In this document: positions 1 to 64,000 of the stretch, piece after piece
How the letters are laid out: every line of letters begins with the position of its first letter
Numbering within the stretch: position 1 is the stretch's first letter
From: a phage
Assembly (NCBI GenBank): GCA_021525805.1
Contig: GCA_021525805.1_3940.1
Length of the DNA: 64,000 nucleotides
Strand: one strand, 5' to 3'
Translations under genes and position numbers: made by a program
The notes under the pieces: model-generated
Told to the model about the DNA's origin: nothing
Database searches by the model: none
What the model saw: only the letters and a program-made list of their open reading frames with translations

Positions 1-1086
1 TCTTATGAAGGTTTGCGTAGAGGCTTTGACGAAGCTTTAGCAGATGAGTCAATCAAGACTATCGTTCTGCATATTGATTCCGGTGGTGGTGAAGCTTCAG
101 GTTGCTTTGAATTAGCACGTCACATTATGGCTTCAAGAGGCCAAAAGAAAATTATTGCTTATGTAGATGAGTTCGCTTGTTCCGCTGCATATGCTCTTGC
201 ATCTTCTGCTGAAGAAATTATTGCATCACCAGATGCAGATGTTGGTTCTATTGGTGTAATTATGGTTCATCAGGAATTAACTAAGGCATTTGAAAAGAAT
301 GGCGTAACAATTAACGTCATCAAAGCTGGTGAGTTTAAAGGTATGGGTTCACCATTCCAAGCACTCTCAGAAGAAAGCAAAGAAAGACTTCAAAAGAGAA
401 TTAATGATACCTACGCAACCTTTACAGGTTTTGTAGCCGAATCTCGTAATCTCTCTGAAGAAGCTGTAAAGAATACTGAGGCGAATGTTTATTCTGCTCA
501 GGAAGCTCTTGAACTTGGTTTAATTAACTCAATCATGTCTCAAGATGATTTCTTAAATTACTTACAAGGTTCTGAAGAGGCTCCTGTAAGTTTAAACGTT
601 AACAATTCAGGTGAAGAAATGACTGAACAAGAAAAGCAAGAACTAGAAGCTTTGCGTCTTCAGGTTGCTCAAATGAAAGCTAAAGAACAGGAAGCTGCTT
701 TGTCAGATTTGACTAATAAGATTTCTGCTTCTGCTGAAGCTTTTGGATTTGATGCAAAAGAAGCTGCAACGACTATTTTAGGTGATGGTCTTGATAACCC
801 TCTGAGTGTTCTGTTTATGAATGCTATGGAAGGTGCTAACCAGAAACTTAATGAAACTATCGCGTCCCATGCTTCTGCAATGGAAGAAAAAGAATCAGAA
901 ATTACCAAGTTGAAAGAGACTGCTGGTGCTGTTCTTGAACATTCCAACGCTATGGAAGAAATGGGTAATGACGGCGAAGCTGATTTGGTTGAAGAAGAAA
1001 AAGAACCAGCTAAGAATGCTTCCGAAGACACCGCTGAACAACGCAAACTGGCTCTCCAGAATGCTCTAAAATCTCTTATCAAATAA
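1..1086 (+). CDS. Prohead protease (ClpP/S49-like) with acidic coiled-coil scaffold-like C-terminus; 5' end probably outside window
   Basis: Frame open to window edge; track start at 13 is TTG. N-terminal S49/ClpP-like region (HIDSGGGEASG ... ACSAAY); C-terminal E/K/A-rich coiled coil; sits immediately upstream of capsid gene. Confidence 0.55.
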   Translation, partial: SYEGLRRGFDEALADESIKTIVLHIDSGGGEASGCFELARHIMASRGQKKIIAYVDEFACSAAYALASSAEEIIASPDADVGSIGVIMVHQELTKAFEKNGVTINVIKAGEFKGMGSPFQALSEESKERLQKRINDTYATFTGFVAESRNLSEEAVKNTEANVYSAQEALELGLINSIMSQDDFLNYLQGSEEAPVSLNVNNSGEEMTEQEKQELEALRLQVAQMKAKEQEAALSDLTNKISASAEAFGFDAKEAATTILGDGLDNPLSVLFMNAMEGANQKLNETIASHASAMEEKESEITKLKETAGAVLEHSNAMEEMGNDGEADLVEEEKEPAKNASEDTAEQRKLALQNALKSLIK

Positions 1087-1097
1087 GGAACACAATA

Positions 1098-1475
1098 ATG
1101 GCATATCAAGGTTTTACTAAGTTAGGTAACAGAGAACCTCTGAATGATATCATTCTTTGGGAACAGATTACCCCAACAGGCCACTCTCGCAAAGAGTACA
1201 CTCCACAAGCTTCAACAGAATACCGTGTGGGTGAAGTCCTGAAAGCAGATGGTACTAAAGTTGCAGCAGGAGAAGAGACTCAGGCTGACTCTGTATGTAT
1301 CGTTAACTTCTATGCAGACCTGCAACTGTCTTATCATGGTCAGTTGAAAGTGGTTGGTATCCACCGTGATGCAGAACTGAAAGACATGCTTAAACTTGAA
1401 TCCGGTGTTAATGCTGAGAACGTCAAGAAAGCTCTGGCTGCTAAAGGTATTGATTTCGTACCAACTGGCCTGTAA
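1098..1475 (+). CDS. Hypothetical head protein (decoration/scaffold candidate)
   Basis: ORF with ATG after an AGGAAC-containing stretch, between protease and capsid gene; no recognisable motif. Confidence 0.3.
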   Translation: MAYQGFTKLGNREPLNDIILWEQITPTGHSRKEYTPQASTEYRVGEVLKADGTKVAAGEETQADSVCIVNFYADLQLSYHGQLKVVGIHRDAELKDMLKLESGVNAENVKKALAAKGIDFVPTGL

Positions 1476-1508
1476 TAACAATAATAAGACATTCTGGAGA
1501 ATTTTACA

Positions 1509-2615
1509 ATGTTGACTAATTCTGAAAAAAGCAGATTTTTCCTTGCTGACCTGACTGGTGAAGTCCAGTCTATCCCAAATACTTATGGGTATATTTCCAA
1601 CTTAGGTCTGTTCCGTTCAGCGCCAATCACCCAAACCACTTTCCTTATGGACTTGACTGATTGGGATGTTAGCTTGCTTGATGCGGTAGACCGTGATAGC
1701 CGTAAAGCAGAGACTAGCGCACCTGAGCGTGTTCGTCAAATCAGCTTCCCAATGATGTACTTCAAAGAAGTTGAAAGCATTACTCCTGATGAGATTCAGG
1801 GTGTACGTCAGCCAGGCACTGCAAACGAACTGACTACTGAAGCTGTAGTACGTGCTAAGAAGCTGATGAAGATTCGTACCAAGTTCGATATTACTCGTGA
1901 GTTCCTGTTTATGCAAGCTCTGAAGGGTAAAGTTGTTGATGCTCGTGGTACTCTGTACGCTGACCTGTACAAGCAGTTCGACGTTGAGAAGAAGACTGTT
2001 TACTTCGACCTTGCCAACCCTAATGCTGACATCGACGCTTCTATCGAAGAACTGCGTATGCACATGGAAGACGAAGCTAAGACTGGCACTGTAATCAACG
2101 GCGAAGAAATTCACGTAGTTGTTGACCGTGTATTCTTCAGCAAACTGGTTAAGCATCCTAAGATTCGTGACGCTTATCTTGCACAGCAGACTCCGCTGGC
2201 TTGGCAACAGATTACTGGTTCTCTGAGAACTGGTGGTACTGACGGCGTTCAGGCTCATATGAACACCTTCTACTACGGTGGTGTTAAGTTTGTCCAGTAC
2301 AACGGTAAGTTCAAAGACAAGCGTGGTAAGGTTCACACTCTGGTGGGCATTGATGATGTAGCAGCAACTGTTGGTGTTGGTCATGCCTTCCCTAACGTAT
2401 CTATGCTGGGTGAAGCTAACAACATCTTCGAAGTGGCATATGGCCCATGTCCTAAGATGGGTTATGCAAATACACTTGGTCAGGAACTGTACGTATTTGA
2501 ATACGAAAAAGACCGTGACGAAGGTATTGACTTCGAAGCTCACTCTTACATGCTGCCATACTGTACTCGTCCTCAGTTGCTGGTAGATGTTCGCGCTGAC
2601 GCTCAAGGTGGCTAA
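1509..2615 (+). CDS. Major capsid protein
   Basis: 368 aa ORF with GGAG RBS directly after protease/scaffold; even codon usage typical of a highly expressed structural gene; call is by position and size. Confidence 0.6.
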   Translation: MLTNSEKSRFFLADLTGEVQSIPNTYGYISNLGLFRSAPITQTTFLMDLTDWDVSLLDAVDRDSRKAETSAPERVRQISFPMMYFKEVESITPDEIQGVRQPGTANELTTEAVVRAKKLMKIRTKFDITREFLFMQALKGKVVDARGTLYADLYKQFDVEKKTVYFDLANPNADIDASIEELRMHMEDEAKTGTVINGEEIHVVVDRVFFSKLVKHPKIRDAYLAQQTPLAWQQITGSLRTGGTDGVQAHMNTFYYGGVKFVQYNGKFKDKRGKVHTLVGIDDVAATVGVGHAFPNVSMLGEANNIFEVAYGPCPKMGYANTLGQELYVFEYEKDRDEGIDFEAHSYMLPYCTRPQLLVDVRADAQGG

Positions 2616-2635
2616 TAAACTTAGGAGGGTTATAA

Positions 2636-3085
2636 ATGTGTTATACAGGCGACCCAGCCAATAACCCTCTTGATAGAGTAAGAATCCTCTGCACAGACAC
2701 TAATAATGATGAAATTCTTATTGAGCAGTCTGTGCTAGAGTGGTTCTATCTAGAATCTGGAAAGGATGAAAAGAAAGCAGCCATCAAAGCTCTTAAATAT
2801 TTACTCTTTCAAGTAGCCAAGATGGGAGATGAGAAGGTTGGTGGTGTTTATTTACGTAACTCTTCCAGATTCAAATCTCTGAAAGCTGTTTATGACGACC
2901 TTGTTAAAAGCTCTGTTTCAGGACTACCCTATGCAGGTGGTATTAATCAGTGCGACATTGATATGCGTCGTCAAAATCCTTGCTCTGTCAAGAAATACAC
3001 AGAATATGGTGATGCTGCCAGATACGAAGGCAGAGATTACTGCAACCGTGTTAATGGCGTATTTATTATCAAGCGAGATGAATAA
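2636..3085 (+). CDS. Hypothetical head-tail joining protein
   Basis: ORF with AGGAGGG RBS in structural operon. Confidence 0.3.
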   Translation: MCYTGDPANNPLDRVRILCTDTNNDEILIEQSVLEWFYLESGKDEKKAAIKALKYLLFQVAKMGDEKVGGVYLRNSSRFKSLKAVYDDLVKSSVSGLPYAGGINQCDIDMRRQNPCSVKKYTEYGDAARYEGRDYCNRVNGVFIIKRDE

Positions 3086-3567
3086 TGGTTAAAAGGGTTA
3101 TTCACCCCGCGAGAGCAAAATTAGTCGGGGCTATGAAGAACTTGCAAACGGCTAATGCTCAAGTTGGGTATTTTCAAGAACAAGGTCAACATAGCTCTGG
3201 TTTTTCTTATCCTGCTTTAATGTATTTACAAGAAGTTATTGGGGTTCCTTCAGCTTCTGGTAAAGTATATCGTAGGTTGTTTGAAATCACTATGATGCTA
3301 AACAAACAGGCCTTGTTAGAGCAGACTAAGAAGAATCTATATAAGCAACTTAGCAGTCTCAACACAGACCCTTCAAATACCTTAGAAGCATTTGCAAAGA
3401 ATGCTCAAAAGGCAATTAAAAGGGGTTTTGGTAACTCTGCTATCCTCCCTCCTAACGCACCTTCCACAGTCAAGAAAAAAGGCTTTAACGCACCTCTTGT
3501 TGAGACAGGTGACTTAAGAGATAACCTTGCTTATAAAATTTCTACTAAGAAGGGTATTAAGAAATGA
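3085..3567 (+). CDS. Hypothetical head-tail connector/completion protein
   Basis: Tightly coupled ORF (ATG overlaps previous stop) in structural operon. Confidence 0.3.
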   Translation: MVKRVIHPARAKLVGAMKNLQTANAQVGYFQEQGQHSSGFSYPALMYLQEVIGVPSASGKVYRRLFEITMMLNKQALLEQTKKNLYKQLSSLNTDPSNTLEAFAKNAQKAIKRGFGNSAILPPNAPSTVKKKGFNAPLVETGDLRDNLAYKISTKKGIKK

Positions 3568-3965
3568 GACTCTTAAACAGACACAGCTTTGTAGTAAAGC
3601 GTAAAGTCTCTGAAGACGGTTATTATAATGATGATGGTGATTGGGTAGCTTCACAAGATATTGTAGAGGTTAACTGTAAAGGTAATATCCAGCCATATAT
3701 CAAAGGTTCTGTAAAGAATGGTACACAGATTGCTTTACCGGAAGGTATCAGGCTTACCGATACAAGAATCCTGTATACTACATATAAACTTAGGACTTCA
3801 GATGATGTAGAGTGGAATGAGTCTGATATTGTTATGATTGATGGTCATGAGTATGAAGTATTTATGACTATGGATTGGTCACAGCAATTAGCCCATACGT
3901 CCCATTATGAATATATCATTATTAGAAGGGATAAAATGAATGCAGTTAGAAACAGCAGAACTTGA
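3564..3965 (+). CDS. Hypothetical head-tail connector/completion protein
   Basis: Overlapping start/stop coupling; position between capsid and sheath. Confidence 0.3.
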   Translation: MRLLNRHSFVVKRKVSEDGYYNDDGDWVASQDIVEVNCKGNIQPYIKGSVKNGTQIALPEGIRLTDTRILYTTYKLRTSDDVEWNESDIVMIDGHEYEVFMTMDWSQQLAHTSHYEYIIIRRDKMNAVRNSRT

Positions 3966-4539
3966 AAAAGGTCTAGTTAGAACCTTAGTGGGTGTTATTG
4001 GTCACAGACTAGCTCGTGATAAAAATAATAGACCAAATGTAATTAGAGCTTACCCTTCTGATAACTCAAATGACAAAGGTTTAAAACCTGACCAACCATT
4101 TATTACCGTATATTGTCAAGATGCTGCAACCCCTTATGGTTGGGTTCTTGATAAGTTTGTTGAGGATGATGTAGTTTGCTACAGAATTGCTTTTCAGATT
4201 CCTGTACTAATTACGGTGAATGGTAAAGGTGCTCACAGCATCATGCTTGAGCTTAAACAACGATTAGAGATGAGTTCAGTCAGAGATTTAATTCTTGAAG
4301 AGACAGGAGCTACAGTTCTAGATACTGGAGCTATCCCAAATGACTATACTTATCTTAATACAGATTTCGAAAATTCTGCACCTCTTGTTGTAACTCTTGT
4401 AAAAAATTCAGTCCTGAAAGATGAACGTGGAAGTATTATTGAGCGTGTCATTGTTGATGGTGAATTGGTTTACGAAGAAGGACAAGAGCCACCAGAATAT
4501 ACTATCCATCTAGATGTAGACTCCAAAGGGGTAAAATAA
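3940..4539 (+). CDS. Hypothetical tail completion protein
   Basis: ORF in structural operon immediately upstream of sheath gene. Confidence 0.3.
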   Translation: MQLETAELEKGLVRTLVGVIGHRLARDKNNRPNVIRAYPSDNSNDKGLKPDQPFITVYCQDAATPYGWVLDKFVEDDVVCYRIAFQIPVLITVNGKGAHSIMLELKQRLEMSSVRDLILEETGATVLDTGAIPNDYTYLNTDFENSAPLVVTLVKNSVLKDERGSIIERVIVDGELVYEEGQEPPEYTIHLDVDSKGVK

Positions 4540-5892
4540 ATGTGGAATCCAATTGTTAATGTAGATATTACATTGAACACCGCAGGAACTACAAGAGAAG
4601 GTTTTGGGCTGCCACTATTTTTAGCTTCAACAGATAATTTTGAAGAAAGGGTGCGTGGCTACACTTCCTTAACTGAAGTTGCTGAAGATTTCGATGAAAG
4701 GTCTGCTGCATATAAGGCTGCTAAACAACTTTGGAGTCAGACTCCTAAAGTAACTCAGCTTTATATTGGGAGACGCGCTATGCAGTACACTGTATCAATT
4801 CCTGATGAGGTTACTGAGAGCACAGATTATTCTTTAACTGTAGCTGTGAGCGGTGGAGTTTCTCAACCATTCCAGTATACAGCACAGACATCAGATACCG
4901 CTGAGAAAGTGCTACAGCAGTTCAAAACACAGATTGAAGCTGACCCAACAATTAAAGATAAGGTCACTGTGAATGTAACTGGTAGTGCTGGTTCTGCCAC
5001 AATGATTATTACCAAAGCTGGTGATAATGACTTTGTGAAAGTAACAACCACAGCACAGACTGTATATATTGCAAGTACAACTGCCGATACAGCATCAACT
5101 GCTCTGGCAGCCATTGAAGCTTATTCTACTGACTGGTATTTCATTGCAGCAGAAGATAGGACTCAACAGTTTGTCTTAGCAATGGCTTCTGAGATTCAGG
5201 CTCGCAAGAAAATCTTCTTTACAGCTAACTCCGATGTAACAGCCCTGCAAGGTACAGAATTAGCCAGTGCAAATGATGTTCCAGCACAGCTTGCTAAGAA
5301 TATGTACACTCGTACAATTTGCTTGTGGCATCACACAGCAGCAGAAGATTACCCAGAGATGGCATACATTGCTTATGGTGCTCCATATGATGCAGGTTCA
5401 ATTGCTTGGGGTAATGCTCAGCTAACTGGTGTAGCAGCTTCTCTACAACCATCTAATAAGAGACCTCTGACAAGTATCCAGAAGTCAGCTTTAGATGCAC
5501 GTCACTGTAACTTTATTGACCTTGATGGTGGTGTTCCAGTGGTTCGTAGAGGGATTACTTCTGGTGGGGAATGGATTGATATCGTCCGTGGTGTTGACTG
5601 GTTAGAATCAGACCTGAAAACTTCTCTGAGAGACTTGCTAATTAACCAGAAGGGTGGTAAGATTACTTATGATGATACTGGTATTACCCGTATTCGTCAA
5701 GTCATTGAAACCTCTCTGCAAAGAGCAGTCAACAGAAACTTCCTGTCATCTTACACAGTTAATGTTCCTAAAGCCTCTCAAGTTGCTTTAGCAGACAAGA
5801 AAGCTCGTATCCTGAAAGACGTTACCTTCGCAGGTATCTTAGCAGGTGCTATCTTGGATGTTGACTTGAAAGGTACAGTGGCTTACGAATAA
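4540..5892 (+). CDS. Tail sheath protein (candidate)
   Basis: 450 aa ORF directly upstream of a ~150 aa tube-sized ORF, chaperone pair and tape measure; call by synteny. Confidence 0.5.
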   Translation: MWNPIVNVDITLNTAGTTREGFGLPLFLASTDNFEERVRGYTSLTEVAEDFDERSAAYKAAKQLWSQTPKVTQLYIGRRAMQYTVSIPDEVTESTDYSLTVAVSGGVSQPFQYTAQTSDTAEKVLQQFKTQIEADPTIKDKVTVNVTGSAGSATMIITKAGDNDFVKVTTTAQTVYIASTTADTASTALAAIEAYSTDWYFIAAEDRTQQFVLAMASEIQARKKIFFTANSDVTALQGTELASANDVPAQLAKNMYTRTICLWHHTAAEDYPEMAYIAYGAPYDAGSIAWGNAQLTGVAASLQPSNKRPLTSIQKSALDARHCNFIDLDGGVPVVRRGITSGGEWIDIVRGVDWLESDLKTSLRDLLINQKGGKITYDDTGITRIRQVIETSLQRAVNRNFLSSYTVNVPKASQVALADKKARILKDVTFAGILAGAILDVDLKGTVAYE

Positions 5893-5907
5893 TAGAGGTA
5901 AATTGGA

Positions 5908-6354
5908 ATGGCTATGTATCAGCAATATTCCCCTAAAGACGTTGTATGTAGCTGGAACGGCATTGCTATTGAAGGCTTTGCCCCAGACTCATTCTTGCGT
6001 CTACAGAGAACATCACCACTTATTACACCAGTTGTTGGTGCAGGTGGTCAAGTTGCTCTGACAAGAAATGCAGACAAGACAGGTACTATTGAGATTGAGC
6101 TAATGCAGACTTCTCTCTCTAACCAGATGCTTTCTGCAATTCAAGCTAAACAAGACAATATGGAACTTGAAGAAGATATCTCTTCTAACTTCGTAATCTA
6201 CGACCCATCAGGCTCTGTTCTGGCAACTGGTATTAACGCTTGGTTGCAGGAGTTACCACAGATTGAACTTGGTCGTGACCAGAACTCTAAAACTTGGATT
6301 TTTGGTTGTGAGAAGTTAGACTACACTTCTACAATTCCAGCGTCAAGTGTTTAA
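5908..6354 (+). CDS. Tail tube protein (candidate)
   Basis: 148 aa ORF between sheath candidate and chaperones; followed by strong terminator. Confidence 0.5.
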   Translation: MAMYQQYSPKDVVCSWNGIAIEGFAPDSFLRLQRTSPLITPVVGAGGQVALTRNADKTGTIEIELMQTSLSNQMLSAIQAKQDNMELEEDISSNFVIYDPSGSVLATGINAWLQELPQIELGRDQNSKTWIFGCEKLDYTSTIPASSV

Positions 6355-6366
6355 TAAATCCTATAA

Positions 6367-6407
6367 GGGGGAGACTTTAAAAGGTCTTCCCCTTTTTTGT
6401 TTCTTTT
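6367..6407 (+). terminator. Rho-independent terminator after tail tube gene
   Basis: 9 bp stem gggggagac/gtcttcccc followed by TTTTTTGTTTCTTTT. Confidence 0.65.
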
Positions 6408-6427
6408 AAAAGTATTAAGGAATCACA

Positions 6428-6826
6428 ATGAAAACAGAATCTAGAGTAATTAATGGTAAGAAAGTAAATATCATTCTGCTTGGGGCAAGAGACGGTATTA
6501 AGATGTCTATGAAGTTGGGTAAAATTGTTGTCCCAACTTTTGCACAGATGCTGTCAAGTCTGACTGATAAAGATAAGAAAGAGGCTCCAATGGTTCCATT
6601 TAAAGAGCTTGTTGAAGCTTGTTTTGACAGAATTGAAGAAATTAACCTTGAAGAGATGGCTACCTTATTATTTCAAGGGGCAACTGTTGACGACTTCCCA
6701 CTTAATATTGATACGTACTTCCAAGCAAACTACGGTGAGTTTGTTGATTACTTAGTATTTGCGCTGGAGGCAAACTTCGGAAGTTTTTTCGAAGCAAGCA
6801 TTTTCAAAAGCCTAACTTCTCAGTAA
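6428..6826 (+). CDS. Tail assembly chaperone (G-like)
   Basis: Small acidic ORF directly upstream of tape measure; contains T_TTT_TTC slippery heptamer near its 3' end. Confidence 0.5.
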   Translation: MKTESRVINGKKVNIILLGARDGIKMSMKLGKIVVPTFAQMLSSLTDKDKKEAPMVPFKELVEACFDRIEEINLEEMATLLFQGATVDDFPLNIDTYFQANYGEFVDYLVFALEANFGSFFEASIFKSLTSQ

Positions 6827-6828
6827 AC

Positions 6829-7067
6829 ATGGGTAACACTCTACAGACACCACTAACTGATGCTGCTGTAGAGGCAACCTATGAAGAAGCAGACGAGATG
6901 AAATTTGTGCTTGCTATTTATGGTATGGAAGGGTGTAAAGAAACACTTGACCAACTCTTTGCTATGACATTCTCTGATTTATTATCATTGAGACAATTTC
7001 TTGAAATTCAGAGGTCGTATAAAGAGGAAATTGCTTACAACGAACTTAGAAGAGCAGGAAAAATGTA

Positions 7068-7068
<1 letters not shown>
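6829..7068 (+). CDS. Tail assembly chaperone frameshift extension (GT-like)
   Basis: -1 frame is open from the slippery site at 6784 through this ORF; immediately upstream of tape measure. Confidence 0.4.
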
Positions 7069-15066
<7,998 letters not shown>

Positions 15067-15068
15067 TA

Positions 15069-16235
15069 ATGGCAGTAGGTGAAATTCAAATTAGTGCCTT
15101 GCCTCAAGCAGCCTTACCAATTGACCTTAGTGATATCTTCCATCTTAAGCAGGGTATTGAGGATAAGAGATGTACTCTTGAGCAACTACTTGCTCCACAC
15201 TCAAGCCTAAGAAATAACCCTCATGGTGTTACTAAGACACAAATTGGTTTAGATAACGTTATTAATGCTCTCCAGTTAGTTGCTGAAAATAACTTATCAG
15301 ATATTGTTAATGTAGCTGAGGCAAGAGCAAATCTACAGATTATGTCTTCAGAAGAGGTTAATAATCTTATCCAACAACATATTAATGATAAGAGTAACCC
15401 ACACAATACAACTAAGGCGCAGGTTGGTTTAAGTAATGTCCAGAACTGGACAACATCTAACCTTTATAATGAAGATGCAGATAAGTATGCTACAGCAAGA
15501 GCAGTAAATAACTTGTACAAGGCTGTTCAGGCTTCTTATCCAGTAGGTACTATCCATCTCTCTATGAATCCTGCAAACCCCTCTACATATTTAATTTGTG
15601 GAGGTACTTGGGAGTTAGTTTCAAAAGGAAGAGCACTTGTAGGTTATGATAGTGCTTCTAGGCCAGTTGGTTCAACGTTTGGTTCGCAGACTACTGCACT
15701 GACAGTTAACAACATTCCTGCACATACTCACTCAGTATACGTCACTGGTGGTGGTCACACACATGGTGCAACAATGTCTATTAGTTCCTTTGATTATGGT
15801 ACTAAGACAACATCTAGCTTTGACTATGGAACTAAAACCACTAACACGACTGGTGCTCACACCCACTCAGTGAGTGGCTCAACGAACACAACGGGTGCAC
15901 ATACACATGGTTATATTACTGGTTATCAATCAACAGGTGCATCTGGAGATTGGGACAGGGATGGTCACAGAAATACCGTACAAACGGATAGTGCTGGGAA
16001 TCACTCACACTCAGTAAGTGGTACTGCTGCATCAAATGGTGACCATGCTCACACTTTAAATATTGGTTCACACACCCATGTAATTAATATTGGTTCACAC
16101 ACTCACAGTGGCAGTGTGAGTATTTCAACAACAGAGCACTCACACTCTGGTACAACTGGTTCTACAGGTTCTGGACAAGCATTCAGTATTGAACAACCGT
16201 CCTTTGTCCTGTATGTATGGCAGAGAACAGCTTAA
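15069..16235 (+). CDS. Tail fibre protein (short) with His-rich HxH tip
   Basis: C-terminal HTHS/HTHG/HSHS/HAHT motifs; tip region shares two near-identical DNA blocks with the long fibre gene. Confidence 0.6.
   Translation: MAVGEIQISALPQAALPIDLSDIFHLKQGIEDKRCTLEQLLAPHSSLRNNPHGVTKTQIGLDNVINALQLVAENNLSDIVNVAEARANLQIMSSEEVNNLIQQHINDKSNPHNTTKAQVGLSNVQNWTTSNLYNEDADKYATARAVNNLYKAVQASYPVGTIHLSMNPANPSTYLICGGTWELVSKGRALVGYDSASRPVGSTFGSQTTALTVNNIPAHTHSVYVTGGGHTHGATMSISSFDYGTKTTSSFDYGTKTTNTTGAHTHSVSGSTNTTGAHTHGYITGYQSTGASGDWDRDGHRNTVQTDSAGNHSHSVSGTAASNGDHAHTLNIGSHTHVINIGSHTHSGSVSISTTEHSHSGTTGSTGSGQAFSIEQPSFVLYVWQRTA
15839..16053 (+). repeat. Fibre-tip duplication, copy 1
   Basis: Blocks 15839-15915 and 15948-16053 are near-identical to 18474-18550 and 18583-18688; the ~30 nt between them differs. 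Confidence 0.7.
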
Positions 16236-16245
16236 TTTCTTTACA

Positions 16246-16266
16246 GGGGCTTTATAGCCCCTTTTA
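16246..16266 (+). terminator. Rho-independent terminator between the two fibre genes
   Basis: ggggct-ttat-agcccc then TTTT; preceded by TTTACA as in the early cassettes. Confidence 0.5.
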
Positions 16267-16281
16267 AGAGGAAAATTTATA

Positions 16282-18810
16282 ATGGCAGATTACAAGTTGA
16301 GTGAATTAAACTCAATCGATACAGTTCGTTCAGACGACCTTCTTCATATCAGGGTTAAAAAGAGACCTGAAATGCTTGGTGATGAAGACCGCCGAATGAC
16401 CTATCAAGATTTCTTAGCATCTTTTAAACTAGAAAGGTTTGTTCAGATTGCTGGTAGCACTATGACGGGTGACTTAGGAATTGTTAAGTTACTTTATGGT
16501 GGCAAGGTAGTCTTTGACCCTACAGGCTCTTCTGAGATTACTATGGGGGATGTTTTAAAGACTTTTAAAATTAATGCAAATGGTCTTAAACTAACTATTG
16601 CAGATGCTTCAAGGTCTGCAACTGTTTATCATACTCTTAATAAGCCAAGTCCTAATGAGCTTGGAATGAGAACCAATGAAGAGAACGATGCAAGATATGC
16701 AAGGCTTGCTGTAACAAACACATTCTCTAGAAATCAGCACATTCAAAGTGATGGTAACGCACTTCGCCTTAGAAACCAGATTGCAAATAATGCACAATAC
16801 ATTGAGGGTGTAAACCTAGATGGCTCAGCTAGATGGTGGGTTGGTATTGGTAGCAATGGCGATGATGCAGTAAGCTTGTATAACAACAAATACAACTCAG
16901 CAGTGACTGTTGCAAGCAATATCTCTGTTAATAAGTCTTTAGCAATTACTGGTCAAGTTCAGCCTTCTGACTTCTCTAACTTAGATGCTAGATACTTTAC
17001 TCAGACAGCAGCTAATCAGAGATTTGCGCAGCTAGTTGGTAATAACACCTTCAGTGGTTTAAACACATTCAGTAATAATGTCAATGTGAACTCTGATGGT
17101 GCTGCTATCATTCTAAAAAATAAAACGGTCAATGAGACTCTGTTCATCCTAGCAAAGGACAGTGAAAACAATAATTTGTGGTATATTGGTAAAGGTGATG
17201 TAACCTCTAATATCACAATTTATGATTACAAGGGGGACACTTCCATTAAATTAAACGCGTCTGGTGTAACATTTAGTAAGACTGTCAAAATCACTGGTCA
17301 AGTACAACCTTCTGACTGGACTAACATTGATTCTAGATACATTCCAGCAGCTACTTTGAATAATCTTCCTAAACTTAATGTGTCTAATACTTTCACAAAT
17401 ACACAGACTATTGTTGCTAACAATGAAGGGTTGATTGTTAAGAATTTGACACAAAATCAACCTTTGTATATCCGTGGCGTGGATACTGCGAATGTGTCTA
17501 GGTGGTGGTTAGGTGTAGGTGGCCCAGATTCTACTGATGTATCCTTAAACAACAGTTTCTCTGGGACTCAAATTACTCTTTCAAGGTCATTAATTACGGC
17601 TAACAAGAACTTTGCTATTACTGGTCAAGTTCAACCTTCTGATTGGTCTAACATCGATGAGAGATACTATAACAAATCATCCGCTGATAACCGGTATCTG
17701 AGAGTAAGGAGCACTGGATTCAATACTGGTGGTGCTGGTAAATGGGCTAAGATTGCTACTGTCAGTATGCCGCAAGCCACATCAACAGCGGTGATTGAAC
17801 TTTTTGGGGGGGCTGGATTTAACTTTGGCTCAGTTGACCAAGCCTGTAAAACAGAAATTGTTCTTAGGACAGGGAATGGTGACCCAAAAGGCTTAAATGT
17901 TGTTGCATGGAAAAACTCACCGAATACTGTTGTAAGTCAAATTGGGTATGTTAATACCTCTGGTGATAACTATGACATCTATTGCGCAGTTGGCAACTAT
18001 CAAAACGCTACGACAGCTAGGGTTCAGTCATCATCTAATGCAACAGTACAACTGTTTGAGTTTCCAGAGACATCTGACAACGCCCCATCTGATTATGTTG
18101 CTGGCACAATTGCTTACTATTACACTAGTCTCTTGAAGCCAAGCCCTTCAGATATTGGTGCATACACTAAAGCAGAAACTGACCAGAAGATTGCACAGGC
18201 AGTAAGTGACTCTACAGACCTTAATAAAATCTACCCAGTAGGTATTGTAACGTGGTTTAACAGTAATGTTAACCCTAATACAGCACTGCCTGGTCTAACT
18301 TGGACGTATCTGAACAACGGTGTTGGTAGAACTATCAGAATTGCAGCAGCAAATGGTTCAGATGTTGCTACAACTGGTGGTTCAGATTCTGTGACGTTAG
18401 CTGTTGGGAACTTGCCTTCACACACTCACAGTTTTTCTGCTACCACTTCATCTTTTGACTACGGAACAAAAAACACTAACACGACTGGTGCTCACACCCA
18501 CTCAGTGAGTGGCTCAACGAACACAACGGGTGCACATACACATGGTTATACTACTGGTGCGCAACCAAGTGGTACAAGGGGTGATTGGGACAGGGATGGT
18601 CACAGAAATACCGTACAAACGGATAGTGCTGGGAATCACTCACACTCAGTAAGTGGTACTGCTGCATCAAATGGTGACCATGCTCACAGTGTTGGTATTG
18701 GTGCTCACAGCCATACAGTGAGTGGTAACACTGGAAGTACAGGTTCTGGTTCAGCATTTAGTGTAACTAACCAGTTCTATAAGTTAATGGCTTGGGTGAG
18801 AACTGCTTAA
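16282..18810 (+). CDS. Tail fibre protein (long) with three internal repeats and His-rich HxH tip
   Basis: 842 aa; three ITGQVQPSDW(S/T)N(I/L)D.RY repeats; C-terminal HxH tip duplicated from/with short fibre. Confidence 0.65.
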   Translation: MADYKLSELNSIDTVRSDDLLHIRVKKRPEMLGDEDRRMTYQDFLASFKLERFVQIAGSTMTGDLGIVKLLYGGKVVFDPTGSSEITMGDVLKTFKINANGLKLTIADASRSATVYHTLNKPSPNELGMRTNEENDARYARLAVTNTFSRNQHIQSDGNALRLRNQIANNAQYIEGVNLDGSARWWVGIGSNGDDAVSLYNNKYNSAVTVASNISVNKSLAITGQVQPSDFSNLDARYFTQTAANQRFAQLVGNNTFSGLNTFSNNVNVNSDGAAIILKNKTVNETLFILAKDSENNNLWYIGKGDVTSNITIYDYKGDTSIKLNASGVTFSKTVKITGQVQPSDWTNIDSRYIPAATLNNLPKLNVSNTFTNTQTIVANNEGLIVKNLTQNQPLYIRGVDTANVSRWWLGVGGPDSTDVSLNNSFSGTQITLSRSLITANKNFAITGQVQPSDWSNIDERYYNKSSADNRYLRVRSTGFNTGGAGKWAKIATVSMPQATSTAVIELFGGAGFNFGSVDQACKTEIVLRTGNGDPKGLNVVAWKNSPNTVVSQIGYVNTSGDNYDIYCAVGNYQNATTARVQSSSNATVQLFEFPETSDNAPSDYVAGTIAYYYTSLLKPSPSDIGAYTKAETDQKIAQAVSDSTDLNKIYPVGIVTWFNSNVNPNTALPGLTWTYLNNGVGRTIRIAAANGSDVATTGGSDSVTLAVGNLPSHTHSFSATTSSFDYGTKNTNTTGAHTHSVSGSTNTTGAHTHGYTTGAQPSGTRGDWDRDGHRNTVQTDSAGNHSHSVSGTAASNGDHAHSVGIGAHSHTVSGNTGSTGSGSAFSVTNQFYKLMAWVRTA
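18474..18688 (+). repeat. Fibre-tip duplication, copy 2
   Basis: See copy 1. Confidence 0.7.
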
Positions 18811-18889
18811 TCCCTTATTGACTGATTGTTAAGATGGTGTTAATATTCTTTATGGGTATTCTCACCATCTTGGCTGATGAGGTGATTAA

Positions 18890-19084
18890 ATGCCTACAAT
18901 CCTAGCAATTCTTCTAAAAAATCTAGGTAGCTTCTTCTGGAAACTCATTTTATCCCTTCTAAGTGAATACATGATTGAGAAAGTGTTCTTTAGGCTTGCA
19001 AGATACCTTGCGAGTAAAACAGACACACCTATTGATGATGAGTTCGTAGATAACTTAGAAAAAGCTTTTAAGGGGGAGAAATAA
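18890..19084 (+). CDS. Small membrane protein (holin-like or fibre-associated; uncertain)
   Basis: 64 aa with hydrophobic N-terminus; sits after fibre genes. Confidence 0.3.
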   Translation: MPTILAILLKNLGSFFWKLILSLLSEYMIEKVFFRLARYLASKTDTPIDDEFVDNLEKAFKGEK

Positions 19085-19456
19085 ATGAAGTGGCTAGAGG
19101 AAGCTTTTAAAAATAATATTGGTGCAATTGTAGTTGGTATTTTTAGTGTTATTGGGATGTATACCACGATGCAAGTTTCAAGTGGTAAACAAGAAGTGTC
19201 TGTCACAACAAAGTTACAGCAGCTAGATAATTATTCCAAAAGTAACTATTCAGCTATTCGTGATTTACAGTCTGACATGAGGCTGCTTCAGCTAGGGATG
19301 GAGAACCAGAAAGTCCAGTTAGAGAATGTTAAGGGTGAAAACGCAAAACTTACCAAAACTCTTGATAAATTCTCTGACAGTGTGAATAATCTGGCTCAAT
19401 CAGTATCAGCCCTCCAAGCTATTACTGAGAAGAACACAAAGAATACTGAAAAATAA
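19085..19456 (+). CDS. Membrane-anchored coiled-coil protein
   Basis: N-terminal TM segment (IGAIVVGIFSVIGMY) then Q/L-rich coiled coil; followed by bidirectional terminator. Confidence 0.3.
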   Translation: MKWLEEAFKNNIGAIVVGIFSVIGMYTTMQVSSGKQEVSVTTKLQQLDNYSKSNYSAIRDLQSDMRLLQLGMENQKVQLENVKGENAKLTKTLDKFSDSVNNLAQSVSALQAITEKNTKNTEK

Positions 19457-19462
19457 AATTTT

Positions 19463-19495
19463 AAGGCTCCCGTCAAAAGGAGCCTTTTTTGTTTT
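19463..19495. terminator. Bidirectional terminator at convergent junction
   Basis: ggctcc-cgtcaaaa-ggagcc followed by TTTTTTGTTTT on +, A/T-rich on -; lies between the + strand structural module and the - strand thyA. Confidence 0.6.
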
Positions 19496-20393
19496 ATTTA
19501 CCTACTGACAAAGGTGCTTCAATCTTTCCTGCATGTTGGTAGTTGTTAATGCCACCAATAAAATCACTTGCAGTAAGATGTTTAAGGTCACTTAGAGTGT
19601 TAAGCTGTACACCAATCTCAAAAGTAGGTGCATGGAACTCTTCATTATTCATCAGTTCATAAACCTGCTTCATATGGTTCTGATAAATCTGAGTATCTCC
19701 AAAGACACCTATCAAGTATCGTGGAGTGTATCCAGTCATCTTGCAAAGAACTTCCAGAATAAAACCATAAGATGCAATATTAAACGGAAGTCCTAAAAAG
19801 GTGTCTACTGAACGCTGATACCATTGCAAGTCAACTTCACCCTCATTGGTGATATAAATCTGAAACATAACATGGCAAGGCGCTAAAGCCATTGAGTTAG
19901 CTGCAATATCTGCTGCGTTCCAAGCATTAACAAGCATGTATCGGTCTGTGATATCACCCTTCATTTTTGTTACTAGAGTCTCTAACTGGTCTACAACACA
20001 ACCATTATGACCTTCAAAGTTTCTCCACTGAACTCCGTAGATTCTCCCACCTGCATCCTCTAACCAATCTTGTTCAGAAGAATAATTAGAGCTTAACCAG
20101 CGTTTAAAATCATCTGACCAGATTGTCCAACGTTCTCCGTCATTTTCACCCCAAGTACGATAACGGAGTTCACCAAGCTTATTCTCACCGTTCAGGAACC
20201 ATAAAGCTTCCCCAATAACTTGCCGTGTAAACACCTGTTTAGATGTTAAGAGAGGGAAACCAGTTCGCATATCAAAACGAAACTGAGGTGGAGCAAATGC
20301 AGAGATAACATCTCCAGTTCGTGTAGTACGCAGTTCACCAACGGATAAAACATGGTTCAGGATATTTTTGTAACTTGAATCTGCTTGTGACAT
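19494..20393 (-). CDS. thyA: Thymidylate synthase
   Basis: 299 aa; catalytic-site context ALAPCHVMFQIY (P-C-H) and typical ThyA length. Confidence 0.85.
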   Translation of the reverse strand: MSQADSSYKNILNHVLSVGELRTTRTGDVISAFAPPQFRFDMRTGFPLLTSKQVFTRQVIGEALWFLNGENKLGELRYRTWGENDGERWTIWSDDFKRWLSSNYSSEQDWLEDAGGRIYGVQWRNFEGHNGCVVDQLETLVTKMKGDITDRYMLVNAWNAADIAANSMALAPCHVMFQIYITNEGEVDLQWYQRSVDTFLGLPFNIASYGFILEVLCKMTGYTPRYLIGVFGDTQIYQNHMKQVYELMNNEEFHAPTFEIGVQLNTLSDLKHLTASDFIGGINNYQHAGKIEAPLSVGK

Positions 20394-20394
20394 A

Positions 20395-20940
20395 TCAAAA
20401 GTGTCCTTTTACTTGTGGAACATAAATTTCAAAAGTTGCTTTACCATCCTCTGATGGTTTTGACTGTACCTTTGTAAACACACGGTTATCATACAGCTTC
20501 TCAAAGAAGTTTTCAAAAGGTAAATGCACAGTGGCCTCTTCAGTAACTTTATGGAAAACAGTATGGAACACCACACTAGCATACGGTAAAGCATTGACAA
20601 GGATACCTGCACCACCAATTACAAAGACATCTTCATCAATAGAGCTATCAAGATACTTCAAAAATGCTCCAAATGACTCTTTACTGGCTTTAGCATACAT
20701 TACATCATCTTTGCCAAAGTCTATGCCTAAGTATGGTACAGAATTTGTTAAGACGAGGTTTGCACGTTCTGGTAAAGGCTTACACCCCAGAGTCTTGAAA
20801 GTCTCATTACCCATCACTACTAAGTTATTTTTAGTGAGTCTCTTAAACTCTTGCATGTCCTGTTTATGTCGAGGCCACGGCATACCAGTTGGAGTACCAA
20901 ACTCCCCATTTTCACCACTTGCAAAGATTAATTTAATCAT
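20395..20940 (-). CDS. folA: Dihydrofolate reductase
   Basis: 181 aa; GMPW and VVMGNETFKTLG motifs; adjacent to thyA. Confidence 0.8.
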   Translation of the reverse strand: MIKLIFASGENGEFGTPTGMPWPRHKQDMQEFKRLTKNNLVVMGNETFKTLGCKPLPERANLVLTNSVPYLGIDFGKDDVMYAKASKESFGAFLKYLDSSIDEDVFVIGGAGILVNALPYASVVFHTVFHKVTEEATVHLPFENFFEKLYDNRVFTKVQSKPSEDGKATFEIYVPQVKGHF

Positions 20941-21197
20941 TTTGTAAATCCTTTCTTAATGAACCAGTTGACGACACTCTTCACAACTTTACTACGATGG
21001 TAGATAAAATGTGGAGATGGTTGGTATGAACCATAAGCCCAGAAAGCGATAATTTCATTACACCCTGTGCATCGGGTACTTTCTTCAGCAATATGACCGT
21101 TGGCTATTTCACTTACCTCGCCTTGTAAGTCTGTACACCCACAATGTGGACATCGGATAGGTGTTCCATCAGACTCATAGCAGTGTTCAATTTTCAT
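20937..21197 (-). CDS. Small zinc-ribbon protein
   Basis: CPHCGC ... CTGC cysteine pairs. Confidence 0.4.
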   Translation of the reverse strand: MKIEHCYESDGTPIRCPHCGCTDLQGEVSEIANGHIAEESTRCTGCNEIIAFWAYGSYQPSPHFIYHRSKVVKSVVNWFIKKGFTK

Positions 21198-21713
21198 TTA
21201 TTTAACCTCAAAAACTGGCTCAAGAACCAATATAAAATCTACACAGTCATCTTCTTCATCCAGAATACCATCAAAGTTCTTAGGAACGAAGTCGAAGAGG
21301 CTCATCACAAAACAGTCAGAAGTAACCCTGATAGTTCCTCCAATGTTCTCTACAGTCAACACTGTACGACTTTCTTTCACCTCCCGAAGAAGATTACTCA
21401 CAAAGTCATCTAAGAAGTACTTCATCAGCGACTTGAAACCTTTAGGGTAATCTGTACCAGAGTATGTTTCAATCTGAGGGACAAGCTTAACATTTATGCT
21501 AGTCTTTGTTAAGAATGCACTAGAGAACATACTATCAGGTAACTTACAAACAGTCTTTCCAGTACCTTCATGTTCAATCTCAACAAAACCAGCTTCATCG
21601 CCACATGTAACTATTTTAAAAGATGCTTCATTCTCATACTGTGAAGCCATAAACTTTTTGAGCATCTCTTTAAGGAAATCTGCATGAGCATCTTGTAAGA
21701 AGATATCAATCAT
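21198..21713 (-). CDS. Hypothetical protein
   Basis: 171 aa ORF coupled in leftward operon. Confidence 0.4.
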   Translation of the reverse strand: MIDIFLQDAHADFLKEMLKKFMASQYENEASFKIVTCGDEAGFVEIEHEGTGKTVCKLPDSMFSSAFLTKTSINVKLVPQIETYSGTDYPKGFKSLMKYFLDDFVSNLLREVKESRTVLTVENIGGTIRVTSDCFVMSLFDFVPKNFDGILDEEDDCVDFILVLEPVFEVK

Positions 21714-21726
21714 AGTTAATCACCTA

Positions 21727-22086
21727 TTATGGAAACAGACACTTGATGTCATCGTTTTTGAAAACGAAACTCGTGTAGTTGTGACCATCAACATCCAGCC
21801 AAACAGCCTGAACATCTACACCATCAAGGTTGTGGTAAAGCTCTTTGATGAAGTGGTCTTTCACAACCTGACTGCTAGTTGTTTCCAGCTTAATGTTCGA
21901 GATTGCTGAACCTACAGCCATATAGCCCATGACACGTTTCTTCTCAGTATGCTTAATCTTACCATCTTTGTAAGCCATAATGAGATTGGAGAGAATCTTC
22001 ACACCATAATACTTTTCAAGGTGAGTAGGTACACCATAAAAACCTAATGCGAAGTTTTCAGAGTGGATAATGTTTTCACGTTTCAT
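21727..22086 (-). CDS. Hypothetical protein
   Basis: 119 aa ORF in leftward operon. Confidence 0.4.
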   Translation of the reverse strand: MKRENIIHSENFALGFYGVPTHLEKYYGVKILSNLIMAYKDGKIKHTEKKRVMGYMAVGSAISNIKLETTSSQVVKDHFIKELYHNLDGVDVQAVWLDVDGHNYTSFVFKNDDIKCLFP

Positions 22087-22087
22087 A

Positions 22088-22417
22088 TTAATCTGCCAAC
22101 CTTAAATTGAAATTAACACCAAATTTTTCACATACTTCCAACATATACTCAAGGGAGACATTCCCAGTGAGGTGGATTATGTTGGATATACGAGCTTGAG
22201 AGATACCACAAATTTTAGCAACTTGCTCTTGAGAAAGACCTCTGGATTTAATCTCTCTCTTAAAACGATGTGCAACGAAATCTCTCATTTCGTCTACATC
22301 CATTGGACAAATATAACTCTCCATTTCAGCCTCTCTATCAGCCTCCCAATCATCTTGTGGAGCATAAGGGTCAAAAACCTCATTCATCTTTCTTCTTCCG
22401 TTTACGTGAAGTATCAA
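22088..22417 (-). CDS. Helix-turn-helix DNA-binding protein
   Basis: C-terminal HTH-like segment (LSQEQVAKICGISQARISNI). Confidence 0.45.
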   Translation of the reverse strand: MILHVNGRRKMNEVFDPYAPQDDWEADREAEMESYICPMDVDEMRDFVAHRFKREIKSRGLSQEQVAKICGISQARISNIIHLTGNVSLEYMLEVCEKFGVNFNLRLAD

Positions 22418-22592
22418 TTAATGAGTCTATGTTTGTAGCTCTGACCTTTTCACGTTCATCATTAAGATAATCGTCAAGAGCCTTTTCAATCTGTGAATCA
22501 TCTTGACAGATGACTGTAAAGACTGTAAAGCCGTCTGTATCGTCAATTATCTTACCATAACCGCTTCTGGGATGTAACTTTTTAAGAGCCAT
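22380..22592 (-). CDS. Hypothetical small protein
   Basis: 70 aa ORF overlapping neighbours; basic C-terminus. Confidence 0.3.
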   Translation of the reverse strand: MALKKLHPRSGYGKIIDDTDGFTVFTVICQDDSQIEKALDDYLNDEREKVRATNIDSLIDTSRKRKKKDE

Positions 22593-22593
22593 A

Positions 22594-22977
22594 TCAAATA
22601 CCTGTGCAGCTTCTGTTTTCTAAGAAATACTCAACACCATACATAGCTTTTTGCATCAAATCTTCTTTAAACTGGATACGGTGGTTGAGCATCGCCTGTA
22701 CATCAATATCGTCATGGTGTTTCTCTTTAATGTTTGCAGATTGCAGGAAATACTCTGCAAGAACACGATACTGGTAGTCAGTCACCTTATCAGTCATCTC
22801 TGTCAAAGACTCTTCAGAGATTGGTTTCAGTAGCTCACCATTAGCTAGAGCAACACCTTTTACAATCTGGCAAGTGTCTTCTGGAACACCTGATAAGTCC
22901 ACATTTGGAAGTTCTGTTGCATTGACTGGTAAATTCATTGCCATAACCATTGCAGCAGCTAATAAAATCTTTTTCAT
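22594..22977 (-). CDS. Secreted/periplasmic protein with signal peptide
   Basis: N-terminal MKKILLAAAMVMAMNLPVNA signal-peptide-like sequence. Confidence 0.45.
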   Translation of the reverse strand: MKKILLAAAMVMAMNLPVNATELPNVDLSGVPEDTCQIVKGVALANGELLKPISEESLTEMTDKVTDYQYRVLAEYFLQSANIKEKHHDDIDVQAMLNHRIQFKEDLMQKAMYGVEYFLENRSCTGI

Positions 22978-23087
22978 AATGACCCCAAAGTTATATTAAA
23001 TTTTGTATTACATTGAGTATAAAAATAAGCTATAACACCTGACTTGTCAACAGATTTTATAGCTTATTTGGCAGATTTTTTATAAGG

Positions 23088-23350
23088 CTACTGCCATCCT
23101 TCCATACCTCACCACGCAAGACCAAACCATGCCGTACTCCACTTCACAGGACCAAGCATCACTTAAAAATCCTCTTAGAAAGACTCTTAAGTGATGTAAT
23201 CGAATTTTTATGTAGCTCCGATTAACTACCCATACCTCACCTTACCACGCCGAACAGCACCGGACTATACCAGGCCATGCCGAACATTGCCGAGCCTCAT
23301 TAAAAGACCCTCTTAAAGACCTTTTAAAAAGGAGCCTCCGAGGAGGCTAC
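23088..23350. repeat. Non-coding island A: two units (23088-23196, 23226-23350) of pentamer-tract plus stem-loop
   Basis: Tandem NNACC pentamers on + strand (atacc, tcacc, ttacc, aaacc, atgcc ...), very G-poor; unit 1 ends in palindrome catcacttaa...ttaagtgatg; unit 2 ends in cattaaaagaccctcttaaagaccttttaaaaagg plus GC hairpin. Confidence 0.7.
23322..23350 (-). terminator. Rho-independent terminator (minus strand)
   Basis: On minus strand: hairpin agcctcctcggaggct followed by a T-run, directly after stop of gene 23360-23806. Confidence 0.5.
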
Positions 23351-23359
23351 CTAGCCAAC

Positions 23360-24408
<1,049 letters not shown>

Positions 24409-24484
24409 TTAGTTGATTGTTAAGTTGTTTGTAAAGAACCCTCAACAGAAGACTCTTTAGAAACTTGGTAGATTTTTAACGTGG

Positions 24485-24769
24485 CTACTACCATCCACCC
24501 ATACCATACCGAACCTTACCTTACCAAACCAGACCGCGCCTTACCAAACCAGACCAAACATTACTTTACCCTACCTCATTAAAAAACCCTCTTAAAGACC
24601 TTTTAAAAAGGTAAGTCTCATTTTAATGTAGATGAGACTAACTACCCATACTGTACCGCACCTGACCCGACCTGACCAGACCTAGCATTACCGTGCCACA
24701 CCGTACCGAACAGAACACTACCATACCTCACATCACTTAAAAACCCTCTTAGAAGACTCTTAAGTGATG
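24485..24769. repeat. Non-coding island B: two units (24485-24640, 24641-24769) of pentamer-tract plus stem-loop
   Basis: ~17 tandem NNACC pentamers (atacc atacc gaacc ttacc ttacc aaacc agacc ...); hairpin agtctcat/atgagact; unit 2 ends in same catcacttaa...ttaagtgatg palindrome as island A. Confidence 0.7.
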
Positions 24770-24984
24770 CTGGTGAGTACCCGTTGGTTTATGCTGCTCA
24801 GTATACTCACCAAATTTTCTATGTCAACAACTTTTTATAAAAAAGTTCTGATAGCTATATGTGTCACGAAACAAAAGATTGTAAACAAGACACCCATTGC
24901 AAAAGATGTGTCCAAAAGCTTACTTGCAACGTATGACAATACAAAGACAACCAGTATAAACAGAATGACTGTACTGAACATAGT

Positions 24985-26124
24985 TTATTCATAATCCCTA
25001 ATAACTAACCCAACAGGGAACTGTAAAGAACCTTTACGAGTCATCTTCTGGAACTGAACCGTCAAAGGTTTCCCGATAAACTCTTCAGGATGTTCAGCAA
25101 GATACTGTTTCTTCTCATGAGTAGTCTTCCATGAGACATCTACAAAGACGTTAGGAAGAGTCTCTACAACGAACTTGCCATGACCACGTTTATCAGTCTT
25201 TACACCAGTCACTTTAAACTCTTCAGTGTGCATCTTCTTGTGCTTAATCAAGAAGTATGAACGGTGACAACACTCATAGAAGGAGTCTTCAGAGATTGAA
25301 CGGTACATTGCACCTTCAAACTTAGCTTCAACCCACTTATCATGAGCTTCATCAAACTCTTCCCAAGAATTTACACGACGAGACTTAACAGGGACAACTT
25401 TACAGCCGTCTCTAAAGTCATTCAATGGTGAAGTCTCAATAATATCTCTACGCTCAGGCCACGTTTTAGTACTGTCACAGATATCATACCAGTAGAACTT
25501 AAGTAAGTGTCTGTCAGGATTGTCTTCATTTTTAATCATGGAGACAATATCTTCTAAGTCCCACCCATGAGCATAAATCTCTCCATCAAATTCATCAACA
25601 TCTTTGTGGAGCCTTAACATTGCCATAATGTCAGGTATTAGTTCAGTAGGGATTTTGTAAACAGTATTCTCACGAGAATATGCTGTAAATACACTGCCAA
25701 TACTTAAGTGTCTTGAAATTCTACAACGTACACCATCAAGTTTTGGTTGAGCATCAGCAGGGAACTTCAGATACTTTGCATGACTAACCTTTGCAGCATC
25801 ATGAGCAAGCTGTACACCTACCTTTTCAGTATTCTGTGCAGACTCTTTTGTGTAAGCATAACCTTTACGGTCAACTTGCTTTTTATACTTAGCAGCAACT
25901 TCAAAGAGAGCTTGCTGTTCAGCGTTACGCTCATTCTTTTTACCGATGTTTTTAGGTTCTGCTGTGTACTCTTCAAACATCATCTTGCCATTTTCTTTAC
26001 CGTAGGTTGTAATAACTTTGTCACCTACAGCAACGCATGACCAAACGTTAAAAGAGCCGTCTTTATTTTGTTTGTACAGAATTGTCATTTTTAACCTCTG
26101 AGTGATACCAAGTATTGCAAGCAT
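24985..26124 (-). CDS. ATP-dependent DNA ligase (candidate)
   Basis: Nucleotidyltransferase motifs: KLDGVR (I), FDGEIY (III), EGAMYRS (IV), LIKHKK (V). Confidence 0.6.
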   Translation of the reverse strand: MLAILGITQRLKMTILYKQNKDGSFNVWSCVAVGDKVITTYGKENGKMMFEEYTAEPKNIGKKNERNAEQQALFEVAAKYKKQVDRKGYAYTKESAQNTEKVGVQLAHDAAKVSHAKYLKFPADAQPKLDGVRCRISRHLSIGSVFTAYSRENTVYKIPTELIPDIMAMLRLHKDVDEFDGEIYAHGWDLEDIVSMIKNEDNPDRHLLKFYWYDICDSTKTWPERRDIIETSPLNDFRDGCKVVPVKSRRVNSWEEFDEAHDKWVEAKFEGAMYRSISEDSFYECCHRSYFLIKHKKMHTEEFKVTGVKTDKRGHGKFVVETLPNVFVDVSWKTTHEKKQYLAEHPEEFIGKPLTVQFQKMTRKGSLQFPVGLVIRDYE

Positions 26125-26281
26125 TACATGCGTAAAGCTCTAAGTCATTTTTATCTGGTTTATGGAAACAGTTTGACCCACAACGACACCGGAATAGTTT
26201 ACCATCAACACGAAGAATGAATGTTTCAAGCTCACCATCTTCTGTAAGAACTGCGTTATTAAATTTATCTTCTACAGTCAT
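26063..26281 (-). CDS. Small zinc-ribbon protein
   Basis: CRCGSNC ... CNACN cysteine pairs. Confidence 0.35.
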   Translation of the reverse strand: MTVEDKFNNAVLTEDGELETFILRVDGKLFRCRCGSNCFHKPDKNDLELYACNACNTWYHSEVKNDNSVQTK

Positions 26282-26583
26282 TTTCTCTTACCGCCAATCT
26301 CTACGTCAATAACTTGAACATCACCAGCAACATCAAACTTATGAATGATGCTTTCCACAGTGTAAGTCCAACCATCAATGCGAACCAGCTCACCTTCTCG
26401 TGGAACTATTGGATTACGTTGAGCTACGGTTGTAGTGGAGTGAACAACATCATAACAGTAGATATAGTTTACTAGGACTTCCATCGTGAAAACCTCACTC
26501 AATAACCGTAGTATGTGATTCCCCATTTTTGCCATAGCTGTAAGATGTTGTTGTTTGAGAGTTTGGGCATCTGACAACAACAA
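26278..26583 (-). CDS. Hypothetical protein
   Basis: 101 aa coupled ORF. Confidence 0.35.
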   Translation of the reverse strand: MLLSDAQTLKQQHLTAMAKMGNHILRLLSEVFTMEVLVNYIYCYDVVHSTTTVAQRNPIVPREGELVRIDGWTYTVESIIHKFDVAGDVQVIDVEIGGKRK

Positions 26584-26752
26584 TATCTCTGCTTATAGCA
26601 TCACCATGTAACTTGTATACTCTGCAATCTTGCATCTCTGGTGGGAGGCTGTAAGAAGCATTTTTATCTTCATAAGAAGGGTTGCAGCCAGATAGAAAAA
26701 TTACTCCAAGTGCAACCATTGCTTTCACACAACTCTTAACCTTATTGTTCAC
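26495..26752 (-). CDS. Putative lipoprotein
   Basis: Signal sequence with lipobox-like FLSGC; overlaps neighbouring ORF in another frame. Confidence 0.3.
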   Translation of the reverse strand: MNNKVKSCVKAMVALGVIFLSGCNPSYEDKNASYSLPPEMQDCRVYKLHGDAISRDIVVVRCPNSQTTTSYSYGKNGESHTTVIE

Positions 26753-26884
26753 GATAGTCTACCTCTCTGTATGTTTTTAAATAGTGAGTGATGAGTTCTG
26801 GTAATTCACTACGTTTAACGTTTGAACGAAGAAGTGTCCAGTCAAAACCTTTACCAACCCTTCCCCAGAGACTGTACATTTTCT

Positions 26885-27118
26885 TCATAGCAACTCCAGA
26901 ATATCAATACGTTCACCATTAAGAACACCTGTACGGTCTCTTGCAATCTTACCATCAACGATAAGGATATGCGCGACCTTTAAAGCCTCACGATTAAAAC
27001 CTTTTAAGAACTTGCTAGGCATCACTACAATGGACATCTCCTGAATCAACTCTGGAGTATAGCAATTGTCGTGAAGTTGCTGAATAACGTCTGCAAGTGT
27101 CATTTTTGATGTCTCCAA
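26885..27118 (-). CDS. Hypothetical protein
   Basis: 77 aa ORF. Confidence 0.3.
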   Translation of the reverse strand: METSKMTLADVIQQLHDNCYTPELIQEMSIVVMPSKFLKGFNREALKVAHILIVDGKIARDRTGVLNGERIDILELL

Positions 27119-27309
27119 TACTCAATATCAATAAGTTCTTGTGCAATGCTTTTCAGATTACCTTTCAAGAAAACCTTCTCAGAACCTGAAAGAGATGAAT
27201 TGTCAATTAACCTGTTCATTCTCTCAAACAACTTCTGCTTACGATTCTTGATAGTTTCCTTTGAAGCACCTTTCATCATCGCTGCATGGGTTCTTCCACG
27301 GTGACTCAT
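27100..27309 (-). CDS. Hypothetical small basic protein
   Basis: 69 aa ORF. Confidence 0.3.
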   Translation of the reverse strand: MSHRGRTHAAMMKGASKETIKNRKQKLFERMNRLIDNSSLSGSEKVFLKGNLKSIAQELIDIEYWRHQK

Positions 27310-27360
27310 AAGTCCTCCTATACAAGATATAGTATAAGGTACTCTTCCCTGAGCACCTTG

Positions 27361-27894
27361 TCAACTTAGTTTTGCAAACTCTCCGTGGAGTTTGATAGCA
27401 GCTTCACAGTAAGCTTTATGGGCTTCTTCAGGGGTGTCATGGTGACCTAAAAACATCTTCTTACCTTTATAACTTATCTGTGCGACCCACTTACCAGACT
27501 CCTTCTTAAGACTTACACCCTTGTACCCAGATTTATTGGTGACTGGTTTACCTTTATTCCAAGCACTTTGAAAGTCATCTGCTTCCCTTAAGTTTACAAT
27601 CCTGTTGTCAAGTGAGTCTCCGTTGATATGGTCAATGATACCTTTTGGCATCTTGCCATACACGTAAAGCCATGCGAGTCTGTGTGCTTTATGTGCTTTC
27701 TTGCCAAAATAGATACTAATCTGTTTATGACCACTTGAATCAGTCTGGATATTACCTGCCACCTTTCCTGCATAATTACTGTTAAAAACACTAACAGCTC
27801 TTGATTTACCTTCTCTACGAAGCCAAGTAAAGACCCCTGTTTCGGGGTCATAGTGCAGCAGCTCCTTTAAACGTTTTTGTAAAATTAAATCCAT
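27361..27894 (-). CDS. HNH homing endonuclease (paralog 1)
   Basis: HNH-type motif IDHINGDSLDNRIVNLR; paralogous to 37489-37980 with shared YDPETGVFTW segment; inserted between other genes. Confidence 0.6.
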   Translation of the reverse strand: MDLILQKRLKELLHYDPETGVFTWLRREGKSRAVSVFNSNYAGKVAGNIQTDSSGHKQISIYFGKKAHKAHRLAWLYVYGKMPKGIIDHINGDSLDNRIVNLREADDFQSAWNKGKPVTNKSGYKGVSLKKESGKWVAQISYKGKKMFLGHHDTPEEAHKAYCEAAIKLHGEFAKLS

Positions 27895-27897
27895 TAA

Positions 27898-30597
27898 TCA
27901 ATGTACCTCCAACCAGCTCTTGCCAACCTTTGCTGTACCAGTTACAAGTGTTTCTTTCCTCAAACCTAAGTTTTTTGAAGCTTGTCCATACATCCAGTCA
28001 GCAATTGCTTTCATATCCTGTGTCATACCCTCTGGACATTCCCAACTATTTTCATCGTGATATGCCAGAAGTAACCTTGCTCCGATAGCTGGTTTTCGAG
28101 CATTCAGTTTTGTCAGGCCATCTTCACAGGCTTTTCTTGCTGCTAGGTTGATGGCCTCATTCTGAATCTGTGCTTCCGAACTCATCAGGAGGTAGTTCAG
28201 TAGTTTATGTGGAGATTTGCACCATATCCATGCTCCAGCGACCCTGATATAACCACCTTTAGCAATTGAAGAATTCTTCCCAAAAACCTCTTCCAGAGCC
28301 TTTTTAGACGCCTTAAAATCGGCTTCTAAGCTATCAAGTAACTTCTTAATCTTTGGCAGACGCATATAGTAAGTTTGTTTAGTCAATGCACCCTCTTCCG
28401 TAGATGATGCCTTGATAGTTTTTGCAAACTTCTCGTCTCCGGCTCCAAATAACAGGGCGTAGATGCCATTTTTGCTCTTCTTACGACCTTTTGTAATCTC
28501 GTGAAGAAGTTCCTCATCCTGTGTCTCCCTGCAACGAACAATATCCTCTTCTTTGTTAAGACCAAAGTAAATACTGTTCAGTGTATGCGCATCAGTCCCT
28601 GTGTAGACTTCATAGAGGTCATTTTCAGCATCATAACGCAGATACTTGTCAGTTTCTGGGTTAAGATACTTGTCAAGATGTTTACAGTAGTATCTACCAT
28701 CATCTTGCTTAGTGAACTCCACTGACTCTTTACCCTCAGTTACCGCTTTAGTGAAGTCTTCATCACCCATAAAGTTACAAAGGAGAACTAGCTGGGCTGA
28801 GTTTTGGTCAACAGAAACAATGTTAGTCCCCTCTTCACAAATCCACACTGCCCTCATAGGTGCTCCGTAGACAGCAGCACCAGACGGTACGTTTACAATA
28901 CCATACTGTGTCATACGTCCAGTTGAAGTACCAAACACCATTGCACCAGCACTAAGGCGACCATCAGGACGAATCTGGTTCAACCAACCTTTTTCATCAT
29001 CCTTTGAGTTCTCAATAGTTCTGCGTCGGTGCATCAAAGTATAGTATTTAGCAATCTTCTGTCCAAGCTCACCTTCAATTGTATCATAAGATGATTCAGT
29101 AAGCTTTGGTGAAGTACGGATTAAGCAAGGCTCAAGCAAATCTGTGTATTTCTTCACAGACCAGTTATGCTCAATGTACTGTACACCTTCATGCTCAACA
29201 TAGCTCAAACCACACCGCTCAACCATTTCCTGCCACTTAGGATGCTTTGTAATCATCTTTTTATTGTCTTTGAAACGACAAACCTTAACAGGACGACCAT
29301 CTGAGTCTTTCTTGTAGTTCCAGTCATCTGGAATCCAACCAACTGATTTCAAGTAGTCTTTAACAACTGCTACCTGAGTCATACGAGAAACTTCGAACTC
29401 AATTGGTGTATATGGTGCATCAATCAAACCTGTGTAGCGACTTGACTCAAGTTCAAAGTGATTGACAACGTGACTGTTATAGTACTTCACAGTCTTGACT
29501 GTTTTTACTGGTTTCCAGTCTTTGCATTTTTTGCCAATCTTTGCATTCAACTCGTTGCAGATTGCACGAGCATCCTTCATTGCTACAAAGCCTTCCTTGT
29601 ATTCTTCACCAGTTACAGTGTTGGTTGGCGTATAGCAATTCCTTTTTTCAATGTTAAAAATCTTTGTAGTTGGCTTACCAAATGGCTTGATTTCATATGT
29701 CTGCATCTCACCGTTACGTACCTGCTGACGATACTTTGTCTTAGGGTACTTGGTAATTCTTTTCAGTCCATCTGCATGACCGAATGTTTCAACATACTCA
29801 TTCCAAGCTTTTGCAAACTCTTCTCCAGTGACTTTACCTTTGGTCTTAATAGTTGGAGGTAGATGTGGTTCAACCTCTGAAGCAAGCTCATTAGTCAACT
29901 TGTCAAGTTCCTTTACATGGAACTCCATAAGCTCTTTATCAGCTTTCCAGCCATTGATAGCTTGTTGACTCATCCAGAAAGATGTTTCTTTAGCTCGCAT
30001 GTAGGTTTCATAAGTGTCTATGCCACACTTCTTAAGCTTGAGATATTCATTATCAAGTGCCCGTTTAGTTTTGGCGTTAATACGGATATCTTCTACAACA
30101 CGAGTGAAGATTTCTGCATTCCACACACCCCAATGTTCAATCTCTGGTTTACGAACACCAACACGAGCACCCCATGCAGCCAAACCATGAGCACCTTTAT
30201 AACCCTTTGGAGTTGGTCTATCCATCCACTGAACACGAGACTGGATAAGAGAATCCTGAAAGAAATTACTCCACGGTTTACACTTTGGATTATCAAAGTT
30301 CCATAAATCAGGTGCAATGTGATTGAAAACCCACCAGTCATAACCGAGGCCGTTATGGATGCAAAGTCGTTTTGCCTTTAACGCAAACTCAACACCTTCA
30401 CGTAAACCACCCTTGATGTACTTAGTGTACTTGTGACCGAGGATAGGCTCATCTGTAAAGACCCATACAGGTGGCTCTTCATCGTCAGATTTATAATCTG
30501 CGAAAGCCATTACGTGCACTTTAGTGAACTCAAGGAGTAAACCATCAGTTTCTGTATCACCAACTAAATGTAAGTTTTTAAAATCTACGTTTTCCAT
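27898..30597 (-). CDS. DNA polymerase, family A (Pol I-like) with 3'-5' exonuclease domain
   Basis: Exo I motif GDTETDGL; family A motif A-like VSVDQNSAQL, motif B-like RKKSKNGIYALLFG, motif C-like YHDE. Start at 30597 (ATG after AGGGAG) preferred over track start 30627. Confidence 0.8.
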   Translation of the reverse strand: MENVDFKNLHLVGDTETDGLLLEFTKVHVMAFADYKSDDEEPPVWVFTDEPILGHKYTKYIKGGLREGVEFALKAKRLCIHNGLGYDWWVFNHIAPDLWNFDNPKCKPWSNFFQDSLIQSRVQWMDRPTPKGYKGAHGLAAWGARVGVRKPEIEHWGVWNAEIFTRVVEDIRINAKTKRALDNEYLKLKKCGIDTYETYMRAKETSFWMSQQAINGWKADKELMEFHVKELDKLTNELASEVEPHLPPTIKTKGKVTGEEFAKAWNEYVETFGHADGLKRITKYPKTKYRQQVRNGEMQTYEIKPFGKPTTKIFNIEKRNCYTPTNTVTGEEYKEGFVAMKDARAICNELNAKIGKKCKDWKPVKTVKTVKYYNSHVVNHFELESSRYTGLIDAPYTPIEFEVSRMTQVAVVKDYLKSVGWIPDDWNYKKDSDGRPVKVCRFKDNKKMITKHPKWQEMVERCGLSYVEHEGVQYIEHNWSVKKYTDLLEPCLIRTSPKLTESSYDTIEGELGQKIAKYYTLMHRRRTIENSKDDEKGWLNQIRPDGRLSAGAMVFGTSTGRMTQYGIVNVPSGAAVYGAPMRAVWICEEGTNIVSVDQNSAQLVLLCNFMGDEDFTKAVTEGKESVEFTKQDDGRYYCKHLDKYLNPETDKYLRYDAENDLYEVYTGTDAHTLNSIYFGLNKEEDIVRCRETQDEELLHEITKGRKKSKNGIYALLFGAGDEKFAKTIKASSTEEGALTKQTYYMRLPKIKKLLDSLEADFKASKKALEEVFGKNSSIAKGGYIRVAGAWIWCKSPHKLLNYLLMSSEAQIQNEAINLAARKACEDGLTKLNARKPAIGARLLLAYHDENSWECPEGMTQDMKAIADWMYGQASKNLGLRKETLVTGTAKVGKSWLEVH

Positions 30598-30657
30598 TTT
30601 TACTCCCTCTAAAATCATTAACCTCATACATTACTGCAAAAAATTATAAAAAGCAAG

Positions 30658-30686
30658 TTGACAATGCACTTGACAAGGTGTTAATC
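30658..30686 (+). promoter_or_regulatory. Candidate sigma70-like promoter in divergent intergenic region
   Basis: TTGACA, 17 bp spacer, TTAATC; weak -10. Confidence 0.25.
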
Positions 30687-30854
30687 TTTGCGAAGTGGGT
30701 TTTTACTTAAAAGGTTACTTAACAGTTTAACTATACAGATACTTTAAAACTCTTAAAAGATTATTTAATAGCTTTTAAAAAGCTTTAAAGTATAACGTAT
30801 AGAATACGTTAAGATAAAAGATTAAAACTTAATAGTTACTTAAAAGAGGCTTAC

Positions 30855-31277
30855 ATGCAGAAAATGTTTGTTCACCCAGACATAGCTGACTTTGTTAGAG
30901 CTTTGCAGAAGTTGGAAGAACTTGACATTGCTGCTCAACGGGAATATGCTCACCATCACAGGAGAATGGTTGATATACAACATGAAATAGAGTTGTCTGA
31001 AAACTATGAAGATGACTTAAAATGCTCTGTATTTGAGCATATGAAAGATGTTGCTACAGCGAGACGTAAAGCTAAAGACACAGTTGCTTTACTAGATTCT
31101 CTTAAAAAGAGGTTGCAAAGTGGTACAGACCTGTGTAATCTAGCGTCACTGATTAACGATGTTGAAACTTCTTGTGATAGGCACTATTATCCACGTTCTG
31201 AAAAGACACTTGACTTTTCTTCATCCGAAAACTTAAAATGTTCTAGAAAGAAACTCAACCAACTGAGAGAGAAATAA
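30855..31277 (+). CDS. Hypothetical protein
   Basis: 140 aa ORF opening rightward operon. Confidence 0.4.
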   Translation: MQKMFVHPDIADFVRALQKLEELDIAAQREYAHHHRRMVDIQHEIELSENYEDDLKCSVFEHMKDVATARRKAKDTVALLDSLKKRLQSGTDLCNLASLINDVETSCDRHYYPRSEKTLDFSSSENLKCSRKKLNQLREK

Positions 31278-31278
31278 T

Positions 31279-32079
31279 ATGAATATCAATGTAGAAAAGA
31301 TGCTTGAAGAAAAAGGTATTGACGAAGCGTTCTTAATCAATGCCGTAGAAAGCATGGCTATGATTCTTCGTGGCAACAACTACACAGAACAGTTTATGCC
31401 TGCAAGCTATAACTTGCCTGAAGACAAGTCTGATAACGGTGCTTTTGCAGAACAGGTCAACATGATGCTTTGCGACAAAACACTTGCTTTAGCATCTATC
31501 GTTGTAGGTGTTGATGCTCTTGCAGAGTTCATTTTTTATGAGATGCAGAAAAATGACTATATTGCCATGACCACTGAAGAAAAAGACTTGCTACTACTCG
31601 CAGGTAATGATGAACTAATTGACCTGTTAATTTCATCAACTAGTGCTGTTATGGCTGCTCTTGAGAAGCGCATGGAAGAGAAACTTTCACGATATGAAAA
31701 ACTTGATTGGGGTGTAGAAGAATTAAACCCACGAATCAAAGAGATTATCCAGCAAACTAAAGAGTCTTTGGAAGAAGCTGTTGAGAATGACTCTGTAGCT
31801 GACATCGAACCACTTCAGGTGAAAGTTGCACTGATGATTCCAGCTATCTCTACGATGATGAATATCGTTGCGCTAGTCCAACTGTCACAGATGATGAGTG
31901 TGAGTATTGAGTTCATTGAGGAGATGACTGGTGGTGTCAGTATGCAAGCAATCAACGATGTTTTGGTGAACATTGGTGCTTCCATCATTGAAGAGAAACT
32001 ACGCATTAACTTCGGTGATGATTTTGTGAAGCAACTTTCAGCTATGGCTGAAAAAGAGTCTGCTGAGCAACTGCACTAA
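31279..32079 (+). CDS. Hypothetical acidic protein
   Basis: 266 aa ORF followed by terminator. Confidence 0.4.
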   Translation: MNINVEKMLEEKGIDEAFLINAVESMAMILRGNNYTEQFMPASYNLPEDKSDNGAFAEQVNMMLCDKTLALASIVVGVDALAEFIFYEMQKNDYIAMTTEEKDLLLLAGNDELIDLLISSTSAVMAALEKRMEEKLSRYEKLDWGVEELNPRIKEIIQQTKESLEEAVENDSVADIEPLQVKVALMIPAISTMMNIVALVQLSQMMSVSIEFIEEMTGGVSMQAINDVLVNIGASIIEEKLRINFGDDFVKQLSAMAEKESAEQLH

Positions 32080-32097
32080 GTCTTTATAAATTTTACA

Positions 32098-32122
32098 AGC
32101 CTCCTTAGTTGGGGGCTTTTTA
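32098..32122 (+). terminator. Rho-independent terminator
   Basis: Hairpin agcctcc/gggggct followed by T-run. Confidence 0.5.
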
Positions 32123-32140
32123 GTAATTAAGGGAGTTAAA

Positions 32141-32884
32141 ATGAGTAATATTATTGCATTTACTGGAAAGGCACGTTCTGGAAAAGACACCTCGTGTTCT
32201 ATTGTGAAGAATATCTTAGAGGATGAGTACGGCTACAATGTTGCAGTAATGGCCTTTGCAGACAACCTTAAACTATCTGCATCAAAGATATTTGACCTGA
32301 CTTGGAATGACCTGTATGGTGAAACTAAAGAGACTCCACAGGTATTTGACTTATCATATCCTGAACTGATGTTTAAAGTTACGGAAGCTATGGAGTTCAC
32401 CTTCAGAGATGAACGTTACCATATGGACTTCAAGCTTATGTCAGAGTTAACCGGACGATTAATCATGGAGCTTAAGAAGGTTGCTAAACCGACTCTATTG
32501 ACACGTCTGGGTTTTAGCAAAAAGTATAAATTCTCATCAAGACAAATTCAACAGATTTGGGGCACTGAAGTTATCCGTAAAGTTATGGGTGACAAGTTCT
32601 GGTCTAAAGACCTTGAAAAAAGAATGGTTAGATTCCATGAAAGTTGTTCACTTAGAAATCAATATGGTTTTGTCTTAATCAGTGATTTAAGATTTGACTC
32701 TGAAGTTGAGTGGCTGAGTAGATTTGCACACCAAACCATTGAAGTAAAAAGAGACAATGTTGGCAAAGTTTCATCACATGTTTCAGAAAATGGGATTTCT
32801 ACCAAATATGCGCGTGACATTATCCATAATAATGGTACTCTTATAGACCTTGAGAACAAGCTAAGAGCCATCATTAAAGTTTAA
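32141..32884 (+). CDS. Deoxynucleoside monophosphate kinase-like P-loop protein
   Basis: N-terminal GKARSGKDT P-loop, as in phage dNMP kinases. Confidence 0.5.
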   Translation: MSNIIAFTGKARSGKDTSCSIVKNILEDEYGYNVAVMAFADNLKLSASKIFDLTWNDLYGETKETPQVFDLSYPELMFKVTEAMEFTFRDERYHMDFKLMSELTGRLIMELKKVAKPTLLTRLGFSKKYKFSSRQIQQIWGTEVIRKVMGDKFWSKDLEKRMVRFHESCSLRNQYGFVLISDLRFDSEVEWLSRFAHQTIEVKRDNVGKVSSHVSENGISTKYARDIIHNNGTLIDLENKLRAIIKV

Positions 32885-32892
32885 AAGAGAGA

Positions 32893-33093
32893 ATGAAGAT
32901 GAGAGTAAAAGACAATTTTAAAGTTATTGACTACCGTTTAGTGGAACTCTCATCTCTTTCCGATGAGGTGATGATTGAACGCCTTAAGAGAGTTGAATCA
33001 CGAAGGAAAGAGATTGCAGATGAAATTCATGAACTGGACAAGATTGAAAATGGATTGAAGGCAGAACTACAACGAAGAGGTGCTAATGTCTAA
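32893..33093 (+). CDS. Small coiled-coil protein
   Basis: 66 aa ORF. Confidence 0.3.
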   Translation: MKMRVKDNFKVIDYRLVELSSLSDEVMIERLKRVESRRKEIADEIHELDKIENGLKAELQRRGANV

Positions 33094-35071
33094 AGGTCGT
33101 AAATTGAAAGAGGCTGGTCAGTTTATTGGTCATTGTGCATGTCCACGTTGTGGTTCATCAGATGCTGGTTCAATCTATCATCATGACGATGATTCTTATT
33201 CTATGACTTGCTTTAGCTGTAACAAAGGTTTCCCAGAGTGGGATTTTGATAAAGGACAAATCGTGAGCACTTATTCTACTGGTTCAGATAACAAAAACCG
33301 TACTTTCCGTGGAATGGATTTAGACGATGTAAAAGAAAACCTAGAAGCAATGGACTTGAAAGATAGGAAGATTCCTGCAAAAGTCCTTGAACGCTTAGGT
33401 ATCAAGGTTGACATTGACAGTGACGGTGAAATTGATGCACATTTCTACCCAACTTACAAACGCAATGAAGATGGTAAGCTAGAGCATGTTGGCTACCGTG
33501 TTCGTCACCGTTATCCCGAAGACCATCCAAAAGAACACCTACGTGGTAAGCTAAAAGACTTCTCAGGTGGTGTTGGAGACATTAAAGGTGAACTGGCAAT
33601 GTTCGGTTCATGGATTGCTCCAGAAGGTGGTAACCGTCTATTCATCTGGGAAGGTGAGATGGAATGTGCGACAGCAATCTATATGACTTCTCTTGCGATT
33701 AAGGACAAGTCTCGTCGTAAGAATTACTGTCACGTATCTGTCCCATCAGGTGCAAACATTAAGTCTATCAAAGACAACTATCAGTACATCACATCATTTG
33801 ATGAGATTTACTTGTGCTTTGATAATGATGAAGCAGGTGCTAAAGCCACTAAAGAGGCTGCTGGCATTCTCCCTATCGAGAAGGTTCGTTTATTCCAGTA
33901 TCCAGAGGGTGTGAAAGACCTTAACGAGTGGTGGACAAAGTTCTATAAAGAGAAAGATACAGTTCTGGAAGGATTTAAGCAGCGTATCTACAACGCACCT
34001 CGTTACTGCCCTGCTGGTATCAAGAACTTTGCAGACGGTTTTGAGGCAATGAAGAATCGTGGTCAGATTCCATTGATTCCTTTCCCAGAATCTTTCGGGG
34101 ATTTGAACAGACTGACTTATGGTGGTTACGGTTTAGGTGAGATTACAACTCTGGCAGCACCATCCTCAGTAGGTAAATCAGCTTACACCCGTGAAATGAT
34201 TTACACTGCTTGGAAAGAAACTGATTATAATATTGGTGTAATTCCTGTAGAAGATACCTATGAAGAGTTGATGGAGATGCTCTGTGCAATCCACCTTAGC
34301 AAGCAGATTTCTGAGATTCCTTATGATGAACGTGATTGGGATGAATTGAAGGAGGCACACGCAGAACTGTCTAAAGGTCGTCGTATCCACATCGTTGACC
34401 ATCAAGGGGCAATTGACCAAGATAACTTGCTGGAATTTGTTGACTATCTTGTTAATAGTTTAGACTGTAAGATTATTATTCTTGACCCTATTACGTTGGC
34501 TCTGTCACGTTCAGATACGGATGAAGAGGAAGTTTTGTCTGAGCTATTGCGTCGTTGTAAACGCTACCAGTATGCACAGGTTAACGTCTGTCACGTTCGT
34601 AAGAGTGCAGGTGGTCAGAAGGCTAACTCTGAAGGTGGGGATATCTCTGAAGAGGATATTAAAGGTTCTGGTGCGTATTTCCAGATTTCTATGAACAACA
34701 TCCTGTTAATGCGTAACAAGGTTGACCCAGACCCTGTTAAGAAAAACTTGACAAAAATCAAGCTAACTAAATGTCGTCGTCACGGTAAGTCAACGGGTAT
34801 TGCTGGCCATACTTGGTACAATCCAGACACAGGACGTCTTATCAAAGCATCGGGTTGTGGAGTTGACATTGATGGTGCAGCAGAAAATATTCGTCAACAG
34901 TTTGGTATTGGTGAAGCTGAAGACCATTATGATGACTCTTTGCCTCATTATGAGGATGAAGTGTTTGACCGTGAAACTGGTGAAGTCTATACTGATGAGC
35001 AGCGTCAAAGCTCAACGATTCCACCTGTATTAAGTGAGGATGCAGATGACTGCCCGTTCGAAACTGAGTGA
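33080..35071 (+). CDS. Primase-helicase (zinc-ribbon primase, TOPRIM, DnaB-like helicase)
   Basis: N-terminal CxxC...CxxC zinc ribbon (CACPRCG ... CFSCNKG); Walker A-like SSVGKSAY in C-terminal helicase half; T7 gp4-like architecture. Confidence 0.75.
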   Translation: MLMSKGRKLKEAGQFIGHCACPRCGSSDAGSIYHHDDDSYSMTCFSCNKGFPEWDFDKGQIVSTYSTGSDNKNRTFRGMDLDDVKENLEAMDLKDRKIPAKVLERLGIKVDIDSDGEIDAHFYPTYKRNEDGKLEHVGYRVRHRYPEDHPKEHLRGKLKDFSGGVGDIKGELAMFGSWIAPEGGNRLFIWEGEMECATAIYMTSLAIKDKSRRKNYCHVSVPSGANIKSIKDNYQYITSFDEIYLCFDNDEAGAKATKEAAGILPIEKVRLFQYPEGVKDLNEWWTKFYKEKDTVLEGFKQRIYNAPRYCPAGIKNFADGFEAMKNRGQIPLIPFPESFGDLNRLTYGGYGLGEITTLAAPSSVGKSAYTREMIYTAWKETDYNIGVIPVEDTYEELMEMLCAIHLSKQISEIPYDERDWDELKEAHAELSKGRRIHIVDHQGAIDQDNLLEFVDYLVNSLDCKIIILDPITLALSRSDTDEEEVLSELLRRCKRYQYAQVNVCHVRKSAGGQKANSEGGDISEEDIKGSGAYFQISMNNILLMRNKVDPDPVKKNLTKIKLTKCRRHGKSTGIAGHTWYNPDTGRLIKASGCGVDIDGAAENIRQQFGIGEAEDHYDDSLPHYEDEVFDRETGEVYTDEQRQSSTIPPVLSEDADDCPFETE

Positions 35072-35323
35072 TAGCTATAAAAGAGAGGGGTTCATACCCT
35101 TCTTTGAAGAAAAAAGTTTAAATAAATTTCAGGAAGAGTGTTTGACAAAGGTTGATAGGTTCTATAGAATGCTCTACATGAAATGTGATGGGGGTGTCGA
35201 AGTAGAGAAAAAGTACTATCACAATACTGTCACAGTCATCATCACTATACCTGAACATAATATTGGTTGGCTGTTTGTAATAAAAGAAAATGTGTTTGAA
35301 TATCAAGTATATCGGAGAATATC

Positions 35324-35473
35324 ATGAAACACTCTAAAGCATTTGAAAAAGTTTTTGGGGATTCCTTAAAAGCCACTGCTGGAAAACCAGCAAAATACTA
35401 TGAAGAGAAGCGTGTAAGAACTGGAAAAACTGCACGTAAAGCAGCTTCTAAAGATAAGCACAACTTCCAGTAA
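35324..35473 (+). CDS. Small basic protein (49 aa; not in ORF track)
   Basis: ATG at 35324 with GGAG 6 nt upstream; reads MKHSKAFEKVFGDSLKATAGKPAKYYEEKRVRTGKTARKAASKDKHNFQ. Confidence 0.3.
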   Translation: MKHSKAFEKVFGDSLKATAGKPAKYYEEKRVRTGKTARKAASKDKHNFQ

Positions 35474-35480
35474 TTAATGT

Positions 35481-35509
35481 TTGACAATAGAGTATCAACA
35501 AATTAGAAT
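35481..35509 (+). promoter_or_regulatory. Sigma70-like promoter
   Basis: TTGACA, 17 bp spacer, TAGAAT upstream of SSB-like gene. Confidence 0.5.
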
Positions 35510-35545
35510 TGGTACTCTTCATAAATTGAGATAGAGGTTTAAATA

Positions 35546-36403
35546 ATGTCTAAAGTTGTTAAAATGAAAGCTCCGGTAGAGAAGTACAACGGTACTGAAC
35601 GTCAAACTCTGCGTTACCTTCTGAAAGATGTCTGGTTTTATTACCTGAACACTTCACCACGTCCGGGAAAAGGTAAGTCTATTGATAAGAAATTTCCAGG
35701 CAAAGATTGTAACTACAGCGTATCAATTCTGGCAGAAGACGGTAACAAACTGTTTAAAGAGTTTACTAAGTCTAAGAAAAATCCAGAAGGCTGGGATAAA
35801 GTCACTACTGAAGCAGTTGATGCAGACGACTTTGAAGAGAAGTTTGGTTGTAAACCACCTTTTGAAGCAGACACTTACTACATCTTGAAAGTAAGTCGTG
35901 CAGCAGCTTATAAAGATGGTGCTGTATGGACAGCTAAACAGTCATTCCCTGTAATGCTGATTGAAGAAGTAAATGGTAAGCGTGTAGCTGTTAAGCAGCC
36001 GATGAAGAAAATCAAAGCTCAAGCATCTGACAAACACGAAGATGACAAGAACTATGATGTAATTCATCCAGATATTGCAGTTGGTAACGGTTCTTTTGGT
36101 AGTGTGATTCTTTCTACTCACTTCTACACTTTTGAGAACAATGTTCTGACAAAACCTATTCAGGAACAGTTTATCATTGATACTCTTGTACCTTACACTG
36201 GTGGTAACGGTGCTAATGGTGAACCTGAACTGGATGAAGATGAACTAGCTATGCTTGGTCTTGATGGTGTTGAAGATAACGGTGAAATCACTGAAGAAGA
36301 CGCAACAGACCATAAATCTTCGAATGATTCTGATGATGGTGATGATGAAGACTTGCCAGACCCAGATGACGAAGAAGATGAAGACTTCGATACAGAAGAT
36401 TAA
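35546..36403 (+). CDS. Single-stranded DNA-binding protein (candidate) with acidic C-terminal tail
   Basis: C-terminus DDGDDEDLPDPDDEEDEDFDTED resembles acidic tails of phage SSBs; sits in replication module. Confidence 0.45.
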   Translation: MSKVVKMKAPVEKYNGTERQTLRYLLKDVWFYYLNTSPRPGKGKSIDKKFPGKDCNYSVSILAEDGNKLFKEFTKSKKNPEGWDKVTTEAVDADDFEEKFGCKPPFEADTYYILKVSRAAAYKDGAVWTAKQSFPVMLIEEVNGKRVAVKQPMKKIKAQASDKHEDDKNYDVIHPDIAVGNGSFGSVILSTHFYTFENNVLTKPIQEQFIIDTLVPYTGGNGANGEPELDEDELAMLGLDGVEDNGEITEEDATDHKSSNDSDDGDDEDLPDPDDEEDEDFDTED

Positions 36404-36420
36404 TCTCTAAAGTTACTTTA

Positions 36421-36449
36421 AAGCCCTGTACTCCGTATGGGGCTTTTTC
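36421..36449 (+). terminator. Rho-independent terminator
   Basis: Hairpin aagccc/gggctt followed by TTTTT. Confidence 0.5.
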
Positions 36450-36464
36450 ATATGGAGAGCCATA

Positions 36465-37511
36465 ATGGAGAAGTACACATTAACAAAACTTCCCGATTCA
36501 GTTACACATGTTTTTATTGACTCTGACAGTATTGCCTATAAAGGTGCTTGTGTAGTTGAGAAAGCAAAGTATAAATATGTCAATAAACTCACAGCAGAAG
36601 AGTCTGAACCATTTGATAATGCGAAAGATGCTGCAAGATGGTTAGCAGACCAGAGAATCCTTGTGGAAGAGCTTGGCCTGACATTTGATGAAGATGAATG
36701 GGAAAGACAGACTTGGAAAGAAGCTAAGAGTGAAAAAGAAGCTATCATGGCTACTCAACAGGTGCTTCAGGAATGGCTTAAGGTTGTTGGTAAAGAAAGA
36801 ACTTGGGTAGGTTATTTAACAGAGAAGGGTGTGCATAAACATAAAGACATTAAAGGTCTTGAGCACCAATATCAAGGTAATCGTAAAGATGCTGTCACAC
36901 CAACACACTTAGTTGCTTGTCGTGAGTATCTTCTGTCAAGACCAGAGTTCAAATTGATTCTTGATGGATTTGAAGCTGACTCTATCGTAATTGCTAAAGC
37001 TGAAAAGATGGGTAAAAAGGCTGCCTTAATGAGTATTGATAAAGACCTTCGACAAGCTGAAGGGACTTACTGTATTGATATGACTTATGAAAAGTCGCCT
37101 TTGATTTTCATTGCTGATAACAACGTTGGTGAAATTTGGGATTGTCCAATAAAATCGACACCAAAAGCTAAGAAGACAGTTGGGGTAGGTTTTAAATTTC
37201 TTTGTTACCAAGCTGTGGCTGGTGATAATGCGGATAACTATTTTGGTTTAAAGGGCGTTGGTAAGGCTGCTGTAATGAAAGCCCTTGAAGGTAAAACTAC
37301 TTACAAAGAGTGTCTTGATGCTATCTATGAACTTTATGCTAAGAAAGAGTCATACACTTATGTCTCGTGGGATGGTCAAACAATTACCAGAACACCTTTA
37401 GAGTTAATGCAGCAACACTTTTTCTTAGCTTATCAGGAAAGAAACAAGAAAGACGATTTTACTTTTGATAAGTATGGGTGGACACCAAATGTTAACTCAA
37501 CAAACTCTTAA
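36465..37511 (+). CDS. 5'-3' exonuclease / flap endonuclease (RNase H-like)
   Basis: N-terminal acidic cluster VFIDSDSIAY; helix-hairpin-helix-like GLKGVGKAAV. Confidence 0.55.
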   Translation: MEKYTLTKLPDSVTHVFIDSDSIAYKGACVVEKAKYKYVNKLTAEESEPFDNAKDAARWLADQRILVEELGLTFDEDEWERQTWKEAKSEKEAIMATQQVLQEWLKVVGKERTWVGYLTEKGVHKHKDIKGLEHQYQGNRKDAVTPTHLVACREYLLSRPEFKLILDGFEADSIVIAKAEKMGKKAALMSIDKDLRQAEGTYCIDMTYEKSPLIFIADNNVGEIWDCPIKSTPKAKKTVGVGFKFLCYQAVAGDNADNYFGLKGVGKAAVMKALEGKTTYKECLDAIYELYAKKESYTYVSWDGQTITRTPLELMQQHFFLAYQERNKKDDFTFDKYGWTPNVNSTNS

Positions 37512-37980
37512 AGAGTACCTACATTATGACCCCGAAACAGGGGTCTTTACTTGGATTAAGAAGTCTGCTAGACACACAAAAATTGGCTCTGTTGCAGGTA
37601 CAAATTTAAAAGGTTACACCAGAATTTATTTGTTTGGTAAGGGCTATTATGCACATACACTAGCTGTTCTGTATATGGATGGTTACCTCCCTGAGTGTGT
37701 TGACCATAAAAATCATGTAACACTAGATAACCGCTGGGTAAATCTTAGAGCATGTACGTTATCAGAGAACCAATGTAATAGATTGCTCAATAAGAACAAT
37801 AAATCAGGTGTTAAAGGTGTGTACTACAAAAAACAGTATGGTAAGTGGTCTACACAGATAACTTTTAAGAAGAGGGTCTACTTCTTCGGCAACTATGACA
37901 CTATTGATGAAGCAGCAGAGGTTGTAAATAGGGAACGTCAACGTTTACACAAAGAGTTTGCTAATAAAGGTGATGAATGA
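37489..37980 (+). CDS. HNH homing endonuclease (paralog 2)
   Basis: HNH-type motif VDHKNHVTLDNRWVNLR; shares a 30-nt identical stretch with paralog 1; track start 37465 is TTG. Confidence 0.6.
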   Translation: MLTQQTLKEYLHYDPETGVFTWIKKSARHTKIGSVAGTNLKGYTRIYLFGKGYYAHTLAVLYMDGYLPECVDHKNHVTLDNRWVNLRACTLSENQCNRLLNKNNKSGVKGVYYKKQYGKWSTQITFKKRVYFFGNYDTIDEAAEVVNRERQRLHKEFANKGDE

Positions 37981-38477
37981 GAAAAATAAAAGGTTTTGGC
38001 AATTGCCCTGAATATGGACATTGGGTTTCACTATGTGGTGAAGTTGACCCAGCAAAGCACTTTGGTTTTGTCTACCTAGTGTACTGCAAAAAGACTGGAC
38101 AGTACTATTTGGGTAAGAAACAGTTTAATAGCGTGACCAAAAGAAAAGTTGCTGGTAAGACTCGGAAGAAGGTAGTCACTAAGGAGAGTGATTGGATGAC
38201 TTATGAGACTTCTTCTGAGTATATTAAAAAAGATATTGAGAGCTTTGGAAAAGAATTTTTTGACTTTTACATTATCCAGACCTACTACACAAAAGGTGGC
38301 CTAGTCTATGGTGAAGCAAACCTTCAACATAAATTCGATGTAATGACAAAAAGGATTGACTCGAAGCTCAGACTCTTCTACAATGCCAATATTGCAGCAA
38401 TTAAGTTTATTACTAAAGAAACTTATGAAGATGCTGAAAAAAGAATCCATAAGGTAATGAAAGCAAATCGTGCTTGA
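37977..38477 (+). CDS. GIY-YIG endonuclease-like protein (candidate)
   Basis: GFVYLVYCKKTGQYYLGKK resembles GIY...YIG motif spacing. Confidence 0.4.
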   Translation: MRKIKGFGNCPEYGHWVSLCGEVDPAKHFGFVYLVYCKKTGQYYLGKKQFNSVTKRKVAGKTRKKVVTKESDWMTYETSSEYIKKDIESFGKEFFDFYIIQTYYTKGGLVYGEANLQHKFDVMTKRIDSKLRLFYNANIAAIKFITKETYEDAEKRIHKVMKANRA

Positions 38478-38483
38478 TAACTA

Positions 38484-38747
38484 TTGAGAGAGAATAAAAT
38501 GTTTAACAAAAGTAAAGCTGTGAGCCATGTAGCAAAAGTTGACAGCAAGATTGAAGAACTTGAGCGCATTCTTGCAAATGCTAAAGAGTCAATAATTAAA
38601 GAAGTTGAAGCTGTTGAATCTCAAATGCAGCACCTAATGCTTAAACGTCAAGAGCTACGTGAGCATCTAGAATATATTGAAACACGAGAGCTAAAGGTTA
38701 ACAAATATTTTAAGGAGTCCGAATGTTTAACTCAAGAGAATCAGTAA
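38484..38747 (+). CDS. Small coiled-coil protein
   Basis: 87 aa ORF. Confidence 0.3.
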   Translation: MRENKMFNKSKAVSHVAKVDSKIEELERILANAKESIIKEVEAVESQMQHLMLKRQELREHLEYIETRELKVNKYFKESECLTQENQ

Positions 38748-39478
38748 AAAACTGGAACCTTCGTTGTGGAAACACTCAAAAGCAACCTTACAGTGATGAG
38801 TATTGGGAATCTTTAAAATCTCAATCTCTGTGTATGCTTGAAGAAGCAAAAGAGCTTGTAAAAGCAATTGAAGAGAAAGACCCCATTGAGACACTGGATG
38901 CTCAGGCGGATTTGCAATATGTTCTTGACGGTTTGATTTATCTGTCACAACATGACCATAACGGCGCTATGAAAGCTGTTTGCCATAATAATGACCTGAA
39001 GTACACAGATGACTATGAAGAAGCTTTAAAACGTCTTGCAGACATTGAAAAGCGTACTGGTCAAGAGTGTATTATCAGAATGTCAGCAGTTGATGGTAAA
39101 GAGTGGTATGCGATTGTTCGTGCAGCCGATGGGAAGATTATGAAGCAATCAAATCTCCCTAAAGTACAGCTTGGTGAATACATTGTAGAGCTTGAAAGCC
39201 AAGAACTTTTTGTGGTAGTATCTGAGACATGCGTTATCTGCAAAGGTATTGTAGGTAGCTTAAAGGATTTGGGTGTAGATGGTTTTGTAGAAGTTAATCC
39301 AATTACCTCTAAAGCAGATAAAGACTTCTGTAAAGAGAACGGACTATGGATTGCAGATATTGTCTACTATGATGGTGAGCAGTTCCATGTAACCTCATAC
39401 CCGAAACTGAATTATGATGCTAATAACCTGAAGTGCTGGTTAAAAGGGGTTGGTTATAATGGATTCACAGAACATTAA
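38723..39478 (+). CDS. Hypothetical protein (possible MazG-like NTP pyrophosphohydrolase N-terminus)
   Basis: N-terminal EEAKELVKAIEE ... DLQYVLDGL pattern; weak. Confidence 0.3.
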   Translation: MFNSRESVKNWNLRCGNTQKQPYSDEYWESLKSQSLCMLEEAKELVKAIEEKDPIETLDAQADLQYVLDGLIYLSQHDHNGAMKAVCHNNDLKYTDDYEEALKRLADIEKRTGQECIIRMSAVDGKEWYAIVRAADGKIMKQSNLPKVQLGEYIVELESQELFVVVSETCVICKGIVGSLKDLGVDGFVEVNPITSKADKDFCKENGLWIADIVYYDGEQFHVTSYPKLNYDANNLKCWLKGVGYNGFTEH

Positions 39479-39782
39479 TAAAGAGGGTGTGGCTCAGAAG
39501 AGCCACTTCTCAAACTACAATATTTCTATGACGGTGTTTATGAATGACCCGTTACTAGAAAAATATGGTGAGACTCCAGATACACTTCTGGACAATGAAC
39601 AAGTTTTAAAAGCAGTCCTGTACAAATACGGGATTGATATTGAGAAAGAGTATTCCTTTGAAATCTGCCAACACAGGAATACTTTCGGTAAAGTTGTGAT
39701 GGCTCCACTCTTTATGGGTGTAGAAAGGACTGACTATGGTTGGTTGTATCTAAAAAGAAACTTGGAGAAATACCGTGTCTAA
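39450..39782 (+). CDS. Hypothetical protein
   Basis: 110 aa ORF. Confidence 0.3.
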   Translation: MVIMDSQNINKEGVAQKSHFSNYNISMTVFMNDPLLEKYGETPDTLLDNEQVLKAVLYKYGIDIEKEYSFEICQHRNTFGKVVMAPLFMGVERTDYGWLYLKRNLEKYRV

Positions 39783-40113
39783 AGCAAAAAAGCTATCTTA
39801 TGATGACATTATCTCAGGTGTTAAGCTAGGTGTTGACAGCATCGGACAAGACGTTAAGCACGGAGACACAGTTATGTACTGTGATGACCGAAGAGGTAGA
39901 AGTGCAATCTTGTTTGGAAGAGTTGTCTGCAAGATGCGAGGTAATTACGTTGTTGCAGACATGGATGTGAACGTTACACAAAAACTTGAAACAATTATGG
40001 ATGATAATACATCATCATGGTTCTCCCTGAATTGTATGCACACTTCTTCAGTCACAAAGGTAAGTGATAAGTTTTACGATATGTGGCAGAATGAGCAAAT
40101 TTTCAAGATTTAA
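39775..40113 (+). CDS. Hypothetical protein
   Basis: 112 aa ORF followed by terminator. Confidence 0.3.
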   Translation: MSKAKKLSYDDIISGVKLGVDSIGQDVKHGDTVMYCDDRRGRSAILFGRVVCKMRGNYVVADMDVNVTQKLETIMDDNTSSWFSLNCMHTSSVTKVSDKFYDMWQNEQIFKI

Positions 40114-40118
40114 ACTAG

Positions 40119-40142
40119 GGAGCCTCTTCGGAGGCTCTTTTC
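40119..40142 (+). terminator. Rho-independent terminator (UUCG tetraloop)
   Basis: gagcctc-ttcg-gaggctc followed by T-run. Confidence 0.6.
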
Positions 40143-40159
40143 ATCTGTAGGATTCAAAA

Positions 40160-42394
40160 ATGATTAAGACAATTAAAAAATCAAATGGTACAGTAGTAAG
40201 CTTTGACCCAGAAAGACTGAATAAATGGGCATCATGGGCAGATAAGCGTGGAATTATCTGGTCAGAAGTCACTATGGAAGCCATGAAACGTGTCTATGAG
40301 GGTTGCACTACAAAAGAGATGCACCAAGCCATGATTGATGTTTGTGTTGATAAACAAACTCAAGAGTACTCAGATATGGCTGGACGACTGCTTTTGGGTA
40401 TTATCTACAAAGAAGCCTTTGGGGGCTTTACTAAGGTTCCTACGCTGGTTACCTTCGTTAAAAACATGGAGAGGGCGGGACTTTGGGAGAAGATGGACTA
40501 TTCACAGGAAGAGCTTGAATACCTGCAAGGTTACATCGTACACTCAAAAGATATCTCTTACGGTTATGCAGTCTTGAAACAGTTCAGAGACAAGTATGGT
40601 ATCCGTGATATTAAAACGGGAAGACTTTTTGAGTCGCCGCAATTTATGTTTATGGGTATGGCTATGAAAGCCTTTGAGAAGCAACCAAAGCACCGTAGAC
40701 TACAAGATGTTATCAAGCTGTACACTTATCTATCTGACCTGAAGATTAACGCTCCTACGCCTTATCTGAATGGTTTACGTGCTACCAAGTCAGGTTATGC
40801 GTCATGCTGTTTGATTAAGGCAAATGATACTGCTGAATCTCTTGGCATTGCTGCAAAGGTTGCTTATGATATGACTACAAAGCAAGCTGGTATTGGTATG
40901 CTGATGGAGACTCGCACTATTGGTGATGGCATCCGTCAAAATACTATTGAGCACATGGGTAAGCTGCCTTATTACAAGCTTGTACGTTCATCTGTAGAGG
41001 CAAACAAACAGAAGAGCCGTGGTGGTTCAGCTAACAACTTCTACACCGCTCTAGACCCACAGATTGAAGATTTACTGCGTTTGAAGCACCCTACAACGGT
41101 TCCTTCTAAACGTATTAATGAGATGGACTACTCATTCGGTACAAACGATTATTTCTGGCAGTGTGTTCAGTATGATACAGATTGGTTGTTATTCTCTTAC
41201 AAAGATGCACCAAAACTCTATGACATGTTCTACACAGCATCTGCTGATGAGTTTGCTATGGCAGTTGGTCACGCAGTACATTCTGGTGTTAAACACAGAC
41301 GAGTAAAGGCTCGTGAAATTGCTAAACTGTTTATCCAGCAGCGTTATGCAACAGGTCGTGTGTACCCATTCTTCACGAACAATGCAAACACACATACACC
41401 ATTTAAAGAACCTTTGAAGATGTCAAATCTTTGTATGGAGATTGTGTTGCCAGTGTACGGCTTTGAGAAGGAGACAGACCTTTACAGAGATGATGCTGTG
41501 AAAGAGGATGGTGAGGTAGCTCTTTGCTTCCTAGCTAGTTTGGTTGCAGGGAGAATTTCAGAAGATGAATACGCTGACGTTGCTTATTATGCTCTTGCAA
41601 TGGTTGACTCCGTTATTGACCTTATGGATTATCCGTATCCGTCGATGCGCAACCATGTTCAGAAGCGTCGCTCTGTTGGTATTGGCCTTACAAATGTGGC
41701 TCATTACCTTGCGAAAAACTATGTGAACTACTCTTCAAGAGCAGGTAAGACAAAGCTTCACGAACTTGCAGAGATGCACTCTTACTATCTGCATGAAGCT
41801 TCTTTAAGACTTGCTAAAGAACGTGGTGTACCTGAATACATGAAGTTCACTAAGTATCCTGAAGGTTGGGTTCCTCCGAAGACAGCTAACAAGAAGATTG
41901 ATGAGAAGCATGATGCAAAACTAAGATATGATTGGGATGACTTAGCACAACGTATCAAAGAAAATGGTGGCATCCGCAACTCTGTATTAGAAGCTTACAT
42001 GCCTAATGAGAGTTCTTCACTGGCAACTAATACGACAAATGGCTTGTATCCAATTCGTGACTTTATTTTAACTAAAAAGTCTGCAACTGGTAACGTACTG
42101 TTTATTGTTCCAGATTACGAAGAGTTGAAGTATGTCTATGAAATTGCTTGGGATATTGACACCTTTGACCTGATTGATTGTTATGCAATTGTTCAAAAGT
42201 TCACTGGTCAAGCTATCTCTTCAGATTTCTATGTTGACTACGCAAAAGCGAAGAAGGTATCATTGGCTCAAGCTTTGAAGTATATGATTTATGCCAACTC
42301 AGTAGGTATGAAAACCATGTACTACCTTAACAGTCGCATTGGTGTAGGTAAATCTGCACTACAAGATGCTTATTGCGAGGGTTGTGGTGTTTAG
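40160..42394 (+). CDS. nrdA: Ribonucleotide reductase class Ia large subunit
   Basis: 744 aa; N-terminal ATP-cone-like region; adjacent to nrdB and a glutaredoxin. Confidence 0.8.
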   Translation: MIKTIKKSNGTVVSFDPERLNKWASWADKRGIIWSEVTMEAMKRVYEGCTTKEMHQAMIDVCVDKQTQEYSDMAGRLLLGIIYKEAFGGFTKVPTLVTFVKNMERAGLWEKMDYSQEELEYLQGYIVHSKDISYGYAVLKQFRDKYGIRDIKTGRLFESPQFMFMGMAMKAFEKQPKHRRLQDVIKLYTYLSDLKINAPTPYLNGLRATKSGYASCCLIKANDTAESLGIAAKVAYDMTTKQAGIGMLMETRTIGDGIRQNTIEHMGKLPYYKLVRSSVEANKQKSRGGSANNFYTALDPQIEDLLRLKHPTTVPSKRINEMDYSFGTNDYFWQCVQYDTDWLLFSYKDAPKLYDMFYTASADEFAMAVGHAVHSGVKHRRVKAREIAKLFIQQRYATGRVYPFFTNNANTHTPFKEPLKMSNLCMEIVLPVYGFEKETDLYRDDAVKEDGEVALCFLASLVAGRISEDEYADVAYYALAMVDSVIDLMDYPYPSMRNHVQKRRSVGIGLTNVAHYLAKNYVNYSSRAGKTKLHELAEMHSYYLHEASLRLAKERGVPEYMKFTKYPEGWVPPKTANKKIDEKHDAKLRYDWDDLAQRIKENGGIRNSVLEAYMPNESSSLATNTTNGLYPIRDFILTKKSATGNVLFIVPDYEELKYVYEIAWDIDTFDLIDCYAIVQKFTGQAISSDFYVDYAKAKKVSLAQALKYMIYANSVGMKTMYYLNSRIGVGKSALQDAYCEGCGV

Positions 42395-42449
42395 TTTTAA
42401 TAACTATGAGGGTCGTAAAAGACCCTCTAAAATTAACTTTGGAGAGACT

Positions 42450-42707
42450 ATGAAAGACTTAATAGAAAAACATGAGCGGCCTATATACTTGCTCCACAAG
42501 CCTCGGAAAACGATGTACTATGTGAGTAGCACAGATATGATGATAAAACAAAATGATGACTCATGGGTTGCTGGTATCTCTTACATCTCTACAGCAGATG
42601 GTAAAATCTACGCAAGACCTTATGAGATGTTTAACAAAGAAAACTGGGAAGTTTTAGACAGAAAACAAGCCCTAGAAATGATAAAGAAAGGAGAAATCAC
42701 GCTATGA
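42450..42707 (+). CDS. Hypothetical protein
   Basis: ATG at 42450 with GGAGAG upstream; track start 42366 overlaps nrdA. Confidence 0.3.
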   Translation: MKDLIEKHERPIYLLHKPRKTMYYVSSTDMMIKQNDDSWVAGISYISTADGKIYARPYEMFNKENWEVLDRKQALEMIKKGEITL

Positions 42708-43777
42708 TTAACCAGCACCCAATCTTTTTAGGTGGTGAGAGAAAAACTTTTGACTCACTTAATAAACACTACCCAAAAATCTTTGAACTTTATAAACAAC
42801 AAAAAGCACAAGACTGGTCAGAAGATGAGTTCCCTTTTGAACAATCACGTCTTGATTTTGAGAGTGTCCCAGCATCAATGTCAGGTGTAATGCTTGAGAT
42901 TCTTAAGTGGCAATGGGAAGCAGACACTCAAGTTGCTAAGAGCTTGGCATTTGCCTTTGCACCTTTTATCTCTGATGACATCTATGCAACTGCAATTATG
43001 AAGCAGTCTGAGATTGAAAACCTACATGCTCTTACTTACTCAGAGATTGTAAGGCAATGTATTAAAAACCCTGAAACAATCTTAGATGAGATTAACCAGA
43101 ATGTTGCTGTGCAAGACCGATTAAAAACTGTGAATCGTGTTCTTGAAGAATTACTGGATGAAGGTATAAACTATCGTCTGAGTTATGTTCGTGATTCACT
43201 TCTGGACAAAGACCCTTTACACTTCCATAAAGTGATTCTGAAAGGGCTGTTTGCAGTGACTGCACTTGAAGGTATATCTTTTATGGCATCATTTGCATGT
43301 ACTTTTGCACTTGATGCTCAAGATAAATTTCAGGGTATTGCTCAAGCGGTACAGAAAATTATGCTTGACGAAATCCTTCACACTAAAATTGATATTGAAG
43401 TTTTAAAAGAAACTTTAAGAGATGATGAGTGGCAGAAAGCTTTTCAACAAATTCTTCCAGAGATTAAAGTAATCTTAGATGAAGTAGTTGAAAGTGAAGA
43501 GAAATGGTCGTATTATATCTTCTCCGAAGGACGTGCTGTAGTTGGCCTAAATACAAAGCTTCTTCATGAGTGGGTTTACTATAATGCTGCCCCACTGTAT
43601 GATATGTTTGGCATTCCCAGAGATTTTGTAGCTCCTAAAGAACCACCTTTGAAGTACATGATTAAGAAGATGGAAATTGATAAAGAGCAGAATGCTAATC
43701 AGGAGCAACAGAACGGTGCGTACCTGTTGAATACTGTTGTAGATGATTTGAATAGTGGATTTTTAGAGGTTCCTTAA
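42704..43777 (+). CDS. nrdB: Ribonucleotide reductase class Ia small subunit
   Basis: 357 aa, coupled downstream of nrdA; size and position. Confidence 0.7.
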   Translation: MINQHPIFLGGERKTFDSLNKHYPKIFELYKQQKAQDWSEDEFPFEQSRLDFESVPASMSGVMLEILKWQWEADTQVAKSLAFAFAPFISDDIYATAIMKQSEIENLHALTYSEIVRQCIKNPETILDEINQNVAVQDRLKTVNRVLEELLDEGINYRLSYVRDSLLDKDPLHFHKVILKGLFAVTALEGISFMASFACTFALDAQDKFQGIAQAVQKIMLDEILHTKIDIEVLKETLRDDEWQKAFQQILPEIKVILDEVVESEEKWSYYIFSEGRAVVGLNTKLLHEWVYYNAAPLYDMFGIPRDFVAPKEPPLKYMIKKMEIDKEQNANQEQQNGAYLLNTVVDDLNSGFLEVP

Positions 43778-44019
43778 TGACTTATGTAATTTACTCCAAA
43801 ACTGGATGCCCTCAGTGTGATACTGCAAAGAATTTTGCAAAAGCTCGTGGTATTGACCATGTTGTGAGAATGTTAGGGCAGGACTATGAGCTATCAGACC
43901 TGATGGATATTGCACAGATGCCAGTTCGTCAGATGCCATTCATCATGAAAACTGATGGACAAAACCTAAAGCCTGTTGGGACGCTACAGAATTTTATGGC
44001 AGAGGTGAATAATGCTTAA
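43777..44019 (+). CDS. Glutaredoxin/NrdH-like redoxin
   Basis: CPQC active-site motif near N-terminus; 80 aa; coupled to nrdB. Confidence 0.6.
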   Translation: MTYVIYSKTGCPQCDTAKNFAKARGIDHVVRMLGQDYELSDLMDIAQMPVRQMPFIMKTDGQNLKPVGTLQNFMAEVNNA

Positions 44020-44218
44020 ACGCCTTTGGGAAGGTTTGGTTGTTGATGCACCAGCTATTGTGATTGGTATGCTTATTGTTAACCTATTTACTGACTTTGA
44101 ACAAGGTTCATTGTTTGGAGCTATGTTACTATGGGTTATCTTTGAAATATTAGAGATACAGTTAGGTATAACTGAAAAACTAAGAGAACTCTTTTCGAAG
44201 TTTTCTAAAAAGATTTAA
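44012..44218 (+). CDS. Small membrane protein
   Basis: Hydrophobic 68 aa ORF. Confidence 0.3.
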   Translation: MLKRLWEGLVVDAPAIVIGMLIVNLFTDFEQGSLFGAMLLWVIFEILEIQLGITEKLRELFSKFSKKI

Positions 44219-44225
44219 AATGAAA

Positions 44226-44248
44226 GGGTCTCTTCGGAGACCTTTTTA
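44226..44248 (+). terminator. Rho-independent terminator (UUCG tetraloop)
   Basis: ggtctc-ttcg-gagacc followed by TTTTT. Confidence 0.6.
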
Positions 44249-44266
44249 GCATGTAAAGGGGCAATA

Positions 44267-45463
44267 ATGAACAAAGTACAGATTATTAAAAAGAATGGCT
44301 CACTCGAAGAACCTGATATCAAAAAAGTTTTAGCAGCAGTCACAAAGTCAGCTAATAGGGTTGGGTATAAAGAACTTCCACCAGATGTTACCCAAGCTCT
44401 TGAGTCAGCATTTATGAGAATTCTGGTAAAGTCCACTAAGCAGAATAATTTGCTAATTTCTGTAAATGATATTCACAGTATTGTTGAGGGTGCTTTGGCA
44501 GAAGTCAATCACGAGATTTATGAGTCTTACTCAACATATAGAAATTACCGTAAAGAAGTTGCTCAAAATTGGGATGAACTCTACCAGAAGACCAAAGATA
44601 CACTCTTCTTAGGTGACAGAGAGAATGCTAACTTTGACAGCAGTTTAATTTCTACAAAAGGTTCAATTATTCGTGGTTATCTGACTAAAGAAATCTTTAA
44701 ACAGTACCACTTAACACCAGAGGAACTTGAAGCCATTGAAAAAGGGTTTATCTATATCCATGATTTAAGAGACCTAATTTTTGGTGGTATCAACTGTTGC
44801 CTGTTTGACATTGGTAAAGTCCTGAAAGGTGGCTTTGAAATGTCTGGCATTGAATATTGTGAACCGAAGTCTGTACTATCAGCCTTACAGGTTATTGGTG
44901 ACGTAGTTCTTTCAGCAACTGCACAGCAATTTGGTGGCTTTACTTTAGCAGAGATTGATAAGGTACTTGTGCCGTATGCTAAGAAGTCTCTACGCTATCA
45001 TGCTGAGAAAGCAGCATCTTACGGTATTCCTAAAGAACATTACCACAATTATGTCATGGAGCAGCTACAGATTGAACTGACTCAAGGTTTCCAGTCACTT
45101 GAAATGAAACTAAACACTGTACCTTGTAGTCGTGGGGATTTTGCATTTACAACTTTGACATTCGGGTTACTTGACTCAGATATGTCCAATGAAGATAACC
45201 GACTACAATACATGATTGCAAGCACTCTCCTAGATGTTCGTATGAATGGACAAGGTAAGAGCAAGAAACCTGTTGTATTCCCTAAACTGGTTTATATTTA
45301 TGACCAGAAGAGACACGATGAGAATATCTGTCAAGGACACCTGTACAGTAAAGCTATAGAGTGTTGCTCTAAAGCGATGTATCCAGATTTCTTAAGTGTA
45401 TCTGGTCATGGTGCTGTAGCAGAGGCTTTTGAGCGTTCTGGCAAGGTAATTTCGCCGATGGGT
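44267..45463 (+). CDS. nrdD: Anaerobic ribonucleotide reductase, exon 1
   Basis: N-terminal ATP-cone-like segment; exon ends ...ISPMG at GGT (U at -1), then in-frame TAA that begins the intron. Confidence 0.7.
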
Positions 45464-46205
45464 TAACAAACTCTATAGCTCATCTAAAACGTGCCTAAAC
45501 AGGGAAACTCTACAGATGTAGACAATCCTGTGCTAAATGATGTAAGATGTAAGAAACTATATAACATAGGAGTATTACATGCCAAATTATCATGTTACTG
45601 AAGACGGAAGAGTCTTTAGAGAAAATGGTGTAGAGCTTACACAGTGGAAATCCAACACTGGGTATATGAAAGTAAAGTTTTACGGTAAGAAGAATCGTGA
45701 CATGTATGTCCATAGGTTAGTTGCTGAGAAATATGTACCTAACCCAAACAATCTTCCAATTGTAAAACACAAAGATGATAACAAACTGAACAACCATGCT
45801 TCTAACTTAGAATGGGGAACTCATTCTGAGAATGTTAAAGAAGGCTATGAGAATGGTTGCTACAAGTTTTGTAAGCGTTCATATGCTGTGAAGGCCACAC
45901 ACAAAGTGACAAAAGAAGTTATTGCTGCCAAGTCAATACGAGAGTTATCCAATATACTCGGATATAATCGCAAGACTATCTCTTCAATATTGAAGGGTGT
46001 AAAAGAGCATAATAACTTTGAACATGAATTTGAATACATCTAAACGCCGAACGACTAACCGTGATGAATGTAGCGGTGTAGGGTCAAGCGACTCGAAATG
46101 GTACGCTACTTAGAAATAAGTAGAAGATATAGTCTGGACTTACTGGCGACAGTAAGCAGCTTGAATAAAGCGGGGTAAGCTTAGCGAACTTACCTGAACA
46201 ACAAG
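45464..46205 (+). mobile_element. Group I intron in nrdD carrying an HNH endonuclease ORF
   Basis: 742 nt interruption; boundaries GGT|taa... and ...aag|TGT (omega G) restore ISPMG-CRAFL across the junction. Confidence 0.6.
45579..46043 (+). CDS. Intron-encoded HNH homing endonuclease
   Basis: HNH-like segment (HKDDNKLNNHASNLEWGTHSEN); ATG with GGAG RBS inside the intron. Confidence 0.6.
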   Translation: MPNYHVTEDGRVFRENGVELTQWKSNTGYMKVKFYGKKNRDMYVHRLVAEKYVPNPNNLPIVKHKDDNKLNNHASNLEWGTHSENVKEGYENGCYKFCKRSYAVKATHKVTKEVIAAKSIRELSNILGYNRKTISSILKGVKEHNNFEHEFEYI

Positions 46206-47153
46206 TGTAGAGCATTTTTATCACCATACCATAACGAATATGGTGAAGAGTTTTATGTCGGTCGTGCTAACATTGGTGCTGTATCTTTGAACTTACCAAT
46301 GATTTACCAGTATTCTAAAGAGAATGGTTTAGATTTCTGGAAAGAGCTTGATAAGTACCTAGAGATGATTCGCAGCTTCCACAAGAAACGTTACGAAATG
46401 ATTGCTAATATGCCAGCAAGTTCTAACCCTCTTGCATTCACACAAGGTGGTCTGTACAAAGGGAATAAGAAACCTACTGACAAGGTTGGCTGGGATATCG
46501 TGAAGTCCTTCACAGCTTCTTTTGGGGTTACTGCGCTTGATGAGCTATCTGTTCTTGCTGAAGGTAAACGACTTCATGAAGTTGGAAGCTGTAGTTTTGC
46601 ATATGATGTTCTGGAATATATCAACATGAAGACTGAAGAGTTTAAAAATGAAGACGGTTTCTTATATGCAGTCTATGGCACTCCAGCAGAATCACTTTGT
46701 GGAACTCAGCTAAAACAGTTCAGAGATATGTTTGGCGTTATCAAAGGTGTTTCTGATAAGGAATACTTTACAAACAGCTTCCATATGAATGTTGCAGCAG
46801 ACATTACACCATTTGAGAAGCAGGACTTAGAAGAACCCTTCTTCCATATCTGTAGAGGTGGTAGAATCCAGTATGTAAGAGTAGCTAACCCAGAAAACTT
46901 ATCAGCACTTAAAAGTTGTATTACAAGAGGGATGTTGAAAGGTTTTTATCAGGGACTTAACTTTGACTTAGCAATCTGTGAACATTGTGGTAACAGACCA
47001 AAGGCTGATGTTGAAGAATGTGAGGTTTGTCATTCACACGATATCTCTGTGATTAACAGGGTGTGCGGGTACTTGTCATTCACAAAAATTAAAGGTCAGT
47101 CTCGAATGAATGACGCAAAAATCGCTGAGATTCGTGACAGGATTTCTATGTAA
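46206..47153 (+). CDS. nrdD: Anaerobic ribonucleotide reductase, exon 2
   Basis: Begins CRAFLSPYHNEYGEEFYVGRANIGAVSLNLP; C-terminal glycyl-radical motif RVCGYLSF. Confidence 0.65.
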   Translation, partial: CRAFLSPYHNEYGEEFYVGRANIGAVSLNLPMIYQYSKENGLDFWKELDKYLEMIRSFHKKRYEMIANMPASSNPLAFTQGGLYKGNKKPTDKVGWDIVKSFTASFGVTALDELSVLAEGKRLHEVGSCSFAYDVLEYINMKTEEFKNEDGFLYAVYGTPAESLCGTQLKQFRDMFGVIKGVSDKEYFTNSFHMNVAADITPFEKQDLEEPFFHICRGGRIQYVRVANPENLSALKSCITRGMLKGFYQGLNFDLAICEHCGNRPKADVEECEVCHSHDISVINRVCGYLSFTKIKGQSRMNDAKIAEIRDRISM

Positions 47154-47164
47154 AACTTGACAAG

Positions 47165-47551
47165 GTGGTGTGGGTCTTGATAGGCTTACATCACCTTTTT
47201 ATTTGGAGTTACATTATGGACTTGTGGCTTTATGTAGCAGTTTGTGGGATTGTATGTCTGATAATCTTATTTATTCTTGGGATAATGCGATTTAGAGACA
47301 TCATACAGTCAGATTTTTTGCCTGAGTTTGCCATGATAGTTGGAGTTATTGCACTTTGTGTCTTGGCGGTGTTCTATTCATACAAGACTGTGATATGGAT
47401 GAAGGCAAACAATTGTGTAAAAACTCATCAACATCGTGAGGTTACTTATTTTGTGAGTGTACTTAGTGGGAATACCACTGTACTTGTCCCACAAACTTCT
47501 GTAGAGTATCTTTACACATGTGATAATGGTAAAACTATATGGTGGAATTAA
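47165..47551 (+). CDS. Membrane protein
   Basis: Two hydrophobic helices; real start may be ATG at 47216. Confidence 0.3.
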   Translation: MVWVLIGLHHLFIWSYIMDLWLYVAVCGIVCLIILFILGIMRFRDIIQSDFLPEFAMIVGVIALCVLAVFYSYKTVIWMKANNCVKTHQHREVTYFVSVLSGNTTVLVPQTSVEYLYTCDNGKTIWWN

Positions 47552-47754
47552 CAATGGCAACGCTCTTAAAGGTATTGACACCCATACTACACATAGCAAT
47601 CTTCTTCTTTGGTGTTAGTGTTATGGTGTGGGGTTTCTCAGACCCACAATGGAGTCTCTCATATCATGGTCAGATGGATTTATGGTCATGCTTCAAACCA
47701 TTTTTAGGGTTAGCTATAGCATTCAGTACATTACCAACTAAGGTGAAATTATGA
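47539..47754 (+). CDS. Small membrane protein
   Basis: Hydrophobic 71 aa ORF. Confidence 0.3.
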   Translation: MVELTMATLLKVLTPILHIAIFFFGVSVMVWGFSDPQWSLSYHGQMDLWSCFKPFLGLAIAFSTLPTKVKL

Positions 47755-48146
47755 TTAAGTTGAACAAAAAACAATTAGAGTGGATTAAAGATTACGCCTC
47801 AGAGTGTGGCTCTTGCGAAAAGAATCACGTAAGATACTCAACATTCCATACGGCCTTCACACTGTATATTGGTGACAATGTTCTAAGTGATTCTGTGGAA
47901 GATGGTGTAGCATTACCTAATGAATTACTTGATAAACTAGCTGTAGTTTCTGGAACTTGGTCTGAAGAAGATGGTCACGAACTCTCTGATGATGTTGTAT
48001 TCTACACCCTTGAAAACATCATGAATCCAGAGTACATTATGCTAATGACTTGCGCACAAGATTGTGTACCATTACAAAACTTCATTAAAGAGCACTGTGA
48101 AGAATTTATTACTAAACAGGTTCCTTGTCAGGTGGTGTTTGAATGA
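47751..48146 (+). CDS. Hypothetical protein
   Basis: 131 aa coupled ORF. Confidence 0.35.
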   Translation: MIKLNKKQLEWIKDYASECGSCEKNHVRYSTFHTAFTLYIGDNVLSDSVEDGVALPNELLDKLAVVSGTWSEEDGHELSDDVVFYTLENIMNPEYIMLMTCAQDCVPLQNFIKEHCEEFITKQVPCQVVFE

Positions 48147-48442
48147 GTAAAACAATTCGAAGAAAAGGTTTAAAGAACGTTCATGGGCTTTATGAGTGGA
48201 GAAATGAGGTACGTAACAGAGAAAACGCTTCAGATGTCTACTTCCATTCTGATATGATGTCCAGAAAAGGTGGCTCTTATGACTTTACAAGTCAGCCTTG
48301 TAGAGAGATTAAGCAGGCTACTAAACGTCTTACAAGGACACAAATAAGGCAGCTTTCTAAGACATCCTTCTTAGATGAAGACTTTGACATTGATAGTAAG
48401 TCCCCAAAGAAAGCTGCTAAGAATACTTATATGTATTGGTGA
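48143..48442 (+). CDS. Hypothetical basic protein
   Basis: 99 aa coupled ORF. Confidence 0.35.
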   Translation: MSKTIRRKGLKNVHGLYEWRNEVRNRENASDVYFHSDMMSRKGGSYDFTSQPCREIKQATKRLTRTQIRQLSKTSFLDEDFDIDSKSPKKAAKNTYMYW

Positions 48443-48451
48443 GGTAACTAG

Positions 48452-48937
48452 ATGAATTACATGGAGATTAGACCATTTGACACAGCTAATGGTGAAGGGG
48501 TTCGTGTAAGCCTCTTCGTAGCTGGTTGTAAGCATCACTGTGAAGGCTGCTTTAACAGGGAGTCTTGGAAGTTTAATGCTGGTAAAGAGTTTACTTATGC
48601 AAACCTCTACGGAATCATCCAACTAATGGGTGATAATGCTGTCAGTGGTTTGTCAATACTTGGTGGAGAACCTCTGGATGATAGAAATATTCAAGAGGTT
48701 ACCAATATATGTAAACGTATTAAAACTGTTTACCCAGAGAAGTCTATCTGGCTCTGGACAGGTTTTCAGTTACACGAAAAGATTCACTTAGATGTGATGA
48801 AATATGTTGACGTGGTGATTGATGGTAAGTATGATTCATCTAAACCAACAGTTAAACCGTATCGTGGTTCTGATAACCAAAACCTCTGGAGAAAAGAGTA
48901 TGGGTGGCAAGGTGATTGTCAGTGGAGAGCCGAGTAA
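48452..48937 (+). CDS. nrdG: Anaerobic RNR activating protein (radical SAM)
   Basis: CKHHCEGC cysteine cluster near N-terminus; ~160 aa; near nrdD. Confidence 0.7.
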   Translation: MNYMEIRPFDTANGEGVRVSLFVAGCKHHCEGCFNRESWKFNAGKEFTYANLYGIIQLMGDNAVSGLSILGGEPLDDRNIQEVTNICKRIKTVYPEKSIWLWTGFQLHEKIHLDVMKYVDVVIDGKYDSSKPTVKPYRGSDNQNLWRKEYGWQGDCQWRAE

Positions 48938-49060
48938 GTCTCGTCGTAAAGTAGGTTATCGGTAAAGGACACTTTACAATGTTCTACAGAACAAACTTAG
49001 CCGTTTGTGTCACTGAAAAGAACTTAAAACATTTTGTGAAAAGATTGAGAGAGATACGAA

Positions 49061-49324
49061 ATGGGACTCTGGAACAGTTTTAAATCAAAAGTAAAAGCAG
49101 CACTAGCTTCATTAGGTATGCTCACTGGGGTTGATGTGGCTCATCTTATGCAGAACTTTAAGATGGATGAGAAGCTGGCTAATGAGATTATGAAAAGTAT
49201 CTATGTAGGTCGTGGCAAAGGTGGTAAGAAACAAGCCCACCGTCCGTCTGGTGCAGCAGCTATTAAACGAGCAGCTAAGAAAGCTCGTAACCGTAAACGT
49301 AATAAGAAGGCTAAATATTCATGA
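49061..49324 (+). CDS. Hypothetical protein with basic C-terminus
   Basis: 87 aa; KKARNRKRNKKAK tail. Confidence 0.3.
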   Translation: MGLWNSFKSKVKAALASLGMLTGVDVAHLMQNFKMDEKLANEIMKSIYVGRGKGGKKQAHRPSGAAAIKRAAKKARNRKRNKKAKYS

Positions 49325-49641
49325 GCAAAGTTTATAACACTCGCAAATTACAGATTTTCGTACTGTGCCAGTTTATGGCTAAAGAATATAACTTCTACTA
49401 TTGTGGTACAGGTTTTATTAGCGATGATGATGGCTCATACCTACCATTCAAAGAAGCTGTAAAACTCTTTAATGAAGAGAAAAGCTCTAAGAAAGATATT
49501 GAAAAGGTTAAACTAACCTACAGCAAGAAAGATAAGAAGATTATCTGCCTAGATAACTTTGTAAAAGTTACTGGGGAAGCAAAAGAGTTTATGGATGAGA
49601 GTGAGATTTCATTCACAAGCATCTTGAAAGTAGCTCAGTAA
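49321..49641 (+). CDS. Hypothetical protein
   Basis: 106 aa coupled ORF followed by terminator. Confidence 0.3.
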   Translation: MSKVYNTRKLQIFVLCQFMAKEYNFYYCGTGFISDDDGSYLPFKEAVKLFNEEKSSKKDIEKVKLTYSKKDKKIICLDNFVKVTGEAKEFMDESEISFTSILKVAQ

Positions 49642-49653
49642 ACAGATACTATA

Positions 49654-49682
49654 GGGGAACTGTAAAGGTTCCCTTTTTTATT
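49654..49682 (+). terminator. Rho-independent terminator
   Basis: ggggaac/gttccc hairpin followed by TTTTTT. Confidence 0.55.
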
Positions 49683-49769
49683 TTGGAGATAATATGTATC
49701 TGTCAAACCTGAAACGTTCTGCTGCAATATCAGTAACAAACGTAACCTTTGATTAAGAGAGAGAAAACT

Positions 49770-50651
49770 ATGAAAACATCTATCCGTGTTACAGTTCATT
49801 CACCAACTAAAGGGACTCATGAAGAAGAGTTTAACATTATCCAATTTCCTTCTGGTGAGATTGGTGGACACTTTTCACAAGAGCTTGTTGATTTTACTGC
49901 TTATGCAGCATCATCCATCAACAACGTGATTATGATTGTAAAAGGCTATGATAAAGACACACTGTTTGCTGTAGCACTTGCTAAAGAGGCAATTGATAAT
50001 TTAGTTCCTCATAAGTATGCTATGAAGACTGTCATCTTTTACTATCTGCCAAACGCACGATACGACCGTCACATGTTTAAAGGTGATGCAGCAGCTTTGA
50101 AAGTGTTTGCACAACAGGTTAATGCAATGGGTTTTGATGCAGTCTGTGCAGTTGACCCTCATAGTTACGTTCCAGATAACCTGTTTAACTGCTTCCAGAG
50201 TATTCCTCAAAAGGAAATTGCAGTCCACTATGCAAATGACCCACTGGTTGATTACTTAGTAGCCCCAGATGCAGGTGCTTCTAAGAAGATTGCAGAGACT
50301 GCTAAAGAGGTGGATAAACCATACATCACAATGTCTAAAGTGCGTAACCTTAAGACTGGTGAAATTACTGGTATGCGAATCCTTGATGATGTTGATTTGA
50401 CAGATAAAACCGTCATGATTCTTGATGATATCTGTGATGGTGGCCGAACCTTCGTAGAAGCAGCAAAACATCTTCGTGAAGCAGGTGCAAAACGTGTGGA
50501 ACTCTATGTAACACATGGTATCTTCTCTAAAGATGTTGAAAACCTTCTTGACAATGGCATTGACCACATCTACACTACAAACTCTTTAGGGGAAGCTAAA
50601 GACCGTGGCTTAACACATTATGGTCAAGTTACTGTAGCAAACCTTGATTGA
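49770..50651 (+). CDS. Ribose-phosphate pyrophosphokinase-like (PRPP synthetase family) protein
   Basis: Type I PRTase motif VMILDDICDGGRTF; ~300 aa; directly upstream of NAMPT-like gene. Track start 49749 is TTG. Confidence 0.6.
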   Translation: MKTSIRVTVHSPTKGTHEEEFNIIQFPSGEIGGHFSQELVDFTAYAASSINNVIMIVKGYDKDTLFAVALAKEAIDNLVPHKYAMKTVIFYYLPNARYDRHMFKGDAAALKVFAQQVNAMGFDAVCAVDPHSYVPDNLFNCFQSIPQKEIAVHYANDPLVDYLVAPDAGASKKIAETAKEVDKPYITMSKVRNLKTGEITGMRILDDVDLTDKTVMILDDICDGGRTFVEAAKHLREAGAKRVELYVTHGIFSKDVENLLDNGIDHIYTTNSLGEAKDRGLTHYGQVTVANLD

Positions 50652-50660
50652 AAGTTCATA

Positions 50661-50681
50661 GGGGCTTAAAAGCCCCATTTT
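50661..50681 (+). terminator. Hairpin, weak terminator
   Basis: ggggctt-aaa-agcccc then ATTTTG. Confidence 0.35.
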
Positions 50682-50696
50682 GAGAGAGATTAAAAG

Positions 50697-52478
50697 ATGA
50701 CTAAATCACTTTATGCAGTACCAGCAGGTCTTAATGCAGATGCTTACAAGGCATCACATATATATCAGTATCCAGATGCTACACAATATCTTATGTTGAA
50801 CCTGACACCACGTAGTGATAAATGGTTTAACAGCCCTTTGGCAATTGACGGTGTAGTGGCTTTTGGTATTCAACGTTTCGTTAAAGATTACTTGATAGAC
50901 CACTGGAACGCCACTTTCTTTGAACGTGACAAAAAAGAAGCAATTGATGAAATCTTAGAAGTCATGAACGGTGTTCTGGGTAAAGATGCTATCGGTCGAG
51001 AGCATTGGGGAGCACTTCACGACTTAGGTTATCTACCAGTTGAAGTATACGCTGTAGAAGAAGGTACAGTTGTCCCTATGCGTGTTCCAATGATTGTCTT
51101 CCAGAACACTGTTTCAGGTTTCCATTGGGTAGCAGGTTATCTGGAAGATGCTTTCTCTGCTGAGATTTGGAAGGCTTGCACCATTGCAACTATTGCATTG
51201 CACTACAAACGTATCTGTAAGAAGTGGGCTGACCTTACTTGCGACAACGACTTACATTTACCTTATCAGTGCCATGACTTTGCTATGCGTGGTATGTCCG
51301 GCTTTACCGATGACGCATTTAATGCTGTAGGTCACTTAACCAGCTTTAAAGGAACTGATAGCTTCCCTGCTGTATACACGGCTAAACGCATCTATGGACA
51401 GTCTTACCCAATTTCTGATATTGGTAGTTCTGTACCAGCCACTGAGCACTCTGTAATGTGTGCAAACATTGCTTGGGAAGGTGGTAATGAATTGATTGAA
51501 GAGGAAAGACGCTTTAAAGGTGAATTACAAACCTTCCGTCGCTTCTTAACAGAAACTTACCCAACTGGTATTGCAAGTGTTGTTTCAGATACTTATAACT
51601 TCTGGAGAACTGTATCAGTTATATTACCAGAACTTCGTAAAGAGATTATGGAACGTGATGGTAAACTGGTAATTCGTCCTGACTCTGGAGACCCTGTACA
51701 TATTGTCACAGGATACAAAGCAATCCATTTAGAGTGTGCTAAAAAGGCTTATTACGAACACCTAAGTAAGCTGGAAGCCAGCGACACAATGTTGAATGCT
51801 GTTCTGAACATGAAGCTTGAAAACATCAATTATGGTATTGCTGGATGGCTACTGTCAGAAGGCTACGAAATGGTTGTTGACAGAGAAGACTTTGAAGTTG
51901 CTGATACAGTGCTGTTGAAAAATGCTTATATGGTTGGTTCTGCAAACGTTGTAACACGTCCTGTAGCAGAGATTGATGGGGCTATTAAGACCCTGTATAA
52001 CATCTTTGGAGGGACTATCAACTCTAAAGGTTTTAAGGTACTGGATGAACACATTGGCCTTATTTATGGTGACTCTATCACGTTGGAACGTGCAAACGAA
52101 ATCCTGAAGCGTTTGTATGAAATGGGTTTTGCAAGCTCTAACGTAGTGTTTGGTGTGGGTTCTTACACTTACCAGTACATGACTCGTGATACCTTTGCAT
52201 TTGCTGTCAAAGCAACTCTTGCAAGCATTGGTGGTAAAGAGGTTATGCTTGCAAAAGACCCTAAAACAGATAGCGGTGTTAAGAAGTCTGCTTTTGGTGG
52301 TGTAGCACCTATGTGGGATGGTGATAAGCTGAAAGCTGTAGATGGCTATGGATTCCAGAGCTTTGCAGATGTGCTAGAGCATCCAGCTTGCGCTTTACGT
52401 TTAGTCTTTAGCGACTCTGAGCAGTTTGGTTACACAACTCTTGGTGATATTCGAAATAATATTGACAAGCAGCTTTAA
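50697..52478 (+). CDS. Nicotinamide phosphoribosyltransferase-like protein
   Basis: 593 aa, NAMPT-family size and architecture; paired with Prs-like gene. Confidence 0.65.
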   Translation: MTKSLYAVPAGLNADAYKASHIYQYPDATQYLMLNLTPRSDKWFNSPLAIDGVVAFGIQRFVKDYLIDHWNATFFERDKKEAIDEILEVMNGVLGKDAIGREHWGALHDLGYLPVEVYAVEEGTVVPMRVPMIVFQNTVSGFHWVAGYLEDAFSAEIWKACTIATIALHYKRICKKWADLTCDNDLHLPYQCHDFAMRGMSGFTDDAFNAVGHLTSFKGTDSFPAVYTAKRIYGQSYPISDIGSSVPATEHSVMCANIAWEGGNELIEEERRFKGELQTFRRFLTETYPTGIASVVSDTYNFWRTVSVILPELRKEIMERDGKLVIRPDSGDPVHIVTGYKAIHLECAKKAYYEHLSKLEASDTMLNAVLNMKLENINYGIAGWLLSEGYEMVVDREDFEVADTVLLKNAYMVGSANVVTRPVAEIDGAIKTLYNIFGGTINSKGFKVLDEHIGLIYGDSITLERANEILKRLYEMGFASSNVVFGVGSYTYQYMTRDTFAFAVKATLASIGGKEVMLAKDPKTDSGVKKSAFGGVAPMWDGDKLKAVDGYGFQSFADVLEHPACALRLVFSDSEQFGYTTLGDIRNNIDKQL

Positions 52479-52492
52479 AAGTATATGATAAG

Positions 52493-52515
52493 AGGCTCCT
52501 ACGGGAGCCTTTTTA
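52493..52515 (+). terminator. Rho-independent terminator
   Basis: aggctcc-tacg-ggagcct followed by TTTTT. Confidence 0.6.
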
Positions 52516-52531
52516 ATTTCTGGAGAAGATT

Positions 52532-52867
52532 ATGAAAATCAAAGAGATGAACATCAACATCGTCTTAGAGGAACGTTGGGAGAACATCAAGAAACCCGAA
52601 AATGGTCATAAGTTCCTTAACAAAATTTTAGTAGCAGCTAAAGAAGAACTGACTGGTAAGATTGCAGCAGCAATCACAATAAAGGTCTGTGTAAAAGGTC
52701 TTCCAGACAATCACCAATTTGCACTTGACGAGTTTAAAGAAAGCTTCTACAATCCAAATAAACAGATGCTTGAAAGTAACTTTGCAGTATCTACAAGTAT
52801 CGTCCATGACAGAAGCTTTATCCTTTACAAGAATATGAGGGGTGAGTCATGCAAGCATATTGGATAG
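52532..52867 (+). CDS. Hypothetical protein
   Basis: 111 aa ORF. Confidence 0.3.
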   Translation: MKIKEMNINIVLEERWENIKKPENGHKFLNKILVAAKEELTGKIAAAITIKVCVKGLPDNHQFALDEFKESFYNPNKQMLESNFAVSTSIVHDRSFILYKNMRGESCKHIG

Positions 52868-53025
52868 AAATTTTACTGTCACTCGGTAGTGTAGCAGTCC
52901 TTGTTTATCTTCTTTGTAAGTACTTTGCAGAACACAAGAAGTGTGACTACTGTAACGGAGAAGGGTATACAAGAGCAGGTTGTTGCCCTATGTGTGGTGG
53001 TTCTGGTAAAATGTTTAATAAGTAA
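52849..53025 (+). CDS. Small membrane-anchored zinc-finger protein (58 aa; not in ORF track)
   Basis: N-terminal hydrophobic helix then CDYCNGEGYTRAGCCPMCGGSG (two CxxCxGxG-like units). Confidence 0.35.
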   Translation: MQAYWIEILLSLGSVAVLVYLLCKYFAEHKKCDYCNGEGYTRAGCCPMCGGSGKMFNK

Positions 53026-53053
53026 TTTAACAGTAAACTAAGAGGAAAGTGTT

Positions 53054-55420
53054 ATGCGCATGGTAAATGACCACGCAGAAGTGATTAAGAGTTCAACTTC
53101 TTTAGAGACGTCTCAAGCACAGATTACAATGACACCTGAGATGTTCAGCCTTTTGAGTTCTGGTGTATATACCTTTAAAGAAAGGGCAGTGATTCGTGAA
53201 CTGTCATGTAACGCAGTAGATGCTCAGAAAGAAGCTGGAAAAGAGAACATCCCATTCCATGTGCATTTACCTACTCGTTTTGAGCCTTACTTCGAAGTTC
53301 GTGATTTTGGAACTGGATTGACTCATGATAAAGTTATGAGTTTGTACCTAAACTATGGAGCTTCTACGAAGAATGACTCTAATGACTACATTGGTGCAAT
53401 GGGTATCGGCTCAAAGTCACCATTTGCAATTGCTCAGTCATTCACAGTATCTAGCTATGTTGATGGTGTTGTTAATAAGTACTCTGTTTATCTTGAGAAT
53501 GGTATCCCTCAAGTAACTAAGCTGACAACTAACCCAACAAAAGAACCTAATGGTTTAGCTGTACGTGTGGCGGTTGCTGACCACCGTATCTCAAAGTTCT
53601 TTGAAGAAGCTGGGAATGTGTACTCATACTTCACTGTAAAACCAGAAAGTAATATTGAGTACGACGATGTATTAGCAGATATGGACGTCATTGCTCGTGA
53701 AGAAGGTGTTTATGATGCCATGATTCATAAGCACAGCTGGCGTTCTAGTGATAACAGGACAGAGTTTAATGTGGTGATGGGTAACATTGCCTACCCTGTT
53801 AATATGGAAGCATTACTTGGCGATGATTTCTTCAAAGTATTGCCAGAATTTTTCCGTAGGAGCGTAGACCTTGTAAACATCTACATGCCTATTGGTTCAG
53901 TTGCTATTGCAGCTTCTCGTGAAGCATTACAGATGAATGACACGACAAAAAATGTTATCATTGAGGCTACTAAAAAGATAACTGAAGCAATTACAAAGGA
54001 TGTTATCAAGAAAGTTAACAGTCAACCTACACTCATGGATGCTGCACAGGCTTATGCTGAGTTACGTTTGAACTCACGAGAGATGTTTAATGCTGTGTGT
54101 CCAAAGCTAGAGTGGGGAGGCGTTAAGCTTGATTCTCTGGAAGAAGAATTGCTAAACATTCGTCGTGGAATTATCTACGCAGAAGACGGCTCAGTCATCT
54201 ATGAACGTGATGGTAAGGGTAATATTAAGGTTGACAGGAACGGAAACAATATCCCTAAAGTAGATTATCTTTATGACCCAGTTGCTTATGTTAAGTTTAA
54301 CTCTTTAGAAAGTAAGATTCGTGCAACAGCACTTTCCTACACTCAAGAGGCAAGTATGTTCAATATCTTTGGTGCAATGCGTAAAAGCCAAATTGAACAG
54401 TTTTTGTTCGTGATTAATGACCGTCGCAATAAAAACGGTACTGAGAAGACTGTAGGACGAAATCAAATCTTGCGTGGTGCATGTCGAGACTACGCTAACG
54501 AGTCAGGCCTGTTCCATAGATACAATGGTATTGTGTTTGTATTCTCGACTGAAAAAGAGTTAGATGATTTAATCAATCTACACAAACTTGATAAAAGCTT
54601 GTTAAAGATTGTGAAAATGTCTGATAAGGAGCATCATTATCAGCGTAAAGAGGCTGTGAGAGGTGTTGTAAAACTATGGAAAGCTGTTCCAGCAGAATCT
54701 GTAGCTTCATACAAAGAGGTGTCAGAAGACTTAGACACAATTGAAGAACCTCAGCTTTATATTAAGGCAGTTGGTGACACAGTTGATGGTAGATGTTTTT
54801 GCTCATCTCCAGAAGATGTAGCTAAGTCAGTTGCTAATGTTACAGGTAAGACAGTCTATGTTTTCCGAAAAGCAAATTGGAAAAAGATACCAGAAGATTG
54901 GATTGAAGTAGATGAGAAACTCTTGAACGACAGCTTAACTGATGTTCATTGGATTAATCATAACAGGTATATGACACGCATATACATGAATGGTGTTCTT
55001 GACCTTACAAGTAGCTGGATTATTGCCAGAAACTTCACATTCAATAACAGGAAGATTTCTCGTGGTTATTGCTATTCACGGGATACAAACAAAACTATCT
55101 TCCTAGAAGGTAATGAAGAGGCTGTGGAGGCAATGTTCGGTAAAATACAATACGTTGCTGCACCGTTTGCATACACTTACACTGTTAGTAGATTGCAAAC
55201 TTTGAAAGAATGCCTTGACAACGATACAAAACTGTACAATAAAATTAAGAAAGCTGGTGACCGTATGGTCATTAAGGTGACAAACTACCTTTCAAAAAGA
55301 AAACAAGAAAACTTCTTGCTTTCCCATTTAGATTGGAATAAAGTGTCACCTATTGAAGTGAGTAAGTTTTTAGGCTTTAATGTAAAATGTGTTCCAGAAG
55401 GTACAACAGTTTACGATTAA
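53054..55420 (+). CDS. rIIA: rIIA-like protein (GHKL ATPase fold N-terminus)
   Basis: N-box-like RELSCNAVDA and G1-like DFGTGL; ~790 aa; followed by rIIB-sized gene. Confidence 0.55.
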   Translation: MRMVNDHAEVIKSSTSLETSQAQITMTPEMFSLLSSGVYTFKERAVIRELSCNAVDAQKEAGKENIPFHVHLPTRFEPYFEVRDFGTGLTHDKVMSLYLNYGASTKNDSNDYIGAMGIGSKSPFAIAQSFTVSSYVDGVVNKYSVYLENGIPQVTKLTTNPTKEPNGLAVRVAVADHRISKFFEEAGNVYSYFTVKPESNIEYDDVLADMDVIAREEGVYDAMIHKHSWRSSDNRTEFNVVMGNIAYPVNMEALLGDDFFKVLPEFFRRSVDLVNIYMPIGSVAIAASREALQMNDTTKNVIIEATKKITEAITKDVIKKVNSQPTLMDAAQAYAELRLNSREMFNAVCPKLEWGGVKLDSLEEELLNIRRGIIYAEDGSVIYERDGKGNIKVDRNGNNIPKVDYLYDPVAYVKFNSLESKIRATALSYTQEASMFNIFGAMRKSQIEQFLFVINDRRNKNGTEKTVGRNQILRGACRDYANESGLFHRYNGIVFVFSTEKELDDLINLHKLDKSLLKIVKMSDKEHHYQRKEAVRGVVKLWKAVPAESVASYKEVSEDLDTIEEPQLYIKAVGDTVDGRCFCSSPEDVAKSVANVTGKTVYVFRKANWKKIPEDWIEVDEKLLNDSLTDVHWINHNRYMTRIYMNGVLDLTSSWIIARNFTFNNRKISRGYCYSRDTNKTIFLEGNEEAVEAMFGKIQYVAAPFAYTYTVSRLQTLKECLDNDTKLYNKIKKAGDRMVIKVTNYLSKRKQENFLLSHLDWNKVSPIEVSKFLGFNVKCVPEGTTVYD

Positions 55421-55425
55421 AGTGT

Positions 55426-55455
55426 TTGACAAGGGGCTTTGAAGCCCCTTAGAAT
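55426..55455 (+). promoter_or_regulatory. Sigma70-like promoter with hairpin in spacer
   Basis: TTGACA, 18 bp spacer containing ggggc-tttgaa-gcccc, TAGAAT. Confidence 0.45.
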
Positions 55456-55499
55456 AACCTCACAAAATGATTTATTAACTAACAAGAGAGAGTAATAAG

Positions 55500-56609
55500 A
55501 TGACTACTAAAACTAAAGCACAGATTGACGCAGAAATTTACAAACTGGTTAAAGAGGGCAAGCTGACTAAAACAGCTATTGCACAGAAATTTAACACCTC
55601 AACCCGTTCAGTCGGTCGTGCTGTAGAGCGTCATGAAGCAACCTTAAAAGGACATAAAAAGGCAACTTCTACACCAACTACGAAGACTTTAAAGCAAGTT
55701 GCTAAGACCTTTAAAAAGAAAGCTGACAAGCCAGTTAAAAAGGCTGTTAAAGAGGGTGTACAGAAAGCTCCGGTAAATAAACTGCATGAAGCTATGCAGA
55801 ATGGCAACCAGATTGAGTACATGATTACTGGCGACTCTGTTATCATGACTTTCGGTGCAGATTCTGAAATCGTTGAATCTACCCATCCGAACTACAAAGA
55901 AATCGTGATGGCTGTTGTATCCGGTGAGTATAAGAAAGCTTTCGAACTGATGAACATTCGTAAGTCTATCGAAAACTTCACTCAGGGTGCTATCACCATC
56001 AAAGGTGACAAGTTATTCTACGGTGCTGTTGAGATGCGTTCTACTCTGGTTGACCGTATTCTTCACATGATGAAGACTGGCGATAAAGGTTTTGAACGAC
56101 TTGTAATGTTCTTCGAAAAACTGATGGAAAACCCATCTAAAGATTCTGTAGAACAACTTTGGGGATTTGTATCTCACCTTGATGTTGAAATTGATGAAGA
56201 AGGCTACATCATTGGTTGGAAGAAAGTCTCTACTCGTGAAGGCAAGCTGGTTGACTCTCACACCTACAAAGTGCCTAATGATTTGGGTAACATTGTAGAA
56301 ATGCCACGTTGGATGGTTGATAATAACCGTAACGTAACTTGCTCTCAAGGTCTTCATGTTGGTGCTTGGGATTATGTTCGTTGCTTCTCAGGTGATACAA
56401 TCCTGAAGGTTCGTGTCCATCCACGAGATGTTGTATCTGTTCCAACTGATTACAACGATATGAAGATGCGTTCCTCTCGTTATGAAGTTGCAGCAATCGT
56501 TGATAATCAACGTAAAGTGCTGGAAGCATGGGACGGTAAGACTGAAGCTTTGCATGTCATCGTTGGCACTGCTGGTGAACTCATCTCTCAACGTAAACGT
56601 GAAATCTAA
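55500..56609 (+). CDS. rIIB-like protein
   Basis: 369 aa immediately downstream of rIIA-like gene; N-terminal HTH-like segment; call by synteny. Confidence 0.4.
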   Translation: MTTKTKAQIDAEIYKLVKEGKLTKTAIAQKFNTSTRSVGRAVERHEATLKGHKKATSTPTTKTLKQVAKTFKKKADKPVKKAVKEGVQKAPVNKLHEAMQNGNQIEYMITGDSVIMTFGADSEIVESTHPNYKEIVMAVVSGEYKKAFELMNIRKSIENFTQGAITIKGDKLFYGAVEMRSTLVDRILHMMKTGDKGFERLVMFFEKLMENPSKDSVEQLWGFVSHLDVEIDEEGYIIGWKKVSTREGKLVDSHTYKVPNDLGNIVEMPRWMVDNNRNVTCSQGLHVGAWDYVRCFSGDTILKVRVHPRDVVSVPTDYNDMKMRSSRYEVAAIVDNQRKVLEAWDGKTEALHVIVGTAGELISQRKREI

Positions 56610-56626
56610 TAAGTAATTTCTTAAAA

Positions 56627-56650
56627 GGCTGCTTCGGCGGCCTTTTTTAT
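56627..56650 (+). terminator. Rho-independent terminator (UUCG tetraloop)
   Basis: ggctgc-ttcg-gcggcc followed by TTTTTT. Confidence 0.6.
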
Positions 56651-56678
56651 TTGTATTTTGTGCAGAGTGCTGTATAAT
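56651..56678 (+). promoter_or_regulatory. Candidate promoter
   Basis: TTGTAT, ~16 bp spacer, TATAAT upstream of 56710 gene. Confidence 0.35.
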
Positions 56679-56709
56679 TGTTGTCATGATAAACTAAACA
56701 GGAGAACCA

Positions 56710-57258
56710 ATGAAGAAGTTGATTCTAGGTTTGTGCTTAATGTTTACAGCACACTTATCTTATGCAGTTGACTGCCCAGAGCTATCAATTAGTCAAAAAG
56801 TAAACATGTTAAAAGCTTACCAGTATGGTGAGAATAATATGGGTAAAGGTTGGGGTATCACTCTAGCTGCTATAGCCTTACAAGAGTCAGAGTTAGGTCT
56901 GAAGGTAGAGAATAAAAAGACACATGATTATGGTATTTTCCAGAATCACTTGAAGACTGTTGTAAAGCGTAACAAAATCAGTCCTAATGTGGCTAAAAAG
57001 AAACTCTTAAAAGACTTTGACTATGCTGCAAAGGAAACGCACAAAGAGCTTGAGTTTTGGACGAAGGTACATGGTCAACCAAAGTCAAAGAAGACTTTAC
57101 AAAAAGTTTTAGCATCATATAATGCTGGGTATTCGTACAAAATCCCTAAAGCTAAGAAATACTCTCAAGATGTCTATAACAATATGAAAGTTATCGCTCA
57201 ATGTGAATTTGCAACAAACATTTCTAAGGTAAATCATGAAAAAATTAAGAAAGTCTGA
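56710..57258 (+). CDS. Secreted lytic transglycosylase-like protein (endolysin candidate)
   Basis: Signal peptide MKKLILGLCLMFTAHLSYA; SLT-like ALQESELG ... YGIFQ ... SYNAG. Confidence 0.45.
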   Translation: MKKLILGLCLMFTAHLSYAVDCPELSISQKVNMLKAYQYGENNMGKGWGITLAAIALQESELGLKVENKKTHDYGIFQNHLKTVVKRNKISPNVAKKKLLKDFDYAAKETHKELEFWTKVHGQPKSKKTLQKVLASYNAGYSYKIPKAKKYSQDVYNNMKVIAQCEFATNISKVNHEKIKKV

Positions 57259-57931
57259 TGAAGTACTGTGCCATGCTTACGACTTGCATCCTCATGAGTT
57301 AGGTCTTGATTCCTGTGTATGGACGACAGAACAGTGCAGGGATTTTGAAGATACTGCAAGAGAAGTTGTATGTTCACTTGAAGAGTTCCACACATCAGAA
57401 CCAATTGTGAACGTTGTGGACAAAGAGACTGGACAAACTGTAGGGGTAAGACGTGACAGTTTAGTCATAGTCAATAAAGACCTTGTAGAAAAAGGTAACC
57501 TTATCTTAGCAGATATTGATGGAGTTCTTACAAATTTTAATCACGAAGATTGTTCAACAGAATTGACTGATGGTTCATTTTCACAGTACACTAATCTCCT
57601 TGACTCTGTAAGAGCAAAACCAACGTATGTTTTCAATATCATTGATGCAATTGCTAATCATGCTGCTGTTGGACTCTTGACAGCCAGAGGTGATTCTCAG
57701 AGAATACCTACTGAGATGTTTTTAAGGCATAACATAGAGCATGACTACATGCTTTTTATGCGTGGTTTTGGGACTAACTCTATAAGTGCAGAAAGTTTGA
57801 AAGTGAGGATGATTCAGTCTTGCATTCTGCCTTACTTTAATATAATATGTTTTATAGAAGATACAGAGAAGAATGTGCAGAAGGTGAACAGAATCCTTCC
57901 ACACATCAAAACCATGTTAGTTAAACATTGA
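57236..57931 (+). CDS. Hypothetical protein
   Basis: 231 aa ORF. Confidence 0.3.
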   Translation: MKKLRKSDEVLCHAYDLHPHELGLDSCVWTTEQCRDFEDTAREVVCSLEEFHTSEPIVNVVDKETGQTVGVRRDSLVIVNKDLVEKGNLILADIDGVLTNFNHEDCSTELTDGSFSQYTNLLDSVRAKPTYVFNIIDAIANHAAVGLLTARGDSQRIPTEMFLRHNIEHDYMLFMRGFGTNSISAESLKVRMIQSCILPYFNIICFIEDTEKNVQKVNRILPHIKTMLVKH

Positions 57932-57941
57932 GAGAAAACTT

Positions 57942-58406
57942 ATGAACAATATCATTACGGTAGCACTGGACGTTACGGCAAACAAATCTGAAGTAGTTCG
58001 TAACATTATCAAAAGCAACTTTGAGGGTAAAATCTTCCGTGCTGTCAATGTAAAAGCAGATGGCAGCATTCGTGAATATCGTGCATTGTTGAACGTCAAA
58101 AAGCACGTAAAAGGTGCTGGTTCAACGACTGCACACAAAGAAAACCTGATGACTATCTATGATATGGGTATGGCTTCAGAGTTAGGTGCTGAAGGTATCG
58201 TTAAAGAAGGTGCTCCGTATCGCTCTTTCAATCTGGAAACTGCTCTTATGCTTTCCTTTACAAGTGGTTCTAAAACAACTACTTATCTCTTTACTGATGC
58301 TGCAACGGTATCTGCTATCAAGGATAGCACCGTCAAAGCTGGGGTAGCTGCTGCTGCAAAAGCTTCTTCGATGGCTGCAAATGTCCTTGCTAAAGTCCTC
58401 GGTTAA
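57942..58406 (+). CDS. Hypothetical protein
   Basis: 154 aa ORF followed by terminator. Confidence 0.35.
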   Translation: MNNIITVALDVTANKSEVVRNIIKSNFEGKIFRAVNVKADGSIREYRALLNVKKHVKGAGSTTAHKENLMTIYDMGMASELGAEGIVKEGAPYRSFNLETALMLSFTSGSKTTTYLFTDAATVSAIKDSTVKAGVAAAAKASSMAANVLAKVLG

Positions 58407-58417
58407 GGTTAAGATAC

Positions 58418-58440
58418 AGGCTCCTTCGGGAGCCTTTTTC
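58418..58440 (+). terminator. Rho-independent terminator (UUCG tetraloop)
   Basis: ggctcc-ttcg-ggagcc followed by TTTTT. Confidence 0.6.
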
Positions 58441-58458
58441 ATTTCAGGAGATTGTTAA

Positions 58459-58806
58459 ATGACATTTAAAGAGTTCTGCCAAGCTACTTTCATAATTGTT
58501 TTCTTAGTTGGGGCAGGTGTCTGGGGAGGATACTCTTATAGAGACTATCAAGTTGCTGAAGCTGAGCTAAACAATGAGAAACTAATCAGTGTGGCTAAAG
58601 ATGCTTATCAGGAAGGTTTAGCCACACTGAGCACCAATTACAAAAATGATTTGAAAGATGTGCTTGCTAAGAATAAGCATACAAAAGAGGTATTAACATA
58701 TGAAAAAACTAAGCCAGAATTTTATAATGTTTGTGTTACTGATAACTATGTCAGGGTGTTCAACGAACAAAGTGAACAGTACATTCAAAAACTCCCAAGT
58801 AAGTGA
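58459..58806 (+). CDS. Inner-membrane spanin (Rz-like) candidate
   Basis: N-terminal TM helix then coiled-coil periplasmic domain; lipoprotein ORF embedded in its 3' end. Confidence 0.4.
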   Translation: MTFKEFCQATFIIVFLVGAGVWGGYSYRDYQVAEAELNNEKLISVAKDAYQEGLATLSTNYKNDLKDVLAKNKHTKEVLTYEKTKPEFYNVCVTDNYVRVFNEQSEQYIQKLPSK

Positions 58807-58969
58807 GGGTGACAAGTACACTCAAGAAGAATCAAGATTCACTGTCAAAGGTAATACTGGCAGTGATGTGGCAGCAGCCCTTGAGTTTTATCGTGATGGT
58901 TTTTACCAGTGCACTATAAAAGCTAATAACCTTATTGATATGATTTTATTAGGGAATAAGCAGCAATGA
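58700..58969 (+). CDS. Outer-membrane lipoprotein spanin (Rz1-like) candidate
   Basis: Signal peptide with lipobox-like ITMSGC; starts within 58459-58806 in a different frame. Confidence 0.4.
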   Translation: MKKLSQNFIMFVLLITMSGCSTNKVNSTFKNSQVSEGDKYTQEESRFTVKGNTGSDVAAALEFYRDGFYQCTIKANNLIDMILLGNKQQ

Positions 58970-59235
58970 CAGAGAATCAAGATACTTTCTATGTAGAAGG
59001 TTACTTACTGTTGCCACGACCAAAAGAAACTTATATGCGAATTGATTTCTCACCAACCATTATGGATAATGTGATGTGCCATGTCTTTATGCAAGGTGTC
59101 ACAGCACAGCTTAAGCATGTTGGTAAAGAGTGCAAAATAAATGTTGACACTCATCCAGAAATCAAAGAGAATCACTACACATGGTTCTTACCAGACTCTA
59201 AAGAAATCTTAGCAGTTCTAAAAACGAGGAAGTAA
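58966..59235 (+). CDS. Hypothetical protein
   Basis: 89 aa coupled ORF. Confidence 0.3.
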   Translation: MTENQDTFYVEGYLLLPRPKETYMRIDFSPTIMDNVMCHVFMQGVTAQLKHVGKECKINVDTHPEIKENHYTWFLPDSKEILAVLKTRK

Positions 59236-59237
59236 CT

Positions 59238-59564
59238 ATGCAGATTAATGGAAGAGACTTTGTAGCCGTTTACTACGAGAAAGATAAAGAAGTTGGCGTA
59301 GCACAAGTGTCTTATGGCAATGGTAAGTGGTTATATGGAACAATCGCAGTAGTTGGAACAAGAAGTGATACAAAAACTTTTAAAGATTGTGTTGACCTTC
59401 TTGAAGAATCCATCCACAATCATTGGTGTCTGATATGGATGACTGACAACGAAGTGATAGAACGCTTCAAAAAGATTGGTATCAACATTGATAGTATTGA
59501 GCATGTTGATTTATATGAACTAACTGAGAAGGTAAACTATGAAAGTAATACTAGCCAGAGATAA
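59238..59564 (+). CDS. Hypothetical protein
   Basis: 108 aa ORF. Confidence 0.3.
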   Translation: MQINGRDFVAVYYEKDKEVGVAQVSYGNGKWLYGTIAVVGTRSDTKTFKDCVDLLEESIHNHWCLIWMTDNEVIERFKKIGINIDSIEHVDLYELTEKVNYESNTSQR

Positions 59565-59766
59565 AAAGACACGTAAAATTATCCGGTCAGCAGTATTCAT
59601 TGGAAGAAATGAAGTGATTCCTTTTACAGCAAATGATGTGATAATCTACAGGAAAAAATTAGCATTCAGTTATTGCTTACGTGGCTTTATCTCCCAGCCA
59701 TTGGAAGACTTTAAAAGTCGTTGTGGTAAAGGTATCATCATTCAAGAGGCAATTATCAATGGCTGA
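59539..59766 (+). CDS. Hypothetical protein
   Basis: 75 aa ORF. Confidence 0.25.
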   Translation: MKVILARDKKTRKIIRSAVFIGRNEVIPFTANDVIIYRKKLAFSYCLRGFISQPLEDFKSRCGKGIIIQEAIING

Positions 59767-59959
59767 CTTCTGCAAAGGCTGTTCTATCGAAATGTTCGGA
59801 CGTGATACAGGTGACTTAAAAGGTCTCATCACTGAAGATGACTTTAAAGCTGGTTATGCAATGCCAGTAATCTGTGAAGGCTGTGGGTGTATCTGGGTAG
59901 ACCACGAAGGGCAACGTGTAAAACCTTCTGAAGACAAAGAATCTTGGGAGAGATGTTAA
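59759..59959 (+). CDS. Small zinc-ribbon protein
   Basis: CKGCS ... CEGCGC; ATG at 59759 inside track ORF 59681-59959. Confidence 0.3.
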   Translation: MADFCKGCSIEMFGRDTGDLKGLITEDDFKAGYAMPVICEGCGCIWVDHEGQRVKPSEDKESWERC

Positions 59960-59960
59960 G

Positions 59961-60746
59961 ATGGGTATTGTAAAAATCATCAATGGTGATATCTTTGCTG
60001 CATTTGATAAAGGTAAGTTTGACATCATTGGTCACGGTTGTAATTGTATGAATTTAATGGGTGCAGGTATCGCTAACAAGATTTCTAAACTTTACCCAAA
60101 AGCATATGATACCGATACAGAAGTTTACCTATATGCAGGTGGCATAGGTCACAAACCCTGTGAAAATTTACTGGGTAATTTCTCTGTAGCACGTTTAGAA
60201 CAAGGCCGTATAGCTAACCTTTACACTCAGCTTAAGACTGGTAAAGATGCCCGATACAGTGCTTTAGAGTCATCTTTGAAGCAGCTTAACAGATACTGTG
60301 AAGTCAATCAGTTGAAGAAAGTCGGGTTACCTATGATTGGTGCAGGTATTGGTGGGCTAGACCCTCAAGCCGTCACAGTTATCATTAATCAGGTGATGAA
60401 GAGTGTAGATGTTTATCTGTATGTCTACGAAGGAGAGATGTACCACAAGTTATGCTCAGGTTGGAATAACTACTGTGAACCAGAATACTTTGCAGGTGTA
60501 GTTGTGTTCACAGATAATGCAGTTACCCTCTTCAGACGAAGAAAAGGTAAGATACATCAGAGTAACCCTCCGGTTGAAAAGATGTCTCTAAGTAACGCTC
60601 TAGTTACCCACCTGTCGAAGAGCAATCACAGGATTGCAGTAACATTTGGTAGTGATGCAGACACTTATATCTATGCAAGAACTGATGAGGATATCGAGAC
60701 AGTTTTCTCTTCTCCAGAAGTTACCTTCTTAGACGCAAAGAACTAA
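59961..60746 (+). CDS. Macro-domain-like protein with C-terminal extension (candidate)
   Basis: N-terminal GDIFAAF...DIIGHGCNCMNLMGAGIANKI and later GLPMIGAGIGGLDP, resembling macro-domain ADP-ribose-binding glycine-rich loops. Confidence 0.4.
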   Translation: MGIVKIINGDIFAAFDKGKFDIIGHGCNCMNLMGAGIANKISKLYPKAYDTDTEVYLYAGGIGHKPCENLLGNFSVARLEQGRIANLYTQLKTGKDARYSALESSLKQLNRYCEVNQLKKVGLPMIGAGIGGLDPQAVTVIINQVMKSVDVYLYVYEGEMYHKLCSGWNNYCEPEYFAGVVVFTDNAVTLFRRRKGKIHQSNPPVEKMSLSNALVTHLSKSNHRIAVTFGSDADTYIYARTDEDIETVFSSPEVTFLDAKN

Positions 60747-60796
60747 GAAACTCTGTAGTATATTCACAATAGACTAAGCCTTTCTTATCTGGTAAA

Positions 60797-61020
60797 TTTT
60801 TCAGGTAAGGAGGGCTTTTTCATTTCAGATTTGTGCAGGTAGAGTTCTGTAGAGAAATCTATAGAGAAAATTTTGAACTCCAAAGAGAAAATTCATTTTC
60901 AAACTGTGCAGGTAATCTCCAAAGAGCTTTTTCATTTTCAAAACGTGCAGACCCCGCTCAGGTCGGGCAAGAAAAATCATTTTAGAATTGTGCAGGTAGG
61001 TGGGTGTAGGTGGGGATGTC
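60797..61020. repeat. Iteron-like array of short direct repeats in non-coding region
   Basis: Four copies of TCATTT(T)CAAANYGTGCAGGTA-like 22-mer, three AGAGAAA(A/T) copies, two CTCCAAAGAG copies, two GTAGGTGGG copies. Confidence 0.6.
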
Positions 61021-61178
61021 GCCATTTCTCACAAGGCTACCACATCTGAAAATAAAAGTCAACAGAAAAATTTGTAGCGGATTGAAAAATTATTCTTGAT
61101 TGTAGTTCTGTTTTGTGGTAGTCGCGCGCACACCCGTTCATTTCCCAACCTTACAAAAAAAATATTTAATAAAAACCG

Positions 61179-61207
61179 TTGACACGCCAAACAAGTTGAC
61201 GTACTAT
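61179..61207 (+). promoter_or_regulatory. Sigma70-like early promoter
   Basis: TTGACA, 17 bp, TACTAT preceded by A/T-rich tract; drives first small gene. Confidence 0.6.
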
Positions 61208-61256
61208 CTGCATCAGACGGGCAAGCAAGCCCACTTCCTAAACTGGAGAATCGAAA

Positions 61257-61463
61257 ATGCTTTATAGTCGTGAATTGATGGTTACAACTAACGTTAACAC
61301 AAAGGTAAAACGTTTTTACATGCAAGTATGTGGCGCATGGTCCAGAATATCAGAAGCTGACTACTGCAACTATGTAGAAACGGCTATTAATTCTAATTGC
61401 TACCTTACAAGAAATACAAGAAAGCACATAAGACAGACAGCAATTTACTACTACGATAGATAA
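61257..61463 (+). CDS. Small early protein
   Basis: 68 aa; conserved leader ctaaactggaga...aaaatg upstream. Confidence 0.4.
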   Translation: MLYSRELMVTTNVNTKVKRFYMQVCGAWSRISEADYCNYVETAINSNCYLTRNTRKHIRQTAIYYYDR

Positions 61464-61468
61464 AGTAC

Positions 61469-61504
61469 TTTACAAGGGGCTTATAGTTCGATAAAGTAAG
61501 CCCC
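61469..61504 (+). promoter_or_regulatory. Promoter-hairpin cassette R1
   Basis: TTTACA, 17 bp, TAAAGT overlapping hairpin ggggctta/taagcccc, then conserved leader and RBS. Confidence 0.5.
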
Positions 61505-61549
61505 AGATAAAGAGCTTTACTAACTAACCTTAAACTAGGAGATTCAAAA

Positions 61550-61930
61550 ATGGCTTATCGTGCACCTAAATTCATCAACAAAGGCAACTTTCGCAACGCA
61601 CTGGAGAAGTCACTTGATGAAAATTTTAAAGGTAATATTATCGTTGTTCACGCATTCAATTTTAAGTATGATGTAAACGGGAATAGAATCAACCATTACA
61701 CGGCAACCATGTTAGATGGTACTCTTTCAAGTGAAAAAGCCGTACTGAATGCACTGGCAGGACGCGGAAAAGTATTAGTAAGATGCGATAAGAGACGTTA
61801 TCAGGGCGGCGCATATGGTTACGATGATGCTGTTTACCATCTTGAAAATATGGGCTATTCAGTGGAAAAAGCTGGAGTGTCTCAAATAATCGGCAGTGAC
61901 GGCTATGTGACAATTTTCAAAATTAACTGA
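61550..61930 (+). CDS. Small early protein
   Basis: 126 aa behind cassette R1. Confidence 0.4.
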   Translation: MAYRAPKFINKGNFRNALEKSLDENFKGNIIVVHAFNFKYDVNGNRINHYTATMLDGTLSSEKAVLNALAGRGKVLVRCDKRRYQGGAYGYDDAVYHLENMGYSVEKAGVSQIIGSDGYVTIFKIN

Positions 61931-61938
61931 TAAAGTAC

Positions 61939-61974
61939 TTTACAAGGGGCTTATAGTTCGATAAAGTAAGCCCC
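61939..61974 (+). promoter_or_regulatory. Promoter-hairpin cassette R2
   Basis: Near-identical to R1. Confidence 0.5.
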
Positions 61975-62018
61975 AGATAAAGAGCTTTACCACTCAATCC
62001 TAAATTGGAGATTCAAAA

Positions 62019-62276
62019 ATGGCTATTATCAAAAACGTTGTAGTTCCTGCAAAAACTCGTGATGACGCTCGCATCATGGCGAAAAAGGTAGGTGGGAAAG
62101 TGATTGACAATGGAAAACAATCTGCTGTAAGATGGGGCGTGAAGGCTGATAAACAACTAACCTTAAAACGCAGTTCAGACAATCTTTTTAAAGGTGTAAA
62201 ATCACTCGGTAAAGTTAACGTCTTTACCAAAAAAGGCTATAAAATGCACTTATCATTAACTGGCAATTTAATCTGA
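62019..62276 (+). CDS. Small early protein
   Basis: 85 aa behind cassette R2. Confidence 0.4.
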   Translation: MAIIKNVVVPAKTRDDARIMAKKVGGKVIDNGKQSAVRWGVKADKQLTLKRSSDNLFKGVKSLGKVNVFTKKGYKMHLSLTGNLI

Positions 62277-62284
62277 TAAAGTAC

Positions 62285-62320
62285 TTTACAGGGGGCTTAA
62301 AAGCTGATATCTTAAGCCCC
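62285..62320 (+). promoter_or_regulatory. Promoter-hairpin cassette R3
   Basis: TTTACA, 17 bp, TATCTT; hairpin ggggcttaa/ttaagcccc with a different loop. Confidence 0.5.
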
Positions 62321-62364
62321 AGATAAAGAGCTTTACCACTAAATCCTAAATTGGAGATTCAAAA

Positions 62365-62877
62365 ATGAAAACTGTAGATGCTACCTTTGAAGTTGTAAAA
62401 GAAAAATTCACTATTATTTATGAAGCTGTCAATTGCTTTGAAGCAAGCCATAATCTTGATAATTGGGAGTTTACAGATAACCATCAAGGCGGTGTGACGA
62501 TTAAAAATCCTAACTGTCAGCGCAATGATTTTAAATATGCAATCCCTTTAAATTATAGCCTTAAGCAGCTTTCTAGTGACTATGCAAAACAAGGCCGGGA
62601 AAACCCATCAAAAGAGGCTTACATCAGCTTACAAAAAGAACTAGAAAGGGATTTAGAGGCTTCAGAATACAGCCTTGCCGCGAAAGTTATCGATGCAAAC
62701 GGTAGCACGGTTTTAGAAAGTTTTTATATTGGTTATGCTTTCGATTGGCACTATAGTGACGGCGATGATTTAGATGATAGACTAAAAGAAGAGGTGAGCA
62801 ATTCAGGCGCAGAAACTGAAGTACTAGAACGCTTGGAATCATTAAAAGATTCAGTGCTGAATATCTTTAAAAACTAA
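62365..62877 (+). CDS. Early protein
   Basis: 170 aa behind cassette R3. Confidence 0.4.
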   Translation: MKTVDATFEVVKEKFTIIYEAVNCFEASHNLDNWEFTDNHQGGVTIKNPNCQRNDFKYAIPLNYSLKQLSSDYAKQGRENPSKEAYISLQKELERDLEASEYSLAAKVIDANGSTVLESFYIGYAFDWHYSDGDDLDDRLKEEVSNSGAETEVLERLESLKDSVLNIFKN

Positions 62878-62886
62878 ATAGATTTC

Positions 62887-62921
62887 TTCACACGGGGTTA
62901 TCAAGCTGATAAGATAGCCCC
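62887..62921 (+). promoter_or_regulatory. Promoter-hairpin cassette R4
   Basis: TTCACA, 17 bp, TAAGAT; hairpin ggggttatc/gatagcccc keeps pairing via a G-U position. Confidence 0.45.
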
Positions 62922-62969
62922 AGATAAAGAGCTTTATTCAAATCAACCCTTAAACTAGGAGATTCAAAA

Positions 62970-63266
62970 ATGAAATTATCAAATAAAGTTAGGGAAAATC
63001 TAAGCAAGTTACTTAACAAAATTGATTTTATCGAGACATCAAGAAATACTCATGAGGTTATGGAATGGTTACACGGGAAAATAAATGGCCGTCGTGTAGT
63101 GATTTGTTTATGGAATAGTTGCAGGGAGTATAAAAAACCTGTATTACAAATTAATGTTTATGACGATACTTTTAAAAGTCCAGTAAAGTCTAAAAGCGAT
63201 TTATTAGAATCTTATGAGATATCTGTAAATGGTAAAATCTCACAAAAAGAGGCAATACCATGTTGA
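62970..63266 (+). CDS. Small early protein
   Basis: 98 aa behind cassette R4. Confidence 0.4.
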   Translation: MKLSNKVRENLSKLLNKIDFIETSRNTHEVMEWLHGKINGRRVVICLWNSCREYKKPVLQINVYDDTFKSPVKSKSDLLESYEISVNGKISQKEAIPC

Positions 63267-63592
63267 TGACTGGTGTCACCGCAATTATAGCCATTTTCGC
63301 GCTTTATAAGGCATATAAAGCCTATAATCTAGCAGATAAGGCAATCACACAACAGGTTAGCAATAGCCTTGTAGAGAGCTTTCTAGGGCGTTTAAGTGAT
63401 GAACAAATAAAACGGTTAGAAATGAGCTTCAGATTTCAATCAAAAACTTATCAAATCAGCGACATTTTCAAAGATGATTTTCAGCTTGTCGATGATTATA
63501 ACTCTCTGATAAATGCTTTAAATATCAGTGACTTAAAAGATTACTACGCTGTAATTGTTCAAGAAATGAGCAAACGAAAACAAAGTGCTTGA
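63260..63592 (+). CDS. Small early protein
   Basis: 110 aa, coupled to previous ORF, no cassette of its own. Confidence 0.35.
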   Translation: MLMTGVTAIIAIFALYKAYKAYNLADKAITQQVSNSLVESFLGRLSDEQIKRLEMSFRFQSKTYQISDIFKDDFQLVDDYNSLINALNISDLKDYYAVIVQEMSKRKQSA

Positions 63593-63626
63593 CACTGGTT
63601 TTTAGATAAATTAAATTACACATCAA

Positions 63627-63680
63627 CGGGGAGGCAATAACCTCCCCACTAAATAAAGTCCTAAACTGGAGATTCTGAAA
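63627..63680 (+). promoter_or_regulatory. Hairpin-leader cassette R5 (divergent hairpin sequence)
   Basis: Hairpin ggggagg/cctcccc in the same position; conserved leader ctaaactggagattctgaaaatg. Confidence 0.4.
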
Positions 63681-63953
63681 ATGTATACTACTAACAACGG
63701 TCGTACTTTAAATGCCACTCTACGTCACTATGTAGACGGTGTGATGCACTTTGAGGATTTACGGGCTGAACAACATATCTTAGATTGGCAAGTCGCAGGA
63801 CTCCAAAAAACTGTTACGGGATACGGTAAAAAGATTCCAACCAGTTGGAAAGTTCACTACAAAGGCCGTTTGCGCAGAATTTATCAGGATGTTTACAGTA
63901 ATAGCGCATCAAGTTACATCATGGTAAAAGGTAAAAAGCTGCATTTAATGTAA
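63681..63953 (+). CDS. Small early protein
   Basis: 90 aa behind cassette R5. Confidence 0.4.
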   Translation: MYTTNNGRTLNATLRHYVDGVMHFEDLRAEQHILDWQVAGLQKTVTGYGKKIPTSWKVHYKGRLRRIYQDVYSNSASSYIMVKGKKLHLM

Positions 63954-63958
63954 AGTAC

Positions 63959-64000
63959 TTTACAAGGGGCTTATAGTTCGATATAGTAAGCCCCAGATAA
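63959..64000 (+). promoter_or_regulatory. Promoter-hairpin cassette R6 (cut by window end)
   Basis: Same sequence as R1/R2 with one loop substitution. Confidence 0.45.

Follow-up and report, generated by a model that had tools for sequence, protein, structure and literature searches.

A Prs-like and NAMPT-like gene pair of a Felixounavirus as a probable core NARP1 operon

Described NAD+ reconstitution systems

NAD+ reconstitution pathway 1 (NARP1) has been known since 2024 from a phage of the same genus as the one analyzed here, and structures of its enzymes have followed. It was found by knockout of genes 79-80 in Escherichia phage JohannRWettstein (Bas63; MZ501086, bas63_0079 and bas63_0080) (Osterman et al., bioRxiv 10.1101/2024.02.11.579819). 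According to the text of that preprint, deletion of genes 79-80 sensitized the phage to SIR2-HerA, with approximately 20-fold worse plating. ADPR-PP was seen only when wild-type Bas63 infected SIR2-HerA cells, and the rescue from SIR2-HerA needed neither host pncC nor nadR, as it held in the double mutant. The same text states that the Bas63 Adps resisted purification, so the in vitro chemistry comes from the proteins of Bacillus phage SpbetaL1 (OQ921341, genes 190/191) and Vibrio phage ICP1.

ADPR as the acceptor is reported as demonstrated for the SpbetaL1 and ICP1 Adps homologues (bioRxiv 10.1101/2024.02.11.579819; PMC13586617), and crystal and cryo-EM structures are available for ICP1 Adps (PMC13586617). 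The SpbetaL1 Namat was solved as 9W5W and 9W5X, and a preference for ADPR-PP over PRPP is reported for this enzyme (PMC12774641). Namat carries a clamp-helix motif, GS-X-phi-X-phi-X-phi-TRD, in which positions 3 and 7 are aromatic, and a clamp loop that supplies the adenine-stacking residue; this is Arg, or Lys/Tyr followed by the stacking residue, and Bas63 is the paper's own example (PMC12774641).

Several related systems are known. NARP1-AP of Vibrio phage Gary has the order Adps-Adpp-Namat (bioRxiv 10.64898/2026.01.28.702374), and RyDEP-containing NARP1 loci were described in mycobacteriophage DyoEdafos (10.64898/2026.05.28.727677). NARP2 of Vibrio phage KVP40 and canonical Prs/Nampt salvage use homologous PRPS-like and NAMPT-like folds and also end in raised NAD+, but they proceed through PRPP and NMN instead of ADPR-PP. 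In bacteria, NrtR-regulated 'prs-nadV' operons (Rodionov et al. 2008, PMC2330246) and NARP1 homologues (PMC12774641) have been reported.

Operon organization and comparison with Bas63

We analyzed a 64,000-nucleotide stretch of phage DNA, hereafter the window. It belongs to a Felixounavirus and matched 258 phage records, the best of the matches listed being approximately 94-96% identical at the nucleotide level, and it was syntenic with Bas63 across positions 27154 to 64000. The gene pair studied here (Table 1) very probably constitutes the core NARP1 operon of this phage. An earlier sequence-only reading had described a Prs-family gene directly upstream of a NAMPT-family gene of ~590 aa and had connected the two with reports of NAD+ reconstitution by such phage pairs. 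Pfam and PHROG searches agreed with the family assignments (PHROG 619, E 2.6e-98, for Adps; PHROG 448, E 7.8e-201, for Namat), and the link was supported by orthology and synteny with the Bas63 operon. Namat was identical to bas63_0080 at 576 of 593 positions (97%) and Adps to bas63_0079 at 233 of 293 positions (80%), both without gaps. The alleles of the window are catalogued in the supplement of the original NARP1 paper as Namat-associated Adps and Adps-associated Namat, and this Adps allele appears 64 times in its supplementary table. Because the pair is a direct orthologue of the Bas63 operon and carries published residue signatures, it is already known, as a close copy of a characterized operon.

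Table 1 Features of the operon and of the unlinked Macro gene in the window.
Feature	Position	Strand	Remarks
DUF7390 gene	49321..49641		precedes the operon; ended by the 49653..49685 terminator
Intrinsic terminator 5' of the operon	49653..49685 (hairpin 49653-49675)	+	9-bp stem, 4 GC pairs, T-run
adps	49770..50651	+	Prs-like, 293 aa from the likely ATG
Catalytic Lys190 of Adps	50337-50339		in SKVRNLKTGE, beta-hairpin lysine
Donor 'PP loop' of Adps	50424-50453		DDICDGGRTF
Intergenic hairpin	50661..50681	+	GGGGCT-TAAA-AGCCCC, then ATTTT; between adps stop and namat ribosome-binding site
namat	50697..52478	+	NAMPT-like, 593 aa
Selectivity-clamp loop of Namat	~50805-50852		K42-W43
Namat insertion 1	51468-51524		aa 258-276, ~19 aa, lineage-specific
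Namat insertion 2	51714-51971		aa 340-425, ~90 aa, lineage-specific
Clamp helix motif of Namat	52158-52190		GSYTYQYMTRD, aa 488-498; clamp aromatics Y490, Y494
Intrinsic terminator 3' of namat	52490..52523 (hairpin 52490-52513)	+	10-bp stem, 5 GC pairs, T-run
Macro gene	59961-60746		Poa1p/Adpp-like; 7.5 kb downstream of the operon, unlinked

The operons of the window and Bas63 share genus, gene order, the 45-bp spacer, the intergenic hairpin, and the downstream terminator. The two Namat proteins agree in the clamp motif and in the clamp loop with its K42-W43, and both insertions are shared, at 100% and 97% identity. In contrast, the alleles of adps differ in the 5' half, with 65-78% nucleotide identity over 49722-50221 compared to >90% elsewhere, and bas63_0077/0078 (712 bp, upstream of the operon) and bas63_0081 (347 bp, downstream) are missing from the window.

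The extent given by the sequence-only reading, 49749-52478, stood for both open reading frames, except that the first gene likely starts 3' of 49749. The adps frame called by the program (49749..50651, + strand, 300 aa) begins with TTG. ATG 49770 is most likely the true start, giving 293 aa, because it is the counterpart of the annotated bas63_0079 start and is preceded by a Shine-Dalgarno-like purine-rich GAGAGAG (49757-49763) 6 nt upstream. The same purine-rich element precedes namat at 50682-50689.

The two genes are co-oriented, no open reading frame lies between them, and their neighbors are the DUF7390 gene and a PHROG 4262 gene. The pair had been described as bounded by terminators, and a terminator scan of 48900-53100 located exactly two terminator-like sites, both on the + strand and flanking the pair exactly. 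This count by itself is not significant, being close to the shuffle expectation of 2.3. The upstream site folds at -12.1 kcal/mol (z -1.8) and the downstream site at -16.6 kcal/mol (z -3.2) in RNA fold predictions. Their exact flanking of the pair, together with the identity of the downstream hairpin to its Bas63 counterpart, argues for two genuine terminators. The intergenic hairpin, which the earlier reading did not mention, folds at -12.6 kcal/mol (z -3.0); its stem is invariant relative to Bas63 and its loop and flanks are variable. The terminator scan passed over it because only four T residues are present there, and it is possibly a partial terminator or an mRNA-stabilizing element. Rfam (gathering threshold) and tRNA scans of the window gave zero matches. 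The module lies within an early/middle nucleotide-metabolism block (nrdA/B, nrdD/G, and dNMP kinase).

Residue signatures of Adps and Namat

Adps matched the Pfam families Pribosyltran and Pribosyl_synth and has a PRPS-like two-domain fold. A sequence search of the PDB with Adps returned only Prs enzymes (E 3.6e-17) and no solved Adps structure. The identity of Adps to its studied homologues was only 29-34%, depending on the alignment (29-31% for SpbetaL1 and 33-34% for ICP1). The acceptor and catalytic residues of ICP1 Adps, F18, R87, H121, D161, and K185, are nevertheless identical here as F26, R97, H131, D167, and K190, and Lys190 also aligns with K162 of SpbetaL1. The motif VMILDDICDGGRTF, located at aa 215-228 of the 293-aa protein, contains the first six residues of the PP loop, DDICDG, as in ICP1; D212, D213, I214, C215, D216, and F221 of ICP1 correspond to identical D219, D220, I221, C222, D223, and F228. 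The differences from ICP1 include a few contacts and the N-terminal domain, which is longer in the window protein. F92 and F223 of ICP1 are out of register, being replaced by M102, with F103 adjacent in a flexible loop, and by E230, and the backbone-contact residues of the PP loop are GRT here and AAS in ICP1. In ICP1, this remodelled loop (C215-S220, with F221 and F223 as its cap) binds the ATP donor. The SpbetaL1 PP loop reads DDLSSFGGTF.

The PP loop with DDICDG and F228 is clearly unlike the DDMIDTGGT of E. coli Prs. The ribose-5-phosphate loop of canonical Prs, DTGGT, is replaced by DGGRT, and the KRR catalytic loop reads K-V-R. Adps is 293 aa long compared to 315 aa, and the alignment stops before the C-terminal helices of E. 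coli Prs; the PRPS alpha11-alpha12 filament/regulatory module is therefore missing, and ICP1 Adps is likewise truncated at the C-terminus. Adps passed the Prs subfamily model TIGR01251 (123 bits, cut-off 113) but failed all canonical Prs equivalog models, the best being NF002095 (107 bits, cut-off 296) and the others falling still shorter of theirs. NCBIfam contained no model specific to Adps or Namat. The comparison of active-site residues with Prs and ADPR-using homologues that the earlier reading had proposed thus found the catalytic lysine and most of the ICP1 contact residues kept and the Prs equivalogs failed. Adps is accordingly strongly favored, on its residues, as an enzyme predicted to take ADPR as the acceptor.

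Namat matched the Pfam families NAPRTase and NAMPT_N. Its top PDB match by both sequence and fold was SpbetaL1 Namat (9w5w/9w5x), and an AF2 model (pLDDT 92.9) superposed on 9w5x with a TM score of 0.95 on the target. SpbetaL1 is the best structural match, and it has the same two-gene order, catalytic lysine, NAD+-contacting residues, and clamp motif. All NAD+-contacting residues of SpbetaL1 Namat are conserved here; the conserved positions include D15, Y17, F195, R198, D221, A248, H251, R327, and D329, and further G458, D459, G488, S489, T496, R497, and D498. The Nampt-like catalytic core is also kept, with catalytic H251 and with R327, D221, and F195 as the equivalents of R306, D215, and F189. 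SpbetaL1 Namat differs in being 47% identical, 491 aa long without either insertion, and in using R40 in the clamp loop where the window protein has K42-W43.

The clamp loop TPRSDKWFNSPLAID, with K42-W43, is identical to that of Bas63. At the clamp-helix motif, solved true Nampts read GAQTYQRNTRD (H. ducreyi NadV) and GGALLQKVDRD (Xanthomonas), so that the two clamp-aromatic positions are Q/R or A/K in these enzymes and Y/Y here. This adenine-clamp signature strongly favors assignment of the NAMPT-like protein as Namat, a predicted user of ADPR-PP. The ~90-aa insertion (aa 340-425) is specific to Ounavirinae and forms a confidently folded alpha/beta domain in the AF2 model; no fold relatives of this domain were detected. 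The closest relatives without insertions are enterobacterial chromosomal genes (47-48% identity) that have the Namat clamp motif, and in one Klebsiella locus (L009) such a gene directly follows an Adps-like gene 39% identical to the window Adps. The bacterial prs-nadV pairs differ from the phage operon in being chromosomal, located next to the ADPR-sensing NrtR repressor, and free of the insertions. The role of these enterobacterial pairs is presumably housekeeping, in the recycling of ADPR, and not counter-defense.

Alternative chemistries, accessory factors, and implications

The route ADPR to ADPR-PP to NAD+ is strongly favored for this phage because of the Namat clamp signature, the residues and short C-terminus of Adps, the failed Prs equivalogs, and the absence of a detectable Nmnat in the window. 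Namat would exchange the pyrophosphate of ADPR-PP for nicotinamide and form NAD+ directly, which would bypass NMN and would not require host NadR or PncC. The view that sequence alone cannot decide the chemistry appears too cautious, given the Bas63 orthology and the published residues by which Adps can be told from Prs, and Namat from Nampt. From the genetics and metabolomics of Bas63 and the biochemistry and structures of the SpbetaL1 and ICP1 proteins, we infer by analogy both this chemistry and an anti-defense role, the restoration of NAD+ against NAD+-depleting defenses.

The Pfam, PHROG, and NCBIfam names and the GenBank annotations of relatives suggest classical salvage, in which a true PRPP synthetase and a true Nampt would convert ribose-5-phosphate, ATP, and nicotinamide to NMN, leaving the completion of NAD+ to host NadR or PncC routes. 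In the absence of ADPR-PP, SpbetaL1 Namat is moreover reported to convert PRPP to NMN in vitro (PMC12774641), and the window Namat may, by analogy, have such a secondary activity. We nevertheless consider this reading very improbable. Adps scores below every Prs equivalog cut-off and has neither the DTGGT loop nor the C-terminal module, and Namat has the two clamp aromatics that are missing from true Nampts. As reported, a PRPP/ADPR-PP mixture gave NAD+ only, and Bas63 overcame SIR2-HerA in the pncC nadR double mutant with ADPR-PP accumulating in vivo. The preprint text also states that SpbetaL1 Adps gave no product when PRPP and ATP were supplied; according to the Fig. 2D legend, SpbetaL1 Adps was incubated with ribose-5-phosphate or ADPR (bioRxiv 10.1101/2024.02.11.579819).

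The presence of a NAMPT-family gene would also fit a pathway of the KVP40 type, in which the NAMPT-like enzyme makes NMN, a phage Nmnat adenylylates it, and the Prs-like enzyme supplies PRPP; NARP2 occurs in ~1% of phages. However, a phmmer search with E. coli NadR and NadD (positive control 2.8e-15) found no NadD- or NadR-like Nmnat among 543 six-frame segments of the 64-kb window of this ~87-kb genome (best E 0.82), and the Bas63 annotation over 30-79 kb contains none. The clamp signature identifies the enzyme as Namat, and the original study, as far as its text reports, found zero phages carrying NARP1 and NARP2 together. Such a pathway is thus extremely improbable here. The neighborhood, with nrdD (44267-47153) and nrdG (48452-48937) immediately upstream and rIIA/B downstream, would suit a general booster of nucleotide metabolism that raises PRPP and NAD+ for DNA synthesis irrespective of immunity. 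Against this, NARP1 uses up ADPR, of which little is available unless NAD+ is cleaved, and in Bas63 the pathway intermediates are reported only with an NADase defense present. The plating cost of the Bas63 deletion is reported on SIR2-HerA, with no defect on defense-free cells described in the preprint text. We therefore regard the booster reading as very unlikely as well.

Returning to NARP1, the window shares the core enzymes with the NARP1-AP and RyDEP loci and encodes an Adpp-family homologue, but no accessory gene lies inside the operon of the window. No Macro-domain Adpp gene was found within or beside the operon, whose flanking open reading frames are the DUF7390 and PHROG 4262 genes, and no RyR-domain match was obtained among 18 window open reading frames scanned against Pfam. 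The unlinked Macro protein shares 26-34% identity with the Macro-domain phosphatase family (pairwise E 4e-13 to 9e-17) and has a C-terminal extension of ~100 aa; its family occurs in 2851 phage records, many of which lack NARP1. An Ounavirinae NARP1 extended in two respects, by Namat insertions with an added function and by the Macro protein acting in trans, is unlikely. In such a system, the insertions might dock Adps for handover of the labile ADPR-PP, regulate the enzyme, or evade a host inhibitor, and the Macro protein might act as an ADPR-1''-phosphate phosphatase. If true, the Macro phosphatase would make NARP1 effective also against NAD+ phosphorolysis of the RES type (aRES). In the same unlikely scenario, the dimorphism of the N-terminal Adps domain might result from an arms race with factors of the host.

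In public records and curated HMMs, the two genes still go under the names 'ribose-phosphate pyrophosphokinase' and 'nicotinamide/nicotinate phosphoribosyltransferase', and these names point to the wrong chemistry. The clamp motif, the DDICDG loop, the short C-terminus, and the failed Prs equivalogs provide quick checks for relabelling. Where phage therapy is concerned, a phage with this operon is predicted to resist NAD+-depleting defenses (SIR2-HerA, type I Thoeris, DSR, and SPARSA).

Organization of the adps-namat pair

The sequence-only reading had described a Prs-family gene followed by a NAMPT-family gene, bounded by terminators. Both ORFs were present in the ORF list at the positions described (49749-52478), and the quoted motif VMILDDICDGGRTF was found in the product of the first. 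Pfam and PHROGs agreed with the family assignments: Adps matched Pribosyltran/Pribosyl_synth and 'ribose-phosphate pyrophosphokinase' (E 2.6e-98), and Namat matched NAPRTase plus NAMPT_N and 'nicotinamide phosphoribosyl transferase' (E 7.8e-201). The start of adps is most likely the ATG at 49770, giving 293 aa, as this is the annotated start in the orthologue of Escherichia phage Bas63 and GAGAGAG lies 6 nt upstream of it. The same element also precedes namat.

A terminator scan of 48900-53100 detected two sites, each followed by a T-run, that exactly flank the pair. Because shuffled sequences yielded 2.3 sites, the number equals chance and the support comes from placement; the downstream hairpin is, in addition, identical to its Bas63 counterpart, which further supports that site. 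The stem of a third hairpin, in the spacer, is invariant between the window and Bas63, while its loop and flanks vary. This hairpin may function in transcription attenuation or in stabilisation of the upstream mRNA, which would fix the Adps:Namat ratio.

Positions of features in the window and of a related bacterial locus
Feature	Position	Strand	Remarks
HNH_3 + AP2 protein	37465-37980		homing-endonuclease type
SegE-like GIY-YIG protein	37977-38477		homing-endonuclease type; adjoins the HNH_3 + AP2 ORF
nrdD, first piece	44267-45466
Group I intron match	45499-45596		Rfam, sub-threshold
ORF between nrdD pieces	45579-46043		154 aa; counterpart of Bas63 homing endonuclease
Group I intron match	45976-46156		Rfam, sub-threshold; 35.3 bits, E 4e-7
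nrdD, second piece	46287-47153
Upstream terminator	49653-49675	+	-12.1 kcal/mol
adps ORF	49749..50651	+	300 aa counted from TTG (ORF list)
Spacer hairpin + ATTTT	50661-50681		hairpin 50661-50676; in 45-bp adps-namat spacer; GC-rich, conserved
namat ORF	50697..52478	+	593 aa (ORF list)
Downstream terminator	52490-52513	+	-16.6 kcal/mol
Macro-domain protein	59961..60746	+	261 aa; 7.5 kb 3' of namat; orthologue of bas63_0095, 'putative phosphatase'
Klebsiella michiganensis locus	L009:4211-7491		outside the window; Adps-like and Namat-like genes, NrtR

Active-site residues of Adps and Namat

The active-site comparison that the sequence-only reading had proposed was performed for both enzymes. Structures of Adps from Vibrio phage ICP1 with ADPR/ATP and with ADPR-PP/AMP (September 2026) revealed that ADPR takes the ancestral ADP and ribose-5-phosphate sites, that a remodelled PP loop and a beta-hairpin bind ATP, that K185 is essential, and that Adps has lost both the C-terminal alpha11-12 module of PRPS and its allosteric sites (PMC13586617). 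We aligned the ICP1 sequence with the window Adps to map these residues, most of which are kept. ICP1 F18, R87, H121, D161, and K185 are identical to window F26, R97, H131, D167, and K190, and D212, D213, I214, C215, D216, and F221 to D219, D220, I221, C222, D223, and F228. ICP1 F92 aligns with M102, which F103 adjoins, F223 corresponds to E230, and the backbone-contact triplet is GRT in the window versus AAS in ICP1. Canonical Prs loops differ: E. coli Prs carries DDMIDTGGT and KRR, whereas the window Adps carries DDICDGGRT and K-V-R. The window protein (293 aa versus 315 aa in E. coli Prs) also stops short of the Prs C-terminal helices. The sole NCBIfam model that Adps passed was the broad one for the Prs subfamily (123 versus 113 bits); it was far under every Prs equivalog cut-off (e.g. 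107 versus 296).

Namat of Bacillus phage SPbetaL1 combines a Nampt-like catalytic core with an adenine 'selectivity clamp' (PDB 9W5W/9W5X), in which a variable loop donating a stacking residue accompanies a helix with the motif GS-X-phi-X-phi-X-phi-TRD, whose third and seventh positions are aromatic (PMC12774641). Published residues were mapped by aligning the SPbetaL1 sequence (OQ921341) with the window Namat. The contacts D15, Y17, F195, R198, D221, A248, H251, R327, D329, G458, D459, S460, G488, S489, T496, R497, and D498 are all conserved or conservatively replaced. The clamp motif is GSYTYQYMTRD, with aromatics Y490 and Y494, and the loop has K42-W43, the same as Bas63, whose loop is the cited example of the Lys-plus-next-residue variant (PMC12774641). 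As negative controls, two true Nampts differ at the motif site: H. ducreyi NadV (9KE8) has GAQTYQRNTRD and the solved Xanthomonas enzyme GGALLQKVDRD. The AlphaFold model of Namat (pLDDT 92.9) best matched a Namat crystal structure (TM 0.95 on the target), followed by NadV and mammalian NAMPT.

The window Namat is ~100 aa longer than that of SPbetaL1, because it carries insertions at aa 258-276 and at aa ~340-425. The larger insertion, predicted with high confidence to form a small alpha/beta domain, is confined to namat of Ounavirinae-type phages (254 records) and to homologues that share the insertion, at identities as low as ~46%. It diverges far faster than the core, e.g. 42% versus 78-91% identity against phiSUSP1. 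The paper describing the Namat structure does not use the word 'insertion' in its main text (PMC12774641).

Assignment to NARP1 and relation to Bas63

NARP1 was discovered in genes 79-80 of Bas63. According to that study, phage lacking both genes formed plaques on SIR2-HerA cells ~20-fold less often and no longer showed NAD+ recovery, rescue did not require host pncC or nadR, ADPR-pyrophosphate appeared as a new metabolite only when operon and defence system were together, and Bas63 Adps itself was never purified (bioRxiv 10.1101/2024.02.11.579819).

The window is collinear with Escherichia phage JohannRWettstein (Bas63, MZ501086) from 27154 to 64000. Adps and Namat align without gaps with bas63_0079 (233/293 identical, 80%) and bas63_0080 (576/593, 97%). 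A 3-kb query around the pair matched 258 phage records, nearly all of Felixounavirus type (Escherichia, Salmonella, Shigella); the best among the listed matches were ~94-96% identical. The supplementary tables of the NARP1 paper contain 64 peptides whose beginning is exactly that of the window Adps, marked Namat-associated (e.g. wV8, SPT-1), and 24 whose beginning is exactly that of the window Namat, marked 'Adps-associated'. Thus, the allele class of the window is already catalogued, and the pair is already known as NARP1.

NARP2, which requires Nmnat, is a most improbable assignment instead of NARP1. Nmnat was not found when E. coli NadR and NadD were searched by phmmer against 543 six-frame segments of the 64-kb window (best E 0.82), whereas E. 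coli Prs retrieved the Adps ORF at 2.8e-15 by the same procedure. Moreover, the original study reports no phage with both NARP1 and NARP2 (bioRxiv 10.1101/2024.02.11.579819). Neither a Macro (Adpp) nor a RyR (RyDEP) gene lies within or adjoining the operon, whose neighbours encode members of DUF7390 and PHROG 4262; thus, the operon is the two-gene core form of NARP1. Overall, the gene pair described from sequence alone is confirmed, and its reading as a candidate for NAD+ reconstitution is supported. Genes, residues, and operon structure were observed directly in the window. By analogy with Bas63 genetics and metabolomics and with SPbetaL1 and ICP1 biochemistry, we infer the chemistry and phenotype of this phage. 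Host NADases would split NAD+ into ADPR and nicotinamide, and Namat would swap pyrophosphate for nicotinamide in its Nampt-like centre to yield NAD+, with the adenine clamped by Y490, Y494, and W43. SPbetaL1 Namat also forms NMN from PRPP in vitro (PMC12774641; bioRxiv 10.1101/2024.02.11.579819).

The 5' half of adps (49722 to 50221 or 50321) shares 65-78% nucleotide identity with Bas63, versus >90% across the remaining operon, apart from a lesser dip (79%) at 50722-50821, the Namat N-terminus. This half is an allele different from that of Bas63, in a mosaic or allelic region. By tblastn, phage Adps separated into two allele classes when compared with the window, with 142 records at 95-99% and 89 at 60-80%. 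The allele used in the experiments, that of Bas63, falls in the class other than the window's; all mapped functional residues are common to both alleles. Bas63 (L005) has extra small genes immediately 5' of adps (bas63_0077/0078, 712 bp, L005:21989-22701) and 3' of namat (bas63_0081, 347 bp, L005:25511-25858) that the window lacks (49686-49769 and 52524-52531). Many other relatives carry a ~720-bp insert within the same 3-kb stretch, seen as two-piece matches. Both operon borders are indel hot-spots.

Other genes, bacterial homologues, and annotation

The Macro domain of the 59961-60746 product (Pfam 32.3 bits, cut-off 22) was 26-34% identical over its full length to NARP1-associated Adpp proteins (E 4e-13 and 9e-17), among them the enzyme characterised from Vibrio phage Gary, and was also similar to TARG1 and DarG macrodomains. 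Its extra ~100-aa C-terminal region had no Pfam match. The family comprises 2851 phage records, including T4-like phages (Tk.4), which are not known to carry NARP1. The protein may act as an unlinked Adpp, as a DNA de-ADP-ribosylase that counters DarT, or in another role. The supplementary files of the NARP1-AP preprint yielded neither an entry named 'Escherichia phage' nor Bas63 (bioRxiv 10.64898/2026.01.28.702374).

The split nrdD, the intervening ORF, and the intron matches indicate that a group I intron carrying a homing endonuclease gene interrupts nrdD; Bas63 nrdD is annotated likewise, as a joined CDS. At the position of the HNH gene, Bas63 lacks ~500 bp (window 37475-37973). Across the 64-kb window, ARAGORN detected no tRNA genes and no Rfam family reached its gathering score. 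A CDS-annotation gap in the Bas63 record (~70.5-72.2 kb) lies past the window's end.

Among Namat homologues without the insertions, those nearest to the window protein are encoded on enterobacterial chromosomes (47-48% identity) and have the clamp motif GSFTYQYNTRD. In the K. michiganensis contig (L009), the Namat-like gene lies directly 3' of an Adps-like gene, whose product shares 39% identity with the window Adps, has the loop DDLCDAGGTF, and has a short C-terminus. An NrtR regulator gene (NUDIX + WHD_NrtR) is oriented divergently to the Namat-like gene. NrtR was shown to repress 'prs-nadV' operons, with ADPR relieving the repression, and the dedicated prs paralogue was termed unexplained (Rodionov et al. 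2008, PMC2330246). NARP1 chemistry would explain this paralogue, and the NrtR-linked operons are probably bacterial, substrate-induced NARP1; no mention of NrtR was found in the NARP1 literature searched.

The NCBIfam equivalog NF006629, 'nicotinate phosphoribosyltransferase', accepts Namat (469 versus 405 bits); under TIGR01251, Adps passes for a 'ribose-phosphate diphosphokinase'. As NCBIfam release 20, Pfam, and PHROGs contain no Adps- or Namat-specific model, automated pipelines will keep assigning the wrong chemistry, and 49770-52478 is an annotation trap for them.

Follow-up and report, generated by a model that had tools for sequence, protein, structure and literature searches.

A probable two-component spanin with overlapped genes in a Felix O1-like myophage

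The window, by which we mean the whole 64-kb stretch of phage DNA that was analyzed, carries two open reading frames (ORFs) at 58459-58969 which raise three questions: whether they encode a spanin, whether that spanin is related to the Rz/Rz1 pair of lambda, and whether a local lysis module is built around it. The original prediction, made from the sequence, had answered all three with yes and had described an Rz/Rz1-like pair with an embedded, out-of-frame lipoprotein gene. We conclude that the Felix O1-like myophage from which the window is derived very probably has its two-component spanin genes at 58459-58969, in an overlapped architecture. The reading as a spanin pair was supported by matches to protein families, the annotation of near-identical phages, the corresponding SpaninDB entry, dual coding in the overlap and the lysis cassette context of distant relatives. 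Since the pair has been catalogued and annotated in this phage genus, the finding is already known, and the pair is real but ordinary.

Gene layout, translation signals and sorting signals

Both predicted ORFs were present in the ORF listing at exactly the expected positions on the plus strand. The i-spanin gene (58459-58806) starts with ATG and encodes a protein of 115 aa. The o-spanin gene (58700-58969) also starts with ATG, lies in the +1 frame with respect to the i-spanin gene and encodes a precursor of 89 aa. The dual-coding overlap on the plus strand comprises 107 nt (58700-58806), in which i-spanin residues 81 to 115 correspond to o-spanin residues 1 to 36. Because the last 163 nt of the o-spanin ORF, up to position 58969, lie downstream of the i-spanin stop at 58806, the pair is overlapped (o-spanin start inside the i-spanin ORF, end beyond it) and not embedded, an arrangement in which the o-spanin ORF lies wholly within the i-spanin ORF. 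In this respect, the original prediction had to be corrected.

Each gene is preceded by its own Shine-Dalgarno (SD) sequence on the plus strand. That of the i-spanin gene, AGGAG (58446-58450), was read from the sequence with an 8-nt spacer, and the same i-spanin SD is recorded for Felix01 in SpaninDB (PMC6139136). That of the o-spanin gene, AAGAGG (58685-58690; 9-nt spacer), is located inside the i-spanin coding sequence. Overlapping genes on the same strand and an own SD for the o-spanin correspond to the gene layout of a two-component spanin.

According to the hydropathy analysis, the 115-aa product has one N-terminal transmembrane (TM) helix at residues ~6-26 (nt ~58474-58536, plus strand), followed by a periplasmic domain of 88 residues. 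Residues 6-24, a hydrophobic stretch, reached a Kyte-Doolittle mean of 1.75 in a 19-residue window and 2.9 in an 11-residue window (KD11). The flank on the N side of the TM segment has a charge of 0, or of +1 if the free amino terminus is counted, and that on the C side has a charge of -3. This distribution favors an N-in/C-out orientation and thus type II topology. A small protein with a single N-terminal TM domain (TMD) and N-in/C-out orientation, as judged from hydropathy and flank charge, is what is expected of a spanin, and in line with this the predicted type II membrane protein was supported. The periplasmic coiled coil that had been proposed for the same protein was not. Pepcoil gave 0 coiled-coil regions for the Felix O1 i-spanin, which is 97% identical to that of the window (Kongari 2018 Table S3, PMC6139136). 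The region is nevertheless predicted to be mostly helical, with 58 of the 88 periplasmic residues of the Felix01 i-spanin assigned to helices by Jpred (Kongari 2018 supplement, PMC6139136). A single-sequence AlphaFold model of the i-spanin was of low confidence (pLDDT 51) and suggested three short helices followed by short strands.

The 89-aa protein has the N-terminus MKKLSQNFIMFVLLITMSG|CST, with cleavage before the Cys. The signal peptide, located by the lipoprotein pattern, comprises residues 1-19 (58700-58756, plus strand), and the lipobox M-S-G-C (58748-58759, plus strand) ends with the lipid-attachment residue Cys20 (58757-58759). This start fits both the PROSITE PS51257-type pattern for lipoproteins and the CPT lipobox in its relaxed form. 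It does not match the strict lipobox [LVI][ASTVI][GAS]C, from which it departs solely by the Met at position -3. The lipobox region reads T-M-S-G-C in the window and I-M-S-G-C in most relatives. Since the residue at +2 after the Cys is Ser and not Asp, sorting to the outer membrane is expected. By its sequence patterns (signal peptide, lipobox, Cys, no Asp at +2), the o-spanin thus carries the signal of an outer membrane lipoprotein. The predicted lipoprotein start at 58700, in another frame and with a signal peptide and a lipobox-like MSGC, was thereby upheld, and Cys20 proved to be invariant.

Both products have conserved C-terminal parts with one periplasmic cysteine each. The i-spanin carries the conserved motif EK-x4-F-x3-C-x4-Y-x4-N, in which Cys92 is encoded at 58732-58734 on the plus strand, and residues E82, K83, F88, C92, Y97 and N102 were invariant among nine diverged homologues. 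In the o-spanin, C20, G54, C71, N76 and L78 were invariant among nine diverged homologues, and Cys71 is encoded at 58910-58912 on the plus strand. A check of the periplasmic cysteines, which had been proposed together with the prediction, therefore gave one per subunit, each conserved throughout. As read from the sequence, each protein has the at least one periplasmic cysteine that homotypic disulfides would need.

Phage identity, family membership and genomic context

The spanin region was ~96% identical to Felixounavirus genomes such as those of the Salmonella phages SLAM_phiST56, BPS15Q2 and Mushroom and of the Escherichia phage mio, and the remainder of the window matched the structural and replication modules of this genus. 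Judged by sequence, the window is from a Felixounavirus. In these phages, the genes have been seen before. In BPS15Q2, mio and Mijalis, the counterpart of the i-spanin bears the annotation i-spanin or Rz-like spanin; the same two coding sequences are annotated as a spanin pair in BPS15Q2, Mijalis and SUSP1, with the o-spanin at the same start in BPS15Q2 and Mijalis; and many GenBank/RefSeq records label the pair as i-spanin/o-spanin. The genome announcements of Mushroom and Moogle already describe Felix O1-type spanins. In SpaninDB, Felix01 is listed as 'ovl', with the i-spanin at 5330-5678, the o-spanin at 5571-5841, an overlap of 107 nt and products of 115 and 89 aa (Kongari 2018 Table S4, PMC6139136), and Felix01, FO1a and UAB_phi87 are grouped there under the overlapped architecture (Kongari 2018, PMC6139136).

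Profile comparisons placed both proteins in the Felix01/phiEco32-type family (phrog_1152; phrog_4180/2425), with full-length matches and conserved motifs, the motifs scored being EK..F...C....Y....N for the i-spanin and G, Y..C and N.L for the o-spanin. The i-spanin matched phrog_1152, 'Rz-like spanin', with an E value of 8.9e-42 over residues 1-115. The o-spanin matched phrog_4180 with an E value of 1.9e-49 over residues 1-88; its matches to phrog_2425 and phrog_456, 'Rz-like spanin', were weaker. The label of phrog_4180 in PHROGs v4 is 'unknown function'. Scanned against NCBIfam, the spanins, the holin candidates and the SLT-like protein discussed below gave sub-threshold noise only.

By tblastn, 403 phage records contained a member of the i-spanin family and 324 a member of the o-spanin family. 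Six distant relatives with 25-36% identity were examined: those of the Erwinia phage M7, the Salmonella phages SeKF_13 and Solent, the Yersinia phage P778, the Hafnia phage SarahDanielle and the podophage phiEco32. All six have kept the +1 overlapped layout, the lipid-attachment Cys and the conserved C-terminal motifs, along with one conserved periplasmic Cys per subunit, at the positions of Cys92 in the i-spanin and Cys71 in the o-spanin. Furthermore, two of them carry the pair next to lysis genes. In Solent, it closes a holin-endolysin-holin cassette, and in Yersinia phage P778, a Felix-type endolysin (lysozyme) that is 57% identical to that of BPS15Q2 is encoded immediately upstream. Such neighbors speak for a role of the spanin family in lysis.

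In the window itself, the pair is not part of a lysis cassette; it adjoins the rIIA/rIIB and polynucleotide kinase genes and lies behind a terminator-like hairpin. The annotated holin gene (19085-19456, plus strand; 123 aa with one N-terminal TMD), whose product is 100% identical to the BPS15Q2_49 'holin', directly follows the tail fibre gene and is separated from the spanin genes by ~39 kb. For Mushroom, a holin of class III has been described. PHROGs assigns no function to the holin-annotated protein encoded at 19085-19456. A Felix-type endolysin (Phage_lysozyme) was not found in the window by tblastn and is encoded elsewhere in the genome. Hence, neither holin nor endolysin is associated with the pair here: the former is ~39 kb away, and the latter lies outside the window. 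This agrees with the description of Felix O1-like phages as having no lysis cassette and scattered lysis genes (PMC4319497, PMC3185647). The gene directly upstream of the pair (57942-58406; 154 aa) was considered as an endolysin candidate and rejected, its product having no similarity to the endolysin of Yersinia phage P778 or BPS15Q2. At the equivalent position, Yersinia phage P778 has a same-sized 'endolysin', which is the Felix-type lysozyme.

The original prediction had also pointed to a protein with a signal peptide and an SLT-like domain at 56710. Indeed, motifs, profile and model all indicated that the 56710-57258 product, which has a Sec-type signal peptide, adopts the GH23/SLT fold. 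Residues E59-S60, Q78, Y137-N138-G140 and Y151 were invariant in 15 homologues, so that the sequence and the model together suggest a GH23/SLT enzyme with the catalytic Glu-Ser, the Q and Y-N-x-G motifs and a goose lysozyme-like fold. The Pfam SLT score of the protein (18.8) was below the gathering threshold (21.3), and its distant homologues carry PF01464. A phmmer search with the protein against the PDB gave no matches. Relatives were found only by profile, and the family profile matched EtgA, a type III secretion lytic transglycosylase, at 7e-4. The AlphaFold model of the protein had a pLDDT of 84.8, and its best Foldseek matches were a g-type lysozyme, a GH23 chitinase, EtgA and lytic transglycosylases, with Foldseek probabilities of ~0.8-1.0 and TM scores of ~0.4-0.5. 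In some records, the protein is called 'putative lysin'. The claim that the lysis functions sit in the spanin module and not next to the tail fibres was thus upheld in part: the SLT fold was confirmed, but the annotated holin gene does follow the fibres, and the endolysin is encoded outside the window.

The hairpin upstream of the pair was found by a terminator scan at 58418-58440 (plus strand). It is a GC-rich tetraloop hairpin, AGGCTCC-TTCG-GGAGCCT, followed by TTTTT, and ends 18 nt before the i-spanin ATG, which leaves no space for a promoter. The identical sequence is terminator t5 of Felix O1 (5291..5316; Whichard 2010 Table 2), and the same hairpin is annotated as a terminator in Mijalis. 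At the same position, hairpins with different stems recur in several Ounavirinae genera, represented by the phages of Hafnia, Erwinia and Yersinia, and also in phiEco32, an unrelated podophage; none is present in Solent. Whichard 2010 called transcription across many terminators of Felix O1-like phages unresolved. That the hairpin is a regulatory element which moves together with the spanin module, with the dose or timing of the spanins set by read-through or antitermination, is conceivable but rather unlikely. Its recurrence may only reflect the abundance of terminators in these genomes.

Conservation, alternative explanations and proposed function

A lipoprotein-like N-terminus was present at three loci in the window, compared to ~2 per 64 kb in mononucleotide shuffles. 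With a signature this frequent and two other such ORFs in the window, it could be argued that only the 115-aa membrane protein is real and that the +1 ORF with its lipobox is a chance frame in AT-rich DNA. Several GenBank records that omit the o-spanin or begin at an internal Met, whereby the signal peptide is lost, would fit this argument, as would one paper reporting an i-spanin alone in a related phage. Conservation speaks against it. In a set comprising the window, 29 IMG/VR loci, the Citrobacter phage Mijalis and the Escherichia phage SUSP1, both ORFs were intact and colinear in 32/32 sequences (28 distinct haplotypes), and the o-spanin SD AAAGAGG and the ATG were invariant across all 28 distinct haplotypes. 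The distribution of variable sites over codon positions 1/2/3 was 22/14/59 in the i-spanin-only region and 15/8/46 in the o-spanin-only region, where 46 of 54 third positions varied. In the overlap, the i frame had 9/7/10 and the o frame 7/10/9, so that the third-position excess was gone in both frames (Fisher p = 9e-6 and 5e-8). Sites in the overlap were also less variable overall. This pattern means that two frames are constrained simultaneously. Moreover, at 26-36% identity, a lipoprotein with the invariant Cys20 and Cys71 still occupies the same +1 overlapped position. At the level of sequence, it is this conservation, and not the lipoprotein signature alone, that settles that the pair goes beyond chance, and we regard a chance origin of the second ORF as extremely improbable.

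If both genes are real, they could still encode an envelope pair whose main role is not lysis, e.g., superinfection exclusion or envelope modification, expressed with the rII and early-middle genes. The neighborhood would suit such a role: rIIA/rIIB and polynucleotide kinase genes instead of a holin or endolysin gene, and a secreted SLT-fold protein encoded nearby. In addition, the pair has no detectable homology to the proven spanins of lambda and T4, and the function of the family rests on architecture and context. However, in Solent and Yersinia phage P778, the homologous genes lie among canonical lysis genes or right behind them, and the T4 spanins are equally remote from the holin and endolysin genes and lie next to pseT, so that remote placement is no argument against a spanin role. 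In the 64-kb window, we came across no other spanin candidate, as the other lipoprotein-like ORF lacks both a C-terminal TMD and a partner, whereas the 58459-58969 pair shows every architectural feature of a two-component spanin in the sense of Summer 2007 and Kongari 2018. A main role outside lysis therefore retains a slim probability. Still less credible is the original view of an embedded homologue of lambda Rz/Rz1 in a local lysis module whose endolysin is the 56710 protein. It shares the general logic of the locus, a +1-frame lipoprotein gene starting inside the gene for a type II membrane protein, and it can point to the GH23/SLT fold of the 56710 product with its catalytic Glu-Ser motif and to the 'putative lysin' label. 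With regard to architecture and homology, it is already refuted by the 163 nt of o-spanin past the i-spanin stop and by the outcome of the comparison with Rz/Rz1: no Pfam Rz/Rz1 (Phage_lysis) match to the pair was found at E<=1, and hhalign against lambda gave probabilities of 0.2% (Rz) and 5% (Rz1; signal peptide only). 'Rz/Rz1-like' thus does not hold as a statement of sequence kinship. As to the module, the recognized endolysin is the Phage_lysozyme protein encoded elsewhere, the holin annotation is beside the tail fibres, and its Sec-type signal peptide would allow the 56710 protein to reach the wall without a holin.

We therefore favor a two-component spanin of the Felix O1 type, which may work as follows. 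The 115-aa product would be held in the inner membrane by its one N-terminal helix and would expose its mostly helical, 88-residue C-terminal part to the periplasm. The 89-aa product would be translated in the +1 frame from its own ribosome-binding site and exported. Once lipidated on Cys20, it would be processed by signal peptidase II and, owing to the Ser at +2, would finally be placed in the outer membrane, on the inner leaflet. By analogy with lambda and T4, the periplasmic domains probably bind each other via their conserved C-terminal regions, and each subunit may homodimerize through its single conserved periplasmic cysteine, Cys92 or Cys71, by putative disulfides. The resulting complex would thread the peptidoglycan mesh and, after removal of the wall by the endolysin, would fuse the inner and outer membranes, whereby lysis would be completed.

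In the literature searched, we found no experiment on the Felix O1-type spanin family. In RT-PCR data for Felix O1, ORF 6 peaked at 25 min and fell into the same class as the lysin, ORF 35. Because of the numbering of t5 and gene 6, ORF 6 probably is the i-spanin gene. As spanins, the two proteins provide the third lysis component expected of a phage with a Gram-negative host, and their location illustrates that lysis genes are scattered in Felix O1-like phages, similar to the situation in T4. Beyond that, the significance of the locus is small and lies in correct annotation, considering the omitted o-spanins, the misplaced starts and the unlabeled PHROGs family.

Comparison with known spanin systems

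The closest known system is that of Felix O1 (NC_005282 p014 and the overlapping ORF 5571-5841), which has the same genes, lengths, 107-nt overlap, SD and terminator t5. It differs by point substitutions only, with 3/115 residues changed in the i-spanin. The same spanin genes are also present in Mushroom, Moogle, Mijalis and BPS15Q2. More distant members of the family are gp39/gp38 of phiEco32 (Kuravirus) and the pair of Solent (Sashavirus). They share phrog_1152 with the i-spanin of the window, and their o-spanin family, phrog_2425, is related to phrog_4180. All of them have +1 overlapped genes, with C-terminal motifs and Cys residues that are conserved. Their proteins are 26-30% identical to those of the window, and their o-spanins carry one extra periplasmic Cys. 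In Solent, furthermore, the pair is located within a classical lysis cassette and without the upstream hairpin.

With lambda Rz/Rz1, the pair shares the predicted mechanism, the +1-frame start of a lipoprotein gene inside a membrane protein gene, and periplasmic cysteines for homotypic linkage. However, the lambda genes are embedded while those of the window are overlapped, and there is no detectable sequence homology. The proteins also differ in kind. Two coiled-coil helices are predicted for lambda Rz but none for the i-spanin of the window type. Lambda Rz1 is a 60-aa precursor, and its mature form, of ~40 residues, is proline-rich. The o-spanin of the window, in contrast, is made as an 89-aa precursor and has a mature form of 70 residues without proline.

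T4 PseT.3/PseT.2 resemble the pair in size (117 and 99 aa in the T4 record), in the o-spanin that is predicted to be structured and is not proline-rich, and in genomic setting, since lysis genes are scattered and the spanins are located near the polynucleotide kinase gene in both genomes. They differ by their separated architecture, by their assignment to PHROGs 739 and 812, and by their cysteines: the T4 i-spanin has no periplasmic Cys and the T4 o-spanin has two, while the proteins of the window have one each. BLASTP of the pair against PseT.3/PseT.2 gave an E value of 17 for the i-spanins and of 0.043 for the o-spanins, the latter due to the signal peptide only, and hhalign gave probabilities of 0.2% and 5%. 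We therefore rejected sequence homology to the lambda and T4 spanins alike, as the similarity detected by BLASTP and hhalign was at the signal-peptide level only.

The overlapped class of spanins, of the P2 LysB/LysC type, was reportedly defined by Summer in 2007. P2 LysB/LysC and the pair at 58459-58969 fall into this same architectural class (Kongari 2018, PMC6139136), but the Felix01 and P2 groups belong to different families (Kongari 2018, PMC6139136).

Hairpin upstream of the spanin genes

A terminator-like GC hairpin with a T-run and a UUCG/GNRA-type tetraloop was found at 58418-58440 in the window and at the equivalent position in the phage loci L006, L007 (phiEco32), L008, L009 and L010. 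It lies on the upstream side of the i-spanin gene, 18 to 25 nt from the start, and this position leaves too little space before the spanin SD for a promoter. The podophage phiEco32 and Ounavirinae of Hafnia, Erwinia and Yersinia carry equivalent hairpins with differing stem sequences; upstream of the i-spanin gene of Salmonella phage Solent and of two IMG/VR loci (L034, L035), such a hairpin is absent.

Annotation of the o-spanin gene

The o-spanin gene (58700-58969) is left out entirely in many public records. In others its start is placed at the internal Met17, so that the signal peptide is lost, as in phage mio (L002 3749-3970). In PHROGs v4, "unknown function" is the label of both phrog_4180 and phrog_2425, the o-spanin families, and for vB_Si_DR094 a comparative paper (PMC8300805) reported the i-spanin alone. 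Near-identical Felixounavirus sequence was also observed in records named "Campylobacter phage" (e.g., A126, 43 kb) and in one "Staphylococcus" record. In such a record (match H77, MG065668.1), o-spanin identity was 97.8%. These records are probably mislabelled or contaminated entries.

Other envelope and lysis candidates

A second ORF with a lipoprotein signature (MNNKVKSCVKAMVALGVIFLSG directly before C; 85 aa) is located at 26495-26752 on the minus strand and matches phrog_902, labelled "unknown function" in PHROGs. Since neither a C-terminal TMD nor a partner membrane protein was found for it, we rejected this ORF as a spanin; its product could be a lipoprotein that acts in the envelope or in exclusion.

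Immediately 3' of the tail fibre gene are two small membrane-protein genes (18890-19084 and 19085-19456, both on the plus strand), the latter of which is annotated as encoding the class III holin. PHROGs gives no function for either product (phrog_402, phrog_4038), and in the genus of the window the holin assignment appears to be based on topology alone.

The gene at 56710-57258 (plus strand), flanked by rIIB and a polynucleotide kinase gene, encodes a 182-aa secreted protein with a GH23/SLT fold; its signal peptide is MKKLILGLCLMFTAHLSYA, followed by VD. It belongs to phrog_600 (unknown function in PHROGs), and a profile search revealed EtgA, a lytic transglycosylase of type III secretion, as its nearest solved relative. 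Cys22 and Cys164 tend to co-occur among the homologues, which suggests a periplasmic disulfide.

Macro-domain or phosphatase-type neighbour of the spanin pair

Approximately 1 kb downstream of the spanin genes is a macro-domain or phosphatase-type gene (59961-60746, plus strand; phrog_335), named "O-acetyl-ADP-ribose deacetylase" in some records. In phiEco32, the Appr-1-p processing (macro) gene gp37 (L007 1939-2379) is located directly 3' of the homologous spanin pair. A spanin pair with a macro-type gene may be a module common to the window phage and phiEco32.

What the first reader, a model, noticed from the sequence alone, without database searches (positions are those of the whole stretch)
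59961..60746. Macro-domain-like protein at the end of the late-right module
The N-terminal ~150 aa carry glycine-rich loops (GHGCNCMNLMGAGIANKI; GLPMIGAGIGGLDP) that resemble macro-domain ADP-ribose-binding loops, followed by a ~100 aa extension. A phage macro domain could reverse ADP-ribosylation by host defences or process ADPR-derived products, which might link to the Prs/NAMPT module 8 kb upstream. The domain call itself is tentative.
Basis: inference. Interest (0 to 1): 0.55.

Follow-up and report, generated by a model that had tools for sequence, protein, structure and literature searches.

The report
Phage macrodomain with orphan C-terminal domain
This FelixO1-like phage gene encodes a genuine ADP-ribose-removing macrodomain of the same family as phage T4's anti-DarTG2 protein Tk.4/AdfM, fused to a fast-evolving 100-residue domain of unknown fold, so the domain call is right and already known but the extra domain is unexplained.

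Summary
The ORF (59961-60746, +, 261 aa) is real and the macro-domain call is correct. It passes Pfam Macro's curated cutoff. A family profile hits TARG1, DarG, SCO6735 and Poa1p at E = 3e-16 to 5e-12. A confident AlphaFold model matches TARG1 and DarG (TM 0.81-0.85).

The window is a Felixounavirus. More than 200 GenBank records already annotate this gene as phosphatase, macro domain protein or O-acetyl-ADP-ribose deacetylase. The macro domain belongs to the T4 Tk.4 family (35% identity, E = 7e-24). A 2025 preprint showed genetically that Tk.4 is an anti-DarTG2 factor and named it AdfM.

All 139 family members examined have Gln where DarG and TARG1 have their catalytic Lys. SCO6735 has the same Gln and still removes ADP-ribose from thymidine in ssDNA. 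The most likely function is therefore an orphan, antitoxin-like DNA de-ADP-ribosylase.

The proposed link to the Prs/NAMPT module has no support.

Verdict: a known family in a new architectural variant, of modest interest.

The parts
59946..59952 (+). Shine-Dalgarno-like GGGAGAG, 8 nt upstream of the ATG. The stop codon of the upstream 66-aa Cys-rich ORF (59957-59959) lies one base before the ATG.
   Evidence: Read directly from the sequence.
59961..60746 (+). Complete CDS of 261 aa plus stop: a two-domain macro protein.
   Evidence: ORF list. phrog_335 E = 3.4e-113 over residues 1-260. 92-98% identical orthologues in about 200 Felixounavirus records.
59961..60431 (+). Macro domain (residues 1-157), TARG1/DarG/SCO6735/Poa1p ('ALC1-like') class, T4 Tk.4/AdfM family.
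   Evidence: Pfam Macro 32.3 bits against GA 22. Profile against PDB sequences 3e-16 to 5e-12. Foldseek TM 0.75-0.85. BLASTP to T4 Tk.4 35% identity, E = 7e-24. PADLOC DarG model E = 4e-13, macro part only.
60030..60083 (+). Loop 1, residues 24-41 (GHGCNCMNLMGAGIANKI). Contains invariant H25, G26, N28, C29, M33, G36 and A38. N28 aligns with DarG N22 and, by inference, with SCO6735 N27.
   Evidence: Alignments. Best PDB match for this segment is Poa1p 'IHSCNCNGSWGGGIA', E = 3e-7.
60216..60230 (+). Invariant N86-L87-Y88-T89-Q90 motif. Q90 occupies the position of the catalytic Lys of TARG1 (K84), DarG (K80) and PhiKZ AdfM (K78), and of Gln85 in SCO6735.
   Evidence: MAFFT alignment. HMMER alignment to TARG1. 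139 of 139 family members have [T/S]-Q here. Role of SCO6735 Q85 from PMC9411070.
60324..60365 (+). Loop 2, the phosphate-binding loop, residues 122-135 (GLPMIGAGIGGLDP). It is DarG-like (PPLGAGNGGL). Gly occupies the position of TARG1 D125.
60432..60461 (+). Linker helix, residues 158-167.
   Evidence: DSSP on the AlphaFold2 model.
60462..60743 (+). C-terminal orphan domain, residues 168-261: six beta-strands and a terminal helix. It is found only fused to this macro domain in FelixO1-like phages.
60776..60827 (+). Terminator-like hairpin (17-pair stem, 8-nt loop) followed by a T-rich tail. It closes the transcription unit that ends with this gene.
   Evidence: Consensus scan only. Function not shown.

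Best explanation
The gene encodes an orphan, antitoxin-like ADP-ribosylhydrolase of the T4 Tk.4/AdfM family. It most likely protects replicating phage DNA from the host DarTG2 defence system by removing ADP-ribose that the DarT2 toxin attaches to thymidines in single-stranded DNA.

Shown here: the N-terminal 157 residues are a macrodomain of the TARG1/DarG/SCO6735/Poa1p class. All ADP-ribose-binding loops are intact and evolutionarily invariant. The protein is a clear homologue of T4 Tk.4. It has no toxin partner nearby.

Inferred chemistry: the family has Gln (Q90), not Lys, at the catalytic position. It therefore probably works like Streptomyces SCO6735 rather than DarG. In that scheme Asn28 locks Gln90, which positions the distal ribose, and a backbone-held water promotes cleavage of the thymine-ribose bond. 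Free ADP-ribose is released and thymidine is restored.

Inferred biology: anti-DarTG2 activity is transferred from T4 Tk.4 on the basis of 35% identity and identical motifs.

The C-terminal domain (residues 168-261) is an integral, tightly packed addition, judging from the pTM of 0.88. It is specific to FelixO1-like phages and its role is not established. My best guess is a fast-evolving specificity or partner-binding module.
For: Macro domain: Pfam Macro above its gathering cutoff. Profile hits to TARG1 3e-16, Mtb DarG 4e-15, Taq DarG 1e-12, SCO6735 1e-12 and Poa1p 5e-12, against >= 2e-3 for MacroD and viral types. Structural matches TM 0.75-0.85 at probability 1.00.

Family: phrog_335 E = 3e-113. 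BLASTP to T4 Tk.4 35% identity, E = 7e-24, over essentially all of Tk.4. Shared HGCNC, NLYTQ and IGAGIG motifs.

Function of relatives: T4 tk.4 was the single significant hit in a transposon screen on DarTG2, and a clean knockout sensitised T4. PhiKZ AdfM removes DarT2-made ADP-ribose from DNA in vitro. SCO6735, with Gln85 at the same position, cleaves ADPr-thymidine on ssDNA and rescues DarT toxicity, and Q85A and N27S kill or nearly kill activity.

Constraint: Q90, N28 and the glycine loops are invariant in 28 of 28 aligned homologues. [T/S]-Q is present in 139 of 139 family members.

Orphan status: no DarT, ART or defence-model hit among the 14 neighbouring ORFs scanned.

Host plausibility: the DarTG2 systems used in the cited work act in E. 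coli.
Against: No experiment exists on any Felixounavirus protein or on any two-domain form. The T4 evidence is genetic, from a preprint, with no biochemistry on a Gln-type phage enzyme. The similarity to DarG is not specific: TARG1, SCO6735 and Poa1p score about equally, and the NCBIfam DarG equivalog score is 47.5 bits against a cutoff of 250. The N-terminal loop is most similar to Poa1p, an ADPr-1''-phosphate phosphatase. One homologue is fused to a cyclic-phosphate-processing cREC domain. Both observations fit small-molecule substrates. SCO6735's Val25 is Gly26 here, although the proposed role of that residue is through the backbone. At 35% identity, substrate specificity can change.
Confidence: 0.55

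Rival explanations
1. It is a small-molecule ADP-ribose-derivative hydrolase, as the database label 'phosphatase' implies. It would dephosphorylate ADP-ribose-1''-phosphate or deacylate O-acyl-ADP-ribose. Alternatively it would destroy an ADPr-derived immune signal or an RNA-repair by-product.
For: The N-terminal loop is closest to yeast Poa1p, E = 3e-7, with Poa1p H23 and N26 matching H25 and N28. The whole domain matches Poa1p at 5e-12 and TM 0.75. Homologue P0026 has the same NLYTQ core fused to PF20274 cREC_REC, a 'cyclic-phosphate processing' domain. A PNK-like gene lies 2 kb upstream. Iyer et al. argue that phage Macro domains may prefer soluble ADPr derivatives (PMC9503650).
Against: The only functional data for this family, from T4 Tk.4, point to DarTG2, a DNA-modifying system. 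Poa1p S30 is Leu32 here. No KptA/Tpt1 or 2H phosphoesterase partner was seen in the annotated neighbourhood. The 'phosphatase' label is inherited from an old motif annotation ('contains A1pp phosphatase motif'), not from an assay.
Confidence: 0.2
2. It reverses ADP-ribosylation of proteins or RNA rather than DNA. Examples would be marks made by another host ART-based defence or by ARTs of competing phages.
For: TARG1 is the top sequence and structure match and acts on proteins. SCO6735 also de-modifies PARP1. RNA-ADP-ribosylating defences are mentioned as possible further targets of such factors (PMC11825919 discussion).
Against: The TARG1 Lys84/Asp125 dyad is absent: the positions hold Gln90 and Gly131. 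No ART was found among the 14 neighbouring ORFs scanned; the whole genome was not scanned. There are no supporting data for this phage family.
Confidence: 0.13
3. It feeds the phage NAD+ reconstitution module (Prs + NAMPT) by liberating ADP-ribose from conjugates for recycling.
For: Prs and NAMPT lie 8-10 kb upstream on the same strand. Several large-myovirus groups carry both gene types. In Vibrio phage Luma the macro homologue is annotated next to a Prs gene (H71).
Against: Distributions are largely independent: Escherichia phages have 994 macro records against 192 NAMPT. T4 has Tk.4 but is not known to encode a NAMPT (established knowledge). NARP2 starts from nicotinamide and PRPP and needs no ADP-ribose, and no macrodomain is part of NARP1, NARP2 or NARP3 as described. 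rIIA, rIIB and about ten other genes separate the two loci.
Confidence: 0.05
4. It is a non-catalytic ADP-ribose binder, acting as a sponge or reader, because it lacks the catalytic lysine. The C-terminal domain would be the effector part.
For: Lys is replaced by Gln at the TARG1 and DarG catalytic position. Catalytically dead SCO6735, DarG and TARG1 can still inhibit DarT by interaction.
Against: Gln at this position is catalytically essential in SCO6735. Strict invariance of N28, T89-Q90 and both glycine loops in 139 sequences fits an enzyme better than a binder.
Confidence: 0.05

Closest known systems
T4 Tk.4 = AdfM (anti-DarT factor Macrodomain; preprint 10.1101/2025.11.20.689424)
   Same: Same PHROG and family. 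35% identity, E = 7e-24, over the whole of Tk.4. Identical HGCNC, NLYTQ and IGAGIG motifs, including Gln at the catalytic position. Both are orphan genes in a virulent myovirus of E. coli.
   Different: Tk.4 is a single 155-aa macro domain. This protein has an extra ~100-aa C-terminal domain with no counterpart in or around tk.4. No phenotype data exist for the Felix-type protein.
Streptomyces coelicolor SCO6735 (PDB 5e3b; PMC9411070)
   Same: Same macrodomain class. Gln at the TARG1 K84 / DarG K80 position, with the supporting Asn and His present (H25/N28/Q90 against H24/N27/Q85). SCO6735 is a demonstrated ADPr-thymidine ssDNA hydrolase that rescues DarT toxicity.
   Different: The sequence relationship is distant: E = 1e-12 by profile and 0.31 by single sequence. 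SCO6735 has Val25 where this protein has Gly26. SCO6735 is a bacterial, DNA-damage-regulated housekeeping gene with no C-terminal domain.
DarG antitoxin of DarTG2 (PDB 5m31, 5m3e, 5m3i; NCBIfam NF048014)
   Same: Macro fold with TM 0.77-0.81. The Asn (N22 against N28) and the G-x-G-x-G-G-L phosphate loop are conserved. Both have a two-domain layout of macro plus a C-terminal module.
   Different: The catalytic Lys80 is replaced by Gln. The NCBIfam score is 47.5 bits against a cutoff of 250. The C-terminal domain matches neither the DarG profile beyond position ~150 nor any solved structure. There is no adjacent darT.
PhiKZ gp104 = chimallivirus AdfM (PMC13309987)
   Same: A phage-encoded orphan macrodomain. 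It counters DarTG2 by removing ADP-ribose from DNA, shown biochemically.
   Different: It is a separate lineage: clearly DarG-derived (PADLOC DarG 4e-39 against 4e-13 here) and Lys-type, with FPTK and K78. It is imported into the phage nucleus and is single-domain.
Human TARG1/OARD1 (PDB 4j5r, 4j5s)
   Same: Best sequence-profile match (3e-16) and best structural match (TM 0.85). Shares the MGAGIA loop.
   Different: The Lys84/Asp125 catalytic dyad is absent: the positions hold Gln90 and Gly131.
Yeast Poa1p, ADP-ribose-1''-phosphate phosphatase (PDB 6lfq)
   Same: Closest N-terminal loop (H-x-C-N-C…G-x-G-I-A), E = 3e-7. It is the origin of the 'Poa1p-like' and 'phosphatase' database labels.
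   Different: Poa1p S30 is Leu32 here. The rest of the domain scores no better against Poa1p than against TARG1 or DarG.

Membership tests
Macro domain superfamily (Pfam PF01661) | Score above Pfam's curated gathering threshold | tested here: met
   32.3 bits against 22, E = 1.1e-7, residues 25-141 covering profile positions 2-117 of 118.
Macro domain superfamily (Pfam PF01661) | Three-layer alpha/beta/alpha fold superimposable on solved macrodomains | tested here: met
   AlphaFold2 model with pLDDT 88.7. Foldseek against PDB: TARG1 TM 0.85, DarG 0.81, Poa1p 0.75, all at probability 1.00. 237 hits at E <= 1e-3.
Macro domain superfamily (Pfam PF01661) | Conserved glycine-rich ADP-ribose/phosphate-binding loops | tested here: met
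   MGAGIA (residues 33-38) and IGAGIGG (residues 126-132) are invariant or nearly invariant in 28 homologues and align with the equivalent loops of TARG1 and DarG.
TARG1/DarG lysine-type hydrolases (within the ALC1-like class) | Catalytic lysine (TARG1 K84, DarG K80) | tested here: not met
   Gln90 occupies this position. This holds for 139 of 139 family members.
TARG1/DarG lysine-type hydrolases (within the ALC1-like class) | TARG1 Asp125, second member of the catalytic dyad | tested here: not met
   Gly131 aligns with D125. DarG also has Gly here.
DarG antitoxin (NCBIfam NF048014 equivalog; PADLOC DarG) | Whole-protein score above the curated equivalog cutoff | tested here: not met
   47.5 bits against a cutoff of 250. 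Only profile positions 4-150 of 338 are matched. PADLOC DarG matches positions 18-145 of 329.
DarG antitoxin (NCBIfam NF048014 equivalog; PADLOC DarG) | C-terminal DarT-binding domain | tested here: not met
DarG antitoxin (NCBIfam NF048014 equivalog; PADLOC DarG) | Adjacent darT toxin gene | tested here: not met
   None of the 14 neighbouring ORFs scanned hits DarT or any other ART or defence model.
SCO6735-type (Gln-type) ADPr-thymidine hydrolases | Gln at the catalytic position, held by a conserved Asn | tested here: met
   Q90 aligns with TARG1 K84 and DarG K80, which the paper equates with SCO6735 Q85. HMMER maps query 3-91 onto 5e3b chain 24-106, which is consistent with that. N28 aligns with DarG N22, which the paper says is conserved with SCO6735 N27. 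I did not see the SCO6735 residues directly.
SCO6735-type (Gln-type) ADPr-thymidine hydrolases | Val/Ile25, described as SCO6735-specific, and the extended mobile loop with Lys89/Lys94 | tested here: inconclusive
   The residue after His is Gly26, not Val or Ile. The proposed role of that residue is backbone-mediated. K92 and K95 follow Q90 but are not conserved in the family.
SCO6735-type (Gln-type) ADPr-thymidine hydrolases | Hydrolysis of ADP-ribose from thymidine in ssDNA | not testable with these tools
   Needs an enzyme assay on DarT2-modified oligonucleotide.
T4 Tk.4/AdfM family (phrog_335) | Significant full-length homology to T4 Tk.4 and membership of its PHROG | tested here: met
   phrog_335 E = 3.4e-113. 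BLASTP to T4 Tk.4 35% identity, E = 7e-24, covering Tk.4 residues 2-152 of 155.
T4 Tk.4/AdfM family (phrog_335) | Single-domain architecture of ~150-185 aa | tested here: not met
   The best 120 family hits are almost all 140-185 aa. This protein has 261 aa with an added domain.
T4 Tk.4/AdfM family (phrog_335) | Confers resistance to DarTG2 | not testable with these tools
   Shown only for T4. No Felixounavirus data were found.
Poa1p-like ADPr-1''-phosphate phosphatases | Poa1p residues probed by the deposited mutants (H23, S30) | tested here: inconclusive
   H23 corresponds to H25, which is conserved. S30 corresponds to Leu32, which is not. I did not have the Poa1p paper, so the importance of these residues is inferred only from the PDB mutant titles.

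The most novel reading that the evidence does not exclude
The fast-evolving, fold-orphan C-terminal domain is a toxin- or partner-binding module. It would give FelixO1-like phages a second, non-enzymatic layer of neutralisation, for example by direct binding of DarT2 or another ADP-ribosyltransferase effector. That would make the protein a convergently built functional analogue of full-length DarG (macro domain plus DarT-binding domain) using an unrelated fold. The hypervariability, including apparent replacement of the tail in Kolesnikvirus, would then record an arms race with diverse host toxins.
Probability: 0.15. Interest if true: 0.6.

Novelty: new variant of a known kind. Interest (0 to 1): 0.35.

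Why it matters
DarTG systems ADP-ribosylate phage DNA. Phage 'orphan antitoxins' that erase the mark are a newly recognised counter-defence class (AdfN in 2025, AdfM in 2025-26). This gene would extend AdfM-type counter-defence to Felixounaviruses, a group much used for Salmonella and E. coli typing, biocontrol and therapy, so it bears on host-range prediction.

Two points go slightly beyond what I found in the literature. First, the T4/Felix 'AdfM' family is uniformly Gln-type, like SCO6735. The PhiKZ 'AdfM' is Lys-type and DarG-derived. The shared name therefore covers two independent recruitments with probably different chemistry. Second, FelixO1-like phages append a rapidly diverging domain of unknown fold to the enzyme. 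That domain is a tractable handle for asking how specificity or toxin binding is added to an eraser enzyme.

None of this overturns current understanding. The domain call itself is ordinary and already in GenBank.

Tried and rejected

2. C-terminal domain as a diverged cREC_REC domain, prompted by the macro-cREC fusion P0026. Rejected: hhalign probability 0.05%, and the predicted all-beta topology is unlike a receiver fold.

3. C-terminal domain as a fused version of a small gene next to tk.4 in T4, next to gp104 in PhiKZ, or as a paralogue elsewhere in the window. Rejected: an HMM search of all ORFs found only the domain itself.

5. A stand-alone C-terminal domain protein (P0046, 114 aa). Rejected: it starts with the last macro strand 'VDVYLYVYD', so it is a truncated gene call.

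6. The upstream Cys-rich 66-aa ORF as a conserved partner. Small CxxC proteins precede the gene in the window and in L004 but not in L005, and they are not detectably homologous. Not pursued.

7. A functional link to Prs/NAMPT. Not supported.

8. MacroD or viral Mac1 type. Rejected: the profile E-values are >= 2e-3, against 1e-12 to 1e-16 for the TARG1/DarG class.

9. The AFDB50 fold search for the C-terminal domain could not be run because the library was unavailable.

10. hhalign and hmmsearch of the phiEa104 tail against the C-terminal domain profile found nothing. Whether that tail is a very diverged copy or a replacement is open.
Full report
OBSERVATION. A GGGAGAG Shine-Dalgarno-like motif lies 8 nt upstream, and the stop codon of a small upstream ORF lies one base before the ATG. 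Both quoted glycine-rich loops are present, at residues 24-41 and 122-135.

The resemblance to macro domains is not a chance pattern:
- Pfam Macro (PF01661) scores 32.3 bits against a curated cutoff of 22, with E = 1.1e-7 and almost the whole profile covered.
- phmmer against PDB sequences already finds TARG1/OARD1 (1e-5), coronavirus Mac1 and DarG macrodomains.
- A profile of 28 homologues raises these to TARG1 3e-16, M. tuberculosis DarG 4e-15, T. aquaticus DarG 1e-12, SCO6735 1e-12 and Poa1p 5e-12. MacroD and alphavirus types stay at >= 2e-3.
- An AlphaFold2 model built on that alignment is confident (mean pLDDT 88.7, pTM 0.88). It superimposes on TARG1 (TM 0.85), DarG (0.81) and Poa1p (0.75) at probability 1.00.

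WHAT THE WINDOW IS, AND WHAT IS ALREADY KNOWN. The region is ~92-94% identical at the DNA level to about 200 Felixounavirus genomes, which are FelixO1-like myoviruses of Escherichia, Salmonella, Shigella and Citrobacter. In those records the orthologue is already annotated as 'phosphatase', 'putative phosphatase', 'macro domain protein' or 'O-acetyl-ADP-ribose deacetylase'. It belongs to phrog_335, labelled 'phosphatase', at E = 3e-113. The domain call is therefore not new.

The gene closes a long rightward block that in phage LinBro is annotated as anaerobic RNR subunit, Prs, NAMPT, rIIA, rIIB, a PNK-like gene and a spanin. A strong terminator-like hairpin follows at 60776-60817. This is not obviously a 'late' module.

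FAMILY. Residues 3-157 are 35% identical to T4 Tk.4 (E = 7e-24, spanning essentially all of that 155-aa protein). tblastn finds relatives of this part in 2,784 phage records. An N-terminal profile finds 5,083 protein clusters, and the best 120 are almost all 140-185 aa single-domain proteins.

Two recent studies give this kind of protein a function:
- A transposon screen in T4 found tk.4 as the single gene required on a DarTG2-expressing host. A clean knockout was sensitised, and the gene was renamed adfM (bioRxiv 10.1101/2025.11.20.689424).
- Independently, PhiKZ gp104 was named AdfM and shown biochemically to remove DarT2-made ADP-ribose from DNA (PMC13309987).

ACTIVE SITE. I aligned the window protein, T4 Tk.4, PhiKZ gp104, both DarG macrodomains and TARG1 (DarG and TARG1 sequences were taken from the HMMER alignments).
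- DarG Asn22 is conserved here, as N28.
- The second loop is DarG-like: PMIGAGIGGL against PPLGAGNGGL.
- The catalytic lysine (TARG1 K84, DarG K80, PhiKZ K78) is replaced by Gln90, in both the window protein and T4 Tk.4.
- TARG1 Asp125 is Gly, as it is in DarG.

The Gln is not a local quirk. N86-L87-Y88-T89-Q90 is invariant in the 28-sequence alignment. All 139 family members I collected have [T/S]-Q at this position and none has Lys.

This matters because DarG K80A is inactive (PMC5179494). There is, however, a precedent for a Gln-type enzyme. Streptomyces SCO6735 has Gln85 at exactly this position. It still cleaves thymidine-linked ADP-ribose from ssDNA efficiently and rescues cells from DarT. 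It loses all activity as Q85A and nearly all as N27S. The proposed mechanism has Asn27 locking Gln85, which positions the distal ribose, while a water held by a backbone carbonyl initiates cleavage. The authors note that this Gln distinguishes SCO6735 and ALC1 homologues from TARG1 and DarG (PMC9411070).

The window protein carries the same His-x-x-Asn…Thr-Gln…Gly-x-Gly set. HMMER maps it onto the SCO6735 chain in the register expected for Q90 = Q85, assuming the 20-residue tag typical of pET15b constructs; I did not inspect the chain's sequence. So the T4/Felix family is best described as a Gln-type member of the TARG1/DarG/SCO6735/Poa1p class.

The PhiKZ 'AdfM' is a different, DarG-derived, Lys-type lineage. 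It scores 132.9 bits on the PADLOC DarG model, against 47.6 for the window protein and 36.0 for T4 Tk.4.

The window protein is not a DarG. It scores 47.5 bits against the NCBIfam equivalog cutoff of 250, and only the macro part aligns. There is no darT or other ART or defence-model hit among the 14 neighbouring ORFs scanned. It is an orphan, antitoxin-like gene.

THE C-TERMINAL DOMAIN. Residues 158-167 form a helix. Residues ~168-261 form six beta-strands and a short terminal helix. Confidence is 83-93 pLDDT in the full-length model and 78.6 when modelled alone. The pTM of 0.88 for the whole chain implies that the two domains pack in a defined orientation; this is an inference, since I could not inspect the coordinates.

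The domain has no relative that I could find:
- It has no Pfam, NCBIfam or PADLOC hit.
- In BFVD only its own orthologue from phage SUSP2 matches.
- A profile search of 1.84 billion representative proteins returns only two-domain macro proteins, fragments of them, and repeat-driven noise from beta-propeller and other repetitive proteins.

It therefore exists only fused to this macro domain. The two-domain form occurs in Felixounavirus and in more divergent Ounavirinae phages (Citrobacter phage Moogle, Escherichia phage SUSP2, Shigella phage Sf13, Salmonella phage Si3). It also occurs in unnamed, more distant phages that keep the same synteny of rIIA-rIIB, Dam, SLT, PNKP, then macro.

The domain evolves much faster than the enzyme. 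For the Si3-type protein it is 24% identical against 53% for the macro domain. For the distant clade it is 11-22% against 39-48%. Only Pro174, Gly179 and Tyr236 are near-invariant. In the Kolesnikvirus phiEa104 the homologue is again 260 aa, but its tail has no detectable similarity to the C-terminal domain profile.

Net charge ranges from -5 to +4. The domain is therefore neither an obvious acidic ssDNA mimic, as described for the DarG C-terminal domain, nor an obvious basic nucleic-acid binder. It is not a diverged cREC domain. It has no counterpart near tk.4 or gp104.

MECHANISM, WITH STATUS OF EACH STEP.
- Shown: a macro fold with intact, invariant ADP-ribose-binding loops; homology to T4 Tk.4; Gln-type active site; orphan status; an appended orphan domain.
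- Inferred from relatives: the protein binds the ADP-ribose attached by DarT2 to thymidine in ssDNA of replicating phage genomes. It cleaves the ribose-thymine bond by SCO6735-like, Gln- and Asn-assisted, water-mediated chemistry. Replication is thereby restored.
- Not established: the role of the C-terminal domain. Its tight packing and rapid divergence fit a specificity or partner-binding role. One option is a convergent analogue of DarG's toxin-binding domain, to which I give about 15%.
- I put the anti-DarT2 DNA de-ADP-ribosylase explanation at about 0.55.

RIVALS.
(a) A small-molecule ADPr-derivative hydrolase of the Poa1p type (0.2). In favour: the N-terminal loop's best match is Poa1p, a related macro domain is fused to cREC, and there is the argument of Iyer et al.. 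Against: this does not explain the T4 genetics.
(b) Reversal of protein or RNA ADP-ribosylation (0.13).
(c) Feeding the Prs/NAMPT NAD-reconstitution module (0.05). The gene distributions are largely independent, and no NARP pathway uses a macrodomain.
(d) A non-catalytic binder (0.05). This is disfavoured by the strict invariance of residues that are catalytically essential in SCO6735.

NOVELTY AND VERDICT. Its defence-reversal idea matches the newest literature. Its NAMPT link is unsupported.

Two things are not, as far as I could find, described in the literature. One is that the T4/Felix AdfM family is uniformly Gln-type, like SCO6735, in contrast to the Lys-type PhiKZ AdfM. The other is the fast-evolving, fold-orphan C-terminal domain that FelixO1-like phages append to the enzyme.

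I class this as a new variant of a known kind, with interest of about 0.35.

Noticed in passing
window 60811-60995: Four direct repeats of ~28-34 nt, each ending in GTGCAG (…TTCATTTTCAAA-N-GTGCAG). They start at 60811, 60884, 60923 and 60968, with spacings of 73, 39 and 45 nt. They lie in the non-coding stretch just after the terminator that follows the macro gene. They may be iteron-like or regulator-binding sites; their function is unknown.
   Followed up: partly
window 61448-61551, 61918-62021, 62264-62367, 62878-62972, 63950-64000: A repeated ~104-nt intergenic cassette precedes each of several small ORFs (starting at 61550, 62019, 62365 and 62970). Each cassette holds a promoter-like TTTACA-N17-TAAAGT overlapping an inverted repeat GGGGCTTA…TAAGCCCC, followed by a GGAGATTCAAAAATG ribosome-binding site and start codon. 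It looks like a reiterated early-gene promoter/operator unit.
   Followed up: partly
window 59759-59959 (+): A 66-aa Cys-rich ORF (CxxC…CxxCxC, zinc-ribbon-like) ends one base before the macro ATG, which suggests translational coupling. It has no Pfam or PADLOC hit. A different small CxxC…CxxC ORF occupies the same position in distant relative L004, but not in L005.
   Followed up: partly
T4 Tk.4 (L002:4926-5390, minus strand) versus PhiKZ gp104 (L003:12518-13003): The two phage proteins independently named 'AdfM' belong to different lineages with different catalytic residues. T4 Tk.4 is Gln-type (NLYTQ), like SCO6735. PhiKZ gp104 is Lys-type (FPTK) and clearly DarG-derived: it scores 132.9 bits on the PADLOC DarG model, against 36.0 for T4 Tk.4.
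   Followed up: yes
P0026 (339 aa, metagenomic): A Tk.4-like macro core with NLYTQ and IGAGIGGLD is fused C-terminally to PF20274 cREC_REC, a 'cyclic-phosphate processing receiver' domain. This hints that some members of the family act on ADPr cyclic-phosphate or 1''-phosphate derivatives.
   Followed up: partly
L006:2998-3780 (Erwinia phage phiEa104, Kolesnikvirus): The orthologue is also 260 aa. It has Gln instead of the otherwise invariant His25 (AQGCNC). Its ~100-aa tail has no detectable similarity to the Felix-type C-terminal domain. This is either extreme divergence or domain replacement.
   Followed up: partly
window 58459-58806 and 58700-58969 (+): Two ORFs overlap in different frames. 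The second begins with a lipoprotein-like signal (…LLITMSGC). LinBro annotates a gene here as 'Rz-like spanin', and another relative annotates an o-spanin in this region (vB_Si_35FD). This suggests an overlapping i-spanin/o-spanin pair, sitting among metabolic genes rather than next to the endolysin.
   Followed up: no
window 57236-57931 (+): A 231-aa ORF whose LinBro orthologue is annotated 'polynucleotide kinase'. It gave no Pfam hit at E <= 0.01 here. The syntenic proteins in L004 and L005 hit HAD_PNKP only weakly or faintly, so the annotation rests on thin evidence.
   Followed up: partly

Follow-up and report, generated by a model that had tools for sequence, protein, structure and literature searches.

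Four short repeat units, all in the same orientation and all on the + strand, lie in a 510-bp gene-free gap (60747-61256) of the window, the 64,000-nt stretch of DNA from a Felix O1-type myovirus (Ounavirinae, Felixounavirus) that we analyzed. By sequence comparison, no other non-coding element found at the locus is as well conserved as this array, which outlasts the alignability of its surroundings. The units may plausibly be sites for a sequence-specific DNA-binding regulator, which would make the array a hub for transcriptional control or insulation; we favor this reading and put it forward tentatively. The original prediction had read the region as iterons or a regulator operator array, placed at a module boundary and ahead of the early gene cluster; in this general form it is supported by the conservation of the array and of the downstream promoter, and by the temporal boundary seen in published RT-PCR data. 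No earlier description of the array was found in the literature searched.

The repeat units and their conservation

The gap is flanked on the left by a macro-domain ('phosphatase') gene (59961-60746, + strand; Pfam Macro, E = 1.1e-7) and on the right by a 68-codon gene (61257-61463, + strand). The macro gene is the final gene of the rII-to-macro transcription unit and the conserved left neighbor of the array. This synteny is retained in four genera, with the gap behind the macro gene syntenic in the Felixouna-, Moogle-, Susp- and Kolesnikviruses, as well as in an uncultured relative, L042. A BLAST search with positions 60500-61600 of the window as the query matched 244 phage records, typically at 90-95% identity.

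Each unit contains an 18-nt core of fixed length, TCATTT-N7-GTGCA, with a pure A- or T-tract just before it, and the consensus of the whole unit spans ~34 nt (RGAGRG-M-W4-TCATTT-YMRAWTY-GTGCA-KRTA). The cores start at 60820, 60893, 60932, and 60977, giving a start-to-start spacing of 73/39/45. Unit 1 (60808-60841; core TCATTT-cagattt-GTGCA at 60820-60837) is fused to the 3' arm and T-tract of a terminator. An A-tract precedes the core in unit 2 (60881-60914; core 60893-60910) and unit 4 (60965-60998; core 60977-60994), and a T-tract precedes it in unit 3 (60920-60953; core 60932-60949), which carries GACC in place of GGTA as its 3' flank. The homologues of units 1 to 4 in phage Barry score 42.7, 41.0, 35.2, and 29.6 bits, respectively, with the PWM described below. 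The array looks like a ~38-bp tandem in which one slot may have decayed. The alternatives seen at the 3' flank of the core are GTGCAGGTA and GTGCATAG.

The repeats described in the original prediction are all present where it had placed them. Its TCATTT pattern gives three matches with ≤3 mismatches (0.03 expected) and none elsewhere in the 64 kb. The optional T in this pattern disappears, as all copies are exactly 18 nt long and read TCATTT-N7-GTGCA, and the GGTA end proposed as common to all copies is absent from copy 3, which terminates in GTGCAGACC instead. The core that had been picked out is present but belongs to a longer unit of ~34 nt. Likewise, the spacing, described as irregular, is conserved at the level of the genus: Felixounavirus has 73/39/45, Mooglevirus 75/41/45, and Kolesnikvirus 37/37/39. 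Among the other repeats that had been listed, CTCCAAAGAG occurs twice and only in the array region, which exceeds chance (0.18 expected). GTAGGTGGG, present as two tandem copies in the array region and a third copy at 62088, also exceeds chance (0.14 expected). AGAGAAAW does occur three times within 41 bp of the array region; with 18 occurrences genome-wide against 10.8 expected, however, it is too common to be more than weak evidence by itself.

The cores are near-invariant in the Felixouna-, Moogle-, Susp- and Kolesnikviruses, and also in L042, while the spacers between them drift. In 17 genomes from these four genera, selected by BLAST alone, the core columns are 94% identical compared to 75% for the remaining array columns, and 0 of 20,000 random mask placements matched the core value. 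Alignment A1 shows both half-sites to be invariant in every copy, with spacers that diverge and contain 2-nt and 4-nt indels. Orientation is uniform in all 33 distinct arrays; a few variants (the BPS17L1 and Si3 types) have three copies, unit 2 being deleted. These results rule out low complexity as the explanation of the repeats and bear out their conservation in relatives, with core, orientation, and copy number kept across the subfamily.

In the most distant BLAST matches, the alignment survives only from copy 2 to copy 4. Beyond these matches stands L042, an uncultured 88-kb contig whose flanking proteins are 30-41% identical to those of Barry and whose intergenic DNA is unalignable, and which nonetheless carries four to five units immediately behind the macro gene. 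L042 came to light in a scan of IMG/VR for two cores, which returned 43 loci, 13 of them without BLAST similarity to the array region. Eleven of these 13 are tandem repeats within the coding sequence of large ORFs and are coincidental, whereas L042 proved to be a distant relative. At another IMG/VR locus (L055), two non-coding copies are found in an unrelated context.

The array is not a coding sequence. Coding repeats were rejected because all frames contain 4-23 stops in eight genomes, and a protein-coding gene was rejected because the small ORFs called by annotators sit at inconsistent positions and the lengths of the indels between copies are not divisible by 3. A structured RNA was rejected as well, since RNAalifold applied to nine sequences recovers the terminator hairpin only and no conserved pairs in the array, and a known RNA family was rejected because Rfam matches are at chance level (E ≥ 0.14). 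It is extremely improbable, in our estimate, that the units act at the RNA level, either as a non-coding RNA or as repeated protein sites on read-through transcripts. For 60770-61060, the predicted fold of the + strand is more stable than that of shuffled sequences (z = -4.1), and the region may be partly transcribed because it lies downstream of an imperfect terminator. The excess folding energy, however, comes from the terminator hairpin and a lineage-specific stem, and neither strand of the region contains a predicted promoter. Furthermore, the W4 tract before the core is all A or all T and switches between units, an interchange that is symmetric in a DNA duplex and asymmetric in RNA and that therefore points to constraint at the level of duplex DNA. 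The fifth copy of the motif, described below, would not even be part of its own promoter's transcript, because it lies upstream of the start site.

Terminator, promoters and timing of the flanking genes

The sequence at 60776-60826 (+ strand), picked out by a terminator scan, has the G+C-containing hairpin, U-tract, and compensatory changes of an intrinsic terminator and is annotated as such in phage Barry. Its 17-bp hairpin with G.U wobbles (60776-60817) is the sole structure that RNAalifold finds across genera, with compensatory changes at two pairs and several UG/CG switches, and its T-tract passes straight into core 1.

To the right of the four units lies a strand-asymmetric purine/pyrimidine tract (60999-61056; alignments A1 and A2), the + strand of which is G-rich in the lineage of the window and C-rich in most relatives (12 distinct G-rich and 21 distinct C-rich forms). 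Local inversion of this tract was considered and rejected, as the evidence is too weak. A minus-strand promoter (TTGACT) feeding an R-loop was also rejected; its -10 element is poor, and the R-loop model is inconsistent with a G-rich strand that differs between lineages. The tract is followed by a conserved non-coding block at 61057-61115, AAAAGTCAA(C/G)AGAAAAATTTGTAGCGGA..AATTATTCTTGA..TTCTGTTTT, which is common to the Felixouna-, Susp- and Moogleviruses but not the Kolesnikviruses and has a column identity of 0.72-0.88 (10-nt bins; alignment A1).

The predicted sigma-70-type promoter TTGACA-17-TACTAT, part of the original prediction, was located at 61179-61207 (+ strand; promoter scan 10/12), and alignment A1 shows TTGAC and TAnTAT unchanged in three genera. 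The A/T-rich tract upstream of it, which can be read directly from the sequence, occupies 61145-61178 (+ strand), directly 5' of the -35 hexamer; it is conserved in A1 and, given its UP-element position, may serve as an UP element. Downstream, a small 5'-UTR hairpin (GGGC-AAGCAA-GCCC, 61218-61231, + strand) was read from the same alignment, in which relatives keep a hairpin at this position with differing stem sequences. The predicted promoter heads the right-terminal block of small early genes, a block dense in sigma-70-like promoters, in which no protein has a PHROG functional annotation. The array lies 180-360 bp upstream of this strongest predicted early promoter, with the last core ~180 bp away.

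The array also coincides with a change in the timing of expression. In Felix O1, expression followed by RT-PCR was highest at 5 min for genes 13, 16, 20, 21, and 22, at 10 min for genes 2, 5, 9, and 12, and at 25 min for genes 1, 3, 4, 6, and 10 (PMC3185647). rIIA corresponds to gene 1, and gene 23 is the last of the + strand unit (PMC3185647); from gene order, we infer that genes ~12-23 correspond to the terminal block. The published RT-PCR data thus place a temporal-class boundary at the array, with 10-25-min genes upstream and 5-min genes downstream. The Felix O1 genome paper described the temporal regulation of transcription as not understood (PMC3185647).

A solitary fifth site after rIIB

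We employed a PWM trained only on non-Felixounavirus arrays to scan the whole 87.7-kb genome of Barry. The PWM finds the four copies of Barry at 29.6-42.7 bits plus one further site at 23.3 bits, while the remaining genome scores ≤7.4 bits and the random-genome maximum is 11.5. This solitary fifth unit (56635-56678, + strand; core TTATTT-gtatttt-GTGCA at 56647-56664) adjoins the rIIB terminator (56623-56646), its register matching that of copy 1, and falls inside a promoter, TTGTAT-16-TATAAT, with the -35 element at 56651-56656 and the -10 element at 56673-56678. The layout of the site is TTATTT-N7-GTGCAG-N5-TGTATAAT, and its core covers about -38 to -21, overlapping the -35 element and spacer of this conserved sigma-70-type promoter. 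At least one copy of the motif therefore overlaps a core promoter.

The fifth site is conserved in the Felixounaviruses, the Moogleviruses, and two divergent Felixounavirus-like loci (L034/L040), with TGTATAAT and the -10 hexamer TATAAT invariant and the linkers variable. In the Moogleviruses, the promoter reads TTGAAA-16-TATAAT, an 11/12 match to the sigma-70 consensus. The GTGCA half of the site falls in the promoter spacer, where sigma-70 needs no particular sequence. None of the four array copies has a -10 element at the equivalent distance, and the array copies were accordingly rejected as sigma-70 promoters; a dispersed phage-specific promoter or terminator motif was rejected because there are just five sites per genome. 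The products of the operon behind the fifth site are an SLT-like secreted protein, a polynucleotide kinase, and one protein without an assigned function, none of which is an initiator.

Bipartite 18-bp activator boxes that stand in for the -35 element or overlap with it are known from the pho box, which is bound by tandem winged-helix proteins of the PhoB/OmpR family, and from the MotA box of T4 middle promoters. Like these boxes, the fifth site is an 18-bp, two-part, asymmetric sequence that ends ~8 nt before a perfect -10 element, and its promoter has a weak -35 element in the Felixounaviruses (TTGTAT) and drives genes of the 25-min class. In contrast to them, its half-sites are not repeats of each other, and a single promoter in the genome has the box. 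Activator dependence is not evident, because the Mooglevirus promoter has a near-consensus -35 element, TTGAAA. A search of the neighboring and replication-cluster proteins detected no PhoB/OmpR-like or MotA-like protein.

Copy 1 and the fifth site both sit on genuine terminator T-tracts in the same register (G/C clamp-TTTT-TYATTT), which is compatible with a different origin of the units: duplication of a segment comprising the 3' arm of a terminator, its T-tract, and downstream DNA, either left as vestiges or retained to reinforce termination or insulation without a dedicated sequence-specific binder. A CTC-CAAA-GAG mini-hairpin opens each of units 2 and 3, with a T-run or A-run behind it, the 5' part of the unit resembles the AGATAAAGAGCTTT segment of early intergenic modules, and TTTTCATTTC is also found behind the terminator at 58418-58435. 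As TCATTT is a common terminator tail in the genome of the window (for example, at 58436), part of the motif could stem from terminator duplication. Nevertheless, copies 2-4 have neither a stable hairpin nor conserved structure, and half of the units have an A-tract where a terminator requires a U-tract. GTGCA is invariant 13 nt past TCATTT, beyond what an intrinsic terminator needs, and is kept even at the level of protein divergence reported above (30-41%), whereas the 58418 terminator has no GTGCA and scores at PWM background. We consider it quite unlikely that the units are terminator tails of this kind.

Candidate functions of the array

A DNA-binding transcriptional regulator would be the simplest explanation for the two-part asymmetric core, the shape-conserved flanks, the uniqueness of the array, and its promoter-embedded partner; the fusion of unit 1 to the terminator and the position between differently timed units argue in the same direction. 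In each of the four sites, or five in some lineages, the protein would meet two short half-sites, TCATTT and GTGCA; they begin 13 bp from each other, about one helical turn, which would put both on roughly one face of the DNA. The pure A- or T-tract beside each site points to a contribution of DNA shape or bending, and the asymmetry of the sites, all of which face the same direction, suggests that monomers or head-to-tail oligomers bind rather than a symmetric dimer. When occupied, the array would form a nucleoprotein block that separates the rII-to-macro unit from the early unit and that would halt read-through RNA polymerase as an insulator or roadblock, modulate the early promoter remotely, or both. 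The same protein at the fifth site, over the -35 element and spacer after rIIB, would set the delayed expression of genes 3-4. Protein binding and the insulator role are presumed here, as are the identity of the binder and the sign of its regulation; on the sequence evidence, we lean towards a block or insulator role at the array combined with operator action at the fifth site. Some features speak against a regulator: a distance of 180-360 bp to the promoter is unusual for a simple operator, and five genomic sites make a narrow regulon.

The presumed binder is probably encoded by the phage. A Pfam and PHROG search of 20 neighboring and replication-cluster proteins returned only Macro, polynucleotide kinase, a weak SLT match, and one XRE-type HTH; save for the distant XRE protein, no DNA-binding domain was found in the neighboring proteins. 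This HTH_3 protein (22088-22417, minus strand) is the sole recognizable binder candidate, and no evidence was found to link it to the motif. XRE proteins usually bind dyad-symmetric sites, and the protein is therefore a poor fit for an asymmetric motif. Consensus sequences of other host factors were compared with the motif by eye and rejected: IHF, Fis, CRP, and OmpR do not fit the invariant positions, and neither the marbox (spacing off by one) nor sigma-54, sigma-E, or the RfaH ops element fits.

Regulatory arrays of related design are known from other phages. In phi29, p4 binds four sites between the early A2c/A2b promoters and the late A3 promoter, and lambda has operator triplets at OR and OL. 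The array described here likewise has several copies of a short motif in a gene-free region of a few hundred bp between differently timed units, with A-tract or bent DNA and at least one copy (here the fifth site) that overlaps a core promoter. Unlike those systems, its motif is asymmetric and unidirectional, its four copies overlap no promoter (the nearest is 180-360 bp away), its first copy is fused to a terminator, and its binder is presumed.

Direct repeats in one orientation are also found in iteron origins, such as lambda ori, with four 19-bp O-protein sites and A-tract bends, and the iterons of plasmids F, P1, R6K, RK2, and pPS10. The array would accordingly serve as a replication origin if its four repeats were iterons for a phage initiator, with melting at the nearby A/T tract or with priming by transcription from the strong adjacent promoter; transcription-primed origins include the T7 primary origin and T4 oriF/oriG. 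We regard an origin here as doubtful. The resemblance lies in four one-orientation direct repeats of the 17-22 bp class, whose bipartite 18-bp form with A/T tracts is compatible with a two-domain binder and formally like the sites of two-domain Rep-type initiators. In addition, an A/T-rich tract and a strong predicted promoter are <200 bp away, the adjacent strand-asymmetric tract is G4-capable, the locus is unique in the genome by PWM, its subfamily-wide conservation is what an essential cis site would show, and no origin has been mapped for the Felix O1 phage group in the literature searched.

The details fit an origin less well. Iteron origins have contiguous repeats of ~21-23 bp, whereas the spacing of the array (37-75 bp) is non-contiguous, out of helical phase, and genus-dependent. 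No initiator gene adjoins or encloses the array, and no initiator-like or winged-helix protein is found beside it or in the replication cluster, although remote homologues could be missed. The only strong A/T tract that might act as an unwinding element, at 61145-61178, sits 150 bp from the last repeat and coincides with the position of the promoter's UP element. GC skew tracks gene orientation, has no inflection at the array, and is uninformative on where replication initiates, and the array matched none of the E. coli chromosomes and plasmids searched. Furthermore, its only additional site overlaps the promoter for the secreted SLT-like protein and polynucleotide kinase; because these are not initiator genes, the classic layout of iterons plus an autoregulated rep gene is missing. 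The original prediction had offered an origin and a control hub as alternatives. The origin gained no computed support, as no initiator gene, regular phasing, or GC-skew inflection was found and the A/T tract is set apart from the repeats, and the control hub fits better, given this lack of origin features and an extra site in the promoter of non-replication genes.

The position of the array relative to the genome ends was assessed with mapped termini. A genome terminus, suggested by a size match to the 581/608-bp DTRs of related phages, was rejected, since the DTR is ~6.7 kb further right (Barry 14,492-15,092, with the array at Barry 7,774-7,964) and has a separate motif family, YTGTTAAG/TTAACA. 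The DTRs of Felixounaviruses are short, exact repeats; that of UAB_Phi87 measures 608 bp by Bal31 digestion and run-off sequencing (PMC4837284), and that of Pr103Blw measures 581 bp by PhageTerm (PMC8303462). The Pr103Blw record (88,421 bp) contains both DTR copies, identical over 581 bp, and in it the distance from the cores to the right physical end is 6.7-6.9 kb (7.6-7.8% of the genome). The UAB_Phi87 record has arbitrary ends, within the tRNA cluster, that are unusable for terminus mapping.

This position recalls phage T5, in which the terminal 7.9% makes up the first-step-transfer segment, with an untranslated region that is conserved and rich in repeats at its end (bioRxiv 10.1101/866236). 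By analogy, the right end would enter first, its ~6.5-kb block of small early genes would be expressed, and the DNA would be paused or anchored at the repeat region until its release by an early product. Such an entry checkpoint is highly improbable, in our view, and a T5-like two-step transfer that delivers the right-terminal 7-8% first and pauses at the array, evolved independently in a phage whose terminal repeats are short and with a different stop sequence, would be a shade more improbable still. The array does resemble the T5 injection stop signal in being a conserved untranslated repeat region, better conserved than the neighboring small genes, that bounds small early genes at ~7.6-7.9% of genome length from a physical end. 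The terminal small genes each have a sigma-70-like promoter, several are in the earliest RT-PCR class, and the layout of Kolesnikvirus Hena2 is similar. In the Kolesnikviruses, the cores have the sequence TGTGCATAG, which matches the DnaA box TGTGCATAA at 8/9 positions; the match is only 6/9 in the Felixouna- and Moogleviruses, however, so that DnaA cannot be the common ligand, and host DnaA boxes were rejected.

The parallel with T5 is architectural only. The T5 signal lies in a 10-kb terminal repeat, contains palindromes, inverted repeats, and pairs of DnaA boxes, and is tied to the A1/A2 genes (bioRxiv 10.1101/866236). By contrast, the array is not within a long terminal repeat (the DTR of 581-608 bp is 6 kb away), no T5-type inverted repeats or palindromes and no DnaA-box pairs were found in it, and it has no A1/A2 link; relatives of T5 A1/A2/dmp should carry a PHROG annotation, and no protein of the terminal block has one. 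Two-step transfer is unreported for the Felix O1 group in the literature searched, replication genes distant from the right end are also expressed at 5 min, and a checkpoint leaves the promoter-embedded fifth site unexplained.

Felix O1 is a classic Salmonella typing and biocontrol phage, and its relatives, including Bas63, are under development as models and for therapy. In Bas63, the targets of PhageMaP were genes only. The array provides a concrete 18-bp handle, not described before in the literature searched, with which to pull down the missing regulator or initiator, as well as a small target for deletion or scrambling. Its recognition should also end the annotation of spurious 50-90-aa 'hypothetical proteins' over the region.

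Half-sites and a solitary fifth copy outside the array

The array comprises four same-strand units with the core TCATTT-N7-GTGCA, the first of which is fused to the T-tract of a terminator, and parts of this motif also occur elsewhere in the window. After a third terminator, AGGCTCCTTCGGGAGCCT, comes TTTTCATTTC, the tail also seen at copy 1 (58418-58445 for terminator and tail together). GTGCA is absent after this tail, and the score there with the matrix trained on non-Felixounavirus arrays is at background. TCATTT is therefore a tail that terminators in this genome commonly carry. The 3′ half-site with its flank, GTGCAGGTA, is found six times in the window versus 0.34 expected; two of the six copies (60061-60069 and 60340-60348) lie inside the macro gene, both missing a TCATTT partner. 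The codons of the copy at 60340 read ...IGAGIGG..., probably a glycine-rich loop, and thus the macro-gene copies may be coincidental.

A solitary fifth copy, TTATTT-N7-GTGCA, is located directly 3′ of the rIIB terminator (window 56623-56678, including the terminator and promoter), where it forms part of a conserved promoter whose TATAAT matches the consensus exactly. The genes under this predicted promoter encode an SLT-like secreted protein, polynucleotide kinase, and a 154-aa protein without an assigned function.

Gene calls, tract, and hairpin around the array

Public records place differing “hypothetical proteins” of 30-100 aa, on either strand and at inconsistent positions, across 60785-61141 of the window and across the homologous gaps of relatives (loci L002, L003, L005, L006, L007, L013, L059, L062, L063, and L064); these gene calls are almost certainly spurious. 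The tract 3′ of copy 4 (60999-61056) exists in two forms among relatives, one C-rich on the plus strand and G-quadruplex-capable on the minus strand (21 distinct sequences), the other G-rich on the plus strand (12 distinct sequences, this window included). The two forms may have arisen by local inversion, a weakly supported reading. Further downstream, the early transcript carries, in its 5′ UTR, a small hairpin, GGGC-AAGCAA-GCCC (61218-61231), which may act as an mRNA-stabilising stem; relatives carry hairpins with other stem sequences at the same position.

Divergent relatives and terminal repeat motifs

The 88,375-bp contig of an uncultured phage, IMGVR_UViG_3300045988_063805 (L042), keeps synteny with Ounavirinae across the rIIB-to-macro region at 30-41% protein identity, and no close relative was present among 50,697 phage records; it therefore probably represents a new, deep lineage of the Ounavirinae group. 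Directly 3′ of its array (minus strand, 760-620) lies a tract rich in TTAACA, a hexamer shared with the 581-bp terminal repeat (DTR) of the Felixounavirus Pr103Blw (L012 1-581, equivalent to L013 11842-12422). This DTR has TTAACA three times at its left edge and is made up largely of motifs of the YTGTTA(A/G)/CTGTAAAG type, an estimated two dozen or so on visual inspection; its equivalent in phage Barry (14,492-15,092) falls just past the window's right edge. In locus L038, the sequence switches after copy 3 (from 4430 onward) to GC-rich DNA unlike that of any relative; either DNA was inserted here or the metagenomic contig is a chimera.

Early-gene intergenic modules and the XRE protein

Every small early gene has its own predicted sigma-70-like promoter, such as TTTACA-17-TAAAGT. 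In the intergenic module at 61464-61549, the only one read, a dyad, GGGGCTTA-N13-TAAGCCCC, encloses the promoter spacer and -10 element and is followed by AGATAAAGAGCTTTAC; similar modules at about 61939, 62285, 62887, 63589, and 63959 are known from promoter-scan matches only. These modules correspond to 57-bp repeats that the Felix O1 paper mentions, and they look like operators of a dimeric repressor. The only recognisable sequence-specific DNA-binding protein that we found is an XRE/Cro-type HTH protein (22088-22417, minus strand; Pfam HTH_3, E = 2.8e-10). Its counterparts in relatives bear the annotation “putative transcriptional regulator”, and the early-gene modules may be its natural target.
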